A DNA stretch of 64,000 nucleotides, taken from contig CAXXFF010000003.1 in assembly GCA_963676835.2 (NCBI GenBank), positions 64,001 through 128,000 on the forward strand, given 5' to 3'. This document shows positions 1-64,000 of this stretch, in pieces. The translations under genes and the position numbers were made by a program. Each line of letters begins with the position of its first letter. The stretch's first letter is position 1. The notes beneath the pieces are model-generated. The model saw only the letters and a program-made list of their open reading frames with translations. It searched no databases and was not told the origin of the DNA. This DNA is from Marispirochaeta sp. GTDB taxonomy: Bacteria > Spirochaetota > Spirochaetia > JC444 > Marispirochaetaceae.

Positions 1-186
1 ATGTATGGCAGTATAAATAAGCTCATCATCCCGTTCCATGTTTTTGTTATGGATAATAATTTCAGCCGTCTCAGGATAATAGAGCCCGTCAACTTTATTG
101 CTTTTTTTTCCGGAAAAAATGAGCGAGAAATCCTCCTCCGGCTCTTCAATACGCAGAAGGATCTCTTTCAACTGGTCCTGATTCAT
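1..186 (-). CDS. Partial CDS (runs off window), probable zincin-like HExxH protein
   Basis: Not in ORF track. Manual translation from ATG at 186 gives MNQDQLKEILLRIEEPEEDFSLIFSGKKSNKVDGLYYPETAEIIIHNKNMERDDELIYTAIH, open to the edge. GLY..IIIH..YTAIH resembles the lead-in to an HExxH motif. Starts 7 nt after the upstream stop. Confidence 0.65.
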   Translation of the reverse strand, partial: MNQDQLKEILLRIEEPEEDFSLIFSGKKSNKVDGLYYPETAEIIIHNKNMERDDELIYTAIH

Positions 187-193
187 AGATCTT

Positions 194-1525
194 TCAATAA
201 CCGGCGCGAACAGGCAGAGCTTCTATTAAACCAGCGAGATATTTTTTTTCATTTTTAATTTTTTCAAAAAGCTTCTTTATGGTTCTTTCATGAGACTGAG
301 CCAGAGTCAGGCCGCCGTCTTTCATAGCACTGCTTTCCCAGGAATAGATAACTTCGCCATTTTTTTCGAGTTGCAGAGTCACACGAGCCTGCGATATTTC
401 CAGACTGTTCTCCTTGAACTTGGGGAAGTCTTCAACGATAAGCTTCAGCTTTACACTATACTCTGTTGCCGATGAAGGTCCTACCAGAGAGAACGGCAGA
501 TCTGAGGAGGCAAACAAGGAGGAAGCCATTTCTGTTATGCCCGGTACACCATAATCCCTGTCCTGTTCGACTAGAAGCTTGAGCGGCAGGGGATTTACCT
601 CAAAGGGTATTTCCTTATCGGGGCTGATGAATTTTATAAAATAATCATCTCCACCAATTTCCAGAGCGCTCATGTCTACTGAGGCTGAAACTGTCCCCCT
701 GCCAATGGGTAAAGTGGACAGCTCTACGGAAGCGACATAGGTGCCTTTTTCGTCTGTTGTGCCGCTGGCAATCAGTCTGCCGGCCTCTGAAATTCCAACT
801 GGAAGTCCAGACGCAGCACTATCGCCGGAAATTTTTATTGTGACATCAACTTTATCTCCCGCAGAACCTTTAACAATCCCTGGAGTAACAGAAACAGTAA
901 GACTGCTGACAATTTCCTGTATCCGGCTTTCAATCAGGTCGATGAGAACACCTTCTGATCCTTCAATGTTTCCCTTCAGGCTTGCAAAATAGGGAGATTC
1001 AGCGAGAAGAACATGGGATTTATGCAGCAAAGCGAGTGTTTCACCTGTCGCTTTCGCTTGTGAAGAAAAAGCAGGAGCCGCAAGATCTTCGACCCTTTCT
1101 GCCAACTCTTTTTTCTGACGCAGTAGATTGGCTTTATCGTAACGCAGATAGATCCAGTAACCCGCAGAAGGAGAACTGTAACTGTCTACAACCTCTGCCC
1201 CCTCAAGCTTCTGATACACTTTTTCTTCAATGCGTCTTTTCAGTGATTTAAATTCCTCACCATCAGCTGTTTCTCCGCTTTCCAGCTCAACTTCCGAAAC
1301 TATCGATGTCGAGATGGAAGCTGCCAGGTTTGCAAGTGCTTCCTCCCGAGCCTCATCCTGAGCCGATGCAAGGATAGCACTGTTTGATGATCCTATCCCG
1401 ATATAATAACGGTTATCCTGTGGATAACGTTCCACCCAGGAAGGCAGGGAGGGTGCAGTAGCACAAGACAAAATCAGCAGGGTAAAAGCCGCTATAAGGA
1501 TCGGCACTTTAATTTCAGTTCTCAT
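194..1525 (-). CDS. LPP20-family lipoprotein with C-terminal beta-rich (Ig-like) domains
   Basis: Lipobox LILSC; PSW...YYIGIGSS...AQDEAREEALANLAASI pattern. Start moved to ATG 1525 (MRTEIK). Confidence 0.75.
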   Translation of the reverse strand: MRTEIKVPILIAAFTLLILSCATAPSLPSWVERYPQDNRYYIGIGSSNSAILASAQDEAREEALANLAASISTSIVSEVELESGETADGEEFKSLKRRIEEKVYQKLEGAEVVDSYSSPSAGYWIYLRYDKANLLRQKKELAERVEDLAAPAFSSQAKATGETLALLHKSHVLLAESPYFASLKGNIEGSEGVLIDLIESRIQEIVSSLTVSVTPGIVKGSAGDKVDVTIKISGDSAASGLPVGISEAGRLIASGTTDEKGTYVASVELSTLPIGRGTVSASVDMSALEIGGDDYFIKFISPDKEIPFEVNPLPLKLLVEQDRDYGVPGITEMASSLFASSDLPFSLVGPSSATEYSVKLKLIVEDFPKFKENSLEISQARVTLQLEKNGEVIYSWESSAMKDGGLTLAQSHERTIKKLFEKIKNEKKYLAGLIEALPVRAGY

Positions 1526-1560
1526 ATTTTCCCCATTTATTGTAGTAGAAGAGCGCAGCC

Positions 1561-2469
1561 TCAAGGCTGCGGCAGCAGCGCAAGGGAATAAAAGTATTCT
1601 CCCGAAGGATCTCTCCAGCGCGCGGCAATCTGTATTCCCCGAATAAGTGCAGTGGAATACTGGTAATTCTCTTCAGTATAGTCATTTTCGTCGCTTGATC
1701 TGTTTACATCATATTCAACATCAATAGTGGTCGCAAGCTGCCTGAGTATTTCGGCAACAGCAAGTTCATCGGCTGCAGCAACAGAATCTGCAAAGCGGAT
1801 CTTGGGACGGCTTATTCCAAGGCCGACATAATATCCAGGCAATTCGGGTATGTTACTTACCCAGGCGGGTTCTCTTTCTCCTCTGGAGAAATTCAGAGCA
1901 CCTCCGGGAAAAGACGAGGCATTTTTAAGTGAAGGAAACCGCACAAGAGCGTAGCTGCCGGTGTCATTCTGATGGAGCGTTCTGACTTCCGCTTCGCTGA
2001 TAAGCGCAGGGACTATGTTCTGGTTATAATAAAGACGTATGTCTTCAGCATAACCGGTATCATCTCCGAGGGTCATTTGAAACGAGGAGACAACTGCAGC
2101 AATACCTGCAAACTGGGCTGCCTGCTGTGCAGCATTATCTATACATTCCTCAAGTTCATTTGCCCGGCTCATCCGCGGATACGAAGTCCCCAGGAAAAGC
2201 ATTGTTCCATCTGCAGCTTCCGGCAGCCATACCCAATGGGGCAATTCCCCGGGAAGCCACATGGGTGAAGGCTGTATAACCTTTACAGCCTCGCTCTCTT
2301 CAGGAAGGTTTAGTTTATCTGTTATGGGAGTACGTAAATCACGCCAGGTTTCGTATTCTCTTTTTCCGGTATCTTCTTCGGCCGCCTCAACGGAGCCGGT
2401 AGCAATTGTCATGCATGAAGTGATCAATGAAAGCAAAGCCGCTGCTGCAATAACTAGTGGTGTTCTCAT
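1561..2469 (-). CDS. Lipoprotein with two LPP20-like repeats
   Basis: Lipobox LITSC; two repeats, PHW..LFLGTS..AAQQAA and PAW..YYVGLGIS..AVAEIL. Confidence 0.7.
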   Translation of the reverse strand: MRTPLVIAAAALLSLITSCMTIATGSVEAAEEDTGKREYETWRDLRTPITDKLNLPEESEAVKVIQPSPMWLPGELPHWVWLPEAADGTMLFLGTSYPRMSRANELEECIDNAAQQAAQFAGIAAVVSSFQMTLGDDTGYAEDIRLYYNQNIVPALISEAEVRTLHQNDTGSYALVRFPSLKNASSFPGGALNFSRGEREPAWVSNIPELPGYYVGLGISRPKIRFADSVAAADELAVAEILRQLATTIDVEYDVNRSSDENDYTEENYQYSTALIRGIQIAARWRDPSGEYFYSLALLPQP

Positions 2470-2491
2470 GTAACTATCCTATCATAAAAAC

Positions 2492-2526
2492 AAAAAAAAG
2501 ACGGTACGAAATCAACGTACCGTCTT
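2492..2526 (-). terminator. Rho-independent terminator after the 181-aa lipoprotein gene
   Basis: 11-bp stem AAGACGGTACG/CGTACCGTCTT followed by a U-run on the minus strand. Confidence 0.85.
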
Positions 2527-2547
2527 AAGGTTTTATAAAAAAACCGC

Positions 2548-3093
2548 TTATTCTTTTTCAAGTTCCGCATCGAGCCATTTCATAGCTTCGTCAGCTTTGA
2601 ACTCGGCAAATGCAGCATCTTCGTTACGTACGAAAAGTTCTTTTTCAGCAGCCTCTTTAAGAGCGCTTTCTTCGTACATAACCATTACGTAAAAGGTTCC
2701 TTCCTGCTTGTCCAGGTAAGTTTCAATAACCTTTGATCCGTTCAGAGTAGCCGAAGCAACCTGCTTGGTGACGGTTTCAAGGAACTCAATTACCTGTTTG
2801 TTACCATCTACACCGGATTCCTGAGCATACTGTTTTACAGCGCTGTCAACCTTTACTTCAACCTGAGCGGCAATTTCAGCACGTGCGTTGGCAGTGGCAG
2901 CAGTACGGGCAGTAGAAAGATTAGAAGACTTGTAGCTTCCTACACCGTAGAATGCATCATCTGCAACGGGGGGTGCAAGAACCCAGTCAGGGAGGTCGTT
3001 GGTGGGGGCTGCGACCGTTTCGGGACTTGATGAACAAGACATTACCATTCCAAGAGCGGCAAGCAATGTTATCAGTATAAGAACTCTTTTCAT
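2548..3093 (-). CDS. LPP20-family lipoprotein
   Basis: Lipobox VMSC; PDW..FYGVGS..ARTAATANARAEIAAQV; strong SD (AAGGAAGGAG). Confidence 0.85.
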   Translation of the reverse strand: MKRVLILITLLAALGMVMSCSSSPETVAAPTNDLPDWVLAPPVADDAFYGVGSYKSSNLSTARTAATANARAEIAAQVEVKVDSAVKQYAQESGVDGNKQVIEFLETVTKQVASATLNGSKVIETYLDKQEGTFYVMVMYEESALKEAAEKELFVRNEDAAFAEFKADEAMKWLDAELEKE

Positions 3094-3222
3094 TTTTTTC
3101 TCCTTCCTTATGAGAAAGTGTTTTGTTTAAACCTACAGCTTTCTCATAGGTATTTCAAGGTAATGATAAAAAATATAACACATCCAAATTGATTTTTTGT
3201 TACCCTTATTGTAATAATAGGT

Positions 3223-3453
3223 ATGGCCCGGGAAAAATCATACTTTTTTATAATAGATGGTCTTACAACTGACAAAGCAGTCTTCTTCAAACGGGGGCTT
3301 CTTGAACTCTCCATAGTAGTTGATGTCAAAATTAATATCCGTTCCGGACTCGTTGAAGTAATCTCCACCAAAAAGATCGAAGAAGCAGTCCAGACCTGTT
3401 GTGATCTTGCCGGTCTTCAGATGCGCACCCAGGTTAGCCGTAAAGAACTATAA
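3223..3453 (+). CDS. Small hypothetical protein, possible HMA/ferredoxin-like fold without CxxC
   Basis: 76 aa filling the gap between divergent genes; F-I-I-D-G-L start, helix, V-D-V-K-I-N hairpin pattern as in HMA domains. Confidence 0.55.
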   Translation: MAREKSYFFIIDGLTTDKAVFFKRGLLELSIVVDVKINIRSGLVEVISTKKIEEAVQTCCDLAGLQMRTQVSRKEL

Positions 3454-3471
3454 ACTTTCCCTTACAACTCC

Positions 3472-3500
3472 TTGACCATTAACGCCGTTTACGTTAACCT
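3472..3500 (+). promoter_or_regulatory. Sigma70-type promoter of the birA operon
   Basis: TTGACC(3472-77)-17 nt-TAACCT(3495-3500). Confidence 0.55.
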
Positions 3501-3521
3501 GCCGCCTACCAATGGTTAACG
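3492..3521. promoter_or_regulatory. BirA operator
   Basis: Inverted repeat CGTTAACC-N14-GGTTAACG matches the known BirA-box geometry (GTTAAC-N16-GTTAAC); overlaps the -10 and the birA ATG. Confidence 0.8.
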
Positions 3522-4462
3522 CTAAAACTGACATAAAACATTCAGTTCTCGCCATACTTGAAACTAATATGCGTCCCGTTTCGGGTAACGAAATAGGAGA
3601 AAGGCTTGGCATCAGCCGTGTTGCGGTCTGGAAACACATTAAAGGCCTGGTGGAAGAAGGGTACACAATAACAAGCGGACGCACCGGATATACCCTTTTA
3701 GTTAAACCGGATCACGTTACTTCCAGCGGTTTTGACCAGACCCGGGATGCAGTTGTTGTGCAGGAAACTGCAGAATCCACCATGGATATGGCAAAAAACT
3801 GCAAGAAATCCGGTATTGCCTTCTTCATCGCCGGAAACCAGCGTCAGGGACGCGGAAGAGAAGGAAAAGAGTGGGCTTCACCCGGAGGGGGCTTATACCT
3901 GACAATGGTTTTCACCCCGAAACTCCCCTCTGCCTACGCCAATTTGTATGTTATCGATGCGGGGCTGGCCATCGCAGAATATATCAACAGGCATTTTCAT
4001 ACAGAAGCATGGTTCAAATGGCCCAATGACCTGTACCTTGGAAACAGAAAACTGGGGGGACTGCTTCTTGAAGTTGAGGGGGAAACAACAAAACTGTCCA
4101 CCTGCAGACTCGGTTTTGGAATCAACATAGATCCCCTTAACAGAACGGACTACCCTTTTGCCGCAGCCGCAAGCCTTGCGGAAGAATCCTCCTCCCCTGC
4201 CGGGAAACCAACCATAAACAAGGTTTTTTCACTGCTAAAACCGGTACTTGAAAACACGGCGTTGCTCTCTGCTCCAGAATCAATTGTAACGCGATGGGAA
4301 AGCATGTCCGAAGATATTGGCACCAGTATAATTCTCGGAAAAAAAGGATACATCATTGCCGGTATGAATATGGCAGGCTCACTCATTCTCGAAGAAAGCA
4401 GTGGAGAACTCTGGGAAGCTTCTGCAGGATGGAATCTTGCCGGTCCTCTGCGGCATTTTTGA
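3512..4462 (+). CDS. birA: Bifunctional biotin ligase/repressor
   Basis: N-terminal HTH (SGNEIGERLGISRVAVWKHI), QRQGRGR..W.SP, KWPND, KLGGLL. Confidence 0.93.
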   Translation: MVNAKTDIKHSVLAILETNMRPVSGNEIGERLGISRVAVWKHIKGLVEEGYTITSGRTGYTLLVKPDHVTSSGFDQTRDAVVVQETAESTMDMAKNCKKSGIAFFIAGNQRQGRGREGKEWASPGGGLYLTMVFTPKLPSAYANLYVIDAGLAIAEYINRHFHTEAWFKWPNDLYLGNRKLGGLLLEVEGETTKLSTCRLGFGINIDPLNRTDYPFAAAASLAEESSSPAGKPTINKVFSLLKPVLENTALLSAPESIVTRWESMSEDIGTSIILGKKGYIIAGMNMAGSLILEESSGELWEASAGWNLAGPLRHF

Positions 4463-4499
4463 AAATGAGAAAAGACAAATTTTTAAGGATTTGACATTT

Positions 4500-5060
4500 A
4501 TGGACCAGAAAACCCTGTCAGCGGCGATAAAAGCCGCCGTTTTCACAGCACTCATTATTGTAGGAACGTTTATCAAGTTTTACATACCTATGGTATCACC
4601 CCATGTGCCGGTTGTACTGGCGAATCTGTTTGTGATCATGGCGGGATTACTGCTGGGGCCTCTCTGGGGTTCAGTATCTGTGCTGCTTTACCTCCTGATC
4701 GGAATATCCGGAATACCGGTATTCAGCGCAGGGGGCGGACCCGCCGTTTTTATGGGCCCCACAGGTGGGTATCTGATCGGGTATCTGCCCGCCGCTTTTA
4801 TAGCCGGTCTCATTGCCAGACCCGCCAGGGGCCGACTGATACTGCTTCTGATTGCGGCGTTTACGGGGGTACTGGTTATTTACCTTACAGGGGTACCATG
4901 GCTGTTCTGGAAACTTGCAGAAATCAAGGGCAGCGCTCCGCCTCTGATGGAAGGGCTTATAATGGGAGCCTTTCTCTATCTACCCGGCGATGCACTTAAG
5001 ATAGCAGCCGCAGCTCTCCTGACCCGTTCTTTTTATAAACTTGGATTAAGCAGCAACTGA
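4500..5060 (+). CDS. bioY: Biotin ECF transporter substrate component
   Basis: GxPVF..GG...GPTGGYLIGY and PGD motifs; hydrophobic. Start refined to ATG 4500. Confidence 0.92.
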   Translation: MDQKTLSAAIKAAVFTALIIVGTFIKFYIPMVSPHVPVVLANLFVIMAGLLLGPLWGSVSVLLYLLIGISGIPVFSAGGGPAVFMGPTGGYLIGYLPAAFIAGLIARPARGRLILLLIAAFTGVLVIYLTGVPWLFWKLAEIKGSAPPLMEGLIMGAFLYLPGDALKIAAAALLTRSFYKLGLSSN

Positions 5061-5818
5061 TGAAGGAAAGATCTCCTATTTTAAGCTTTACCGACGTGCA
5101 TTACCGCTTCAATGACGGGGCTTACGGATTAAAAGGTGTTTCGTTAGGATTTTATCCCGGCGAAATTCTCTTAATTGCAGGAGCTAACGGAGCAGGTAAA
5201 ACACTGCTCATGAGACATGCCAACGGTCTGGTTCGTCCTGAGTCAGGAAAAATATTATACAAAGGATACCCACTAAAAAAAAACCTGAAAGAGGTGCGGC
5301 AGCGTATAGGAATGGTATTTCAACATCCGGAAGATCAGTTCATTGAAGATACAGTTTACGGTGAACTGCGATTCGGCCTGGACAATATTAAACTTCCTCA
5401 AAAAATAATTAAGCTACGTACGGACTCAATTCTCGAGAACTTCGGCCTTGCCCCACTTAGAGACCGGCACCCGTTGACTTTGTCCGGAGGCGAAAGACGA
5501 CGTCTTGCACTGGCGTCGGTAATAGCCATGGAACCGGAGTACCTTATACTGGACGAACCGTTTATGGAACTTGACTATCCGGGAATTAAAGACCTTTTAT
5601 CAATTCTTGTAACATTGCATAAAGGCGGTCTGGGGATGTGTATAGTCACCCATGATGTTGGCAAGATTCTTGCCCACTCGGACCGGCTCGTAATAATGAA
5701 AGAAGGCCGGGTGGTATCAGCAGGGCCTTCAGAAAGCCAGGTCCAATTCCTTGAAACTAACGGGGTTCGAAATCCATGCGGCGGTGGAGTTCCTTTCGAG
5801 AAGTCTTCATGGCTGTAA
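5060..5818 (+). CDS. ECF transporter ATPase (BioM/EcfA)
   Basis: GANGAGKT, VFQHPEDQ, LSGGE, ILDEP. Confidence 0.9.
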   Translation: MKERSPILSFTDVHYRFNDGAYGLKGVSLGFYPGEILLIAGANGAGKTLLMRHANGLVRPESGKILYKGYPLKKNLKEVRQRIGMVFQHPEDQFIEDTVYGELRFGLDNIKLPQKIIKLRTDSILENFGLAPLRDRHPLTLSGGERRRLALASVIAMEPEYLILDEPFMELDYPGIKDLLSILVTLHKGGLGMCIVTHDVGKILAHSDRLVIMKEGRVVSAGPSESQVQFLETNGVRNPCGGGVPFEKSSWL

Positions 5819-6549
5819 ATCTTATTTACAGGAAAGATTCCGGATTTCTCTATCGTTTCGATCCCCGCTTAAAACTTCTGTTGCTGATAACCCTTTCGGT
5901 TTCAGTTTTTTCTTTTACTGTCATAGAAACCGGCATTTACTGCGGCCTTTTTTCATATTTTCTGATATTCCACGGAGGAAATATAAAAGGGGGAATACTC
6001 CTGACCTTTTCGGCCTTTCGTTTTATAGCATTTATATCTGTTATCTATCTGATTTCCGGCATAAGCAGGGCGGAAAACAGTGGATTAAACCAGACACTGA
6101 GTACAGCAAGCCCGTTTCTGCTTCGCCTGCTTATGCTGATTCTCGCAGGGTTCATTTTTACCAGAACAACGAGTGTGACAGAAATCCGCGGAGCCGCATA
6201 TTCATTTTTTTCAAAAATACCTGTGTTACCCGCAGCACTTGTCTCCCTCATGTTTTCAGTCACGATAAGCACTATTCCCCTTTTTTTTACTTCCCTGGAA
6301 AAAAGCAGGGAGGCAATGCTCTGCAGGGGTTCAATACCATGGTACAGACCTTTACGCCGGATAAAATCAATCGCCTTTCCTCTACTTACCAGAGTTATAC
6401 GAAGATCAGATATCCTGACGGACTCAATAGTTTCCCGGGGTTTTACTCTAGAACGTCAATTCATCCTTGAACGCCCGAAACGCAAAGAAACTGTTTTAAC
6501 TGGCCTTATCATTTTGCTGCTGTTTTTGCGGGGCTTCATATTCTTTTGA
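5809..6549 (+). CDS. ECF transporter T component (BioN/EcfT)
   Basis: DPRLK, TT motif, two xRG coupling motifs (CRG, SRG). Start refined to ATG 5809. Confidence 0.88.
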   Translation: MAVNLIYRKDSGFLYRFDPRLKLLLLITLSVSVFSFTVIETGIYCGLFSYFLIFHGGNIKGGILLTFSAFRFIAFISVIYLISGISRAENSGLNQTLSTASPFLLRLLMLILAGFIFTRTTSVTEIRGAAYSFFSKIPVLPAALVSLMFSVTISTIPLFFTSLEKSREAMLCRGSIPWYRPLRRIKSIAFPLLTRVIRRSDILTDSIVSRGFTLERQFILERPKRKETVLTGLIILLLFLRGFIFF

Positions 6550-6609
6550 AGGCTTCGTATGGTTCTTTTCTGATATACCTTAACGCCATTCTCGGATATA
6601 CTCTGAAAA

Positions 6610-8514
6610 ATGAAATTTTCCTTTCCTGAACATCAAAGAACACAGCTTCTCTGGCTGTTAGATGCCACCGACCCGGAAACCGCCGAACTCGGCCTTATTA
6701 ACAGATTGCTTCAACGGTATAACGGTTTCACTGTTCCCCTGCGAGATATAAGCCGGGCGGGCATTGATGTTTCAGGTAGCAGCCTGATAAAGAAGCTGTT
6801 AAAAACCGGCTTCCTGCGGATAAGTAAAACAGAGTTCGAAATTCATCCCAGATACCTCAATCCATATACTGAGTTAATCGCAGATATAAAAAATATCTAC
6901 GCGGACTTTCAGAAAGGTCAGATACCGATAACAACCCATTTCCCCTGCAGCAGTTTCAGTGTTGTTCCCGAAGGCACCCGGACAGTGAGTCTTGCTGATT
7001 TCAGTATCAATTTCCGACAGGCAGAGATCCATAAAGAGGAACTGTTTGAAATAGCTTTCCCTGGAAACCTCCCCTCTGTCCTGCTGCACAGTGATTACAT
7101 CCAGGAGTTTCCTTTTATATGCTGGCGTAAAATACGATATTATTTTGCACAATTTTCCGGGGACAACAGTGATTTCTTCGCAGAGAAAATTATGAGCTAC
7201 CGGAATCTTCTGATTGGAAAACCGCGGGATCTCCTGGAAAGCGAAATAAATCACCTGAAAAGACCCACAGATAAAGAGTACCGGGAAGAGTGCACCAGAA
7301 TAGTGCTCAACCGTATAACTGCATCCAACGACGCTGCCAGACAGGTTATTCAGGATACAGTATCAGCGGAAAACAGCTATATCCTTACCCGGTTCTCCTA
7401 CAATGAAGCCGGTGATTTCGATTTTCTTCAGTCTTTGGTACTGTTAAAACAGTATTATGAGAGCAGAGAGCAAAGATATGCACCCGGTGCAGACGACTTT
7501 CTAAAAGGATTAAAAGATAACATAAATATCTGTGTTACCACCGGTACATTAAAGAACCTTATAAGCGAACATTTTTCATCGGCTCCGACCGAACAGGTGG
7601 ACCGTATCTTTGACAGTTTTCTGGGAAAGTACGCCAGCGGCACCCCTTCCGAAAGGGAAGTTTTTGGTTTCAACGCACCGGGACAGGGTGAATTCCTTAT
7701 CCATCGGGATAATCTGCCAGCGTTTCTTGATTCCACAGGAAGCAGAGTGCTGCGTAAAATACAGGGCAACATTGATGAGCGATGGAGTTCAATGATTGAA
7801 CAGCATCGATTTGAAGATGCCATGCTTTACGATAAGTCATTCCGTAAACTTCTCCTGGAACTGACAGCTGCAGAAAATCCTCTTTTTACCGCAATGGTGA
7901 AACGTCCTGAACTATATGCCATACTGAAAAAAATTCCCATTAGAAGCAGCCTGGTTTCACGGCTGTCCACCCATACCTTCAGCGAAGCGGATAAAGTTTT
8001 TGAGCTTAATCGCAGTCGTATTTACGATGATATTTATAAAGCTTCTTATAGCGGTTATTCTCTTCTTGGAGGCTTGATTTTCCGCCTTCTCCACTGGCTT
8101 TCCCGTTCAGTTTACACAGGGCAGAATCAGGACACGAAAGAACCTGCTTCTCTTCCGGAGGATAAAAAAGCAAGCACCATATCAGAAAAGGAGATTCTGA
8201 AGCAGATTGGTGCCGCGGAGAAAGCGGAAGGCAGTTCCATACTGCAGGAACTCTGGAACCGTCTTCCTGTGGATATACTCCCCAGGGAAGAAATTGACCG
8301 CAATATCCTCACCGAGTTGATGGCCTTCTATAACCAGAAAAATGAAGTTGTTTTTTCAACCCTCGATCATATCCGCGAAAGGAATATACGGCGGGTCATG
8401 CAGAAAGCTTCACACCTTGAGGGGTATAAAAACAGTCTGGATGAATATATCCAGGCCAAGATCACGGTATTGGTTGCTACCCGGCCGGAACTTAGAAACA
8501 AAACCCGTTTTTAA
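6610..8514 (+). CDS. Hypothetical protein, 634 aa
   Basis: Long uninterrupted ORF; no recognised family; possible N-terminal winged helix. Confidence 0.7.
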   Translation: MKFSFPEHQRTQLLWLLDATDPETAELGLINRLLQRYNGFTVPLRDISRAGIDVSGSSLIKKLLKTGFLRISKTEFEIHPRYLNPYTELIADIKNIYADFQKGQIPITTHFPCSSFSVVPEGTRTVSLADFSINFRQAEIHKEELFEIAFPGNLPSVLLHSDYIQEFPFICWRKIRYYFAQFSGDNSDFFAEKIMSYRNLLIGKPRDLLESEINHLKRPTDKEYREECTRIVLNRITASNDAARQVIQDTVSAENSYILTRFSYNEAGDFDFLQSLVLLKQYYESREQRYAPGADDFLKGLKDNINICVTTGTLKNLISEHFSSAPTEQVDRIFDSFLGKYASGTPSEREVFGFNAPGQGEFLIHRDNLPAFLDSTGSRVLRKIQGNIDERWSSMIEQHRFEDAMLYDKSFRKLLLELTAAENPLFTAMVKRPELYAILKKIPIRSSLVSRLSTHTFSEADKVFELNRSRIYDDIYKASYSGYSLLGGLIFRLLHWLSRSVYTGQNQDTKEPASLPEDKKASTISEKEILKQIGAAEKAEGSSILQELWNRLPVDILPREEIDRNILTELMAFYNQKNEVVFSTLDHIRERNIRRVMQKASHLEGYKNSLDEYIQAKITVLVATRPELRNKTRF

Positions 8515-8561
8515 CCGAACGACTGTATAGCCCCGGGGCTGCGTACAGTAAATTGAAAGTT

Positions 8562-11500
8562 ATGAATACAACAGAAATCAAACAGTGGTTTTCACCCCTT
8601 ATAGCTGAATGGTTCTCCCGCAAGTATCATACCCCCACTAATGCCCAGAAACTGGTGTGGCAGCAGGCAGCTTCAGATGAGCATATGCTTCTTACCTCTC
8701 CAACCGGCACGGGTAAGACTCTGGCAGCCTTTTTAACAGCCATAGACCGGCTGATCAGTGGAGTATGGCCTGCCGGTCAACTTACAGTGCTTTATATTTC
8801 ACCCCTGAAGGCCCTGAACAGGGATGTACAGTTAAACCTTTTGACGCCCTTAAAAGAAATACAAAATCTGGCATCTGAACAGAATATTACAATACCGTCA
8901 ATCAACATAGAAACAAGAAGCGGCGATACAAGTGCATACAGACGGAGAAAAATATTGTCGCATCCTCCGGAGATACTCATCACAACCCCTGAGAGCCTGA
9001 ACATGCTGATTTCCACCGTCTCAGGTTATGCACTATTTTCTCAACTTAAATGTGTCATTCTGGATGAAATTCATAACCTTGCGGGCAGCAAAAGAGGCAC
9101 CCACCTGATAACTGCGGTTGAAAGAATCGTTCCCCTCTCCGGGGAATTTCAGCGGATAGGATTATCTGCCACCATAGGTAATCCTGAAACAATGCGGGAT
9201 TTCATGGGCGGATTCATAAAGCCGGAAACTCCCAGGACTGTCAGACTTCTCAGATCAGAAGACACCCGTACAATAGAATTAAAGGTCGATACAGTTCCGG
9301 CTCAGGATTTTTCAAGTATGGAACATCTCTCTTCCGGAGAAAAGACAGATACGATCTGGAAACGTCTTGCCGGAATTATCCGCCCTCAGCTGAGCAGTGA
9401 AAAATCGACCCTCGTTTTTGTTAATTCAAGGAGACTTGCTGAAAAACTGACCTATCTGATAAATCTGGATTCAGTTGAACCTGTTGCCTATGCGCATCAT
9501 GGATCATTAAGCCGTGAAATACGGCTGCTGGCCGAAGAGCGGCTTAAAAGCGGCCGGCTCAAATGTCTTGTTGCAACAAACTCTCTGGAGCTGGGAATAG
9601 ATATTGGAGACCTTGATCACATAATTCTTGTTCAGACACCCATGTCTCTCTCTTCGGCCTTTCAGAAACTGGGGAGAGCCGGTCACGCTGTGGGAGGTAT
9701 AAGCCGGGGAACCCTATACTGCACCCACGGAAGAGACCTCCTGGCAGCGGCAGCTCTCTGCAGTGCAATCGATGGTAAAATAATTGAATCAACTATTCCC
9801 CCTGAAAATTCACTCGATGTTCTTTCCCAGATAATTGTGTCTCATCTTGTCCGAGGAGAAAATGATCTCGACAATCTATATGCAACGTTAAAAAAATCCT
9901 GGCCTTATAGAAATCTTGCAAAGGAAGAGTTCCTTAAAACAGAGGAAATGCTGCGCGGGTTCTACCAGGGAATAAAGATACAGAATCTCCCTGTTTTTAT
10001 ACTAGACACCGATCAAGGCACCTCCGCTTCTCCCGCTGCCAGGGGAGCGCTGTTCTCATCGGGAGGAACTATACCTGACCGCGGTTATTACACTCTTAAA
10101 CATGCAGGGAATGGTTCTCTCATCGGAGAACTTGATGAGGAATTTGTATGGGAACGAAAAACCGGTGATATTTTCGGATATGCCAGCAGACGCTGGCGGA
10201 TAGTCAGCATAAACAGTCAGGTTATGGAGGTTCTCCCTACCAGCAGCCCCGCCAACTCAGCTTCTTTCTTTATAGCAGAACAGTTTCTTGCGGGACCTGA
10301 AGGCTATTCCCTGACCAGGGATCTTCTTGACCGTTTTTCAGCCGACATTAACCTCAGGAAAACTCTGGAGACCAAATTCAGTTTTACTCCCGATGCAGCG
10401 GAGGGTCTTCAAGGTTTCATCGAAAAACAGTCCAGGACCGCCATGCTTCCGGGACACAATAGAATAATCAGCGAATACACACGCCTCTCGAATACCGGAA
10501 ACCTGCTGGAAATTCTTTTTATTCATACCTTTCGGGGAGGTAAAATAAACGCTCCGTTAGGGCTTATTCTGCACAAAAAAATGGAAAAGAGCGGAAATCC
10601 CGTATCTGTCAGCTGGGATAACGATTCAATTCTAATTGTTTCACCGGAAAAACTGCCGAGAGATATCTTCAGTTATGTGTCTCCCGAGGATATTACAGGT
10701 ACTCTTGTGGAAGCCCTTTCCGGCAGCGGTATTTATGGGACACGTTTCAGAGAAGCCGCAGGCCGCTCTCTAATACTGGCGAGAGATGGTTTCGGCAGAC
10801 GCACTCCCCTCTGGCTGTCCCGCTTACGGGCAAAACGGCTGTATTCAAGCCTGCACCGCTTTCCCGGTTTTCCATTGCTTATGGAAGCTGCCCATGAGTG
10901 TCTGGAACAGCAGTTCGACCTTCAGGGATTACGGAATTTTTTACAGGAAATCAAAACATCCTTACTTGATACAGTAGTAGTGGAAACCGATAGTCCATCA
11001 CCATTCTGCTCTGCCGTTTTGTGGCAACAGGTAAATGCTCAGATCTATTCGGATGACGTTCCAGAAAACTTTCCTGTAGATACTAAAGAGTGGGCAGAAC
11101 GAATCAGCTCTGGTGAGTTTCTGAAACCGGCTATTAAAGAGAGCGTAATAGATGATTTTCTTAAACGGTTGAGAAGGACAGCCCCTGAATACAGGCCTTT
11201 AAGCGCGGCTGATCTTGAATCTGTTGTACTGGAGCGACAGTACATATCTATCAGTGAGTTTAAAAAATATGCCGGTTTTCTGGAAAAGGAATATATCCTG
11301 AAACCAGATGGAAAAATCGGTTCCTTCCGAGGATGGGTCGCTTCCGGCGATCGTCTCTCCAGACTGAAACTACCCGATAATAGTGACGAGCTTTATACTA
11401 TCTTCATCGCCTGGTTTTACTATGCTGGGCCTTTTGAAAAAGAAGAGTTCAGTACAGATGATTTTTCAGTAAGCCCCTTCGAAAAAGAGACCGCTCTGAG

Positions 11501-12800
11501 AATGGTGGAAAGGGCCCTGGATGAAGGACTGATAATTGAAGACCGTTTAGGTGAAGCAGAGAACCGCAAGGAACTTATCAGCCGCGAGGCCTACGAACAG
11601 CTTCTTCGTTTTGCCCGGGGAAGAAATCGATCCGCAGAATTTAACTCTTTAAACGTGAATGAATTTGCAGAGATGTTCGCTGGATGGCAGACTACAGAAC
11701 GTAAAAGTTCAATTCTCGACATTTGCCTCCAATATGAAGGACTGGCCATTAAGAAATCAGTCTGGGACACCATTGTCTTTCCCTTACGAACAATGGATTA
11801 TAAAGCTGATAAGGTAGATGATATTCTCCATGGGAGAGAGCTGTTTTTTATCGGCGGCACCTCCGACAAGAGAACCTTCTGGCATCTGAACGACAATGAC
11901 CTGCGTACCTGTCCGCCTGAAACTGCATATGCAGGTTCGCCGGTACCGCATCGGGGTGCCTACAATTTCTGGGAAATCAGCAGCGAATTCACAGGCACCA
12001 ATGCCGAACTTGCGGCACTCCTGAAAAAATATCACACCAGAGGAGTACTATGTTCGGATACCTGGAACTATGGTGATAACTCAACAGAGTCGAAAAAAGT
12101 ACGCCCGGACAGGAAAGATTTTTCCCGTTGGCAGCAGACCCTGCCGATACAAGGCAGCTGGTTCCAGGCACCATTCGCGGAACCCGGGAACTCCCTGGAA
12201 GAACTGGAAAAAGCCAAAGAACGGGTTCGCATTTTATTTGACCGCTATCCCGTTCTGTTCAGGGAAATGCTCTACCGGGAAACCCGGCCATTCCGATGGA
12301 TGGACATTTTTCAGGCTTTGCGTTTGATGGAATTTTCAGGAGAAGTTATCAGCGGCAACTTTATTAACGCTGTTCCAGGGCTGCAATTCATCCAGCCGCA
12401 AAACAGGGAAAAACTACAGTTCTCTGACAGGCAGAGTTCACTGAGACTTCTACATGTTCAGGATCCGGCTTCTCTTTCCGGCATCCCTTTAAATGTTTTG
12501 AAAGACACTTTTCCTCCCCGAAGGGGAGATCTCTGGTATATCATGGAGGCCGGCACAATGGTGCTCTCCTATGCTCCGAATAAGGGTAACCTTCAGATTT
12601 ATTCAGAGAGTTCTGCGGAAAAAGCCTTTCACCACCTCTGCGCAAAAATGATCAGTACCCATGGCTTACCAGACAAAATACAGATACGTCAGATCAATAA
12701 TGAAAGCGCAGCTTTGTCGCCCTATTTATCTCTTCTTGAAAAAAACGGCTTTTCCAGAGGGTACAAGGAGTATACCCTCTGGAATTATAAAAGCTCTTAA
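8562..12800 (+). CDS. lhr: Full-length Lhr DEAD/H helicase
   Basis: SPTGTGKT, SPLKAL, TTPESL, DEIH, LSAT, HHGSLS, LELGIDIG, GRAGH, GTIPD, GELDEEF; C-terminal domain with GxF..GLQF and DPA. Confidence 0.92.
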   Translation: MNTTEIKQWFSPLIAEWFSRKYHTPTNAQKLVWQQAASDEHMLLTSPTGTGKTLAAFLTAIDRLISGVWPAGQLTVLYISPLKALNRDVQLNLLTPLKEIQNLASEQNITIPSINIETRSGDTSAYRRRKILSHPPEILITTPESLNMLISTVSGYALFSQLKCVILDEIHNLAGSKRGTHLITAVERIVPLSGEFQRIGLSATIGNPETMRDFMGGFIKPETPRTVRLLRSEDTRTIELKVDTVPAQDFSSMEHLSSGEKTDTIWKRLAGIIRPQLSSEKSTLVFVNSRRLAEKLTYLINLDSVEPVAYAHHGSLSREIRLLAEERLKSGRLKCLVATNSLELGIDIGDLDHIILVQTPMSLSSAFQKLGRAGHAVGGISRGTLYCTHGRDLLAAAALCSAIDGKIIESTIPPENSLDVLSQIIVSHLVRGENDLDNLYATLKKSWPYRNLAKEEFLKTEEMLRGFYQGIKIQNLPVFILDTDQGTSASPAARGALFSSGGTIPDRGYYTLKHAGNGSLIGELDEEFVWERKTGDIFGYASRRWRIVSINSQVMEVLPTSSPANSASFFIAEQFLAGPEGYSLTRDLLDRFSADINLRKTLETKFSFTPDAAEGLQGFIEKQSRTAMLPGHNRIISEYTRLSNTGNLLEILFIHTFRGGKINAPLGLILHKKMEKSGNPVSVSWDNDSILIVSPEKLPRDIFSYVSPEDITGTLVEALSGSGIYGTRFREAAGRSLILARDGFGRRTPLWLSRLRAKRLYSSLHRFPGFPLLMEAAHECLEQQFDLQGLRNFLQEIKTSLLDTVVVETDSPSPFCSAVLWQQVNAQIYSDDVPENFPVDTKEWAERISSGEFLKPAIKESVIDDFLKRLRRTAPEYRPLSAADLESVVLERQYISISEFKKYAGFLEKEYILKPDGKIGSFRGWVASGDRLSRLKLPDNSDELYTIFIAWFYYAGPFEKEEFSTDDFSVSPFEKETALRMVERALDEGLIIEDRLGEAENRKELISREAYEQLLRFARGRNRSAEFNSLNVNEFAEMFAGWQTTERKSSILDICLQYEGLAIKKSVWDTIVFPLRTMDYKADKVDDILHGRELFFIGGTSDKRTFWHLNDNDLRTCPPETAYAGSPVPHRGAYNFWEISSEFTGTNAELAALLKKYHTRGVLCSDTWNYGDNSTESKKVRPDRKDFSRWQQTLPIQGSWFQAPFAEPGNSLEELEKAKERVRILFDRYPVLFREMLYRETRPFRWMDIFQALRLMEFSGEVISGNFINAVPGLQFIQPQNREKLQFSDRQSSLRLLHVQDPASLSGIPLNVLKDTFPPRRGDLWYIMEAGTMVLSYAPNKGNLQIYSESSAEKAFHHLCAKMISTHGLPDKIQIRQINNESAALSPYLSLLEKNGFSRGYKEYTLWNYKSS

Positions 12801-12814
12801 CATAGAATCGTCCT

Positions 12815-13759
12815 ATGGAAAAACTTTCCCGCCTGGATTCAGATTCAGAGCTCCGCAAAAAGATCCTTCCCTACTGTCGTCTCAAGACAGGTGAAATCTG
12901 GGAAGATAAGATAAACGGTCACAGAGTCGGTACAGGCGATGTCCGGGACCATGACGTTACCTCCAATCTGTTTGACGGCAGAAAGGCCGACCTGTTTCTC
13001 AATGACCCACCCTATAATATCAGTGTAGGCAGCAGAAATACCGATGCCCTGTCGCAATACTCTGTTGAACAATATATTGAGTTTACACGGGACTGGTTAA
13101 ATTCCACCCTTATCTATCTTAACGATCATGCCCACTTTTATTTATGGACAGGCGCAGATCAGCGTGCAGGGTTCCAGCCTCTCCCGGAACTGATGCTTCT
13201 CATGAGGGAATATCCCCAACTTACCAGCAGAAGCTTTATTACAATGCGTAATCAGCGGGGATACGGAACTCAGAATAACTGGATGAGTGTACGACAGGAA
13301 CTTCTGTATTATATAAAAGGGAACCCGGGGTTCGATGTCCGCTATACGGATATCCCCAAAATTCTCAAAGGTTATTACAAGACAGTGTCCGGTAAAAGAA
13401 CAGAAAACATGGAACGCAGTAAAAGTGACTGCATAAGGCCGGGGAACGTATGGGTAGATATACAGCAGGTATTTTACCGGATGAAGGAAAATGTCCCCGG
13501 AGCGTATGCACAAAAACCGTTAAAAGCCGCTCTTCGCATCCTGGATGCATGCAGCTTAGGCCCAGGATCGATAACAGCCGACTTTTTCAGCCATTCAGGA
13601 ACCAGCCTGATAGCTGCCGAACAGAAAGGTCTTCAGTGCTTCACCATGGACATTGATCCGGTTTTTGCCGAATTATCCATCCGCCGTCTTGAACATTTCC
13701 GGAAAACCGGAGAACCCGGCTGGCAGACAGAATCTCCTTTTCCGGAAATATTCCCCTGA
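12815..13759 (+). CDS. Orphan N6A/N4C methyltransferase (beta-class motif order)
   Basis: NDPPY motif IV precedes QKP and a variant motif I, DFFSHSGT. Confidence 0.85.
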   Translation: MEKLSRLDSDSELRKKILPYCRLKTGEIWEDKINGHRVGTGDVRDHDVTSNLFDGRKADLFLNDPPYNISVGSRNTDALSQYSVEQYIEFTRDWLNSTLIYLNDHAHFYLWTGADQRAGFQPLPELMLLMREYPQLTSRSFITMRNQRGYGTQNNWMSVRQELLYYIKGNPGFDVRYTDIPKILKGYYKTVSGKRTENMERSKSDCIRPGNVWVDIQQVFYRMKENVPGAYAQKPLKAALRILDACSLGPGSITADFFSHSGTSLIAAEQKGLQCFTMDIDPVFAELSIRRLEHFRKTGEPGWQTESPFPEIFP

Positions 13760-13838
13760 TACTCATCCATCCTGTAATCACCTTTACGACCGTTAACCCT
13801 AATACAGTAAAAATGTAATAAAACCTAAACAATTGCGA

Positions 13839-13867
13839 TTGCTACCCGATATATAGTGTGTTAAGAT
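13839..13867 (+). promoter_or_regulatory. Putative promoter of the nrd operon
   Basis: TTGCTA-17 nt-TAAGAT with TG extension. Confidence 0.5.
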
Positions 13868-13917
13868 AGCTGAAAGATCAAACAAGGCACTATATATAAC
13901 GGCCCTACATATAGCGT
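13844..13917. promoter_or_regulatory. NrdR boxes (three candidates)
   Basis: ACCCGATATATAGTGT (13844-59), GCACTATATATAACGG (13887-902) and GCCCTACATATAGCGT (13902-17), compared with consensus acaCwAtATaTwGtgt. Confidence 0.75.
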
Positions 13918-13957
13918 GTATTATGCCAGGTTAAATAATTTCTTTGTTGGTAGGAAA

Positions 13958-14413
13958 ATGCGTTGTCCCCATTGTCAGGAAACAGAAGATAAGGTTATAG
14001 AGTCCAGACAGAATGCCAGCGGAACCTCAATCCGTCGACGCCGTGAGTGTACCGGTTGCGGGTACAGATTCACCTCCTATGAGAGGATAGAAGAAAAACC
14101 GCTCATGGTGATAAAACGGGACGGCCGCAGGGAACCCTTTTCCATAGAAAAAATTGAAGAAGGAATTCAGCGCTCATTGCAGAAACGTCCGGTTTCCCAA
14201 AAGCAGGTAGAAGATTTACTCCATGCAATTGAAGATGAAGCAGTACTGCTTGCCCGGAACAGCCGGGAGATCAAAGCCGAGAACATCGGCGATCTGGTGT
14301 TGCGTAAACTTTATGAACTGGATGGTGTAGCTTATGTCCGTTTTGCATCAGTATACCGCATGTTTGACAATGTAGGTGAATTTATCAACGAAATAGAAAA
14401 ACTGTCCCGATAG
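13958..14413 (+). CDS. nrdR: Ribonucleotide reductase repressor
   Basis: CPHC, IRRRRECxxC..RFTSYE, ATP cone, AYVRFASVY. Start at ATG 13958. Confidence 0.97.
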   Translation: MRCPHCQETEDKVIESRQNASGTSIRRRRECTGCGYRFTSYERIEEKPLMVIKRDGRREPFSIEKIEEGIQRSLQKRPVSQKQVEDLLHAIEDEAVLLARNSREIKAENIGDLVLRKLYELDGVAYVRFASVYRMFDNVGEFINEIEKLSR

Positions 14414-14467
14414 TCGGGGAAAACATAATAGAACCTGTATAGAAGGAACTGGGAGGGGAACTTTTTT

Positions 14468-16573
14468 ATGTCCGAAAACAGCTGGAAAGATTTTTTAAAA
14501 GAACATCATTCTGTCAGCCAGGAAGGGCCGGTACGACAGGTGGTCAAACGGGACGGCGAAACAGAAAGCTACGACCGCTGGCGTATTGCATCAGCTGTCA
14601 GCCGGGCTGTAAATGCAGCCCGGGACACGGATGATCAGGCGCTGGTAGAGGTTCTTACCTCCAAGGTAGAACGGCGCCTGCTTGAGTTCATGCAGTCCCG
14701 TCACCCCAATAGTGCCCCTGCGGTGGAAGAGATTCAGGATCTGGTGGAAAATGTTCTTATCGACAGCGGCGAAAGCGATATTGCCAAGAAATATATTATC
14801 TACCGCGCCCGGCATGAGGTCATGCGGGATACAAAAAAACTTATGGTTGATATCAACTCAACCATGGACGGTTACCTCAGCCAGTCAGACTGGCGGGTTA
14901 ATGAGAACGCCAATGTAAATTTTTCCCTTGGCGGACTTATCCTGCATAATTCCGGAACCATAACGGCAAACTACTGGCTTAAAAACATCTACCCCGAAGA
15001 AATTGCAGATGCCCATAGAAAAGCCGACTTTCATATTCATGATCTCTCAATGTTTTCCGGCTACTGTGCCGGCTGGTCCTTAAGACAGCTTATTCAGGAA
15101 GGTCTTGGCGGAGTACCCGATAAGATCACCTCAACTCCGGCAAAACATCTTTCCACCCTTATCCAGCAGGTGGTTAACTTCCTCGGCATTATGCAGAATG
15201 AGTGGGCAGGCGCTCAGGCACTTTCAAGCTTTGATACCTACCTTGCTCCTTTTGTAAAAGTGGACAATCTCCAGGAGGAAGAGGTAAAACAGGCTATTCA
15301 GAGTTTTGTCTTCGGCGTAAACACCCCCTCGCGCTGGGGAAGCCAGGCACCTTTTACCAACATAACCCTGGACTGGACAGTACCTCCGGACCTTGCGGAC
15401 AAAAAAGCTCTTGTCGGCGGCGAAGAGATGAAGTTCACCTACGGAGAGTGTCAGGAAGAGATGGACCTTATCAACAAGGTCTTTATTCAGCTAATGCTTG
15501 ATGGCGATGCAAACGGAAGGGGATTTCAGTATCCCATTCCAACCTATAACATCACCAGAGATTTCGGATGGGACAGCCCAAATGCGGATCTGTTGTTTAC
15601 CATGACCGCAAAGTACGGTACCCCCTATTTTCAGAACTTTATCAACTCCGACCTGGATCCCGGCGATGTACGTTCCATGTGCTGCCGGCTGCAGCTGGAT
15701 AAGCGGGAACTGCGAAAACGCGGCGGCGGGCTTTTCGGCTCAGATGAGTTTACCGGCTCTATCGGGGTTGTTACGGTCAATCTGCCAAGAATCGGTTACC
15801 TTTCCCGTGATAAGGGGGAGTTCTACCGCAGACTTTCGCGGATGATGGATCTGGCTGCGGAATCTCTCACCATTAAACGAAAGGTGATAAACCGCCTCAT
15901 GGAAGGAGGGCTCTTCCCCTACACCATGAGGTACCTGAAACACCTCAATAACCATTTCTCCACCATTGGCATCTGCGGTATGAACGAATGCCTTAAGAAC
16001 TTCATGGGTGTGGATATTACCACCATGGAAGGAAAACAGTTTGCCATTGAAATTCTTGATTTTATGAGAGACCGCCTTGCTGATTATCAGGAACGTACAG
16101 GCGATCTGTTTAACCTGGAGGCAACCCCCGCAGAGAGCACCAGCTACCGCCTGGCCAAGCATGACAAAGAACATTATCCCAATATTATTACCGGCGGTCA
16201 GGAAGAGGTCTATTATACAAACTCAACCCAGCTCCCGGTTGAATATACAGAAGATGTATTCGAAGCCCTTGACCACCAGGATGACCTGCAGACCCGCTAT
16301 ACCGGAGGAACCGTTTTCCATGGCCTCGTAGGCGAAGCAATAGAAGATACAGAATCCTGTAAAAACCTGGTGAAGGCAGTTGCCAGTAATTACCGGCTGC
16401 CCTACTTTACCATAACACCAACCTTCTCTATCTGTCCGGTACATGGATACCTGTCGGGTGAACATTTCGACTGCCCGAAATGCAGAGAGGAAGAAGAAAT
16501 ACGGCTGAAAACAGAGATCAATAACCTCAAAGCCCTGAAAAAAGAGCTGCAGTCTCAGGCTGCCCCTGTATAA
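14468..16573 (+). CDS. nrdD: Class III ribonucleotide reductase, catalytic subunit lacking the glycyl-radical loop
   Basis: ATP cone, HIHDL..YCAG, RSMCCRL finger loop, EATPAE, YTGGT, CPVH..CPKC Zn site; no RxxGY motif before the stop. Confidence 0.95.
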   Translation: MSENSWKDFLKEHHSVSQEGPVRQVVKRDGETESYDRWRIASAVSRAVNAARDTDDQALVEVLTSKVERRLLEFMQSRHPNSAPAVEEIQDLVENVLIDSGESDIAKKYIIYRARHEVMRDTKKLMVDINSTMDGYLSQSDWRVNENANVNFSLGGLILHNSGTITANYWLKNIYPEEIADAHRKADFHIHDLSMFSGYCAGWSLRQLIQEGLGGVPDKITSTPAKHLSTLIQQVVNFLGIMQNEWAGAQALSSFDTYLAPFVKVDNLQEEEVKQAIQSFVFGVNTPSRWGSQAPFTNITLDWTVPPDLADKKALVGGEEMKFTYGECQEEMDLINKVFIQLMLDGDANGRGFQYPIPTYNITRDFGWDSPNADLLFTMTAKYGTPYFQNFINSDLDPGDVRSMCCRLQLDKRELRKRGGGLFGSDEFTGSIGVVTVNLPRIGYLSRDKGEFYRRLSRMMDLAAESLTIKRKVINRLMEGGLFPYTMRYLKHLNNHFSTIGICGMNECLKNFMGVDITTMEGKQFAIEILDFMRDRLADYQERTGDLFNLEATPAESTSYRLAKHDKEHYPNIITGGQEEVYYTNSTQLPVEYTEDVFEALDHQDDLQTRYTGGTVFHGLVGEAIEDTESCKNLVKAVASNYRLPYFTITPTFSICPVHGYLSGEHFDCPKCREEEEIRLKTEINNLKALKKELQSQAAPV

Positions 16574-16603
16574 ACGAAACGGTTTAAAGAAAGGACGGAA
16601 AGA

Positions 16604-17128
16604 ATGAAGAAAACAGAAATGACCATCAGCGACGTGGAAAAGAAACTCGAAGAACTTACCATGAACCTCAAGAATGTCCGGGGAAGAACAACTGAAGTCT
16701 ACACACGGATAGTAGGTTATTACCGTTCAGTGAAAAACTGGAACCGGGGTAAACGGGAAGAATACGATTACAGAACTCCCTATAATGTTCCCGCAGATAT
16801 GCCCAAAGCAGAAATGAAGAGGTCCGCAGATGCGTTTAGTGCTGACACTGCAGCTTCACCGGAAACCTCCGGCATTGCCAGCTACCAGTATTTTTTCCGC
16901 ACAACCTGCCCTAACTGTCCGCCGGTAAAAAGTTACCTCAGCGAGCTGGGCTTCAGCGGCAATGAAATTAATGTTGATATGGAAGAAGGCTACAGCCTGG
17001 CCGGAAATCTTGCAGTCTGCGCTACTCCGACTGTTATCTTCAGGGATGTCAGGGGAGATGAAATATTCCGGGCTTCCAACCTTCAGGATTTAATCAAATC
17101 CTTTGAAAAAGAACAGGCTGCGGTTTAA
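16604..17128 (+). CDS. NrdD glycyl-radical domain fused to a thioredoxin/glutaredoxin-like domain
   Basis: TEVYTRIVGYYRSVKNWNRGKREE (Gly38), Ala/Ser-rich linker, CPNC (C102/C105), cis-Pro motif ATPT. Confidence 0.9.
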   Translation: MKKTEMTISDVEKKLEELTMNLKNVRGRTTEVYTRIVGYYRSVKNWNRGKREEYDYRTPYNVPADMPKAEMKRSADAFSADTAASPETSGIASYQYFFRTTCPNCPPVKSYLSELGFSGNEINVDMEEGYSLAGNLAVCATPTVIFRDVRGDEIFRASNLQDLIKSFEKEQAAV

Positions 17129-17130
17129 GT

Positions 17131-17832
17131 CTGAACTGGGGCCTTATAAAAACATCTCTTTTAGATTATCCCGGCAAGGTAGCTGCAGTCCTGTTCACCC
17201 GGGGCTGCAATTACCGCTGCCCCTTCTGTCATAATCCGGAACTCGTAACAGGACCGGAACCATCAGATTTTCTCACCAGGCAAGAAGTTCTCTCATATCT
17301 GACAAAGCGTCGAAATGTCCTTGGCGGCGTCTCCATTACAGGAGGCGAACCGCTGATGCATGAGGAGACACTTTCAATGATCGAGAGCATCCATGCCCTG
17401 GGACTGCCGGTAAAGCTTGACACTAACGGCTCCTTTCCTGAAAGGCTTACTGAAAGCGGTGCCGATTATTTTGCCATGGATATTAAGACAGCCTTCTCAC
17501 GATATGCATCCGTGCTGAATGAAAATGCGGATATTGAAGCATCTGTAGATAAAGTAAAGCAGTCTATCAGACTTATCCTGAAATCCGGTACTCCTCACCA
17601 GTTTCGTACCACCATGGTTCCGGGAATTGTTGGTCCGGAAGATTTTAATGAGATTATTCCCTCGGTAAAAGGTGCATATTCCTATCTGCTTTCAGGGTTC
17701 AGACCGGGGAACACCCTGGATACAAATTTCAGTAATCTTGAACCATATGATGATGCGGTTCTAACCGGAACTGCTGCGATGCTTGAAGGAGCGGGTATAA
17801 AAGTAAAGATTGCATGGAATAAAACAGCTTAG
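17131..17832 (+). CDS. nrdG: Anaerobic RNR activating radical SAM enzyme; non-canonical start
   Basis: Frame open from 17107: LNWGLIKTSLLDYPGKVAAVLFTRGCNYRCPFCHNP..ITGGEP..KLDTNG..AMDIK. The ORF-track start at 17356 omits CxxxCxxC. CTG 17131 proposed as start. Confidence 0.9.
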   Translation: MNWGLIKTSLLDYPGKVAAVLFTRGCNYRCPFCHNPELVTGPEPSDFLTRQEVLSYLTKRRNVLGGVSITGGEPLMHEETLSMIESIHALGLPVKLDTNGSFPERLTESGADYFAMDIKTAFSRYASVLNENADIEASVDKVKQSIRLILKSGTPHQFRTTMVPGIVGPEDFNEIIPSVKGAYSYLLSGFRPGNTLDTNFSNLEPYDDAVLTGTAAMLEGAGIKVKIAWNKTA

Positions 17833-17833
17833 C

Positions 17834-18097
17834 CTATATACCCAGCTTATCTTTCTGTTGAGTATATCTGATCTTGCCGGGTTTCTCTCTACGCCACAGG
17901 GGAAGATCTGCACTCTGAATATAGTCTTCAAGTTTTCTTTTTTCTAGATAGCGTAAATCTACAGCAATATCACCGAAACGCCTTCTGTCCCCACACTGCT
18001 GACGAAGCAGAATGTTCTGAACCTGATGCGGACGTATCTCTTCTATGCGCACCAGATATTCACCGATCTTTTCACCATACTTAAGTGAAGAGTTCAA
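17834..18097 (-). CDS. Stand-alone MshEN-like protein
   Basis: KIGEYLV...VQNILLRQ followed by RFGDIAVDLRYL...L; strong SD AGGAGG before TTG. Confidence 0.65.
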   Translation of the reverse strand: MNSSLKYGEKIGEYLVRIEEIRPHQVQNILLRQQCGDRRRFGDIAVDLRYLEKRKLEDYIQSADLPLWRREKPGKIRYTQQKDKLGI

Positions 18098-18197
18098 TCA
18101 GGTTCCCCCTCCTAAAAATCTGAGCTGTTCGTATAGCAGTAAAGACGATAGAGGCTTCCCGCTCGTGGGACTCTTAAAAGGTAATGCAGAAATACCT

Positions 18198-19343
18198 TTA
18201 CGTCAAATTTTCCCCGGGATTCGTAAACAGATGGTCAAACTGGGAGTGAAAACGACGGGGGACCATGATTTCCTGAACCGCAGACAGGGCGAAATCATCG
18301 GTCATGCCGGCAATATAATCAATCACAACACTCTTACCTGAGGCCTCTTCACTGCGATAAAGTTCCTGCATTTTGACAAGATATTCGCCAAAACGGGCAG
18401 CAAGAGTATTCCCTTCCCTTGAGTAGCCTGCATAATTATCCTTATGGGAGTCATAAAGATCGATGAGATACTCAAAAAGGGTAAACAGGATACGCCGGAA
18501 GTATCGGTGATACTCGCTGAGCAGTCGGTGCTTGTATATATTGCGGTAATTAAAATTTCTGAATTCCAGCAGAGCTTCATATACTTCGCGGGAAAATCCG
18601 ATACTTCCTGTTCGTAGAGAAGAGCGGATCATATCATTTACCAGGGTATCTATTATTTCACCATTGGATTCGCCGAGGACATCCCCTACGGCATGGGGCA
18701 AATCATCCCTGGATAACATTTTCAGATTAACAGCATCCTCAAAATCACGGCCGATGTAAGCGATTTTATCAGACATCCGCACAATACATCCTTCCCAGGT
18801 GGAGGGATACCGGTTTCTGTTTTCAATTGAGGAAAGATCCTTCAACTCGAAATCCGGGACAATTGCCTGTTCGAACTGCTCACCGCAATGATTTATTATC
18901 CCGTCACGGACGGCATAGGTCAGATTAAGACCTTTTCCTTTATTGGCAAGCTTATCTACAACCCTTAAGGAATATAGTTCATGGGCAAAAGGCTCACCTA
19001 AAAGTTCTTCAACAATTTTTTCTCCCACATGCCCGAAGGGAGTATGCCCGAGGTCATGGCCAAGACCTATAGCCCAGGCCAGATCTGCATCAAGATTAAG
19101 GGAGCGGCAGACCGTTGCTGAAACGCTTGCCACATGCAGGACATGTTCAATGCGGGTACAGATATGATCATTGTCAGGGGTAAAAAAGACCTGCGTTTTA
19201 TGCTTGAGACGCCTGAAAGGGTTTGAATGAATGATGGCGGTGGTATCACGAAAATAGGCACCCCGTATATCATTGTCCCTGGGTCGTATACGTCCGGTAA
19301 GTTCTTCTCTGGTGAGGGTACTGGAAAAAAATAGACTGCTCAT
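18198..19343 (-). CDS. dgt: dGTPase-like HD-domain dNTP triphosphohydrolase
   Basis: FRRLKHKTQVF, HDLGHTPFGH.GE, SDKIAY, DYIAGMTD. Start uncertain (19343 or 19367). Confidence 0.88.
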   Translation of the reverse strand: MSSLFFSSTLTREELTGRIRPRDNDIRGAYFRDTTAIIHSNPFRRLKHKTQVFFTPDNDHICTRIEHVLHVASVSATVCRSLNLDADLAWAIGLGHDLGHTPFGHVGEKIVEELLGEPFAHELYSLRVVDKLANKGKGLNLTYAVRDGIINHCGEQFEQAIVPDFELKDLSSIENRNRYPSTWEGCIVRMSDKIAYIGRDFEDAVNLKMLSRDDLPHAVGDVLGESNGEIIDTLVNDMIRSSLRTGSIGFSREVYEALLEFRNFNYRNIYKHRLLSEYHRYFRRILFTLFEYLIDLYDSHKDNYAGYSREGNTLAARFGEYLVKMQELYRSEEASGKSVVIDYIAGMTDDFALSAVQEIMVPRRFHSQFDHLFTNPGENLT

Positions 19344-19464
19344 ACTTACTATAAGTCTGCCTTCCACGGATACCTGCTGTCAAGTTCAACTTGAAATTTA
19401 TATGAGAAAGTTGCATTCCAACTTTTGAATGCTTAAGATAACTGTATGCAGGAGCATCCGTAGT

Positions 19465-21564
19465 ATGGCCACAGAAAAGATTCTTATAGTTGAGGATGAA
19501 CGCATAATTGCCCTCGATTTACAGCGAAGGCTGGAAAACTACGGTTACCGCATAATCGGTATCGAATCCACCGGAAACGGTGCAATAGAGGCCGTAGAAA
19601 AGGAAGCCCCGGATATCATCCTTATGGACATAATGCTCAGTGGTGATATCGATGGCATAGCAACCGCAGAAATTGTAAAAGAACGTTACGAAATCCCGGT
19701 GATTTTTCTTACCGCCTATTCTGATGAAACCACCCTGGACAGGGCGAAACAGGTTGAACCCATAGGCTACATTCTTAAACCCTTTAAAGAGAAGGAACTT
19801 CATACCAGTATTGATATTGCTCTGTATAAATACCGGATTGACCGTAAACTCAAATGGCAGGAACGCTGGTATTCCGCCATGTTTGACTCCATCGGAGATG
19901 GTATAATAGCAACAGATACCAGCGGCAAGGTATGTTTCGTCAATCCGGAATGTGAGAATCTGCTGGGAAAAGATGAGTTTGAACTGGACCGCCTCGACCT
20001 TAACGACGCACTGGAGTTATATGACTCCCACTCGGGACGCATAAATTTTACTGATTTGGCCGACATTCCCCTGGAAGATCTGCCATTCCGGTTCCAGAAC
20101 TGCATTATGACCAACAATATTGGACGTAAAATACATGTAGAAGGGTCGTATTCTAAAATTACCAGTCCCACCGGAAAAAATGAAGGCAGTGTTACCGTAA
20201 TAAGAGACACCTCTGCTCTGAAAAATCTGAGTGAACAACTGAGCTTTCAATCAAGTCATGATATTCTTACAAGTCTTGCCAACCGTGATGCCTTCGGTCT
20301 TCATTTATACAACCTTATCCAGAATCTTTCCGAACAGCCGGGAACCCATGCCCTTCTCTATCTTGATCTTGATCAGTTCAAGGTTGTCAATGATACCCTT
20401 GGTCACAGAGCCGGGGATGAAATGCTGCTGCAGGCAACTTCCATAATCCAGAGCATGGTTAAAACAACCGATTTCTGTGCTCGCCTGGGAGGAGATGAAT
20501 TCGGAATAATCCTTATAAATGTTTCCCCCAATCAGGCGTATAACCTTGCCGAAAGACTCCTGCATCGTCTTAGAAACCATAAGATGGTCTGGGACGACAA
20601 GGTTTTTACCATCAATTCATCTATCGGGCTGGTCAGAATTGATGCCCAGTCTGAAGATGTACAGACAGTGCTGGCTGCAGCGGATGATGCATGTTTTACC
20701 GCCAAGGAAGAAGGGGGCGGTAAGATTAAAATGTATGATTCCAACTCCAATATTTTCAAAAAACGCCGCAGCGAAATGACCTTGATATCCGAACTTCATG
20801 CAGCCATGGAAGAAGACAGGCTTGAGCTTTACTACCAGCCCATTATCCCTCTTAATACGGATAAACACAAAACCATTAAAAACGAAATTCTTCTGCGGCT
20901 GACAAGCCATGATGGCGAACTTATTATGCCCGGAACCTTTATTCCGGCGGCGGAACGCTATAATGTAATGCCCGCCATAGACAAGGCGGTACTGAGAAAA
21001 GGCCTTCAATCAATCTACTCCATCCTTGAAGAAATACCCGATGAGGATGTTATGTTCTGCATAAACTTAAGCGCTGCAACACTTGCCAACGAGCATCATC
21101 TGCTGGAGGCTGCCGACCTTATTACCGGGTCGGGTATTGCCCCGCAATTTCTCTGTTTTGAGGTGACCGAAACAGCAACTATCAGCAATATGCAGCTTAC
21201 CAATGATTTCATCAGGGAAATGCGGGACAAGGGGTACTATTTTTCCCTGGATGATTTCGGATCGGGATTCAGTTCATTCAACTATCTTAAAACCCTTCCC
21301 GTGGATTATCTGAAAATAGACGGGACTTTTGTGAGGGATATGGATGTAAACCCCATAGACCGCTCCATGGTGGAGGCCATCAACAGTCTGGGGCATATTA
21401 TAGGAACTGCCACAATCGCAGAGTATGTCCGCTCAAAGGAGATACTGCTGCTGCTTCGTGATATCGGTGTAGATTACGCTCAGGGATATGAAATTGCCGC
21501 CCCTTCCCCCCTCAGTCAGTATTCCCCCGGCAGCCCCTATGTGATCGACCTCAAAACGCCTTGA
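19465..21564 (+). CDS. REC-PAS-GGDEF-EAL signalling protein
   Basis: IVEDE/MD/KP receiver, PAS, RLGGDEF with no RxxD I-site, EIL, EVTE, DDFGSG, KID, QGY. Confidence 0.93.
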   Translation: MATEKILIVEDERIIALDLQRRLENYGYRIIGIESTGNGAIEAVEKEAPDIILMDIMLSGDIDGIATAEIVKERYEIPVIFLTAYSDETTLDRAKQVEPIGYILKPFKEKELHTSIDIALYKYRIDRKLKWQERWYSAMFDSIGDGIIATDTSGKVCFVNPECENLLGKDEFELDRLDLNDALELYDSHSGRINFTDLADIPLEDLPFRFQNCIMTNNIGRKIHVEGSYSKITSPTGKNEGSVTVIRDTSALKNLSEQLSFQSSHDILTSLANRDAFGLHLYNLIQNLSEQPGTHALLYLDLDQFKVVNDTLGHRAGDEMLLQATSIIQSMVKTTDFCARLGGDEFGIILINVSPNQAYNLAERLLHRLRNHKMVWDDKVFTINSSIGLVRIDAQSEDVQTVLAAADDACFTAKEEGGGKIKMYDSNSNIFKKRRSEMTLISELHAAMEEDRLELYYQPIIPLNTDKHKTIKNEILLRLTSHDGELIMPGTFIPAAERYNVMPAIDKAVLRKGLQSIYSILEEIPDEDVMFCINLSAATLANEHHLLEAADLITGSGIAPQFLCFEVTETATISNMQLTNDFIREMRDKGYYFSLDDFGSGFSSFNYLKTLPVDYLKIDGTFVRDMDVNPIDRSMVEAINSLGHIIGTATIAEYVRSKEILLLLRDIGVDYAQGYEIAAPSPLSQYSPGSPYVIDLKTP

Positions 21565-21598
21565 CCTGTTTGATTGAGACGGTTACTGTTCTGACACA

Positions 21599-22168
21599 AT
21601 GGAATACCGACCGTCACGGCCTGTAATACTCTCAGGTGTTAAACATTCAGGCAAATCAACAGTTGGACATATACTTGCGGAGAAGCTCAGTCTCCAGTTT
21701 CATGATTTAGATGACTGCGTTGTTGAGCTTTGCCGCGAAGACCGCGGCGGGGATGTAATTACCTGGGAACCCCGGGAGATCTACCGCCGACTGGGTAAAA
21801 CAGGATTTCAGAACCTTGAATTCCGCTGCCTCAAACATCTGTCTCAAATAAACCAGCATCCTTACGTGCTCGCCCTGGGTGGTGGAACGCCCGAATATGA
21901 TGACTCGAGAAATTTCCTAAAAACCATGGGGATTCTTGTTTACCTTCATGAGATTCCTGATGTTCTTTTTGAGAGGATTGCCGCGAGGGGTCTTCCTCCT
22001 TTTCTGGATACAGAGGATCCGAAAAAAACCTTTAATGAGCTTTTTACCCGCCGGGACAATCTGTACCGCCAAGAGGCTCATATAATTCTTGAACTGAACG
22101 GAGCATCCGCAGAAGATGCTGCGACTACTTTGATACATATGCTGCAGGAGTATGACTATGCCGGGTAA
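21599..22168 (+). CDS. aroK: Shikimate kinase
   Basis: GVKHSGKSTVG, DLD, LGGGT; overlaps aroC. Confidence 0.88.
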   Translation: MEYRPSRPVILSGVKHSGKSTVGHILAEKLSLQFHDLDDCVVELCREDRGGDVITWEPREIYRRLGKTGFQNLEFRCLKHLSQINQHPYVLALGGGTPEYDDSRNFLKTMGILVYLHEIPDVLFERIAARGLPPFLDTEDPKKTFNELFTRRDNLYRQEAHIILELNGASAEDAATTLIHMLQEYDYAG

Positions 22169-23213
22169 CAGTTTTGGTAATTTGTTTCGTATAACAACTT
22201 TCGGAGAATCCCACGGCCCCGGTGTTGGTGTCATTATTGACGGAGTTACCCCGGGCCTTGAACTTTCTGAAGAAGATATTCAAATTGAAATGAACCGGCG
22301 AAAACCGGGACAGTCCGATATAACCACCCCAAGACAGGAGAGTGACCGGGTCCACATAATGTCCGGTCTCTTCGAAGGCAAAACCACCGGAACTCCCATG
22401 GGGGTGATTCTCTATAATCAGGATCAGAGACCCGGAGCATATGACGATATAAAAGATATGTTCCGTCCGGGCCACGCGGACATTACCTATCTGAAGAAGT
22501 ATGGTATCCGGGACCATCGTGGCAGCGGAAGGGCATCGGGCCGGGAAACCGCCGGACGGGTCGCCGGAGGAGCGGTGGCAAAAAAACTGCTTGCCCGCCG
22601 GGGTGTTACCATAACTGCATATACCCTGCGTGCCGGCGGATTCCAGTGCGAAACCTACGATCCCTCTGTTATAGAAAAAAACCCCATGCGGGCCTGCGAT
22701 CCCGTGGCAGCGGAGAAGATGGCCCGGAAAGTGCGGGAGCTCTCTGAAAAAGGAGACAGCACCGGTGGAATTATTGAATGCCGCATAAATGGTCTCCCCC
22801 CGGGGCTCGGCGAACCGGTATTTGATAAACTTGATGCAGAGCTGGCCAAGGCTATTCTCAGTCTTGGCGCGGTAAAAGGTATAGAGTTCGGCTCAGGCTT
22901 CGGCTGCGCTGATATGTCCGGCAGCGAACACAACGACTGGATGGATAAGAACGGTTTTCAGAGCAATAATGCCGGAGGAATCCTCGGTGGAATTTCAACT
23001 GGACAGGAGTTGATTTTCCGGGCGGCGGTAAAACCGACATCCAGTATTACTGCAAAACAAAGAACCCTGGATAAAGACGGTAACGAACGTGAGATTATTA
23101 CCGAAGGCAGGCATGATCCATGTATCTGTCCCCGCATTATACCGGTCATGGAAGCCATGGCGGCGATTGTTCTGGAAGATCATTTTAAACGACAGGAAGC
23201 AATGCACTTCTGA
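22158..23213 (+). CDS. aroC: Chorismate synthase
   Basis: GESHG, RPGHAD, RET, NNAGGILGGIS, KPTSS, GRHDPC. Confidence 0.97.
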   Translation: MPGNSFGNLFRITTFGESHGPGVGVIIDGVTPGLELSEEDIQIEMNRRKPGQSDITTPRQESDRVHIMSGLFEGKTTGTPMGVILYNQDQRPGAYDDIKDMFRPGHADITYLKKYGIRDHRGSGRASGRETAGRVAGGAVAKKLLARRGVTITAYTLRAGGFQCETYDPSVIEKNPMRACDPVAAEKMARKVRELSEKGDSTGGIIECRINGLPPGLGEPVFDKLDAELAKAILSLGAVKGIEFGSGFGCADMSGSEHNDWMDKNGFQSNNAGGILGGISTGQELIFRAAVKPTSSITAKQRTLDKDGNEREIITEGRHDPCICPRIIPVMEAMAAIVLEDHFKRQEAMHF

Positions 23214-23266
23214 TTGTTGCCGCTTATTGTAGTCCATATTTATACACCCACAAAAAGGAGTTTTTC

Positions 23267-23776
23267 ATGCGTTATTCAATTCGGGTTAGAGGTAACCGAA
23301 GAATGATGGTTGCCTATGTTATGATTGCTGTTCTGCTTATTTTTACAGTTGTCCCCCTCATGTTTATTCCGGGAACCGCCGGAGCTCTGGTTGCTATGCT
23401 CTTTGCATTCTTAAGCTACCAGATGATCCGTATGCTGGTATTGCATTTAAAGAGCTATATCCTCACCCACGATGAAGGTATAACCCTGCGCTTTCCCAAC
23501 CGCAAAATTGAGCGTCTCACCTGGGAGGATGTTACCCACACAGGTGCGATCAAAACTCCCCATGGAAGCATCATGCGCTTTATTTATGCAGAAGAAAAAG
23601 ACCGTCTGGCAACAGTTCCGGACGAGTACTACAGCCTGGATGAACTTGATAAAGAGATGAAAGCCCACTCCGCCTGGTTCGAGCTGGAACAGAAAGAGGG
23701 AGAAAGCATTCAAAGTGTTATCCTACCATACACCAAGCATGCAGGTACGGAAATTGAGAGCGAAAAAGAGGATTAA
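23267..23776 (+). CDS. Hypothetical membrane protein (2 TM plus soluble domain)
   Basis: SD AAGGAG; two N-terminal hydrophobic helices. Confidence 0.7.
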   Translation: MRYSIRVRGNRRMMVAYVMIAVLLIFTVVPLMFIPGTAGALVAMLFAFLSYQMIRMLVLHLKSYILTHDEGITLRFPNRKIERLTWEDVTHTGAIKTPHGSIMRFIYAEEKDRLATVPDEYYSLDELDKEMKAHSAWFELEQKEGESIQSVILPYTKHAGTEIESEKED

Positions 23777-23878
23777 CCTGTTTAGGTGTAACCATTCTGC
23801 GCGGCTGCATATTTTTCCTGATTATTTCTCACTTTTGCAGTATACTTTACCTGTTAGCTCTGAAATTGGAGGCTTTGT

Positions 23879-24871
23879 ATGAAAAGAATAATGCTAATTG
23901 CAGTTGCTGTCCTGCTGATATTCAGCTTCTCTGCAGCAGCTCAGACACCAGACCTTGATGATTTTATGAATACCTTTGAAACCTTCGCAGAAGATGCCGC
24001 ACCTTCAATACCGCTGCTTGCCGACATCGGCCTGCGCTGGTCCGACTCATATATTGGACACTTCCCCCATTTTGGTGTTGGAGTTTCTGCCGGGTTCGTA
24101 GTCGTTCCTGTGGATGATATTGAACAGCTCTACAATCAGCTTGGTATTACCGATATTCCCCAGGAAATTATAGATCTTGGCGGACTGCCCATAATGGCGG
24201 ATGCCGTAGAAGCCCGAATCGGCGGATTTATTCTTCCCTTCGATATCGGCATAAAAGCAGGATACATTCCTGATGCGGCAAAAGAAGCCATGAACGATGG
24301 TGTAGCAGTTGACTACAAAATGTTCGGCCTGAACATGCGGTACCGCATGGTAAAAGAAGGCCTCTTGATGCCGGAAGTATCCATCGGTGCCGGTTATACC
24401 CGCCTTGATGGAATGGTTTCAACAAGCGTAGGTACTACAGAAACTATTTCAGACCCTGACACAACAACACCACTTGACGATATCACTATCTACGCCCCTG
24501 AAGTTATGTTTGGTTGGAAAAGTAACGTTTTCGACGCCAACATACAGATCAGTAAAAACATCCTATTTATCCTTCGACCTTATGCAGGTATTGGCGCATC
24601 TTATGGCATATCAGAAGCAGGCGGTGGATATAATGCAGATATCGATTTTGGAACAGATACTGCTGCAGACTGGAAAACCAAGTACCCTGGATACTTTGAT
24701 GATCTCAGCAGCACCGGTATGACTACCTACTCTGAAGCCAACGGCTTTGCTTTCCGTGCCTATGCGGGAACCTCGGTAGAACTGCTTTTTGCAAAGCTTG
24801 ATCTTTCCGCCACCCTGAACCCGGTAACCCAGGCTATTGGAGCACAGCTCAACCTGAGAGCTCAGTTCTAA
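23879..24871 (+). CDS. Probable outer-membrane beta-barrel protein
   Basis: Signal peptide, alternating Gly/aromatic beta strands, C-terminal LNLRAQF; own SD and terminator. Confidence 0.75.
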   Translation: MKRIMLIAVAVLLIFSFSAAAQTPDLDDFMNTFETFAEDAAPSIPLLADIGLRWSDSYIGHFPHFGVGVSAGFVVVPVDDIEQLYNQLGITDIPQEIIDLGGLPIMADAVEARIGGFILPFDIGIKAGYIPDAAKEAMNDGVAVDYKMFGLNMRYRMVKEGLLMPEVSIGAGYTRLDGMVSTSVGTTETISDPDTTTPLDDITIYAPEVMFGWKSNVFDANIQISKNILFILRPYAGIGASYGISEAGGGYNADIDFGTDTAADWKTKYPGYFDDLSSTGMTTYSEANGFAFRAYAGTSVELLFAKLDLSATLNPVTQAIGAQLNLRAQF

Positions 24872-24892
24872 AACAATCAGTCCTTCTTAAAT

Positions 24893-24924
24893 AGAGACGC
24901 CCCGCTTTCGCGGGGCGTTTTTTT
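24893..24924 (+). terminator. Rho-independent terminator between convergent genes
   Basis: ACGCCCCGC-TTTC-GCGGGGCGT followed by a T-run. Confidence 0.85.
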
Positions 24925-26320
24925 ATACCGAATATGCCAGCTTGCTTTTGGCAATCCGCTTCCGGGAAGCCCGGATTTCATCGCCGTAATCGTAGATAAT
25001 ATTACCGATCTTTTCCCTCAGGGTGCCGTATCCGAAGGCTGCTGCACAGATCTCAAAATTCTGCTCAACCGCATCATCCCGTACTCCTTTATCGGTAATA
25101 AGGGTATGCATCTGTTCCACTGCGGAATCGGGAATAATCAGCATACCCGTGTCGTCGTACTGATCAAGAATTTCCACATTTTTAAGCTTTAAAATACCGA
25201 TATCGGTTTTGTAAACCAGATAGGTGGTGGTCACCACCGGCACCTTGGCAGCAATAGCCTCCAGCAGGGCATTGCCGAAGCCTTCCCAAATGGGCAGGTA
25301 GGTTACAATATCCGCATTTGCAAGGACATCCCTGTTTGTGTACATCTTCCGGCCCTCGGCATCGGTTCCCCGTTCAGAGGCAACCCGTTCTGCAATCAGA
25401 TGCACGGGTATGCCCATTTTTTCGCCCATGGCCTGTATCTGCTGGATATAGTTTTCATCCGGCTCATCTCCCTGATACAGGGAAATTATAAAGTGGGTAC
25501 GGTTTTTATACTGAGGGTATTTCTCTACAAATCGACCGACAAGAGCCACAGAATCCTCTATACGCTTCCGCCGTACAATCCGTGTTGGCTGTATAACAAG
25601 AATATCATCTTCCCTGAAACCGAGATCGGCTCTGAAGCTTGAATTATACTCATCCTTCCATACGGGATTATCAAAGTCTTCACAGTTTGGCACCAGCTTC
25701 GGATGCACCCTCTTTATGGAGCGCAATACGTGGGCGGCATAAGAGGAAAGAACAACATGTTCCAGTCCGGGATCAGTGGGAGGCATTATACGACCGAGAA
25801 GTCCTTCTATATGGCTGTTGGAAAAGCGGCTCCTTTCCCACCAGAAATCATGATGATGAAAAATTGTGGCTACCCGTTTTTCGCTTGCAAGTTCATATAC
25901 ACCCATGCCGCCCAGGAGAGTCATGGGCATGGCATTGGTATTCTGGGCTACAATAACGTCAATATCGTTATTCTGAACATATTCAAACATGCGGTTGGCA
26001 ATCTCGTTGCCCTCAAACTGCAGTTTGTCCAGAATCATTTTCTTTCTTTTAGGGGTAATATGGGGGGGGTGTTTCTGCAGATGAGGAAAAACCTGGCTTT
26101 CATACCATTTCTGCTCTTCGCTGTCGAAACGGATACCAGGAAGGGTAAACTGCTGATCTTCCGGCAGAGAGGTAAGCACCGTACCGTATTTCCCGGCAAT
26201 GGTATGAACCTCATGACCCATTCCGTTGAGGACATCTATCCATTTATCAACTTCCAGTGAAACACCGTCAACGTCGCCGAGTTTTCCCGAAATTATGCCC
26301 ACTTTAAATGCGTCTGCCAT
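24923..26320 (-). CDS. GT4 glycosyltransferase, resembling mannosylglucosylglycerate synthase (MggS-like)
   Basis: DGVSLEVDKW, HHHDFWWER, QPTRIVRRKRIE, EGFGNALLE. Confidence 0.8.
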   Translation of the reverse strand: MADAFKVGIISGKLGDVDGVSLEVDKWIDVLNGMGHEVHTIAGKYGTVLTSLPEDQQFTLPGIRFDSEEQKWYESQVFPHLQKHPPHITPKRKKMILDKLQFEGNEIANRMFEYVQNNDIDVIVAQNTNAMPMTLLGGMGVYELASEKRVATIFHHHDFWWERSRFSNSHIEGLLGRIMPPTDPGLEHVVLSSYAAHVLRSIKRVHPKLVPNCEDFDNPVWKDEYNSSFRADLGFREDDILVIQPTRIVRRKRIEDSVALVGRFVEKYPQYKNRTHFIISLYQGDEPDENYIQQIQAMGEKMGIPVHLIAERVASERGTDAEGRKMYTNRDVLANADIVTYLPIWEGFGNALLEAIAAKVPVVTTTYLVYKTDIGILKLKNVEILDQYDDTGMLIIPDSAVEQMHTLITDKGVRDDAVEQNFEICAAAFGYGTLREKIGNIIYDYGDEIRASRKRIAKSKLAYSV

Positions 26321-26359
26321 AGCAACCTTCCTTTCAACCGTCAGTTAAAGTATATAGTA

Positions 26360-27526
26360 TCAGGCCTGGAACAGAGGCCCCATGCGTCCTTTCCAGCGGG
26401 GATGTTTTGATGAAATATCTTCGGTGTACAGAGGCCCGTCAAAGGGTTCCTGTTCAACTCCTTTCAAACCGGTTACACAACTGGATATCCACCGGGCAAG
26501 ACGGAGTACCACCATTTTATGCCTCAGTCTCCCCTGCATATCCCTGTTGAGAATCTGCGGGATTGTACTGGTGGTTACAATTTCATCAATAGCCGGATCG
26601 TTCAGGGTTATCCGCCCTTCTCTGCTTGAATAAAAATGGGTAACCATAAATATAATCTTATTAGGATTCCCCTGTCTCAGCAACTTGCAGCACTCAAGAA
26701 TTGTAGTACCCGTACGGACCATGTCGTCGGTGACAACCAGATCCTTTCCTTCAATATCTGCCAAAGAAATACCGCTGTCCGGATCAACCTCGATGCTTAC
26801 TTCCCGTTCACCGGTTCTCTTTTTGTTCATGGAAAGAAGTTTTACGTCATCCCGGCCGAGGCAATCATGCAGTTTCTGACAGAAAACAAGAGCGCCTTTA
26901 TCGGGTGCGCAGAGAACAAGGTTGTCTACATTTACAATATCGGAGTCGCGAATGTACTCTGCATATACAGGAAAGGGCTGCAGGTTATTGAAATACCCTG
27001 AAAAACGGTCCATAAAAATATGTTCCACCGAAACCGAATGGTTATGTACCGTTACCACTTCGTCCACACCGCTCTCCCGGAGAAGATCAGCATACAATCT
27101 TGCGGAAAAGGGCTGGCCGTCAAACTTCTTATAGTCCCATTCGTTACGGCTTATTGCAGTATCTCCATGTTCGGGCCGGGGGCCGCGGTCCTGGGCGCTG
27201 TAGAACAGATCCGGTTCAAGCAGAATCACCCTGTCGGCACCATTATCCTTGGCGGCCCTGGCAATAAGAAAGTTCCTTGTGGCCAGCTCATCTCTGGTGT
27301 AGCCGCCCATGGTTGTGCTGGTGATAATCACAGTATAATTTTCCAGCTTTCGCCCTATATTTTCCATGCTTTCTTCGTCCACAATAAACCGGGGGCAGAA
27401 TTCATCATTCAGAAAACTTTTAAGGGATACAATATCTGAATAATGCTCCCTCTGGCCAAGATGAAAACCTATATCCGCGGCAAAAGGACTGTCCGCTATA
27501 TTACCTACAATTATCAGCTTTCCCAT
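26360..27526 (-). CDS. Divergent ribose-phosphate pyrophosphokinase-like protein
   Basis: F..DE, YSAQDR, HNH, APDKGA, K.R, DDMVRTGTT PRPP loop, TH. Confidence 0.8.
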   Translation of the reverse strand: MGKLIIVGNIADSPFAADIGFHLGQREHYSDIVSLKSFLNDEFCPRFIVDEESMENIGRKLENYTVIITSTTMGGYTRDELATRNFLIARAAKDNGADRVILLEPDLFYSAQDRGPRPEHGDTAISRNEWDYKKFDGQPFSARLYADLLRESGVDEVVTVHNHSVSVEHIFMDRFSGYFNNLQPFPVYAEYIRDSDIVNVDNLVLCAPDKGALVFCQKLHDCLGRDDVKLLSMNKKRTGEREVSIEVDPDSGISLADIEGKDLVVTDDMVRTGTTILECCKLLRQGNPNKIIFMVTHFYSSREGRITLNDPAIDEIVTTSTIPQILNRDMQGRLRHKMVVLRLARWISSCVTGLKGVEQEPFDGPLYTEDISSKHPRWKGRMGPLFQA

Positions 27527-27724
27527 CTGGGTACTCCTTGGGTTGTCACACGGAATGCAGACTAAAATATGGAATAAATCAGGTCAACAGCTTCAGGCCA
27601 CCTCTAAAAACTACTCTTTTCTCCATATCCTCCTGGGCTATGGCAAAAATACCACGTTTTTAGAAGTGCCTTTATATCATAACGGGTATTGAGTTTTCGG
27701 TACAGGACTGTGTATTGTTGTGCC

Positions 27725-29404
27725 ATGTCGCAGAACAGCCAAACCCTTTCACATACTCCATTAATAGTACAAAGTGACGGTTCGCTCCTCATGGACGTGC
27801 ATGATCCCGGTTTTAACGAAGCCAGAGACCAGATAGCTCCTTTTGCCGAACTGGAAAAATCTCCCGAACATATGCATACCTATCGTGTTACCCCACTGTC
27901 ACTCTGGAATGCTGCTTCTGCAGGATTGAAAACCGGGGAAATAGAAGCTCGTCTTCAAAAGTGGTCCCGATTTCCCGTTCCGGACAATGTGCTGTTTCAG
28001 GTCCAGGATCTTTTGGGCCGTTACGGAAGCATCCGTCTTCTTCCGGCGGAAAGCGAAGATATGCTTAAACTTGAAGTACGTGATCAATCTGTACTGCGGG
28101 AAATCAGTGCCCGTAAAGAGATAGCAAAACTTCTGTTTCCCAAAGGTGATGAGATCTTTGTCCCGCTTTTAAACAGAGGAACCTTTAAAAGCGCCCTGAT
28201 AAAGATAAATTATCCCGTTGAAGATCTTGTTCCCCTCAAGGAAGGAGAACCCATAGAGATCGGTCTTAAGGCAAAAACCGGCGACGGAAGGGATTTTTCC
28301 GTCAGAGACTACCAGAAAGAGGCAGCAGAAGTCTTTCACGGCAGCGGAACCCCGGGTAACGGTTTCGGCGTTATTGTTCTGCCCTGCGGCGCAGGAAAAA
28401 CCGTGGTAGGCATAAAGACCATGGAACTGCTGAAGACCAGCACTCTTATTATCACCACCAACGTGGCAGCGGTGCACCAGTGGATCGATGAACTTCGGGA
28501 TAAAACTGATTTGCAGGAAGAGGAAATAGGCGAATATACCTCTACTGCGAAAGAGATACGGCCCGTAACGGTTACCACCTATCAGATTCTTTCCTACGGA
28601 CAAAAACAGGATCCTCCCTTTCCCCATTTCGGTATTTTCAGAGCCAGAGACTGGGGGCTGATTATCTACGACGAAGTTCATCTTCTTCCAGCTCCGGTAT
28701 TCAGGGTTACCGCAGAAATTCAGGCTATTCGCAGGCTTGGTCTCACAGCCACCCTGGTACGGGAAGACGGCAAGGAAGGCGAGGTTTTTTCTCTTATCGG
28801 GCCCAAGCGTTTTGATGTTCCCTGGAAAGAGCTTGAGGGTAAAGGCTGGATAGCAGAAGCATACTGCACTGAAGTACGGGTGGAACTTTCAAAAGATGAC
28901 AAGCTTCCCTATGCCACTGCGGATAAACGCAGGAAATACCGTATCGCATCGGAAAATCCGCGAAAAATAGAGATTGCCCGGGAACTTATTGAAAACCATC
29001 CAGAGGACGGTATCCTGATCATTGGTCAGTATCTTGATCAGCTGAAAGAACTTTCAAAAGCCTTTAAGGTTCCCATTATTACCGGACAAACTCCCAACAA
29101 AGAGCGGGAAGAACTATATGGAAAATTTCGTACCGGAGACATCCGGGTCCTTGTAGTTTCAAAGGTTGCGAACTTCGCCATAGACCTGCCGGATGCCTCA
29201 GTTGCAATACAGGTATCCGGAACCTTCGGTTCACGTCAGGAAGAAGCGCAGCGTCTCGGCCGTATCCTGCGGCCCAAAAAGCGCAGTTCATTTTTTTACA
29301 GCATAGTTTCCCGCTATACAGTGGAAGAGACCTTTGCACTGAACCGGCAGAAATTCCTTACCGAACAGGGATACCGCTACCATATCGAACTCTGGGAGAA
29401 ATAG
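27725..29404 (+). CDS. XPB/Rad25-like DNA helicase
   Basis: N-terminal Helicase_C_3-like domain, RDYQ, LPCGAGKT, DEVH, LTAT.VRED, QRLGRILR. Start at ATG 27725. Confidence 0.93.
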   Translation: MSQNSQTLSHTPLIVQSDGSLLMDVHDPGFNEARDQIAPFAELEKSPEHMHTYRVTPLSLWNAASAGLKTGEIEARLQKWSRFPVPDNVLFQVQDLLGRYGSIRLLPAESEDMLKLEVRDQSVLREISARKEIAKLLFPKGDEIFVPLLNRGTFKSALIKINYPVEDLVPLKEGEPIEIGLKAKTGDGRDFSVRDYQKEAAEVFHGSGTPGNGFGVIVLPCGAGKTVVGIKTMELLKTSTLIITTNVAAVHQWIDELRDKTDLQEEEIGEYTSTAKEIRPVTVTTYQILSYGQKQDPPFPHFGIFRARDWGLIIYDEVHLLPAPVFRVTAEIQAIRRLGLTATLVREDGKEGEVFSLIGPKRFDVPWKELEGKGWIAEAYCTEVRVELSKDDKLPYATADKRRKYRIASENPRKIEIARELIENHPEDGILIIGQYLDQLKELSKAFKVPIITGQTPNKEREELYGKFRTGDIRVLVVSKVANFAIDLPDASVAIQVSGTFGSRQEEAQRLGRILRPKKRSSFFYSIVSRYTVEETFALNRQKFLTEQGYRYHIELWEK

Positions 29405-29465
29405 AGCCGTTTAACCGGTCCATATTCCGCTTGGCAGTTTCCACTCTTTCAGGTACTCTTTTCGG

Positions 29466-31538
29466 ATGGACCTGGTAAAAGACTGGAAAAACAGCCTGCT
29501 GAAACTGAAAGATGAACCCTTCTTTGATCTGATAAAGAACTATCTCGGACCGGTACAAACACCGTATCATAAACCGTCAATTATCAACTCCCTGGAAAAA
29601 TTACTGCTTAAAACAGAAACCCGGGAACGTCTCTTTGCACTTCTTAATGACGAAGAGCTGAAAATCTGCGGATCTGTATTACAGTCCGGCGGAATTGAAA
29701 CCAATGATCTCAGAAAACTTTTTGATCACCAGTATACCAGGCTTAAGTTTTTAAGCCTTGTTGAAAATCTGATAGAAAGGCTCATTCTTTACCGCGACAC
29801 TGCGGGACTTATTAAGCTCAACCCCTTACTTTCTGACACCATAGGCAATATTGTTATGCCGCCTCCTGTCTCCGTGATCTCAACAGAACTGAAAGCGGAA
29901 GAACCCTGGCTTAACGAAGACCTGCTTACAGCCTATCTCAGTCTGGTTAACGAAGTATCTTCACTTTATCGTCAGGACGGAAGCATCAGGAAAAGGACGC
30001 TGGATGTATTCAGAGAACGACTCGGTGAAAAACTGACAGAAGAACATATCCAGCTTCTTACCTCAACAGCAGCCGCTCTCTCACTTATTGAAAACAGAGG
30101 CGACAAATATATCCTTGATTACACCTCAATTAACGCTTTTTTTGATCAGAATCCCATGCAGCGGTATCGGGCACTGTTTACAGGAGTTGCCGCCTATGGC
30201 TGGATGGACACCAACAGTCATAGTGCATGGATCGCCGGCAGGAGAATAAGCGACTCGCTGATTTCTCTCATGGAGCAAAACAAGGCATACAGCCTGGACG
30301 AACTTGTTTCCCGTTTCAGTTTTGCCGAAAATCCCGAGGATCTGGCCTATACCCAGAAATTCAAAACAGAAAAAAGCCTGAATAACCTGATATTTTCAGG
30401 GCTCTTAACTGAGTTTCCGCAAAAGAAAATTGAAGGCAGATATGTCTCAATGGGACTTTTTTCAATTCATCTTTTCAGTTCCTTAAAAAACCTGCATGAA
30501 CTGCTTGATGTCTCAGATAATACGGATTATTCAGTTTCGGACCGCCCTCCTCTGCTTCAACCGACATTTGAGGTTATGCTGCCACCGGACTGTTCCGGCA
30601 AAAGTAAGGCTTTTGCCGCCGGTTATCTGAAAATAAATCGATATGATCGCTTAAGCCATTATGAATTTAATGAGTCTATTTTTGTTGATTCAGTTCGAAG
30701 TTCAAACAGCAGTGCCACAATCCTTGAAAATCTGAAAAGTTTTGGCGGCGACACCGTTCCGCAGAATGTTTTAGTAACGGCATCGGGCTGGCTGAATACC
30801 ATACGCCAGATTGAAATCTCTACGGGAACCGTGGTTAAAGTAGCACCCGAAATGATTCCACTGATGGAAGACCAGTTTGCCTCTGCCATCCTCGAAAGCC
30901 TTGCCCCGGGAGTCTACTTTATCAAACCGGAAAAGCTCAGTCCCTTTCTGATAAAATGGCGTAATCTCGGGTATGCGGACCCCGGGGAAATACGTAACCA
31001 TCTGAAATCCGGAGGAATCCGTAAATCTGCGAACTTTAAACAGAAAGCATCCCCCCTCAGCATCGAAACACGGAATACCCTGGATAATGAAACCAGCCCT
31101 GTTGAGCCATCTGTAAGTGAAAGATCAGATGTTTCAAAAGAAAGTGTGCAGCTTGAACTTGAAGCACGTCTGTTAAAGCTTGATCTGTCAGCAGATCAAA
31201 CAGTAGAACTTCAGGCGAAAATAGACAGGAAAATCATACTTTTTCCCGATCAGATCAGGGGAGATATCTGCAGGATAGGCAGACTGGAAGCCCGGGGAAT
31301 AGATTTTCATGCCAAGCTGAGAATCATAGAGGACGTGATGAATACTGATCAGGATCTTCTGGAGATCGATACGCCGGAAGTTGATGACTCTCCGGTACTG
31401 GTTTATCCACTTAAACTGGAAAAGAATCCCGGGAACCCCGAAATGACCGCCCTTGTATTGCCGGGCGAAAAGGAACAGACCTTCAAAATACGCCGGGCAG
31501 TAAGAATCCGGAAGCGAAAACGGTCACTTTTTTACTGA
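29466..31538 (+). CDS. XPB-associated protein with a Helicase_C_3-like domain
   Basis: LLQPTFEV...YEF....VPQNV...W segment resembling the XPB N-terminal domain; adjacent to xpb. Confidence 0.72.
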   Translation: MDLVKDWKNSLLKLKDEPFFDLIKNYLGPVQTPYHKPSIINSLEKLLLKTETRERLFALLNDEELKICGSVLQSGGIETNDLRKLFDHQYTRLKFLSLVENLIERLILYRDTAGLIKLNPLLSDTIGNIVMPPPVSVISTELKAEEPWLNEDLLTAYLSLVNEVSSLYRQDGSIRKRTLDVFRERLGEKLTEEHIQLLTSTAAALSLIENRGDKYILDYTSINAFFDQNPMQRYRALFTGVAAYGWMDTNSHSAWIAGRRISDSLISLMEQNKAYSLDELVSRFSFAENPEDLAYTQKFKTEKSLNNLIFSGLLTEFPQKKIEGRYVSMGLFSIHLFSSLKNLHELLDVSDNTDYSVSDRPPLLQPTFEVMLPPDCSGKSKAFAAGYLKINRYDRLSHYEFNESIFVDSVRSSNSSATILENLKSFGGDTVPQNVLVTASGWLNTIRQIEISTGTVVKVAPEMIPLMEDQFASAILESLAPGVYFIKPEKLSPFLIKWRNLGYADPGEIRNHLKSGGIRKSANFKQKASPLSIETRNTLDNETSPVEPSVSERSDVSKESVQLELEARLLKLDLSADQTVELQAKIDRKIILFPDQIRGDICRIGRLEARGIDFHAKLRIIEDVMNTDQDLLEIDTPEVDDSPVLVYPLKLEKNPGNPEMTALVLPGEKEQTFKIRRAVRIRKRKRSLFY

Positions 31539-32992
31539 TCATTCAATTCATCAGCGGGGTATTTTTTTCCGGTGTATAAAAGGTACTGTTCTTTCCCCTG
31601 CTCCATAAGCATGGGCATACCGTTGATTATTTTGCAACCCGCCTTCTCGGCGGCTCTTAGAAAAAGGGTTTTATCCGGAACATACACCAAGTCGTAGGCT
31701 GTTTCATTGCCCGTCCAGCTGTAGCCTTTCAGTGGATCTTTATCTTCCATAGGATGCATTCCAAGAGCAGTGGTCTGAACAATAAGAGCGGAATATTCTT
31801 TAATTGTAATCCAGCTCTCCTGTGCGAGGGGTGCATAAGTGCAGTTAAACTCTTTTGCCAGAGATTCCGCTTTTGAGGCGGTTCGGTTAACAATAAGAAT
31901 ATCAAAACCCATACGGTGCAGCCCGTAGACAACCGCCCGGGCTGCACCGCCCGCGCCTATAACCACCGCCTTTTTTTTCGTCCGATCTTTTCCGGAAAAA
32001 ATATCCTGTATTGGACTGAGAAACCCCGCAATATCCGTATTTTCTCCATGCCAGCCTTCAGGTCCGTGTATTGCGGTATTGCAGGCAGCGACCGCAGCGA
32101 CCGCATCGGATACAGTTGACAGTTTGGGAACAATTTTTTCTTTATGGGGAATGGTAATCGAAAAACCTTCTACCGGTATTTCGTCTGCCAGTAGAAACCA
32201 CTGATCAAGATCATCAACCTGGAACGGGATGTAAACTGCATCCTGTTTCTGCAGGGAATACCCCCTGTTATGAATAATCGGTGACTTGCTGTGCATAACA
32301 GGGTTGCCGATTATGCCGAAAATTTCAGTTCTTTCCGAAATCAGGTGATGCCTGTATATAGTGCGAATTTCTTCAGGATCCACATGTCCAGGTGCAGCAG
32401 AGCTCCCTTTCGGGGAGACAAAGGTGAACCAGCATCCATAATAAGAGGAAAGAATACGGCTGGGAAAACCCCAGTCGCCCATGCCGAGAATAATCCGCTT
32501 TCCGGAAGTATTCTTCATGGCAGAAAGGACCCGCCTCAGATCTGAAGTGTTTTGGGGCATAACTGCATATTTCGGGATTTCTCCGTCCGCTTCCGGAAGC
32601 TTTTCAACGGCATGGGCAAAATTTTCCGGAACACCATTGAAATCGTGCTGAGAACGGATAATTCCCACCCCTATATGACGAGCATGGGCGGCAGCTTTGT
32701 CAGTCAACGAATCTTTTTCCAGATCGATATAGGCGTAGGAGGCAGAAAGGGCTGAAATTATGCGTGTTTCCCGGTCTTCTTCATTTTCTTCCCAGAATCC
32801 GCCGTCAACTTTCCGACGGAGGGTAAAAATGACCGGAATACCGGCTTTTTCCGGGAAATTCCGTATGGCATCAGTGTCCCATGAATCGAGAAAATCCGCT
32901 CGCAGTTCACAGAGATCGACCATCCCCTTGTACTTCTTCAGTGAAACAAGATTTTCCTCCAGGGTTTTACCCGTCAAAGCCAGGCAAATCAT
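31532..32992 (-). CDS. aroE: Fused type I dehydroquinate dehydratase / shikimate dehydrogenase (AroD-AroE)
   Basis: ELRAD, SQHDF, APGH; then HSKSP..HN, TIPHK, NTD, GAGGAA, DLVY. Confidence 0.93.
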   Translation of the reverse strand: MICLALTGKTLEENLVSLKKYKGMVDLCELRADFLDSWDTDAIRNFPEKAGIPVIFTLRRKVDGGFWEENEEDRETRIISALSASYAYIDLEKDSLTDKAAAHARHIGVGIIRSQHDFNGVPENFAHAVEKLPEADGEIPKYAVMPQNTSDLRRVLSAMKNTSGKRIILGMGDWGFPSRILSSYYGCWFTFVSPKGSSAAPGHVDPEEIRTIYRHHLISERTEIFGIIGNPVMHSKSPIIHNRGYSLQKQDAVYIPFQVDDLDQWFLLADEIPVEGFSITIPHKEKIVPKLSTVSDAVAAVAACNTAIHGPEGWHGENTDIAGFLSPIQDIFSGKDRTKKKAVVIGAGGAARAVVYGLHRMGFDILIVNRTASKAESLAKEFNCTYAPLAQESWITIKEYSALIVQTTALGMHPMEDKDPLKGYSWTGNETAYDLVYVPDKTLFLRAAEKAGCKIINGMPMLMEQGKEQYLLYTGKKYPADELNDQ

Positions 32993-33459
32993 CAATAGTC
33001 TCCTCGGTACAGATAGATATCCTGAACCTTTTTATCATTACCTATTTCGAGCCGAAGCCGCAGAGGAAATACATCCCTGTTTATTTCGAGCAATACAGTC
33101 TCTTCCGTATGTAACAAAACTGCCGGATATTTTCTTATGATTGAATCAAGCGTATCCCCGATATGAACAGCTGCTACAGCTTCTTTACAGTTAATATCGG
33201 CCCGGACCTGCCAGACCCGGTTCTGGAACCAGTAAAGATAGAGGCCGTCGCGGTAAAAAACTACATCATCTTCTTCAGCGGAATCACCGCGGTAGGAAAA
33301 GATATGACTCGGCGGGCCGAAAACCTCCCACACCTGCTCTGGAACCATGCCTATGTACGTGTCTACCGGGACATGCGTGTCGCTTTCTGAAAACAGATTT
33401 GCAGATAAACCAGAAATACCTGAAAGGGTGATTAAAAACATAATTATACACTGTTTCAT
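32992..33459 (-). CDS. Hypothetical exported protein
   Basis: Signal peptide; overlaps both neighbours, suggesting translational coupling. Confidence 0.7.
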   Translation of the reverse strand: MKQCIIMFLITLSGISGLSANLFSESDTHVPVDTYIGMVPEQVWEVFGPPSHIFSYRGDSAEEDDVVFYRDGLYLYWFQNRVWQVRADINCKEAVAAVHIGDTLDSIIRKYPAVLLHTEETVLLEINRDVFPLRLRLEIGNDKKVQDIYLYRGDY

Positions 33460-35150
33460 TGTTTAGCGACTCCTTTGAGCTGGAGTATTCTCTCCATTTG
33501 GGTCCGGGAAAGTCCCTCCATCCGTTCCGCCTGGCGCAGGAATACCATACCACGTGCAGTTTCTCCGCTTTCAATCCAGCTCTCCGCAAGCCCTAAAGCA
33601 GCATCTACATTACGTATATCAAGAAAGAGGGCCTCTTCATACAGTTTCCGTTTGGTATACACTGAGGACGAAATTTCTGCTTCCGCGATTTTAGCCCGGC
33701 TTTTCTGAGTATCTGTAAGCGAAAGTGTTTTTATATTCTCCAGCTCTTCCCGGGCCTGTTCAGTATTACCATCCCTTATGGCTGTTTGAATAATGGTAAG
33801 AGAGTACTCGGGATTTTCCGGATCATTTTTTTTCAGTTCCTGAAGCAGCTCCAGCGATTTATCATCCATGCCCAGGGCAGTATAAATTGCCACTCCGGAT
33901 TTCAATACTGAAGATGAAGCTTCAGAAAGCTTTACCTTCTGAAAATAAACCAGTGCCTCCTGCCAGAGTCCTGCGTCTACCGCACTGTCCATAAGCATGA
34001 TCTCAGTTTCAACACTGTCTCCCTCCTGCCGTGTGCCAAGCTCCAGTTGAGCCCTTCCCTCTGTAGTACGGCCTGTTTCAAGAAGAACCTGTCCATAAAA
34101 ATCGTTTAATCCGAGATTATCCGGATACTTTTCAATACCCCTGGAAAGAAGGGAAAGCGCGCGGATTCTCTGACCGATTTTACGGTATATTGAGGCTTCG
34201 AGCAGTATACTTTCCGGATTTTCCCAGCCGCTCTCTTTAAGCATATTGATATATTCCAGTGCCTGATTTTCTTCATTTTTGCGAAACAACGATTCAGCCA
34301 GGGCAACCAGAAGCTCAGGACTGTTTCCGCCTTTTTCCCTTGAATAAGTAAGGCTCTCATAAGCCTCTGTGTAGCGGCCGGTGGCAAGCTCGCTATTCCC
34401 CCGCAAAAAAGCAAGTTCGGCGGTAGGCTCCATAATGCTTTCCAGATCATCCAGTAACAGCAATGCCTCTTCATACCTTTTTTCAAGCAGATAAACCCGG
34501 ACCATCCCGATACCTGCCGGGTAGCATTTAACCGCCCCCTGAAGGGTACTTATATACCAGGTAATAGCCTCATCGTAATTGCCCCTTCTCTCCTCAACAT
34601 ATCCCAGAAGATACTGAGGCAGTGTTCCCTCCGGATTCAGGCTGTTACCGGCATACAGTGATTCGTAGGCAATTTCAAGGGTATCGTTTTCGGTGGTAAA
34701 AAGTATGGACATCGGCGGGAGAACAAAAAACAGATAACTGCCCTCTTCTATCCTGGTGACAGGATAAACTCCCTCAGAAATATCTTCCGTAAGGGATGAA
34801 AAATAGCTTCCCGGCAGAGCTTCCACCACAGGAATTGTCTCGGGAAGAGCTGAATATAGATTGTTGTAGAGCCAGGAACTGAGAAAACGAAGGTCCTCGG
34901 CATAGTCGGAAAGTTCTTCTTTTGACTCAAGCAGCGCATACGCCTGTAAAAGCTCATCCGGAGATCCTGATGCAATCAGTTTGAATGCATCACCGATAAA
35001 CCCCTGGGTTCGGTTAACCGGCGAAGGAGCAACCGGATCATCAGCGTACTCAGGGCCGGAACTGCAGGCAATCAATAAAAGCAATCCAGAGAGAAATAGA
35101 AGCATGTTTTTCACATTTTTATTAGAAAACATCAGGTTTATCAGAGACAT
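33456..35150 (-). CDS. TPR-repeat lipoprotein
   Basis: Lipobox LLIAC; repeated LG....G.Y.EA helices. Start at 35150 or a later Met. Confidence 0.8.
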   Translation of the reverse strand: MSLINLMFSNKNVKNMLLFLSGLLLLIACSSGPEYADDPVAPSPVNRTQGFIGDAFKLIASGSPDELLQAYALLESKEELSDYAEDLRFLSSWLYNNLYSALPETIPVVEALPGSYFSSLTEDISEGVYPVTRIEEGSYLFFVLPPMSILFTTENDTLEIAYESLYAGNSLNPEGTLPQYLLGYVEERRGNYDEAITWYISTLQGAVKCYPAGIGMVRVYLLEKRYEEALLLLDDLESIMEPTAELAFLRGNSELATGRYTEAYESLTYSREKGGNSPELLVALAESLFRKNEENQALEYINMLKESGWENPESILLEASIYRKIGQRIRALSLLSRGIEKYPDNLGLNDFYGQVLLETGRTTEGRAQLELGTRQEGDSVETEIMLMDSAVDAGLWQEALVYFQKVKLSEASSSVLKSGVAIYTALGMDDKSLELLQELKKNDPENPEYSLTIIQTAIRDGNTEQAREELENIKTLSLTDTQKSRAKIAEAEISSSVYTKRKLYEEALFLDIRNVDAALGLAESWIESGETARGMVFLRQAERMEGLSRTQMERILQLKGVAKQ

Positions 35151-35680
35151 CAGTCCTTCTTGCGGCGTAAAAACTCCATAAACATGGCACCGCTTAATAC
35201 TATCAGCAGCAAAGGCCACCAGGCGGCAACAACTTCCTGAAAACTTTTTTTAACAAGCCCTAGACTGAAAGGAAGAAATACAAGAGAAAGAAGGGTAATG
35301 AAAACAGCGGGAACAAGCATAACCCGCCTGGTATTCCCCTGAAATTTGATCGAATATGCCACCAGGGCACACCCGGCAAAGGTCATAAAAAGAGGCCAGA
35401 AACGGTCGATGGGTACGGTAATAAAGAAAACCTGGTGCAGAATCAGGAGAATTCCACTCATGGTAAGCATAACACCCGGGACCAGGTAGCCGAATTTAGG
35501 GTCACGGAAGCTGACAAAATAGAGCAGTATCACCCCTGTGAGGGTCATGAGAATAGGCCACAAATCACCGTATTCCGGCAATACTCCTGTTGTAACCAGC
35601 AGCATGCCGATACCGACCATAAGGAAAAATATACTTCCCAGAAGCATCTTGTTGGGAAATCGTACTGAATCCTTTTTCAT
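35150..35680 (-). CDS. LiaF/DUF5668-like membrane protein
   Basis: Three repeated 'WP' two-helix units (LWPIL, FWPLF, WWPLL). Confidence 0.7.
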   Translation of the reverse strand: MKKDSVRFPNKMLLGSIFFLMVGIGMLLVTTGVLPEYGDLWPILMTLTGVILLYFVSFRDPKFGYLVPGVMLTMSGILLILHQVFFITVPIDRFWPLFMTFAGCALVAYSIKFQGNTRRVMLVPAVFITLLSLVFLPFSLGLVKKSFQEVVAAWWPLLLIVLSGAMFMEFLRRKKD

Positions 35681-35688
35681 ACTCAAGT

Positions 35689-35850
35689 CTATTCCATATT
35701 CCTGAAAAGATCATTGGAGAATTCTGAAATTGAAAATATTACAGCAGCACCGCGGATATCCAGACCTGTTTCGTCACCTGCAACGGTCGGCATTACTGGT
35801 GTTACCGGGACATTAAACCCGTTATCATCGGTGGTAATATTCTGGACCAT
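35689..35850 (-). pseudogene. icd: Internally deleted isocitrate dehydrogenase remnant (53-aa intact ORF)
   Basis: MVQNITTDDNGFNVPVTPVMPTVAGDETGLDIRGAAVIFSISEFSNDLFRNME. The first 36 aa match the Icd N-terminal pattern IT..NG..NVP..P..P...GDG.G.DI; the last 14 aa match the C-terminal SEF...L..NM. SD AGGAG present. Confidence 0.75.
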
Positions 35851-35973
35851 ACTTTCTCCTGCCTGCTGTCATATTTACAATTATCAAGGTATCAAATATG
35901 AGGAACCCGTACAAGTCGCATTTAAGTGCGTGATTGCAAATAGGCGTACGGTCTGGTACTATCCGAAATTGAT

Positions 35974-37077
35974 ATGAGAAAAACAATAAGCATGGGCATC
36001 CTCGCCAGCCTTCTGGCCGCTGTGATCCTGGTTACTGCCGCTCAATGCTCTTTTATAGATACAATCCGCCACAGGGAAAGTGCCTATTACATTAAAGGTA
36101 CTCCGGAACAGCGAAAAGAGCTTGCGGAACTTCTTGATCTGCTGGAAAATCAGGAAGAGGGCCGCAACGAATCACGCTACATTCTGCTTAACGAAATTAT
36201 TAAAATTCTCTACCAGGCGGAAGCTACGCAGGAGCTGAATCTTCTGCTCTCCACCTATGTTGAAAATTATCCAGAAGACCCCTTTAACGGCTACTATCTG
36301 CTGGTTATTGCCGAGAACTACCGTGCACAGAAAGCATATCCTTTTGCCGTACATTACTATGAACGAATCCTCAAGAATTACCCCGACCTTCTGGTGCGCC
36401 AGCAGTCTATACATTATCTCTGTCTTAAGAGCCTGATCAGCCTGGTGGACGAACCTGAAGTACGGGTTCAGTATTATAAAGAGCTTATAGCACGCTTCTC
36501 CGGAGATATTGAACTGGGGGTAACCTACTATTTTCTGGCAAAAACATATGAAGATGTGGGAGAGTGGGATCTGGCCATACAGGCGTATAAGAAGTTCCTG
36601 ACCTACCCCGATACATCTATTCCGGGGAACCCGAATGCCCAGTCAGAAATAACCTCAATGATCAACTTCTATGACCGGCGGGACAAAGACTGGACCGTGG
36701 AAAGCCTGGAGAGACTGGTAAATAACATTAAAGCCGCCATATGGAGAGGAGATGCCCGCAGGCTGAGAAACTATATGGCCAGGGCAAACTTCTTTGCACT
36801 TTCATGGGAGCAGGAAGAGAGCGTTGCAGATATCGACTTTCTTTCCGACATCGGTATATTTCTTTCAAGCAGTGTTCATTATACCAGCGATCTTGACGAA
36901 GGGTCTAACTCAAAAGAAGCATACCTGCGTACCTGGGGATGGTCTTACCGGATAAAAACCTGGTATCTATACTTCAGGCGAATCAACTTTCCTGCCGATC
37001 CTGAAATACATGGGCAATGGGAATGGGCAGGTATATATTTTGGAGAAAAACCCTTTGCCGGGAGCAATGATGATTAG
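35974..37077 (+). CDS. Exported TPR protein (possible lipoprotein)
   Basis: Signal or lipobox-like AAQC; BamD/YbgF-like TPR pattern (Y..YP); Trp-rich C-terminus. Confidence 0.8.
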   Translation: MRKTISMGILASLLAAVILVTAAQCSFIDTIRHRESAYYIKGTPEQRKELAELLDLLENQEEGRNESRYILLNEIIKILYQAEATQELNLLLSTYVENYPEDPFNGYYLLVIAENYRAQKAYPFAVHYYERILKNYPDLLVRQQSIHYLCLKSLISLVDEPEVRVQYYKELIARFSGDIELGVTYYFLAKTYEDVGEWDLAIQAYKKFLTYPDTSIPGNPNAQSEITSMINFYDRRDKDWTVESLERLVNNIKAAIWRGDARRLRNYMARANFFALSWEQEESVADIDFLSDIGIFLSSSVHYTSDLDEGSNSKEAYLRTWGWSYRIKTWYLYFRRINFPADPEIHGQWEWAGIYFGEKPFAGSNDD

Positions 37078-38452
37078 ACCCGTTGCCGCGGGCGTACCAA
37101 TCGGCTTACTGTTTCTCTTTTTGCTCATCACACAAAGTATGTTTTCAACACCTCTGCCCCCGGCAGATATTTCAGGTTTTCACCCTTTCGGCTCCGGACT
37201 TTTTCCAGGCCTGTCAGAAAACTCACCCCTCCCGGAAGTACAGGGTCACACAGGGATATCCCCGCAGTCCCTGGACAAAAGCCTGTTCGCCGACATTCCT
37301 GAGGTCAGGAGAGAACTGAGCCACTATTCCAACGGAGCCGGCCGGGATTACCTGATAAGAGTCCTTGCAAGGGGTGAAACCTATTTAACCTTTATAAACC
37401 GCCGGGTACAGGAGAAGGATCTCCCTTGGGAGCTTGCATACCTTCCGGTAATAGAATCAGCTTTTATCCCCGATGCGGTATCCCGAAGCGGCGCTACAGG
37501 ACTCTGGCAGTTTATGCTCAACAGTATCGATCCTTACAACATAAGCGTAAACGAATGGATGGATGAACGCCGTGATTTCTGGAAGGCTACAGAAGCGGCA
37601 CTGAGTAAATTAAAAACAAATTACGATATTCTTGGAGACTGGCTGCTTGCCATCGGCGCCTACAATTGCGGACTTGGCGCCATGAAAAGAGCGGTAGATG
37701 CTGCGGGGAGCACCAATTTCTGGGATCTTGCCCGGGGCGGTTTTATACCATCAGAAACCAGGGCCTATGTTCCCCGTTTTCTTGCTGTTGCCCATCTGGC
37801 CTCATATCCCGGACGCTACGGACTGCCCCTTTTCTGGGATGCCGTAAACTGGGAAAGAGTAACCGTTACCGGTCCGGTCCATCTTAATCGGCTTGCTGAG
37901 GCTGCAGGGGTTCCTTTAAGAATAATAGCCAGTGGTAACAAGGAGCTTAATCAACCAATTACTCCGCCTTTAAAGGGAGGGTATAAACTGAAAATACCGG
38001 CAGAATACGCCGATAAAATAAGAGAAGCCCTCAGGAGGAACGATCTGAATCTGGTTGATGTTGAGCTTTATACCATTAAAAGCGGTGACACCCTCTATGC
38101 CCTCAGCGGTCATTACGGTGTTTCTGTCGATCTTCTGCTTGATTTTAACCCGGAGCTGTCTCCCAGAAATCTCCGCATCGGTGATAGAGTCGCTATCCCT
38201 CTGATGCAGCCTATGCCCGCATACAAGGGAGCTCCTGCCAGCATGGAATACTCAAGCTACCAGACCGTGCAGTTTTATACAGTGAAAAGCGGAGATACCC
38301 TTACGGCTATCGGAAGACTGTACGGGACCAACCCCGGAGAATTAGCTCATAACAATGAAATTACTCCGGAGACAACACTGCAGCCCGGCATGATTCTCAA
38401 AGTACCTGCCGCAGACAGAGATACAGCTGATATTAAAGAGGCGGTACAATGA
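37067..38452 (+). CDS. MltD-like lytic transglycosylase with two LysM domains
   Basis: IESAF, GLWQFM, AYNCG, ETRAYVP; two YT.KSGDTL LysM repeats. Confidence 0.92.
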   Translation: MMIRPVAAGVPIGLLFLFLLITQSMFSTPLPPADISGFHPFGSGLFPGLSENSPLPEVQGHTGISPQSLDKSLFADIPEVRRELSHYSNGAGRDYLIRVLARGETYLTFINRRVQEKDLPWELAYLPVIESAFIPDAVSRSGATGLWQFMLNSIDPYNISVNEWMDERRDFWKATEAALSKLKTNYDILGDWLLAIGAYNCGLGAMKRAVDAAGSTNFWDLARGGFIPSETRAYVPRFLAVAHLASYPGRYGLPLFWDAVNWERVTVTGPVHLNRLAEAAGVPLRIIASGNKELNQPITPPLKGGYKLKIPAEYADKIREALRRNDLNLVDVELYTIKSGDTLYALSGHYGVSVDLLLDFNPELSPRNLRIGDRVAIPLMQPMPAYKGAPASMEYSSYQTVQFYTVKSGDTLTAIGRLYGTNPGELAHNNEITPETTLQPGMILKVPAADRDTADIKEAVQ

Positions 38453-39285
38453 GAACACCGGGATCTGTTTGTATACTGCTGTTAACCTTTATCATTCCTT
38501 GTATCTCCCCTCTTTATGCAGAACCGAAAACCGAGCTCCAGATTGACTGGGATCAGGGTATGCTGGACTTAGCAATATCCCGTGAGGTTGCAGTATTTTC
38601 TCCCGCTGAACGTAACCGGCTGGGGATGGAAGTTCAGAGGGACCTGGTGGATGAGTTTTTAAAATCCGCAGGAAGTATTCAAATCAGTTCATCCATGACA
38701 ATTAATGAATGGCTGCATAAAAATCCATCACGATTCCCGGACCTTATAGACGGCATAAACAATCTGAAACTTAAAGGCAGCAGCTATTCACGAGACTTTT
38801 CAGAGCTTACCTTTCGCTATTCCGCCCGTTTGTTCCCGGATATTGCAGCAGTTTTTATTGATCATTATCAGGGCTACCTGCCTGCATCCAACCTTGCCTT
38901 TCAACCGACAGCAGACTTTACCGGTATTCTGATATATGCAAAAGGAGAATTTCCAGTCCAGGGTGAGGCGCGTAAAGATAGGATTTATCCCGCTCTTTTT
39001 CCAAAAATATGGGATGAGGAAATGAATCTTGTTTTCAGTCAGGAGATGATGGATTCGCCTCTGATTCTGTCCGACGGTACGGTCTGTTATTCCGAAACCA
39101 TAGATTCCGCAGATGTAAGAGGACGGATCGGCCCCAACCCGATACGTATCCTTCCCCGCCGTATTTTCGGTCTTGTCCCCACAGATCCGGTTATCCCCGG
39201 CGGAGATGCCAGGTCAATCCTCAACTCATCAAAAGGTAAAGAACTTCTTTCCACAGGAAGAATTGCTATTATCTACGGCGGGTAA
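38449..39285 (+). CDS. Hypothetical exported protein
   Basis: Signal peptide; FTGILIYAKG..PALFPKIWDE motif; 4-nt overlap with the upstream gene. Confidence 0.72.
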   Translation: MRTPGSVCILLLTFIIPCISPLYAEPKTELQIDWDQGMLDLAISREVAVFSPAERNRLGMEVQRDLVDEFLKSAGSIQISSSMTINEWLHKNPSRFPDLIDGINNLKLKGSSYSRDFSELTFRYSARLFPDIAAVFIDHYQGYLPASNLAFQPTADFTGILIYAKGEFPVQGEARKDRIYPALFPKIWDEEMNLVFSQEMMDSPLILSDGTVCYSETIDSADVRGRIGPNPIRILPRRIFGLVPTDPVIPGGDARSILNSSKGKELLSTGRIAIIYGG

Positions 39286-39337
39286 ACCAAAACATCCATT
39301 ATTGACTTATCCATATTAATATGGTCTATTGCATTAC

Positions 39338-40642
39338 ATGCGTTCGGTTAAAATTATTTCAATTTTCAATATCCTCTCTCTTTTTTTACTTTTAATTGTC
39401 TCCTGCTCCGGAGGATCAATCGGCTACGGGATTCTTCTCTGGCCGCCGGAAGATATACCCCTGGAAGCCTCATCTATTGTGAAGGTTATCAGCGAGTCTT
39501 CCATTGAAGGTACCTATATTATAGAAGATGAATCCAGCGGAGAAAAATACAGCCTTTCTCAGTGGCGGATAGAATTCTACAGTGACCGCGAAAATGCTGA
39601 GCAGGCTGCCCTGGCGTACCGGCCTCATGCGGATAAAATGGCCCTCAGTACTGAAGTCGGACTGCCTGTGCGGGCAGACGCAGATGCCATGAGCGACAGA
39701 GTATACCGCCTGAGGAAGAATGAAGAGATCAAGGTTCTTGCACAATCATCAGAACAACAGACAGTGGGAACCTACCAGGGGTACTGGTATAAGGTTATCA
39801 CCGCCGACGGCACTGTAGGATACTGTTTTGATCACTATCTGATTATCTATAACAAGGGTGAACGGGAAGAAGTACTTGCCCGGCATGAAAAAGATCCGCG
39901 GATAGAAGATTTCCTGGCTACAACCTACTACCCGGAGCGCTATCTCCATCTCATAGACCGGGAAACCATAGATCTTGATACCCTGCGGCCTGAGTTTGGA
40001 CTGTTCCCGGATTCAGAAAACAGTGTCATCCTTATCAATAACTCAAAATACAGGTTTGAAGAATCATACACGGGTATCAGTGAAGCAGGAAACAACCGCT
40101 ATCTTTTTGATGATACCAGCCTCTACGTCACATTTCAAACACCGGCACCTCCGGTCACCTCGGTGATTCTTCAGTTCAAGGTTGATACCACTGATGTAAC
40201 CGCAAGATATGTGGCTATACCGGATATAGAAGAATTTCTTACCCAGGAAACAGAAAGACGTGATGAAGCGCTTAAGGCCATGATTGAATCGGGACAGAAT
40301 TTTTCCAGCAATGCCTATGGCAGTATTCATATTGAAGAAACAGGTCGCTTTGAATGGAGAGATAATGATCGGCTCGTTCCTTCGGTGCTGAAATCCCATT
40401 TCGGAAAGACCGGAGTAATACGGTTTGACCGCTTTTTATCCCCTGCCCTTGCCCGGGATTACAACGGCGCTGCCAGTTTTCATTTTCAGGGCGCCGCCAG
40501 AAACGAGGCTGTTACCTTTCTGTACAGTCTCGAAAATCAAGGCATGAGGCTTACCCTGGTTACAGATGAGAACATTTCAGACTTTGTAGTCAAGGATATC
40601 GGGTACAACTCTCTGGTGCTTTTTATGACCAGACAGGAATAA
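39338..40642 (+). CDS. SH3-domain lipoprotein
   Basis: Lipobox IVSC; WYKV...DG..GY SH3b signature. Confidence 0.8.
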   Translation: MRSVKIISIFNILSLFLLLIVSCSGGSIGYGILLWPPEDIPLEASSIVKVISESSIEGTYIIEDESSGEKYSLSQWRIEFYSDRENAEQAALAYRPHADKMALSTEVGLPVRADADAMSDRVYRLRKNEEIKVLAQSSEQQTVGTYQGYWYKVITADGTVGYCFDHYLIIYNKGEREEVLARHEKDPRIEDFLATTYYPERYLHLIDRETIDLDTLRPEFGLFPDSENSVILINNSKYRFEESYTGISEAGNNRYLFDDTSLYVTFQTPAPPVTSVILQFKVDTTDVTARYVAIPDIEEFLTQETERRDEALKAMIESGQNFSSNAYGSIHIEETGRFEWRDNDRLVPSVLKSHFGKTGVIRFDRFLSPALARDYNGAASFHFQGAARNEAVTFLYSLENQGMRLTLVTDENISDFVVKDIGYNSLVLFMTRQE

Positions 40643-40643
40643 G

Positions 40644-42626
40644 ATGTCGTTTTTACAGCTTAACAATATTTCTCTCGCCTTTGGAGACAGGGACATCCTG
40701 AAGGGCACCGACCTGCGTGTAGGAAACGGAGACAGGATTGCTCTGAGCGGTGCCAACGGATCGGGAAAATCCTCGCTTCTTAAAATAGCAGCAGAGATAA
40801 ACAAGCCGGACAGCGGTGATATATCCAAAAGCCCCGGAGCACGTATAACCTATCTGCCCCAGACCGGTCTTGAATACAGCGGAAGCAGCCTGTCTGAAGA
40901 GGCGGAAAAAGCTTTTTCCTATGTGCACCGGATGATCAGCGAAAAAAAGGAAATTGAAAACCGGCTGGCAGATATCGACGAATCAGATCCTTCGCTGAAT
41001 GAGCTTCTTCATTCCCAGCACGATCTTGAAGAATCCATTGCGTCATCAGGCTATTATCTGCGGGAACAGCGGATCTCGGAAGTTCTTTCAGGACTTGGTT
41101 TTTCAGACCAGGATAAAGAAAAAGAAACCGGCAGTTTCTCCGGAGGCTGGCAGATGCGTATAGCCCTTGCCAAGGCGCTTCTGACCAATCCCGACCTGCT
41201 GCTCCTTGATGAGCCAACCAACTATCTCGACCTGGAAGCCCGGGACTGGCTGCAGGAGTTTCTCTCCTCCTTTAAGGGTGGAATTATCCTGGTGAGTCAC
41301 GACCGCCATTTTCTTGATTACACCTGTAACCGGGTTGCTGAACTTTTTCTTGCCCGACTTCGCCTTTACACCGGAAACTACAGTGCATATCTGAAGCAGC
41401 GGGAAAAAGAGCTGGAACAGCTGCAGAAAGCCTATACAGAACAGCAGGCGGAAATAGGTAAGCTCGAGAGTTTTATTGAGAGGTTCCGCTACAACTCCTC
41501 AAAGGCACCGCTTGTACAGAGCCGAATCAAACAGCTGGAAAAGATAGAACCCATAGAACTGCCGGAAAGCATGAAACACGTTCATTTCTCCTTTCCATCG
41601 CCGCCTCACAGCGGGAAACAGGTTCTGGGACTTCGGGAAGTGAGCAAATCGTACGGAGAACATACTGTTTTCCGCAGCGTTGAACTTGATATTGAACGGG
41701 GTGAAAGGCTTGCCCTGGTGGGCAGGAACGGTGCAGGAAAATCCACCCTGATGCGTATACTTGCAGGTGCAGATACTGATTACGACGGAACCCTGAAACC
41801 GGGAACCGGGGTCAGGATCGGGTATTTCGATCAGAACGTAGAGAAAACTTTAATCGGCTCCCACTCAATCTATGATGAAATCGAACGTGAAACACCTACA
41901 GAATTGATTCCATCCCTCAGAGGCCTTCTGGGAGCGTTTCTTTTCCGGGGGGATGATATTTACAAACCCCTTGATGTACTTTCCGGCGGAGAAAAAAGCA
42001 GGCTTGCCCTGCTTAAACTTCTGCTTAATCCGGTTAATCTGCTGATCCTTGATGAACCTACCAACCACCTTGATTTGCAGACAAAAGAAGTTCTCCTTGA
42101 TGTGCTGTCAACCTACGAAGGGACACTGGTGTTTGTTTCTCACGACCGGTATTTTCTCGAAAAACTTGCCACCAGAATCTTTGAAATAGAAAACTGCCGG
42201 GCCACCAACTATCCGGGAGATTATCTCTACTACCGATCTATTAAAGAAAGATACAGTGATGAACAAACAGGATCAGGGCAGTCTACATCCGGGGACGAGA
42301 AAGAGAAAAACCCGGAAAAAACGGCCTCCCAGCTGCATCGGGAAGAGCTGAAAACGCATCAGGCGTCTCAGCGCCGGATGGTCCGGGAAGAAGAGGCTCT
42401 TCTGGAAAGCATAGACAGTCTTGAAACTACCGTAACAGGGCTGCATGAAGAACTTTCAAAACCGGAGATCTATTCCTCAGCAGACAAAGCTCAGTCTGTT
42501 CAGGCCAGACTCGACAAAACCCAGGCTGAACTCGAATCTGCCCATCAGCGATGGGAAGAGGTGTCAGAGGCCCTTACCCGGATAGAGTCCGTAATTGCAG
42601 AGATTCAAGGGGCCCCTTCCAAATGA
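40644..42626 (+). CDS. ABC-F family ATPase
   Basis: Two NBDs (GANGSGKS/FSGGW/DEPTN; GRNGAGKS/LSGGE), coiled-coil tail, no TM. Confidence 0.93.
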   Translation: MSFLQLNNISLAFGDRDILKGTDLRVGNGDRIALSGANGSGKSSLLKIAAEINKPDSGDISKSPGARITYLPQTGLEYSGSSLSEEAEKAFSYVHRMISEKKEIENRLADIDESDPSLNELLHSQHDLEESIASSGYYLREQRISEVLSGLGFSDQDKEKETGSFSGGWQMRIALAKALLTNPDLLLLDEPTNYLDLEARDWLQEFLSSFKGGIILVSHDRHFLDYTCNRVAELFLARLRLYTGNYSAYLKQREKELEQLQKAYTEQQAEIGKLESFIERFRYNSSKAPLVQSRIKQLEKIEPIELPESMKHVHFSFPSPPHSGKQVLGLREVSKSYGEHTVFRSVELDIERGERLALVGRNGAGKSTLMRILAGADTDYDGTLKPGTGVRIGYFDQNVEKTLIGSHSIYDEIERETPTELIPSLRGLLGAFLFRGDDIYKPLDVLSGGEKSRLALLKLLLNPVNLLILDEPTNHLDLQTKEVLLDVLSTYEGTLVFVSHDRYFLEKLATRIFEIENCRATNYPGDYLYYRSIKERYSDEQTGSGQSTSGDEKEKNPEKTASQLHREELKTHQASQRRMVREEEALLESIDSLETTVTGLHEELSKPEIYSSADKAQSVQARLDKTQAELESAHQRWEEVSEALTRIESVIAEIQGAPSK

Positions 42627-42859
42627 AACATACCCCGAAAAACCGCCCGGTTCTGATCAGACTTATAATTCTTGGCGCCGCTGCCGGAACTTTGCTGTGG
42701 GGTCTTTGTGAAATTCTTGCAGAAGCGGCGGGTTTGCCCTTTTCCCTGAGTGTAGGTCCTGTCGGCTTCGATTTGTATGTTGTCTCCTTTTTCATACGAA
42801 TCAACCCTGGAACCTTTCTCGGGCTTGCCTCCGGGGTCCTCATCTTCAACAGGATCTGA
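42623..42859 (+). CDS. Small membrane protein, DUF4321-like
   Basis: 78 aa hydrophobic; GPVGFDL..F.I.IN pattern; ATG overlaps the upstream stop; precedes maf. Confidence 0.6.
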   Translation: MKHTPKNRPVLIRLIILGAAAGTLLWGLCEILAEAAGLPFSLSVGPVGFDLYVVSFFIRINPGTFLGLASGVLIFNRI

Positions 42860-42865
42860 AACATC

Positions 42866-43462
42866 ATGGAATTCGATAAAATGATAATTCTGGCCTCCGC
42901 CTCTCCGCAGAGAGCTGAACTCATGCTGCATGCAGGCCTGCCTTTTACTGCAATGGCACAGGATGCGGATGAGTCACTTCAGGGAGAGCCGCTGGAGACT
43001 GAAGTACAGCGGATTGCTGAAATTAAAGCTCAGTCCTGTCTGGATTCCCTGGCAGGTGTTAAACCGCCCGGCCGCTGGATTGCCGGTTTTGACACTGCCG
43101 TCGGGATAGGCAGTGAAATATACGGGAAACCTGCCAACAGGCTGGAAGCCATTAAAGCTATTACTGCAATACAGGGGACAAGTCATTTTGTATCATCCGG
43201 AGTGGCTGTTATAGATACTGAAAACGGCGCCCGTCAAACCGGGGTGGTAACAACCAGAGTAGAGTTTCGCCCCATGTCCCCGGAAGAGGTCAACTGGTAT
43301 GTGGATACCGGTGACTGGCGGGGAGCAGCCGGAGGCTACCGCATACAAAAACGGGCATCCTTGTTTATTCGTTCCCTGGAAGGGAGCTACCATAATGTAG
43401 TGGGCTTGCCACTGGAAGCTTTTTATGGCATGTTATGTGCGTTAAATTACCCGTTTTTCTAA
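42866..43462 (+). CDS. maf: Maf nucleotide pyrophosphatase
   Basis: ILASASP.R, DT, GKP, AGGY.IQ, NVVGLP. Confidence 0.92.
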   Translation: MEFDKMIILASASPQRAELMLHAGLPFTAMAQDADESLQGEPLETEVQRIAEIKAQSCLDSLAGVKPPGRWIAGFDTAVGIGSEIYGKPANRLEAIKAITAIQGTSHFVSSGVAVIDTENGARQTGVVTTRVEFRPMSPEEVNWYVDTGDWRGAAGGYRIQKRASLFIRSLEGSYHNVVGLPLEAFYGMLCALNYPFF

Positions 43463-43566
43463 AACTTATATTTTTAGAAAGGCGGCAATCCTCCACATAC
43501 TCCGGTATGTGAGAATTAGAGAGAAGGAAGCGGAAACAGAGTATCCGCAAACCTAGGAGGGAAACC

Positions 43567-44511
43567 TTGGCAGTAGTAACCATGAAGAACCTGCTTGAAT
43601 CCGGTGTACATTTCGGTCACCAGACCAAGCGCTGGGATCCCCGCATGAAGAAGTATATCTTCGCAGAGCGGAACGGGATCCACATCATCGACCTGCAGAA
43701 AACCATCGCATCTATCCGTGAAGCATACGAAGTTGTCCGGGGTGCGGTACACGAAGGAAAATCAGTCCTTTTTATCGGTACAAAAAAGCAGGCACAGCAG
43801 GCTATTGAGCGAGAAGCTCAGCGCTGTGGAATGTACCACGTAAACAACCGCTGGTTGGGCGGTATGCTTACAAACTTCACCACCATTAAGAAATCAATCC
43901 TGCGTCTCAAGAAGATTGAGAAGATGGAAATTGACGGCACCTTTGAAAGCCTGACCAAGAAAGAGGTATCCAAGCTCAATAAAGAGCGGGCACGTCTTGA
44001 GAAAAACCTTGGCGGTATCAAGGAGATGAAAGATCTCCCCGGTGTTGTATTTATCATCGATACAAAGAAAGAATCCATTGCTGTTGCTGAAGCACAGAGA
44101 ATGGGCATTCCCATCATTGCAGTTGTAGATACCAACTGTAACCCCGAGGGAATCGATTACCCCATCCCCGGTAACGACGATGCAATCCGCGCAATTACCC
44201 TGTTTACCCAGATTATTGCAAATGCGGTTGTTGAAGCAGACAATGAAATCGGACTTGAAGTAATTGAAACACTTCAGGATGACGACGACTCTTCTTCCGA
44301 TGCTGCGGCAGGATCTGCTGAAGAGAAAGACGAAGATGTCGAAACTGTTTCCGTTGCTGATGCAGTAAACAGCAAGGAAGAGAAGGCAGATGAATCCTTT
44401 ACCGATAAGGACTACTCTGACTATAAACCCGAAGATTCAGCAGAAGCTTCTGAAGCTGATGATGCGGAAAGCACTCCCCTTGTAGACGAAGACAAACTGT
44501 ACGAAGACTAG
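43567..44511 (+). CDS. rpsB: 30S ribosomal protein S2 with acidic tail
   Basis: [26 protein letters not shown] start with SD AGGAGG. Confidence 0.98.
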
Positions 44512-44520
44512 GAGCCGATA

Positions 44521-45363
44521 ATGGGCATTAAAGCAGCAGACGTAAAAAACCTCCGGGAGAAAACCGGAGCAGGCATGATGGAGTGCAAAAAAGCACTTGT
44601 AGAAGCCGACGGTGATTTCGATAAAGCGGAAAAAATTCTTAAAGAGCTCGGCCTTGCAGCGGTTGCAAAGCGGAGTGGCCGGGCAACTGAAGAAGGCCGG
44701 GTATTTACCAAGGTTGACGGCAGCACGGCTGTTATCCTCGAAATAGGCTGTGAGACAGACTTCGTAGCCCGTAATGCCGAGTTCATCGAGTACGGCGGAA
44801 AAATCGTTGAAAAGATTGCCGCAGACAGTCTCACTGAAGTAAACAGCGATATTGAGGCTATTGTTACCGAAGCAGTTGGCAAGATCAAGGAAAACATCAA
44901 GGTTAGCCGTTTTACCACCACCGACGTTGCAGACAACGAACTTTGTGTGGATTATGTACACGGAGAAGGCAACATCGGTGTAATTGTAAAACTCGGTCTT
45001 GAAAACGCATCTCTCAAGGACAATGCAAAGGTAAAGGAATTCGCCTTTGACACTGCCCTGCACATTGCAGCCTTTAACCCCCTCTACCTGGACAGAGATG
45101 CAGTAGATGCAGCCTACCTGGCAGAGCAGGAAGAGATCTTTACTGCTCAGGCCAAGAACCTCGACAAGCCTGAGAAAGTTCTTCAGGGAATTATCAAAGG
45201 CAAGATCAACAAGCATCTTTCTGAAATCTGTCTGCTTAATCAGGGATTTGTAAAGGAAGAGAAAAAGAGCGTTTCCCAGGTTGCACAGGAAATATCCAAA
45301 GAAGCCGGTGGAAATGTAACGGTAAAAGAGTATTTCTATTACGCAGTCGGCGGCGGCGAATAG
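44521..45363 (+). CDS. tsf: Elongation factor Ts
   Basis: LREKTGAGMMECKKAL, ETDFVA. Confidence 0.98.
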   Translation: MGIKAADVKNLREKTGAGMMECKKALVEADGDFDKAEKILKELGLAAVAKRSGRATEEGRVFTKVDGSTAVILEIGCETDFVARNAEFIEYGGKIVEKIAADSLTEVNSDIEAIVTEAVGKIKENIKVSRFTTTDVADNELCVDYVHGEGNIGVIVKLGLENASLKDNAKVKEFAFDTALHIAAFNPLYLDRDAVDAAYLAEQEEIFTAQAKNLDKPEKVLQGIIKGKINKHLSEICLLNQGFVKEEKKSVSQVAQEISKEAGGNVTVKEYFYYAVGGGE

Positions 45364-45371
45364 TAAAAACA

Positions 45372-45413
45372 AAATAAGGACGCCCTGCACTGAATGCGGG
45401 GCGTCTTTTATTT
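45372..45413 (+). terminator. Terminator after tsf
   Basis: GACGCCCTGCA-loop-TGCGGGGCGTC followed by TTTTATTT. Confidence 0.8.
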
Positions 45414-45462
45414 AATAACCTGGTCAAAATCTATATAATTTTTCTAATTTAAAGGAGGAGCC

Positions 45463-46017
45463 ATGGAGGCAACAAAGAAGAGCGCAGAAGAGAGAATGAA
45501 TAAGAGCGTATCCGCACTGGATGATGAATTTTCAGCTATCCGTACCGGGCGGGCTTCCGCGGCCCTTTTCGAAAAAGTCAAAGTAGAATATTACGGCAGT
45601 GCAACTCCCCTTTCTCAGGTTGCGACGATCTCCACACCCGAAGCAAGGCTTGTTGTTATTCAGCCCTGGGATAAAAATGTTCTTGGCGAGATAGAAAAAG
45701 CCCTTCTTAAAAGTGAACTTTCGCTTAACCCTAACAATGACGGCAAGGTTATCCGTATCAATATTCCTCCACTCACTGAGGACCGCCGTAAAGAGCTGGT
45801 AAAACTGGCTAAAAACGTGGCAGAGCAGAGCCGTGTCGCTGTTAGAAATATCCGCCGCGACGCCAATGATCAGTTCAAGAAAATGCAGAAAGACGGTGAT
45901 ATTACCGAAGACGACGCAAAACGGTCTTCAGAAGAAATTCAGAAACTGACCGATGCTGCAATTGAGCAGATCAACAAAAAACTCGAAAGCAAAGAGCAGG
46001 AAATCCTCGAGATCTGA
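45463..46017 (+). CDS. frr: Ribosome recycling factor
   Basis: IRTGRA, YYG..PL, PPLTEDRR, VRNIRRD. Confidence 0.98.
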   Translation: MEATKKSAEERMNKSVSALDDEFSAIRTGRASAALFEKVKVEYYGSATPLSQVATISTPEARLVVIQPWDKNVLGEIEKALLKSELSLNPNNDGKVIRINIPPLTEDRRKELVKLAKNVAEQSRVAVRNIRRDANDQFKKMQKDGDITEDDAKRSSEEIQKLTDAAIEQINKKLESKEQEILEI

Positions 46018-46024
46018 TCAATTC

Positions 46025-46744
46025 ATGGATAGTATCGATTCATCCCATCTACCAAAACATGTAGGCATCATAATGGACGGCAACGGCAGATGGGCTCAGA
46101 AAAGAAAGCTCCCCCGGTCTGCCGGCCATAAAGAAGGTCTTAACAGTGCCAAAGCAGTAATGGCCCGTGCGGCGGAACTTGGCATTCAATATGTAACTCT
46201 CTACACCTTTTCAACGGAAAACTGGAAACGGGCCCAAGAAGAAGTTAGTTATCTTTTTCACCTTGTAACAGTGTATCTGCGAAAAGAGATGGATTTCTAC
46301 CGAAAAAACAATATCAAAGTGGTCCATTCCGGTGATACAAAAAACCTGCCTCCAGCAGTGCTGAAGGAGTTCGTTGAAGTAAGCCGGGATACCGCTGAGG
46401 CAACGGGGCTTACCCTTAATCTCGCCTTTAATTACGGAGGCAGAGATGAAATAGTCCGTGCAGTTAACCGCTACATCCAAAACTGTAATGATAAAAATCT
46501 AAGCATTGAAACAATTACCGAAGAAATAGTTCAAAAAAATCTGGATCAGCCCGACATCCCCGATGCGGACCTGATAATCCGTACAGCAGGAGAAAAGCGG
46601 CTTTCTAATTTTCTCCTTTGGTCTTCCGCCTATGCAGAGTATCATTTCTCCGACAAATTCTGGCCGGACTGGAATGGTGACGATCTTGATATAGCTGTGG
46701 TAGATTATCAGCAGCGAACCAGACGTTATGGTGGTGTAGTATGA
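46025..46744 (+). CDS. uppS: Undecaprenyl diphosphate synthase
   Basis: IMDGNGRW, FSTENWKR, RTAGE.RLSNF. Start at ATG 46025. Confidence 0.96.
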   Translation: MDSIDSSHLPKHVGIIMDGNGRWAQKRKLPRSAGHKEGLNSAKAVMARAAELGIQYVTLYTFSTENWKRAQEEVSYLFHLVTVYLRKEMDFYRKNNIKVVHSGDTKNLPPAVLKEFVEVSRDTAEATGLTLNLAFNYGGRDEIVRAVNRYIQNCNDKNLSIETITEEIVQKNLDQPDIPDADLIIRTAGEKRLSNFLLWSSAYAEYHFSDKFWPDWNGDDLDIAVVDYQQRTRRYGGVV

Positions 46745-47577
46745 GTAGCCTTCAGTCAAGACTTCTTACATTCGGTATTGGAGTTCCAGGAATTACCGCT
46801 TTGATTCTCGCCTTTCCCCAGATGAATCATCTTCTGTTTAATCTGCTGGCTGTGGTGTTTATCTGGCTTGGCGCAAAAGAGACAGTTAAATTTTTCAGCA
46901 TGAAGGGCATCATGGTTTCCGGGGAAATTCCATTGTGTGCTGCACTTCTGCCGGCAGTTCAATGGCTTATAATGCGCGGGATATTTCCCGCAGAAAGCAT
47001 AGAATATCTCACAGCCCTGACCCTGATGCTGATACTGGCTATAGAGGTATTCCGGCAGGAAGAAGCAAGCCTCGAAGGAGCTCTTCTCCGATCTGCAGCT
47101 GCTTTTTTCAGTTTCATCTATCCCGGGTTTCTTACCATCTATGCAACCCGCATGACATCCCTCCCTTACCCTGGAGTTCGTCTGCTGGTATTTCTTCTTC
47201 TGGTTTTTACCAATGATACCGCCGCCTATATTTTCGGCTCACTTTTTGGAAGACGATCAAGAAAGCTGTTTATAGCAAGCCCGAACAAAAGTATAGTTGG
47301 ATTTGCATCCGGGTTTCTTTTTACCATTTTAATAGCACTGATTATTCACTACTTTATCCCATATGTATTTTCAGATATTTTTCACGCAGTCTTGATTGGT
47401 ATTGTAATCGGGATAACCGGGATCATAGGAGATCTTGCAGAATCAGTACTGAAACGATCGGCAGTGATTAAGGACTCCGGCGATCTTTTTCCCGGTCGCG
47501 GTGGAATTCTGGATTCTATAGATTCAATAATATACAGTGCTCCCTTTGTATATTTTATTTTCAGCACGATTGTATAA
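46741..47577 (+). CDS. cdsA: Phosphatidate cytidylyltransferase
   Basis: DT.AY, SPNKS, GDL.ES..KR...KDSG..PG.GG.LD. Confidence 0.95.
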   Translation: MSSLQSRLLTFGIGVPGITALILAFPQMNHLLFNLLAVVFIWLGAKETVKFFSMKGIMVSGEIPLCAALLPAVQWLIMRGIFPAESIEYLTALTLMLILAIEVFRQEEASLEGALLRSAAAFFSFIYPGFLTIYATRMTSLPYPGVRLLVFLLLVFTNDTAAYIFGSLFGRRSRKLFIASPNKSIVGFASGFLFTILIALIIHYFIPYVFSDIFHAVLIGIVIGITGIIGDLAESVLKRSAVIKDSGDLFPGRGGILDSIDSIIYSAPFVYFIFSTIV

Positions 47578-47588
47578 GAACAGAGAAT

Positions 47589-48713
47589 ATGAGTAGAAAA
47601 CGAGTAATCCTTCTCGGAGCAACCGGCTCCATAGGCACCAGCACCCTTGATGTAATCTCAGATTTCCCCGATGAATTTGAAATAGTCGGCTTGTCTGCCC
47701 ACAGCAGGGTGGAAGAACTGCTTAAAATTGCTGGTAAATGGAACGGTGCAAAAACTGCGATAACAGGACAATCCGGGAATATAGATAAGATCGATTATAC
47801 CGGTCCCGACAGCGCAGTACGCCTTGTGCAGGAAGTGGAAGCCGATGTAGTTGTCAACGGAATTATGGGTTCTGCCGGATTAAAGCCTTCAGCCGCTGCA
47901 ATAGAAACAGGAAAAAACCTCGCTCTTGCCAATAAAGAGACTATTGTAATGGCTGGAGATATACTGCTCGCCCGGGCAGCAGAGCAAAAGACAAATATTA
48001 TACCCGTGGATTCTGAGCATGCAGCAATTTTTCAGCTTCTTCGCAACCGTCCGGTAGAAACTGTTCAGGATGTTATCCTTACCGCATCAGGCGGGGCTTT
48101 TCGTGATGCCCCCTTGGAAAAATTGAAAACCGCAACTGTAGAGGAAGCCCTCAAGCATCCTACCTGGGATATGGGAGTTAAAATCACTATAGATTCTGCA
48201 ACCATGGCTAACAAAGGGCTGGAAGTAATAGAAGCCCAGCGTTTTTTCAATATTCCCACCAGCAACATCAGGGTTCTTATTCATCCTCAAAGTTATGTTC
48301 ACAGCCTGATCCGGACGGTGGACGGTATTATGTATGCCCAAATCAGTGCACCGGACATGAAGAACCCTATTATCAATGCACTCTCCTATCCACTTACCCT
48401 GTACAGCGATTTTGCACCGCTGGATCTGGCAGGGAAAAAGATTGAATTCACAAATCCGGACCCCGCACGCTATCCTATGCTTGAACATGCGTTCAAAGCC
48501 TCCGAAGCAGGCGCCTCTTATCCGACGGCTTTTAACGCAGCCAACGAAATAGCTGTTGAAGCCTTTATTCAGGGCAAAATAAGCTACCTTCAAATTGCCG
48601 AAACTGTCGGAAAAACGCTGCAGTCCGACTGGAGTACCAGGCCGGCTGACCTTGAAGATGTGTACAGTATTGACGAAGAAGTGAGGGTTGTAACCCGCGG
48701 CCTTATCGGCTGA
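47589..48713 (+). CDS. dxr: 1-deoxy-D-xylulose-5-phosphate reductoisomerase
   Basis: GATGSIG, LANKE, PVDSEH, HPTWDMG, NKGLE. Confidence 0.97.
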   Translation: MSRKRVILLGATGSIGTSTLDVISDFPDEFEIVGLSAHSRVEELLKIAGKWNGAKTAITGQSGNIDKIDYTGPDSAVRLVQEVEADVVVNGIMGSAGLKPSAAAIETGKNLALANKETIVMAGDILLARAAEQKTNIIPVDSEHAAIFQLLRNRPVETVQDVILTASGGAFRDAPLEKLKTATVEEALKHPTWDMGVKITIDSATMANKGLEVIEAQRFFNIPTSNIRVLIHPQSYVHSLIRTVDGIMYAQISAPDMKNPIINALSYPLTLYSDFAPLDLAGKKIEFTNPDPARYPMLEHAFKASEAGASYPTAFNAANEIAVEAFIQGKISYLQIAETVGKTLQSDWSTRPADLEDVYSIDEEVRVVTRGLIG

Positions 48714-48727
48714 ACAGGAGTTTTCAC

Positions 48728-50080
48728 TTGTCCATAATTAACGGCCTTATCGGTCTTGGTATTGTTATTTTTATTCACGAGACTGGGCACTTTATAGCTG
48801 CCAAACTCTCCGGCATTGAAGTTGAAGCATTTTCCCTCGGCTGGGGCCAACCGTTTTTCCGCTATCAGTATCGCGGGACGGAATACAGGCTCTCGGTCCT
48901 TCCATTCGGCGGTTACTGCAAACTGAAAGGAGAACAGACCCTGCCTGGAGATGATGGGGAGGTCCGCAGTACAGAAGAAGGTTCACTGTTCTCCGTTGCA
49001 CCCTGGAAGCGTATAGCCACCTTTGCCGCCGGACCTTTCAGTAATCTTCTTTTTTCAATTTTTATCCTGAGCCTTATTTGGCTTACAGGTTTTTCCACCC
49101 CTACCTTCGACAATAGAATTGCTCTCATCTCTGATTACGCCTACTATGGAAACACCGACCATGTTTATCCCGCAGATACAGCAGAATTAAAATCCGGGGA
49201 CCGCATAACCGACATAGATGGTCACAAGGTTTTGCATTACCGGGATATACAGGAACTTATCGGAATGAGCCCCGGAGTGCCTGTATCAATTACAGTCAAC
49301 CGAAACGGTACGGACATACAAAAAACAATTACTCCAGAGCTGAATAAAGAAACAGGAACCGGCATGATCGGCGTTTCTGCCTGGATTGAACCGATTGCAG
49401 GCGATATCGCTGCATCATCGCCTGCCTCTGCTGCGGGGCTTATGGATGGTGACCGGATTTTGTCTGTGGATGGAGAGCCGGTAAATAACCAGCTCGACTT
49501 CTTTACCGCCCTCAACAAGCACCCCCTCAGCTTTACCATAGCTATTCTGCGGGATTCGGAAACCCGGGAACTTCGAATTATCCCCGGCTACAACGAAAAC
49601 GGACAACCGATTCTCGGGTTCAGCTTTAAAGGGATTGAACTCCAGAACAAAGCCAGCAGTCCTTTGGATGCCCTGGTGAAAGGAACGGAAGAAACCTTTT
49701 CTACCCTGGTAATGAGCGTTAAAAGTCTTGGCCTGCTTTTTAAGGGAATTGATTTGAATAAGGCCGTATCAGGCCCTATCCGAATAACCTATATGGTCGG
49801 CCAGGTTGCCTCCTACGGCTTCAGCCAGGGAATCAAGACTGGCCTGGTGCGGGTGTTTCAATTTTTAAGCCTCTTAAGCGTGGCACTGTTTGTAATGAAC
49901 CTTCTGCCCATTCCCGCTTTGGACGGTGGTCTGATTCTGCTTAATGTTATAGAGATTATTTTGCGACGAAAAGTATCTTTTAAATTTTATTACCGCTACC
50001 AGATAATCGGTTTTGCATTTATACTTAGCCTGCTTGTTTTAACGACCTTCAGTGATATATTTTACTTTTTTACCAATTAA
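48728..50080 (+). CDS. rseP: RseP intramembrane zinc protease with two PDZ domains
   Basis: HETGH, GGY, AGP, NLLPIPALDGG. Confidence 0.95.
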   Translation: MSIINGLIGLGIVIFIHETGHFIAAKLSGIEVEAFSLGWGQPFFRYQYRGTEYRLSVLPFGGYCKLKGEQTLPGDDGEVRSTEEGSLFSVAPWKRIATFAAGPFSNLLFSIFILSLIWLTGFSTPTFDNRIALISDYAYYGNTDHVYPADTAELKSGDRITDIDGHKVLHYRDIQELIGMSPGVPVSITVNRNGTDIQKTITPELNKETGTGMIGVSAWIEPIAGDIAASSPASAAGLMDGDRILSVDGEPVNNQLDFFTALNKHPLSFTIAILRDSETRELRIIPGYNENGQPILGFSFKGIELQNKASSPLDALVKGTEETFSTLVMSVKSLGLLFKGIDLNKAVSGPIRITYMVGQVASYGFSQGIKTGLVRVFQFLSLLSVALFVMNLLPIPALDGGLILLNVIEIILRRKVSFKFYYRYQIIGFAFILSLLVLTTFSDIFYFFTN

Positions 50081-50100
50081 AAACAGCGGGGAAGTCCATT

Positions 50101-50721
50101 ATGCATGAGAATATTGAACATGAAATAACCTGTTATTGTGAAGCAAAAATAAAAATCAGCCTTCCAGAAGTAATTGATCTTAAAGATAAGCCAGATACGG
50201 TTGGTGAAATAAACTCCGGGGACTTCCTCAAGACTGTCTGCCCTAATTGCGGCACCACACTTAAACCGGAATTTGATCTCTCTTTTAAGCTTAATGGTTC
50301 CGAAGGAACTCTCCGTTTTTTACCGGAAATGGACCGTGAAACCTTTTATAAAGGAAGCATTGACTGCTCAGGCTGCAGTGATCTGGTTATCGGATACCCG
50401 GAATTGCGTGAATATTTCCTTTTAAAAGAGTATTCCCTCTCCCGTTTTCCTGTGGAGTCAATTAAACTTCATCTGCTTCAGAAAGTGCCACAGGGTAAAG
50501 AGGTGGAAATATATTTTGAGAAACTCGATAATCAATCTCTGATTTTTCATGTACTCGGCCTTAAAGAAGATCAGGTTGGTCTGGTCACCGTTCCTGTCAC
50601 AACCTACACTTCCCTTGAACAGGAAAGCAGTATACTTAAAGCGCAGGAACCCTACAGTGCAATGAATCGCAATCCCTATCTTTCAGTTAAACTGGTAAGC
50701 TTTGTGGAGGATAATCAGTGA
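50101..50721 (+). CDS. CpXC-domain protein
   Basis: ITCYC near the N-terminus plus CPNCG. Confidence 0.7.
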   Translation: MHENIEHEITCYCEAKIKISLPEVIDLKDKPDTVGEINSGDFLKTVCPNCGTTLKPEFDLSFKLNGSEGTLRFLPEMDRETFYKGSIDCSGCSDLVIGYPELREYFLLKEYSLSRFPVESIKLHLLQKVPQGKEVEIYFEKLDNQSLIFHVLGLKEDQVGLVTVPVTTYTSLEQESSILKAQEPYSAMNRNPYLSVKLVSFVEDNQ

Positions 50722-52706
50722 GACGCTTCTCATACAGCAATCTACTTCTTCCCCTGATCCTGATTTTCACCATGGCTTTCTCACTTTCTGCCGAGCAGAG
50801 ACGGGTGGTTCAAACCGGACACACCGGTGAGATACGTGACATTCAATGGAGAGAAGCAGGAAATACCACTGTTACAACAGGAAATGACGGCACATTAAAA
50901 GTATGGCAATATGAACATCTGGTGTACAGTTGCCAGGTCAGTCATCTGCCCCTTGCATCCCTGGCGGTTCATCCTTCAAAACCTGTTGCCGTTTTTGTAG
51001 CTACAGACAGTATTAACACATATCGACTAATCGCCTATAACTGGGAAACTGAAACAGAGCTTTACAGCCTCCGTCTTGATGAGCTTCCCCTGGACATCGG
51101 ATTTTCACCGAAAGGAACCTACCTCTATTTCAGCCGTACAGATCAGAAAAGCCTGACAATAATGAACGCCGATTCAGGCGCTCCATTAAATATTGCCGAT
51201 TCAGGTTTCGGCATCGTCTCTTCGGCGTTCATCAGCTCCTCGGAACAGACCCTTGTCTGCTATCTTGCCTCCGGCAGTCTGCTTTACTGGGATATTGAGA
51301 ATAACCGCCAGAAGACAGACCCTATAAGTACCACCAGTAACCTGGACCTTATCGAATTCAGCTATAACGGCCGCTATGCCCTTGGTTATCGCTCCGATTC
51401 GGTATACCTTATTGATCTTGTAAGCGGAAAAACACTCAGTACTCTTTCCATGCCCGGGGTAATATCTCAGGCCATGCACCCTTCGGATCTTAAAACATCT
51501 TTTATCCGTAATACCGGACGATACAGGGAAATCACGGTTGTAGACTTCGGTGACCGCACTTTGAAACAGTCTTTAAAATATGCGGTAACCGAAGCTAATC
51601 CGCTTGTTCTTACCTCTTCTGGGAATCAGTTGTACACGGGCCTTGATAACGGCAGTCTTGGAACGGTAAATACCGCGAGTCAGGACTTTCATACATGGGG
51701 GAAAAATATACTTGCCGACCTGACGGATATCGATCTATGGAACGGGGCCCTGGCAATCAGCAGTTCAGGATCCCTTACTCTTATTGACAGTCAGGAATTC
51801 AGAAATCCATTACCGGGTCTTCCTCAGAAATTTTACACATCTAAAATAGATCTGCCATTTTCCAGTGCTGCAGGGTTTAACCCTCTGGATAATCGGCAGG
51901 GAGTCATCTGGGACAGAGACAGTGCCGGAACCTCGTATCTCTATGATATTTCAACCCATAATTTTGCCGATCTTTTCTCCATCGACACAGCCTGCAAAGA
52001 GATCTATTCCATGGGCAATACGCTGCTGAGTCTGGATCAGAATGGAACGATAATTCTGTATGATCTGCAGGACGAAGAGGTGAAATACCACTATGCGGCC
52101 TCCGGGCTGAGGGATGTAACCTTTATCGATGGGGAGACCATTATTGCCGGCAGAAACCCTTCCAGAAGATTCCCCTCTCCCCTTATGAAAATAAATCTGC
52201 GTACCGGGGAAACAGTTCCCATGGAAGCTTCGGATATGCTTACCTACTCGCTGCATTTTGATCCGCTCACAGACAGCCTTTACACCCTGGGCCTTCAGGA
52301 GAGACGGGGAAGAATAATGACAGTCCTCCGGCAGCTTCAGGGAAAAAACTTCGAGCGGGATCTTCCTCTCCTTTCTTATCCGGGAGAAGACCATAATGCA
52401 ACCTTTGTACTGGACAGCCTGAGAGTTATAACTTCTCTGGGCCATTCGGGAGTACAGATCTCAGGATGGAGCGGCTTTTCCGCTTTGGGACAGGTAAGTC
52501 ATATTCCGGTCAGAATCAGTTCCGACAGCAAAATACTGGCCTCCCAGAACAGCGACTCAAGCATCAGTGTCTGGAATAAAATTAATGGTAACTGGCTGTG
52601 CGATTTCTATCTGTTCAAGGATGGTGAATGGGCTGCGATAACGGCCGACGGGGAACTTACTGCCTCAGAGAACGGAGCTCAATACGTGCGGAGCTTTTCC
52701 CGGTAA
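50718..52706 (+). CDS. Exported WD40/beta-propeller protein
   Basis: Signal peptide, QTGH..DGTLKVW, repeated beta blades; GTGA overlap with the upstream gene. Confidence 0.8.
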   Translation: MRRFSYSNLLLPLILIFTMAFSLSAEQRRVVQTGHTGEIRDIQWREAGNTTVTTGNDGTLKVWQYEHLVYSCQVSHLPLASLAVHPSKPVAVFVATDSINTYRLIAYNWETETELYSLRLDELPLDIGFSPKGTYLYFSRTDQKSLTIMNADSGAPLNIADSGFGIVSSAFISSSEQTLVCYLASGSLLYWDIENNRQKTDPISTTSNLDLIEFSYNGRYALGYRSDSVYLIDLVSGKTLSTLSMPGVISQAMHPSDLKTSFIRNTGRYREITVVDFGDRTLKQSLKYAVTEANPLVLTSSGNQLYTGLDNGSLGTVNTASQDFHTWGKNILADLTDIDLWNGALAISSSGSLTLIDSQEFRNPLPGLPQKFYTSKIDLPFSSAAGFNPLDNRQGVIWDRDSAGTSYLYDISTHNFADLFSIDTACKEIYSMGNTLLSLDQNGTIILYDLQDEEVKYHYAASGLRDVTFIDGETIIAGRNPSRRFPSPLMKINLRTGETVPMEASDMLTYSLHFDPLTDSLYTLGLQERRGRIMTVLRQLQGKNFERDLPLLSYPGEDHNATFVLDSLRVITSLGHSGVQISGWSGFSALGQVSHIPVRISSDSKILASQNSDSSISVWNKINGNWLCDFYLFKDGEWAAITADGELTASENGAQYVRSFSR

Positions 52707-52836
52707 TAACTGCATACGTATAAACCGATTTTTTCCCTGCATGACGTTCGGCTGATCTCTTTTTACGTTCAGCCCTTCAGGTTTTATCTTTTTTGGGGAT
52801 TAATCGAATTTATTTAGTCGTATCAGGTAGACCTGA

Positions 52837-54174
52837 CTAGCCTTTATCGAAGCTTAACGATTCAAACTTGGTATAGTAAGGAATAAAGGCAACCTTTATC
52901 GTGCCTACAGGGCCGTTACGCTGTTTAGCAACAATAAGCTCGGTTTCGATATTATTAACATTTTCTGTCCCCTCTTTTTCTCCCCGATCACGGTGAAGAA
53001 ACATTACAACGTCGGCATCCTGCTCAATGGATCCGGACTCTCTCAGATCCGCGAGGGTCGGTGCTTTACCTTCCGACTGACGGCCCACCTGGGAGAGCGC
53101 TATTATGGGTATATCCAGCTCTCGGGCCAGGGACTTGAGTGACCGGGAAGTTTCAGCTACCTGTTCATGACGGGGTACATTAAATTTACTCTCAGGCTCA
53201 ACCAGTCCGATGTAGTCGATAAATATCGCTTCCACCTTCTCCTGTTGACGCATTCTTCTGGCCTGGGCCCGCAAATCAAGAAGTTTAATATTAGGTGAGT
53301 CATCTATAAATAAAGGGGCCTCATAAATACGACCGGCAGCTTCGGTAAGTTTATGAAAATCAGAAGGTTTCAGCATTCCGGTTCGCAGAATATCCGACCT
53401 GATACGCGCTTCAGCGGCAACAAGACGCTGCATAAGTGCCATATCCGACATTTCAAGGGTAAAAAATCCAATCGGCTTTTTATAGCGTATAGCCATATTC
53501 GAAGCTATGGATAAGGCGAAAGCTGTTTTACCCACCGAAGGACGTGCTCCGATAACAATAAACTCGGATTTCTGAAACCCCGAAGTCATCTTATCAAGCT
53601 CAGCCAGACCACTGGGTATTCCGGTAAAACTGTCTTTGGTATGATAAAGCTTTTCTATTGCCTCAATTGTTTTGGCTATAATTTCACCGGCGGACTTATA
53701 ATGACCGGTGGGATTCTCTTCGGCAATATCAAATATTTTCTTTTCTGCTTCTTCGATTATCTCACGTGTCTGCACGGTATCGTTCTGAGCATCAGCGATA
53801 ATCTCCTGGGCAACATTCAGCAGGTTTCTGCGGAGACTATGCGAGCGGACGATTCCGGCATAGTAGCTTACATTGGCACTTGTTGGGGTGGAGTCTGTGA
53901 GAGTGGAAACATAGGCAAGTCCCCCGGCCGCTTCCAGCTCTCCCTCTTTTCTCAGTTCATCAGTAATGGTAATAAGATCGAGGGTTTCCCCTTTGTTAAA
54001 AAGGGAAACCATTGAATCAAATACTTTTTTATGTCCGGTACGAAAAAAATCCCGACCCCGCAGAAGTTCGAGAACTGTCGGCAGGCAGTCGGGATTGAGC
54101 AGCACCGACCCCAGAACTGCCTTCTCAGCTTCAAGGTTATGGGGTGGTACTGAATCTTTTAAAACTTCGGGCAT
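52837..54174 (-). CDS. dnaB: Replicative DNA helicase
   Basis: PPHNLEAE, ARPSVGKT, IDY, LRESGSIEQDAD, KQRNGP; no intein. Confidence 0.98.
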   Translation of the reverse strand: MPEVLKDSVPPHNLEAEKAVLGSVLLNPDCLPTVLELLRGRDFFRTGHKKVFDSMVSLFNKGETLDLITITDELRKEGELEAAGGLAYVSTLTDSTPTSANVSYYAGIVRSHSLRRNLLNVAQEIIADAQNDTVQTREIIEEAEKKIFDIAEENPTGHYKSAGEIIAKTIEAIEKLYHTKDSFTGIPSGLAELDKMTSGFQKSEFIVIGARPSVGKTAFALSIASNMAIRYKKPIGFFTLEMSDMALMQRLVAAEARIRSDILRTGMLKPSDFHKLTEAAGRIYEAPLFIDDSPNIKLLDLRAQARRMRQQEKVEAIFIDYIGLVEPESKFNVPRHEQVAETSRSLKSLARELDIPIIALSQVGRQSEGKAPTLADLRESGSIEQDADVVMFLHRDRGEKEGTENVNNIETELIVAKQRNGPVGTIKVAFIPYYTKFESLSFDKG

Positions 54175-54180
54175 GGAAGT

Positions 54181-54783
54181 TTACTCTTCCTCGCCGACGT
54201 TTCCTTCTTCTTCTGCTGCGTCTTCCGCTGCTTCCTCATCGATAACTGCATCTTCATCTGCAGCAGCTTCTTCAGAATCTGCGGGAGCTTCAGCAGGGGC
54301 TGCTTTTTTACCCCCGGAAGGCTCAATGGAACCGGTCTTTTCATCCACAATAAGAACAACAAGTTCACCAACGCTGTTTTCATACAGCCGAACCCGTGCC
54401 TTATATTTACCGATCATCTTGATATTGTGCTCAGGAAGGTCAATCTTCTTGCGCTCAACATGTACGCCTTCTTTTGCAAGTGCATCAGAAACGGTTGCAT
54501 TGGTAACTGAACCAAACAGCTTTCCGGTGTCACCGGCGGGCATGGGAATGGTAAGTTCGAGGGTATCAATCCTCTCTTTAAGACCCATAGCAGCTTTCCG
54601 CTTTTCCTCTTTCCGTTTTTCGATAGCATCTTTACGGCGCTCGAACATTGCAGCGTTACCCTTAGTGTAGGCAACAGCCTGTCCCTGGGGAATCAGGTAG
54701 TTTCTTGCGTAACCGGGTTTTACTTCCCGAACATCGCCCTCTTCGCCAAGGTTATATACATCTTCATTAAGTATAATCTTCAT
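54181..54783 (-). CDS. rplI: 50S ribosomal protein L9 with acidic tail
   Basis: VKPGYARNYLIP, KLFGSVT. Confidence 0.97.
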   Translation of the reverse strand: MKIILNEDVYNLGEEGDVREVKPGYARNYLIPQGQAVAYTKGNAAMFERRKDAIEKRKEEKRKAAMGLKERIDTLELTIPMPAGDTGKLFGSVTNATVSDALAKEGVHVERKKIDLPEHNIKMIGKYKARVRLYENSVGELVVLIVDEKTGSIEPSGGKKAAPAEAPADSEEAAADEDAVIDEEAAEDAAEEEGNVGEEE

Positions 54784-54815
54784 ACTAAACCTCTTCTCCT
54801 TTATTTAAGCTCAGC

Positions 54816-55121
54816 TTATTTCTTCACAAAGGGAAGATATGCCAGAACCCTGGCCTTTTTGATTTCAAGACTCAGTGCACGCTGGTGCTTTGCACAGGTA
54901 CCGGTAATTCTTCTGGGAAGAATTTTTCCCCGCTCGGTTACGAAACGGCGAAGTGCATCCGGGTTCTTGTAATCCGGAACTATAGTCTGGGTGCAGAATC
55001 TGCAAACTTTTCTGCGGAAGAAAGGTTTTCCTCCGCCCCGGCGGAATCCGCGTCCACCATCACGGCCTTCATCCTGCCGTCCTTCGTCTCTACCGCGATC
55101 CTGAGTATCTTCTGAACTCAT
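54816..55121 (-). CDS. rpsR: 30S ribosomal protein S18 (Zn-binding type)
   Basis: [23 protein letters not shown]. Confidence 0.97.
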
Positions 55122-55255
55122 ATCTGTATTCTCCTATTGATTCGTGTAACATAACAGTACCGGTTTATCGGGTACTGTATTCGGGGATAAGGCCCCGTGT
55201 TTTCAGTCACAAAGACTGAACAGTCCTTACCCTTTCAACCTTTTTAAAATCAGGT

Positions 55256-55717
55256 CTAAAAGGGAATATCGTCCTCAAATCCGTCATCGGCATCACTGCT
55301 CTGGGGCGAGTACCGCTCTACAGGAGCACTTCCCGAGCTGAATCCCTGATTGGAACTCCGCTGGTCCATACCACGGCTGTTTCCACCGCCGCCGCTGCCG
55401 CCAAGGAGCTGAATATTGTTTGCCACAACTTCAACCTTGCTTCTCGGCTGTCCGTCCTGTTCCCAACGGCTCTGCCGGAGTTCTCCCTCCACTGCAATCT
55501 CCTTCCCCTTCATCATGTACTGGGTCAGGTTTTCTGCAGTTTTGCCAAACACGGTAATATCGAAAAAATTTGCTTCCTCGGTCCACTGGTCTCCGGACCT
55601 CTTCCTTCGGTTTACAGCAAGAGAAAGCCGGGCAACCGCCATACCGGAATTTGTATATTTTAATTCCGCATCTCTGGTCAGCCGTCCGATCAATGTTACG
55701 TGATTTAAATTAGCCAT
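55256..55717 (-). CDS. ssb: Single-stranded DNA-binding protein
   Basis: LIGRLTRD, Gly linker, C-terminal DDIPF. Confidence 0.98.
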   Translation of the reverse strand: MANLNHVTLIGRLTRDAELKYTNSGMAVARLSLAVNRRKRSGDQWTEEANFFDITVFGKTAENLTQYMMKGKEIAVEGELRQSRWEQDGQPRSKVEVVANNIQLLGGSGGGGNSRGMDQRSSNQGFSSGSAPVERYSPQSSDADDGFEDDIPF

Positions 55718-55739
55718 GGAGTCTCTCCGGTTTGAATAA

Positions 55740-56021
55740 TCAGGATTCTTTTTTGACGAAAAGGAACTTCAGAACATCCTGCATGAGCTTAAGTTCCCGG
55801 TCGATTTCAACAATCTTATCAGGTGCGGCATCAAGCTCAATATACCGGTAGTGACCGCGGTCAGTTTTCTTGACAGTGTAGGCAAGATCCCGGACGCCCA
55901 TATCGTCGTCCTTGGTGATGGAGAAGCCGTACTTTTCGATAAGTTTTTTCAGGCCCTCGTAACCGTTTTTGTATGCGTCATCCTCCGGGCGGAAGATGAC
56001 CGTAAATTCATACGCTCTCAA
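55740..56021 (-). CDS. rpsF: 30S ribosomal protein S6
   Basis: R.YE...I..P, G.R.LAY, G.Y; SD GAGGAGG points to TTG 56021 as the start. Confidence 0.95.
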   Translation of the reverse strand: MRAYEFTVIFRPEDDAYKNGYEGLKKLIEKYGFSITKDDDMGVRDLAYTVKKTDRGHYRYIELDAAPDKIVEIDRELKLMQDVLKFLFVKKES

Positions 56022-56025
56022 ATTG

Positions 56026-56080
56026 TCCCTCCTCATGGACTATATTGATCCGAATACTCTTGATTCGGATAAAGAGGTCG
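56026..56080 (-). promoter_or_regulatory. Putative S6:S18 ribosomal protein leader
   Basis: Anti-SD CCUCUUU, inner hairpin AUCCGAAU/AUUCGGAU, unpaired CCA just before SD GAGGAGG. Confidence 0.6.
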
Positions 56081-56168
56081 CAGTAAACTACCACAGCCAC
56101 TATTTATCTGTCAAGTCAACTCCTTACTGAGACGATATTTGTAAGGAAGCGCCTTCCCTGGAGGAGAT

Positions 56169-56621
56169 ATGCAGCAGCCCATACGTTTTGAGGAAAATCT
56201 ATACTTTTTGAATGAATATCTCAATGCGATAGAAGCCGGGCTGGAGCTGAAGATAGACGGTCATATCTATTTCGATAAGGTAGTTGAAGATATCTTTTTT
56301 ATTGATGCCACCCTCAACAAACTGTATGCCGCGGTTTCAGGCAACTACCGTCTTGTACAGGCAACAGCCATTTTCAGAAGTATTCAGATAAGTAAAATCA
56401 GGTTTGCAGACTTACTGGAAAGAATCACCCTCGGAAAAACAGGCCTGGAAGACAATTTTACGCCCTTCATTCAGAAACTTAAAGACCTGATCAGTGAACA
56501 CCGTGGTGATGCGGCTAAAATCCGCGACGAATACCTGACAGATGAAAATTCGGCCACACCGCGGGAAGGCATCAGCAGCGAAGAGTATCAGTTTCTCTTT
56601 CCCGACAAAGAAACAATCTAA
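56169..56621 (+). CDS. Hypothetical helical protein
   Basis: 150 aa; SD GGAGGAG. Confidence 0.72.
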   Translation: MQQPIRFEENLYFLNEYLNAIEAGLELKIDGHIYFDKVVEDIFFIDATLNKLYAAVSGNYRLVQATAIFRSIQISKIRFADLLERITLGKTGLEDNFTPFIQKLKDLISEHRGDAAKIRDEYLTDENSATPREGISSEEYQFLFPDKETI

Positions 56622-56635
56622 CCCTTATCAACCCT

Positions 56636-57637
56636 ATGGCTGTCACCATTAAAGATGTCGCCCGATTGGCAAATGTCTCCACTGCAACAGTTTCCAGGGT
56701 TGTCAATGATGACCCTCTGGTAACAGCTTCCACGCGCACCGCGGTTTTAAAGGTAATAGCAGAGACAGGTTATCGACGCAACAGTGTAGCCCGGAATCTT
56801 AAAACATCACGCACCCATACCATCGGTTTTCTCACTCCCGAAATAGCCAACGACTTCTTCATGCACATAGCAGAAGGAGTTGAGGCGGAACTTCAGAAAT
56901 CAGGCTACAGCCTTCTTATTTGTAATACCTCGGAAAGCCGGGATAAAGAAATACAGCAGATAGACCTGATGAGCGACCAGCAGGTAGAGGGTATCATACT
57001 TATTCCATCCTCATCCGACGGGCACCATCTCAAAACTCTTACATCCAGGAACATCCCGTCTGTGCTGATTGACCGCCTGGTTAAGGGATACTCTACGGAT
57101 GCGGTGCTGACCGATAACTTTCAGGGCTCCTACAGCGCTGCAGAATACTTTTTCAGAGCAGGCATCAAACGCATTGCCTATATCGGCGGGAGAAGCGGCC
57201 TCACCACAGCTGAAGAACGCTGGGAAGGCTTCCGCAAGGCACACGTTGATTATGGAATCCCCCTGGACAAAGGCATTGTACGCTTTGGAGATTTTCACGC
57301 CGCAAGCGGCTACACGCTTATCAGGGATATTCTTGCCCAGCCGGACCCGCCGCGGCATATTTTCATTGCAAATTATTTTATGCATACCGGAGCTACCAGG
57401 TATCTTATAGAATCAGGAGAAGCCGGAAGTACCCGTATTCAGACCGCAGGCTGGGATTCCATGGAGCTGAGCCCACTGCTCACCTATTCAACCTTCTCTA
57501 TCAGTCAGCCCATGCATGCCATGGGAAGCATGGCTGCACAGATGGTACTCGAACGAGTTACCTCAGATAAAGTTATTGAACCGCGTGTAGAGCGGCTGAC
57601 CACAACCCTGCTCGAACACTCTCCTGTAATGTACTGA
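56636..57637 (+). CDS. LacI-family transcriptional regulator
   Basis: TIKDVARLANVSTATVSRV HTH plus sugar-binding domain. Confidence 0.95.
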   Translation: MAVTIKDVARLANVSTATVSRVVNDDPLVTASTRTAVLKVIAETGYRRNSVARNLKTSRTHTIGFLTPEIANDFFMHIAEGVEAELQKSGYSLLICNTSESRDKEIQQIDLMSDQQVEGIILIPSSSDGHHLKTLTSRNIPSVLIDRLVKGYSTDAVLTDNFQGSYSAAEYFFRAGIKRIAYIGGRSGLTTAEERWEGFRKAHVDYGIPLDKGIVRFGDFHAASGYTLIRDILAQPDPPRHIFIANYFMHTGATRYLIESGEAGSTRIQTAGWDSMELSPLLTYSTFSISQPMHAMGSMAAQMVLERVTSDKVIEPRVERLTTTLLEHSPVMY

Positions 57638-57661
57638 TATCTCCAGAACAGTTAATTTTTC

Positions 57662-57714
57662 TTGCCAAGCCTCAACTCCTCTGCCATACTGTTAATAAAT
57701 GTAATCGTTTACAT
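57662..57714 (+). promoter_or_regulatory. fucI promoter and LacI-type operator
   Basis: TTGCCA-17-CATACT with TG extension; palindrome ATGTAATCGTTTACAT at 57699-57714 with central CG. Confidence 0.78.
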
Positions 57715-57750
57715 ATTGTACTGATCTGATATCAACAGGAGGCTCCTCTT

Positions 57751-59538
57751 ATGAATACTCCCCGAAACCGGCTGTTTACCGGATTACCCAAAATCGGCAT
57801 CCGACCTGCCATAGACGGCAGACTTAAAGGAGTTCGTGAATCCCTTGAAGATCAGACCATGAACATGGCGAGATCTGCTGCAGAACTTATCAGTGCTTCA
57901 CTCCGTTATCCAAACGGTGCACCGGTTGAATGTGTAATTGCCGACAGTACCATTGGAGGAGCTGCAGAATCGGCTATGTGTGCGGAGAAATTCAGGAATT
58001 CCGGTGTAGGCGTATCCCTCACCGTAAGCCCCTGCTGGTGCTACGGTACGGAAACCATGGATATGGACCCTGTTATTCCAAAGGCAATCTGGGGATTCAA
58101 CGGCACAGAGCGCCCGGGGGCAGTCTATCTTGCGGCAGTTCTTGCTGCTCACAACCAGAAAGGACTGCCGGCTTTCGGCATCTATGGAAAAGAGGTTCAG
58201 GACTCCAGTGACACTTCCATTCCCGATGATGTGGCAGAAAAGATTCTAACCTTTGCCCGTGCGGGTCTTGCGGCTGCAATAATGAAGGGTACCAGTTATC
58301 TTTCCATGGGCTCAGTTTCAATGGGAATTGCCGGATCCATTGTGGATGACAAGTTTTTCCAGAAATATCTGGGCATGCGTAATGAATATATCGATATGTC
58401 CGAATTTATCCGCCGTATCAACGAAGAAATTTACGACCCGAAAGAGTACCGGATTGCCCTTAAATGGACAAAGGAAAACTGTAAAACCGGTGCAGACCCC
58501 AACAGTCCGGAAAACCGGAAAACAGAACAGGAAAAAGAGGCGGATTGGGAATTCTCTGTAAAGATGACCCTCATCGCCAAAGATCTTATGGCTGGCAATC
58601 CCAGGCTTAAAGAACTGGGCTATGGAGAAGAAGCCCTTGGTCATAATGCCATTGCTGCCGGATTTCAGGGACAACGGCAGTGGACAGATTATTTTCCCAA
58701 CGGCGATTTCATGGAAACCATGCTTAATACCAGTTTTGACTGGAACGGACCGAGACAACCTTTTATTATGGCCACGGAAAATGACAGCCTGAACGGAGTA
58801 TCCATGCTGTTCGGCCATCTGCTAACCAATACAGCTCAAGTTTTCAGCGATGTCCGTACATTCTGGAGCGCGGAAGCCATTCAAAGGGTAACCGGCAAAA
58901 AGGTGACAGGGGCCGCCGCAAACGGCCTGATCCACCTCATCAACTCCGGATCTACCTGTCTTGACGGAACAGGACAGGAGGAAATTGATGGAAAGCCGGC
59001 AATTAAGCCCTTCTGGGATATAAGCAACGATGAAATCTCTGCCTGTATGGAAAAAACACTCTTCTGCCCGGCTAACCGGGGCTACTTCCGCGGGGGTGGA
59101 TATTCCACCGATTTTCTCACCAGGGGTGGAATGCCTGTCACAATGTGCCGGCTCAATATTGTTGACGGCCTTGGGCCGGTTCTGCAGATTGCCGAAGGAG
59201 AAACCGTGGAACTTGAGGATGACGTTCATAACACACTCGACCAGCGCACCGACCCCACCTGGCCGACAACCTGGTTCGCGCCGCGGATAACCGGAGAAGG
59301 AGCATTCAAGGATGTATACACAGTTATGGCATCCTGGGGAGCCAACCACGGGGCAGTCAGCTACGGTCATATAGGGCCGGATCTTATTGCCCTCGCATCT
59401 ATATTGCGGATACCGGTCTGTATGCACAATGTTCCGGATGAAAAAATATTCAGACCCAGTGCATGGAATGCCTTCGGCATGGATAAAGAGGGGGCCGATT
59501 ACCGGGCCTGTGCAGCCTTTGGACCTTTGTATAAGTAG
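57751..59538 (+). CDS. fucI: L-fucose isomerase
   Basis: [45 protein letters not shown]. Confidence 0.97.
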
Positions 59539-59612
59539 TATATTAAACTTAGCGACAAAGTTGAATGAGGTGAGTTTGACTTAACACTGCGTATCTGAGA
59601 GAATCTTGCTAC

Positions 59613-60749
59613 ATGAAGATAACCACAGAGCTGCAGATAGAAAAGCTTACCTACCAGGGGGACGGACTGGCCCGTAAGGATGGCATGGTCTGGTTCGTCC
59701 CTTTTTCAGCTCCCGGGGATACCCTGGAAGTAGAACTCACAAACCGGAAGAAATCATTCTCCCGTGGAAAAATTATCAGAATAAAAGAGCCTTCCCTCCT
59801 GCGCACCACCCCGCAATGCAGACATTTTGGTGAATGCGGAGGGTGTCAATGGCAGCACATCGACTATATAAGCCAGATTGAACAGAAACAGCTTATCTTA
59901 AACGAGATGCTTGAAAAAAGCGGAATAAAAGACATAGACACTATTGTCCGGCCATCTCCACAGAATTACGGCTACCGCAACAGAATAAGTCTCCACAGAA
60001 TCGGGCAGAGTATCGGTTACTTTTCCACCGGCAGCAGAAATCTCATTTCCGTTGGGGATTGCCCCATAGCGGCTGATCCTCTGCGGGAGTGGCTGGCTGA
60101 ACCCTCTCTGAGTAAAAAAGAGATATCCAACCTTCCGGAACGATTTGAGCTTCGGCTCATGCAGGACGGACAGGTAACTGCTGCTGCAGACAGCACGGAA
60201 GGGCAATTCGTACAGGCAAATACAGCCGGCAATGCTATGCTGCAGGCGGCGGTTAAACAGGCTGCAGCTTCTGCCTCTTCCTCTCCCCGCATATTTGACC
60301 TCTATTGCGGAGACGGCAACCTTTCTATGCCCCTGGCAGAAACTGCCCGTTCAATTACCGGATGGGATATTTCTGTTCCGGCTATTCGGGAAGCACAGAA
60401 GAAAAGTACTGCAAGTTCTGAAATCAACTACCATGTGGGAGATGTCAAACAGATAGCCGTTGCGCTGAGAACAAAAGCAAAAGAAACTGACATACTTATT
60501 CTTGATCCCCCACGGGAAGGAATAAAGAACGAATCGGCAGAGCTTGCAGATTTGAATATACCAGCGGTAATATATGTTTCCTGTAATCCCGCCGCCCTTA
60601 CCAGAGACATCAAAACATTTCTTGATCGCGGATATTCGCTGAAAACCCTGGAGGGCTTCGATATGTTTCCCCAGACCTATCATCTGGAAAGTGTCTGCCT
60701 ACTCGTCAAAAAAGACAGTCTCCTCCGGCCGGGCGATAACTCCCGGTGA
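59613..60749 (+). CDS. rlmD: TRAM-domain uracil-5 RNA methyltransferase (RlmD/TrmA family)
   Basis: TRAM, C..F..CGGC, F.QAN, DLYCGDG, DPPR, YVSCNP, DMFPQT.H.E. Confidence 0.85.
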   Translation: MKITTELQIEKLTYQGDGLARKDGMVWFVPFSAPGDTLEVELTNRKKSFSRGKIIRIKEPSLLRTTPQCRHFGECGGCQWQHIDYISQIEQKQLILNEMLEKSGIKDIDTIVRPSPQNYGYRNRISLHRIGQSIGYFSTGSRNLISVGDCPIAADPLREWLAEPSLSKKEISNLPERFELRLMQDGQVTAAADSTEGQFVQANTAGNAMLQAAVKQAAASASSSPRIFDLYCGDGNLSMPLAETARSITGWDISVPAIREAQKKSTASSEINYHVGDVKQIAVALRTKAKETDILILDPPREGIKNESAELADLNIPAVIYVSCNPAALTRDIKTFLDRGYSLKTLEGFDMFPQTYHLESVCLLVKKDSLLRPGDNSR

Positions 60750-61799
60750 TTCCCGGCCGATAAGTTCATCAATCTCGGAGGAATGCTTCCCGAACAGTTT
60801 TCTCAGCTCAGCAGCAGAGTAATTGGTAACAATTTTGGCAATGTCATTAACAAGAACAACAGCACCGATTGAAAAATCACCTTCCACCGAGGTCACCCCT
60901 TTTGGAAGAAGACTTTTGTGCTTATGCAGAGCCGCGACAGCTCCGTCATCGATTGTAATAGTTCCTTCAGGCCTGCTGTTAATAATCCAGCGTCTGCGGT
61001 TCTTCATCCGCTCCCGTGCAAGAAAAAGGGTTCCAACCTTTTCACCGCGAACAATCCTGTCCAGCAGATTCTCACTTGAACCATCAGCAAGAACCACACG
61101 GCAGCCGGCACGGCGGGCAATCTTAACAGCTTCAAGTTTGGTCTTCATGCCGCCGGTGGAAAAGGTACTGCCCGCAGAACCGGCTGCAGCCATAATCTCC
61201 GGTGTCAGCTCATCAACAATATCCAAAGGCTTTGCATTTTTATCAGATCGTGGATCTGCATCATACAGAGCATCAATATCGGTCATCAGGATCAGAAGAT
61301 CTGCATCAATCTTGCTTGCAATAAGCGCACTTAAGCGATCGTTATCCCCGAAGGCATTACCGATCTCTTTTGTCGAAACACTGTCATTTTCATTGACTAT
61401 AGGCAGAACTCCAAGGGAAAGAAGGGTCTCAATGGAGTTTCTTAAGGTAAGATAGCTCTGCCGTTTATTGAGAACCTCCGCAGTAAGTAGAACCTGAGCG
61501 GTTTTAACGCCAAGGCCGGAAAAAATAGTGCGGTATTCCTGCATCAAAAGGGGCTGCCCTATTGCAGCACATGCCTGGCGCATGCTTATGCCGGTGACTT
61601 TTTCGGTAAGCCCAAGGTCTTTCGCCCCCATGCCGATTGCTCCGGAAGAGACCAGAATAACCTGATACCCTTTTGTTCGTAATGCTGTTATATCAGCAGA
61701 AACACGGGTGAGGAACTCTTTATTCACACCGTCCCGGGATGAGAGTAAATTGGTACCTATTTTTACAACAATCCGTTTTGCGCCGGAGAAATCACGCAT
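60699..61799 (-). CDS. proB: Glutamate 5-kinase
   Basis: VVKIGT, VSSGA, NEND, FGDND, GGM.TK, PUA domain. Start at ATG 61799. Confidence 0.96.
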   Translation of the reverse strand: MRDFSGAKRIVVKIGTNLLSSRDGVNKEFLTRVSADITALRTKGYQVILVSSGAIGMGAKDLGLTEKVTGISMRQACAAIGQPLLMQEYRTIFSGLGVKTAQVLLTAEVLNKRQSYLTLRNSIETLLSLGVLPIVNENDSVSTKEIGNAFGDNDRLSALIASKIDADLLILMTDIDALYDADPRSDKNAKPLDIVDELTPEIMAAAGSAGSTFSTGGMKTKLEAVKIARRAGCRVVLADGSSENLLDRIVRGEKVGTLFLARERMKNRRRWIINSRPEGTITIDDGAVAALHKHKSLLPKGVTSVEGDFSIGAVVLVNDIAKIVTNYSAAELRKLFGKHSSEIDELIGRESPGVIARPEETVFFDE

Positions 61800-63096
61800 T
61801 ACTCGTTCCCAGGGTCTTGTGGGTAAACTTCTTTTTCCCTGAGGCATAGTCAGCAACAATCTGGCCATGTCCGTAAAGCTTGTATTTATATGTCATAAGA
61901 CCATCAAGTCCCACAGGGCCGCGGGCATGGAGTTTTCCGGTACTTATTCCAACCTCTGCGCCGAAACCGTAGCGGAAACCATCGGAAAACCGGGTACTGC
62001 AGTTGTGAAAAACGTTCGCCGAATCTACACGGTTCATAAAGAACTCCGCAGCATTGCTGTCTTCTGTGATAATAGAATCGGTATGTCCGGAACCGTACCG
62101 GTTAATATGCGCTATGGCAGTATCTATTCCATCGACAACCTTGATTGAAACAACAAGATCCAGATATTCAGTTGCCCAATCATCATCACCGGCAGCTTCA
62201 ATCCCGGGAGCAAAGCTTAAAGTCTTTTCGCAGCCCTTTACGGTTACTCCGGAAGCTTCCAGTGATTTTACCAGAGGAGCCATAATGTTTTCAGCTGCAG
62301 ATTCGTCTATGAGGATTGTCTCTGTGGCATTACACACCGCCACATACTGAGCTTTACTGTCCACTGCGACAGTAACAGCCATTGCGGGATCTGCATTCTT
62401 GTGAATATAGGTATGACAAATTCCGTCGGCATGCCCCATTACAGGAATACGGCTGTTGTCCATAATATAGCGGACAAACTCGTTGGAACCCCTGGGAATA
62501 AGCAGATCGATCTCATTGTCCATGGCCAGCATCTCAGCCACTTCTTCCCGTGTCTCCACATTGAAAATCCACCCGGAAGGGATGCCATTAGCTGATGCAG
62601 CTTCATCTATAATGCGGGTTAGTGTCCTGTTGGTTTCGAAAGCTTCTTTACCGCCTTTAAGCAGTACAGCATTGCCGCTTTTCAGGCATAAAGTAGAGAT
62701 CTGTACCAGTGCATCAGGACGGGATTCAAAAATCATGCCGATAACACCGATAGGACAGCTTACCCGGTAAAGATTAAGACCATCATCAAGCTCTGTGGCG
62801 AGCTTAACCTCCCCTGAGGGGTCGTCAAGATCTATAAGGGTGTTTATTCCATCTATAACACCGTCAAGTTTACTTTGATCGAATTTCAGTCTTTTCAGCA
62901 GTGGTGCCGCAACACCGGACTCTTTTGCTGCCTGCAGATCCAGAGTATTGGCACGGAAAATTTCTTCTTTCTTTTCATTCAAGCCTGCAGCAACTGCCTT
63001 AAGGGCCTTGTTCTTGATACTGCCTTCGATGGAGGCCATCTCTATGGAAGCCTGTCTGGCTCCGCGGGCAGCTTCAAGGATGGACAAATTCTTCAT
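61792..63096 (-). CDS. proA: Gamma-glutamyl phosphate reductase
   Basis: IFESRP, LKGGKE, CNA.ET, STRFSDG..YG.GAEVGIST.KLHARGP. Confidence 0.97.
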   Translation of the reverse strand: MKNLSILEAARGARQASIEMASIEGSIKNKALKAVAAGLNEKKEEIFRANTLDLQAAKESGVAAPLLKRLKFDQSKLDGVIDGINTLIDLDDPSGEVKLATELDDGLNLYRVSCPIGVIGMIFESRPDALVQISTLCLKSGNAVLLKGGKEAFETNRTLTRIIDEAASANGIPSGWIFNVETREEVAEMLAMDNEIDLLIPRGSNEFVRYIMDNSRIPVMGHADGICHTYIHKNADPAMAVTVAVDSKAQYVAVCNATETILIDESAAENIMAPLVKSLEASGVTVKGCEKTLSFAPGIEAAGDDDWATEYLDLVVSIKVVDGIDTAIAHINRYGSGHTDSIITEDSNAAEFFMNRVDSANVFHNCSTRFSDGFRYGFGAEVGISTGKLHARGPVGLDGLMTYKYKLYGHGQIVADYASGKKKFTHKTLGTSNA

Positions 63097-63153
63097 ACTG
63101 ATCACCTGTTATACTGTAAATGCTTCCGAAGGCGGCAGTCCTTCGGGTAAGTA

Positions 63154-63642
63154 TCAGGCGTACCCTATTATTCGATCCTTGTCTATAGGTATGTCCCTGT
63201 CGATAGGGCTGTCCAATGCGATGAGAGTTTCTGTAGACTGGATTTCCGGCATATTCTGAAGTTGTTCCGTAAGAAAGAAATGAAGACCCCGGGTATTTTT
63301 GGCAACAACCTTGGCGAAAAAATTATAAGCGCCGGTGGTGGAATGGACCTCTATAATCTCCTGAAAATCTTTCAGTTTCTCCACCACTACGCTGTAATCA
63401 CGGGCATTATGCAGATTTATACCCACAAAGGCACAAACCTCAAAACCGAGCTTCTGATAATCCATCAGAATCCTCGTTCCCCGTATAATTCCCATCTCTT
63501 TCAGTTTACTGTAACGGACATGAACAGTTCCTCCGGAAACTTCAAGATCCCGGGCAATCTCCTGAAAAGGGCGCCGGGCATCGCCCTGAAGAATTTTCAG
63601 AATTTTCAGATCCAGTTGATCAAGCTCATGATTGACTGCCAT
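63154..63642 (-). CDS. asnC: Lrp/AsnC-family regulator
   Basis: LD.LD.KIL..LQ.DAR HTH, TTG.Y, STET.I; SD AGGAGG before ATG 63642. Confidence 0.85.
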   Translation of the reverse strand: MAVNHELDQLDLKILKILQGDARRPFQEIARDLEVSGGTVHVRYSKLKEMGIIRGTRILMDYQKLGFEVCAFVGINLHNARDYSVVVEKLKDFQEIIEVHSTTGAYNFFAKVVAKNTRGLHFFLTEQLQNMPEIQSTETLIALDSPIDRDIPIDKDRIIGYA

Positions 63643-63856
63643 GCCGCCTCCTAAAGACTGTTTAATAATTGGCAACGAATATTATGGGTAAGATATGCAA
63701 ATATTCAGATTTCTTCAAGTAAATATTTGTAATTTCACAATTCAAAAAGTACTTTCCTGCCAAAATAATAACAATAACACTCATATTTACCCAAAATGAA
63801 ACTTTACATTAATGAAACAATGAAGCAAAACCCCTTTTTCGCAGTTTATACCAGAT

Positions 63857-64000
63857 ATGAATACTGCAACAGACCAGCTGCCTGAAATTATAACAGAAAT
63901 AGCAGATACCATCTTCGGTATTAAAGTACTTCGTGATTACCAGAGGAGCACGATCATTGATATTTGCGAGTCATGTCTTAATACTACTGATGAAGCTGAT
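63857..64000 (+). CDS. Partial CDS, possible RecQ-like helicase N-terminus
   Basis: MNTATDQLPEIITEIADTIFGIKVLRDYQRST..., open to the window end; FG...LR.YQ resembles a Q-motif. Confidence 0.45.
   Translation, partial: MNTATDQLPEIITEIADTIFGIKVLRDYQRSTIIDICESCLNTTDEAD

Follow-up and report, generated by a model that had tools for sequence, protein, structure and literature searches.

The window analysed here, a stretch of 64,000 nucleotides from a Marispirochaeta sp., holds nrdR, the barrel gene (nrdD) of a ribonucleotide reductase (RNR) belonging to class III, a small gene with a glycyl-radical (Gly) loop, and nrdG, in this order and all on the plus strand, as are all features given below. 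The RNR repressor gene nrdR (positions 13916..14413) scored 180.6 bits with TIGR00244 against a cut-off of 124.65, and its likely start is the ATG at 13958. Two 16-mers lying 5' of nrdR (13844-13859 and 13902-13917) are candidate NrdR boxes, resembling the box consensus by pattern match only. The nrdD gene (14468..16573), which encodes the large chain of 701 aa, was identified with PRK08270 (1092 bits) and TIGR02487 (489 bits). Its TAA stop and a gap of 30 nt (16571..16603) precede the small gene, with a Shine-Dalgarno-like AAGGA at 16591-16595; purine-rich stretches are also found 5' of the small-gene ATG in relatives. The small gene (16604..17128) encodes 174 aa, comprising a helix, the Gly loop, a linker and a redoxin domain, and has 730 homologues of 95-305 aa. 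The last gene, nrdG (17131..17832), codes for an NrdG2 radical-SAM activase (TIGR02495, 167.6 bits against a cut-off of 131.15) with a likely CTG start, the congeners using CTG or TTG there. A scan for promoters and terminators returned counts at about chance level, with none between the large- and small-chain genes.

The large chain was observed to match the Pfam NRDD profile PF13597 from profile position 1 to 533 of 562, its ten-stranded barrel being that of the NrdD profiles, and its best PDB match had an E value of 2e-37. It begins with an ATP cone (aa 24-117, 14537..14818; PF03477, E 1.6e-19). The βA cysteine, Cys200 (15065..15067), belongs to a YCAG motif at 199 and aligns with the YC of T. 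maritima. The finger loop, SMCCRL at 403 (M404, C405 and C406; 15674..15691), is present in 63 of 64 split loci, the remaining one being uncovered. Glu551 (16118..16120), first residue of EATPAE, is a putative active-site proton donor that aligns with residue 495 of T. maritima and is presumably the equivalent of Glu438 of N. bacilliformis; at the same alignment position P. copri has Leu and the 9d3x enzyme Tyr. A putative zinc site follows, formed by C656, H659, C669 and C672 (CPVHG at 656 and CPKC at 669; 16433..16483), its metal binding being that expected from the family. C200, C405/C406, E551 and the four zinc-site residues are invariant in 67 split homologues. All these motifs lie where the preliminary description had placed them, and its claim that NrdD stops short of any RxxGY motif was equally correct: the zinc site is there, the Gly loop is missing, and a motif search of the entire large chain found no R..GY.

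The missing part is found on the small chain, which matches PF13597 at profile positions 532-562. The Gly loop (aa 31-57, 16694..16774) begins with EVYTRIVGY at residue 31 and places Gly38 (codon 16715-16717) at the radical glycine position; E31, Y33, R35-R41 (T34 being the exception), N45-N47, G49, K50, E53 and R57 are invariant. The loop is followed by a variable linker of low confidence (16787..16873, pLDDT 50-72), and the distance from the glycine to the first cysteine ranges over 64 loci from 38 to 97 aa, with a median of 68.5. Profile, conservation and model all assign the remainder to a thioredoxin-fold domain (16877..17122) with CPNC at 102 (16907-16918) and the cis-Pro motif TPT. Here the Glutaredoxin profile matches aa 96-129 with 23.6 bits against a cut-off of 22.9. 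As modelled by AlphaFold, the small chain consists of a helix at 8-23, a poorly ordered Gly segment, a helix at 43-56, a linker of low confidence and a confident thioredoxin fold, with a pLDDT of 95-98 across aa 91-160 and thioredoxins as best Foldseek matches. All 104 small-chain homologues compared keep C102, C105 and P142, and a CxxC occurs in 64/64 split loci. PF01228, the Gly_radical domain of the pyruvate formate-lyase (PFL) type, has no match in the small chain. The proposal of a Gly segment, flexible linker and CPNC domain on the adjoining gene was thus borne out, and the profile searches that had been asked for found NRDD on both chains and Glutaredoxin on the small one; contrary to what was supposed, however, the Gly segment is not the start of the small gene, which opens with a helix of about 25 aa.

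A search of the genome found exactly one nrdD and one NrdD-type Gly loop, with no second copy of either. Since no full-length NrdD chain is encoded in the genome, the small chain has to be regarded as an obligate subunit. A class II NrdJ gene lies 3 kb beyond the end of the window, so NrdD itself need not be essential in this genome. The only matches to PF01228 are two full-length, unrelated glycyl-radical enzymes, each with its own activase. A thioredoxin reductase (TrxR) was detected at 382 bits, above its cut-off, and a gene for an FTR-like (ferredoxin:thioredoxin reductase-like) protein adjoins one for a small CxxC protein. Neither a gshA-type ligase (PF04262) nor a true PFL was found in the genome, which is 97% complete.

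In the window the large and small open reading frames share one frame, and a single TAA and 10 codons lie between them. Among the genomes searched in a first sample, 44 of 61 match the small chain: 35 are split with a redoxin, 3 split without, 3 single-chain with a redoxin and 3 single-chain without. When the 30 best loci were fetched, the break was found at one and the same point in all 27 with the zinc site visible; 10 of these are in frame and 17 are not, and all five congeners are out of frame. A scan of GTDB confirmed 588 of 593 stretches, nearly all titled Spirochaetota, the nearest named loci being Marispirochaeta. Among the best 80 of the 588, a set that was ranked by likeness to the small chain (hence biased against fusions) and overlaps the 30 loci, 64 are split with adjacent genes, 16 have no nrdD upstream in the flank that was fetched and none is fused. 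The two genes are in frame in 19 of the 64 and in different frames in 45, about one third in frame being the chance expectation. In all five genomes of the genus g35, nrdR-nrdD lies at one place and the Gly gene with nrdG at another; in the four of these genomes that consist of one contig, 97-602 kb separate the two.

The in-frame state in the window is therefore a matter of chance, since frames are spread among the relatives and the halves are separate in g35. It is the comparative data that carry this case, because an identical contig may be the window's own source; two others span the stop with 1 and 7 differences at unlisted places and were left out of the evidence. A sequencing error at TAA 16571 is ruled out by the spread of frames and by g35, and the wider reading, that an error, a pseudogene or read-through of the stop yields one chain, has next to nothing left beyond the shared frame and single TAA seen here, given the frames of the relatives and of the congeners, a small gene with its own putative ribosome-binding site, distant halves in g35 and invariant catalytic residues. 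Judged by these sequences, the split of NrdD is almost certainly real and, by the synteny check proposed earlier, conserved. The spirochaete locus encodes a class III RNR variant that seems not to have been described before.

In single-chain relatives the EVY strand comes within about six residues after the zinc CxxC. In split forms of the kind found here (type A), the large chain ends in a tail of 21-39 residues and the small chain starts with some 25 extra ones. Over 64 loci, L, I, V, M or F stands in 97% at tail positions 8, 12 and 15 and in 86% at tail position 22, and the small chain is hydrophobic at -24, -21, -17, -14, -10 and -7 in 89, 98, 100, 61, 97 and 97%, respectively. At the level of sequence these patterns are two heptad faces. 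The first predicted docking helix (large-chain aa 673-698, 16484..16561) is defined by the 64-locus pattern and the modelled interface, and the second (small-chain aa 8-23, 16625..16672) coincides with the AlphaFold helix. Both are present in all type-A split forms and absent from the single-chain loci L031-L033, L040-L042, L079-L081 and L106-L109. In the alignments the cut lies between the zinc knuckle and the strand leading into the Gly loop, and both ends have gained a predicted heptad helix.

A model of the two-chain complex scored 0.84, against 0.01 for the best of three controls; the mark used, which 116 of 157 solved complexes reach but also 2 of 215 pairs that were mismatched, is roughly applicable to it, the alignments being user-supplied. 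At least 80% of contacts are common to its runs, and the partner pLDDT is 73. The pass may stem from likeness to solved one-chain NrdD, and split-gene halves tend to pass. The best-defined contacts, of small-chain strand 30-34 on large-chain 650-655, are of the one-chain NrdD kind; the interface also includes large-chain 676-698 and small-chain 6-25, in heptad steps, and these helix residues are without a template among solved NrdD. From the two residue lists we infer that the helix faces pack on each other in antiparallel orientation, and the pair serves in all likelihood as the dock between the chains. The Gly loop is modelled as seated as in one-chain NrdD, via the sheet that strand 30-34 completes. 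The redoxin domain is not among the confident contacts of the model, nor are C200, C405 and C406, so that the expected placing of Gly38 beside the finger-loop cysteine did not emerge.

Across the phylum, NrdD was found in 77 of 151 sampled genomes. The 70 loci examined comprise 26 type-A splits (5 with the small gene elsewhere), 35 of a second split type and 9 single chains, giving 61 split loci. In this second type (type B), CxxH...CxxH and a short helix close the large chain, and for 32 of the 35 the fetched stretch holds a Gly gene of 42-67 aa, free of helix and redoxin. In the tree, single-chain forms come between type B and type A, which are separate. A third kind, with nrdD, a short Gly gene and nrdG, is seen in Cupriavidus metallidurans CH34; the text of its genome paper that could be consulted gives nrdDG as Rmet_5137 and Rmet_5139 and makes no comment. 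At least three unrelated split types exist. Extra Gly-loop genes beside an intact nrdD occur as well, at L244 and L283. A search of 50% representatives returned 866 matches at 1e-10; the 7992 short matches include contig-end fragments and were excluded from counts of split genes. For the trees, L107 and L109 were skipped, and the fragments or duplicates L036, L042, L054, L056 and L059 were left out; the label "no redoxin" of L062 reflects a contig end.

Type A and two single-chain redoxin fusions, L031 and L032, together make up a clade (support 99/95); both fusions lack the two helices, and the sister group of this clade holds another single-chain redoxin fusion. This suggests that fusion to the redoxin preceded the split. 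An AU test did not reject a single clade of split forms (p 0.112), and re-fusion in L031 and L032 is for this reason undemonstrated. It could be argued that the fission was neutral, in that the gene came apart in a loop that tolerates a break, the helices do no more than relink the parts and nothing was gained. The helix-free single chains inside the split clade, which let the states interconvert or coexist, and the existence of helix-free splits would fit such an origin, but we consider it doubtful in view of the 61 split loci among 70, of the viruses that carry a lone small chain and of the AU test, which leaves one split clade standing.

The preliminary description had assigned the enzyme to the thioredoxin-dependent subtype of N. 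bacilliformis. The active-site Glu, E551, is indeed present, but the assignment is inexact, because the finger loop reads MCCR here and SCCR in N. bacilliformis and T. maritima. In the portions consulted, Burnim et al. (PMC9669993) give SCCR for N. bacilliformis, describe thioredoxin-only clades without the Met, and credit MCCR enzymes with the parts for either formate or thioredoxin, and Aurelius et al. (PMC4493059) file MCCR as NrdDh4; by motif alone, the present loop is thus the NrdDh4 variant of SCCR. With Met404 kept, formate remains a possible reductant. That one small subunit delivers both the radical and the reducing equivalents is nevertheless plausible, because C102, C105 and P142 are invariant, and the tethered redoxin is rather likely to be the working reductant. 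A precedent is the fused Grx of class I F. ignava NrdB, a working and efficient reductant according to the part of PMC6187632 that we could consult.

No true PFL was found in 27 of the 35 split genomes with a redoxin. This speaks for a working redoxin, as do the leash between the glycine and the first cysteine and, in the present genome, the TrxR, the FTR-like gene and the failure to detect a gshA-type gene. PFL is present in all five congeners, so its absence from this genome is weak evidence. Of 38 split genomes, 3 have no redoxin, nor has g35, and redoxin-less small chains are common (428 matches of 30-84 aa, some of them fragments, one from a named Treponema pedis); the redoxin is therefore not essential to the split architecture. 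PFL was also considered as a predictor of redoxin loss and gave no pattern, none being found in the three redoxin-less split genomes (G035, G039 and G049). One may still envisage a two-chain enzyme whose redoxin is a passenger, or acts as an activator by holding cysteines or the zinc site in the reduced state or by aiding NrdG, and in which formate or free thioredoxin is the real reductant. We regard this as unlikely, since CxxC and the cis-Pro are invariant, E551 is present, most split genomes are without a detected PFL and the single-chain NrdD-redoxin fusions have the identical domain order.

Small chains are also encoded by viruses. With a type-A profile, 53 of 79 IMG/VR loci were observed to hold a small Gly ORF whose flanks, of up to 3 kb, gave no match to nrdD, 22 of the 53 having short flanks; with a type-B profile the same was seen, in the flanks, for 60 of 80. 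The heptad pattern was detected in 24 of the 79 type-A loci. When 22 helix-type records picked by eye were searched whole, 21 proved to hold the Gly segment only and one the barrel; all six that are at least 90% complete are without a barrel. The neighbours of the viral small genes include terminase, primase and thymidylate synthase genes, and the viral locus L369 encodes a complete helix-Gly-CPNC chain; the viral small chain of L387 has no redoxin. A search of annotated phages and plasmids yielded just 2 and 3 records, respectively. A virus would profit from such a gene only if the product docks on a host barrel. The lone copies thus support work in trans and possibly exchange, and the small chain may be an exchangeable part, as some viruses carry it alone. 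Supply, repair and inhibition are indistinguishable here as viral roles.

In textbook NrdD the radical glycine sits in the enzyme's own tail, and a single hit by O2 destroys the enzyme. The five solved NrdD sequences found are all single chains of 605-743 aa. With the NrdDh/NrdD2 enzymes (T. maritima, 4COI and 4U3E; N. bacilliformis NrdD) the present one shares the barrel, the βA cysteine, the double-Cys finger loop, the Glu, the zinc site, the Gly-loop sequence and the NrdG activase; it differs in placing the Gly loop on a separate chain that new helices attach, in having Met and not Ser before CC, and in its built-in redoxin. Like GrcA/YfiD and T4 Y06I, the small chain is a small free radical-glycine protein that would act in trans and is also found in viruses; unlike them it serves RNR and not PFL, with a PF13597 loop in place of PF01228. 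GrcA/YfiD, offered earlier as the precedent, therefore fits as a small radical-glycine protein in trans, but not as an obligate subunit with a docking helix and redoxin, serving a sole nrdD that lacks its own loop. According to the consulted part of a 2026 review (PMC13450708), formate lyases are the only enzymes with known spare parts.

Other RNRs offer partial parallels. The class II enzyme of P. aeruginosa, NrdJa/NrdJb, is likewise cut into a barrel and a C-terminal part, the latter handling re-reduction (PMC9669993 and PMC4520616, as far as accessible). A redoxin is tethered to an RNR subunit in the F. ignava Grx-ATP cone-NrdB and in the one grx::nrdD fusion listed, from Lachnospiraceae TWA4, in the consulted part of PMC6187632; unlike in F. 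ignava, the redoxin here sits on a class III radical chain, has CPNC and occurs where no glutathione ligase was found. We found no description of a split class III RNR in the openly searchable literature. A large RNR phylogeny, in the part of it we could consult, dropped sequences under 400 residues, a filter that would hide the small chain.

Taken together, the data probably describe an obligate two-chain class III RNR that is zipped by helices, bears its radical on Gly38 and is re-reduced by a tethered redoxin. That the small chain supplies the radical in trans, as had been proposed, is very probable, given the common break point, the separation in g35 and the complex model. The two helices would pack, and small-chain strand 30-34 would complete a sheet with large-chain 650-655. 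By analogy with the family, NrdG would place the radical on Gly38, from where it would move to C406, and the nucleotide would then be reduced; C405 and C200 would form a disulfide, with E551 as the acid. The CPNC domain on its leash of 38-97 residues may then re-reduce this disulfide and be recharged by thioredoxin reductase or the FTR-like protein.

It would not be unreasonable to propose that the split was selected as a repair device, in which a small chain cut at Gly38 by O2 is swapped and the barrel re-used, extra viral small chains keeping host dNTP synthesis running. The virus records that hold the Gly subunit only (21 of 22, and all six of the most complete), the terminase, primase or thymidylate synthase genes beside it, the at least three unrelated split types and the travelling of the small gene with nrdG where the operon breaks all favour this, as does T4 Y06I, a precedent for PFL in the sources consulted. 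Cleavage at Gly38 would, however, leave the helix and strand (aa 1-37) docked and could block exchange, and the viral copies could be decoys or just raise small-chain dosage. We would give this selective origin somewhat less than an even chance, and whether the small chain is exchanged once O2 has damaged it is likewise a nearly balanced question, tilting slightly towards no. Our broader suggestion, that in many prokaryotes the Gly radical of the anaerobic RNR is on an exchangeable cartridge and that phages encode host-matched ones, helix included, is put forward tentatively.

Most NrdD loci examined in the spirochaete sample have the two-chain form, and the split accounts for many annotated nrdD genes that look truncated and for tiny proteins annotated as "NRDD". 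It makes three matters testable: spare parts for glycyl-radical enzymes beyond PFL, open according to the consulted part of the 2026 review; the access of NrdG to the buried glycine, via a 62-residue part activated alone; and the reductant of the MCCR-plus-Glu enzymes, tethered redoxin as against formate. On the cartridge reading, the spirochaete cartridge would zip onto its barrel by a coiled coil, bring its own reductant and be replaced after oxygen damage, and phage copies would repair or take over host dNTP synthesis. If true, PFL would no longer be the sole glycyl-radical enzyme with a spare-part system, this one being the first beyond it.

The nrdG gene of the ribonucleotide reductase operon probably starts at a CTG codon (window 17131-17133), two bases past the stop of the small gene, and in congeners the start codon at the same place is CTG or TTG. 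The flanks of the operon (window 8553-13759 and 18198-19367) contain an N6/N4 DNA methylase, an HD-domain dGTPase-like gene and an ORF that, judged from its motifs, probably encodes an Lhr-like helicase.

Elsewhere in the same genome, a class II NrdJ is encoded about 3 kb past the window end (contig C3, 131233-133380; L045). A gene for a 99-aa CGFC redoxin-like protein is directly followed by a ferredoxin:thioredoxin reductase-like gene (contig C2, 1706115-1706381; L052), whose product is a candidate electron source. A true pyruvate formate-lyase was not found in the whole genome and is present in 5/5 congeners; its absence may reflect either gene loss or an assembly gap.

In genus g35 (L203-L207, L069-L074), the operon is interrupted exactly at the split point and the small chain has no redoxin; that of L204 bears a CxC in its C-terminal tail. 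A second, helix-free split of NrdD was observed at 35 of 70 loci, in other Spirochaetota (L082-L122), with a CxxH...CxxH zinc site, and its single-chain counterparts (L112, L121, L216) have a remnant insert. nrdD is also split on the megaplasmid of the betaproteobacterium C. metallidurans CH34, where a short Gly-loop gene sits between nrdD and nrdG (L208, 2220-4886).

Most viral matches in IMG/VR (L289-L447) are Gly-loop genes standing alone. Helix-type viral copies in which the residues past the Gly are altered (L416, L419, L390, L401) are possibly decoys.

On two metagenome contigs, an additional gene of 96-106 aa (L244, 3625-3915; L283, 864-1184) comes after an intact nrdD in which the Gly loop is retained. 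This gene, after which nrdG comes in L283, encodes another Gly loop together with two CxxC pairs. The arrangements in L266 and viral L358 look similar. The additional gene of L244 and L283 is a candidate for a true GrcA-like spare part that would serve class III ribonucleotide reductase.
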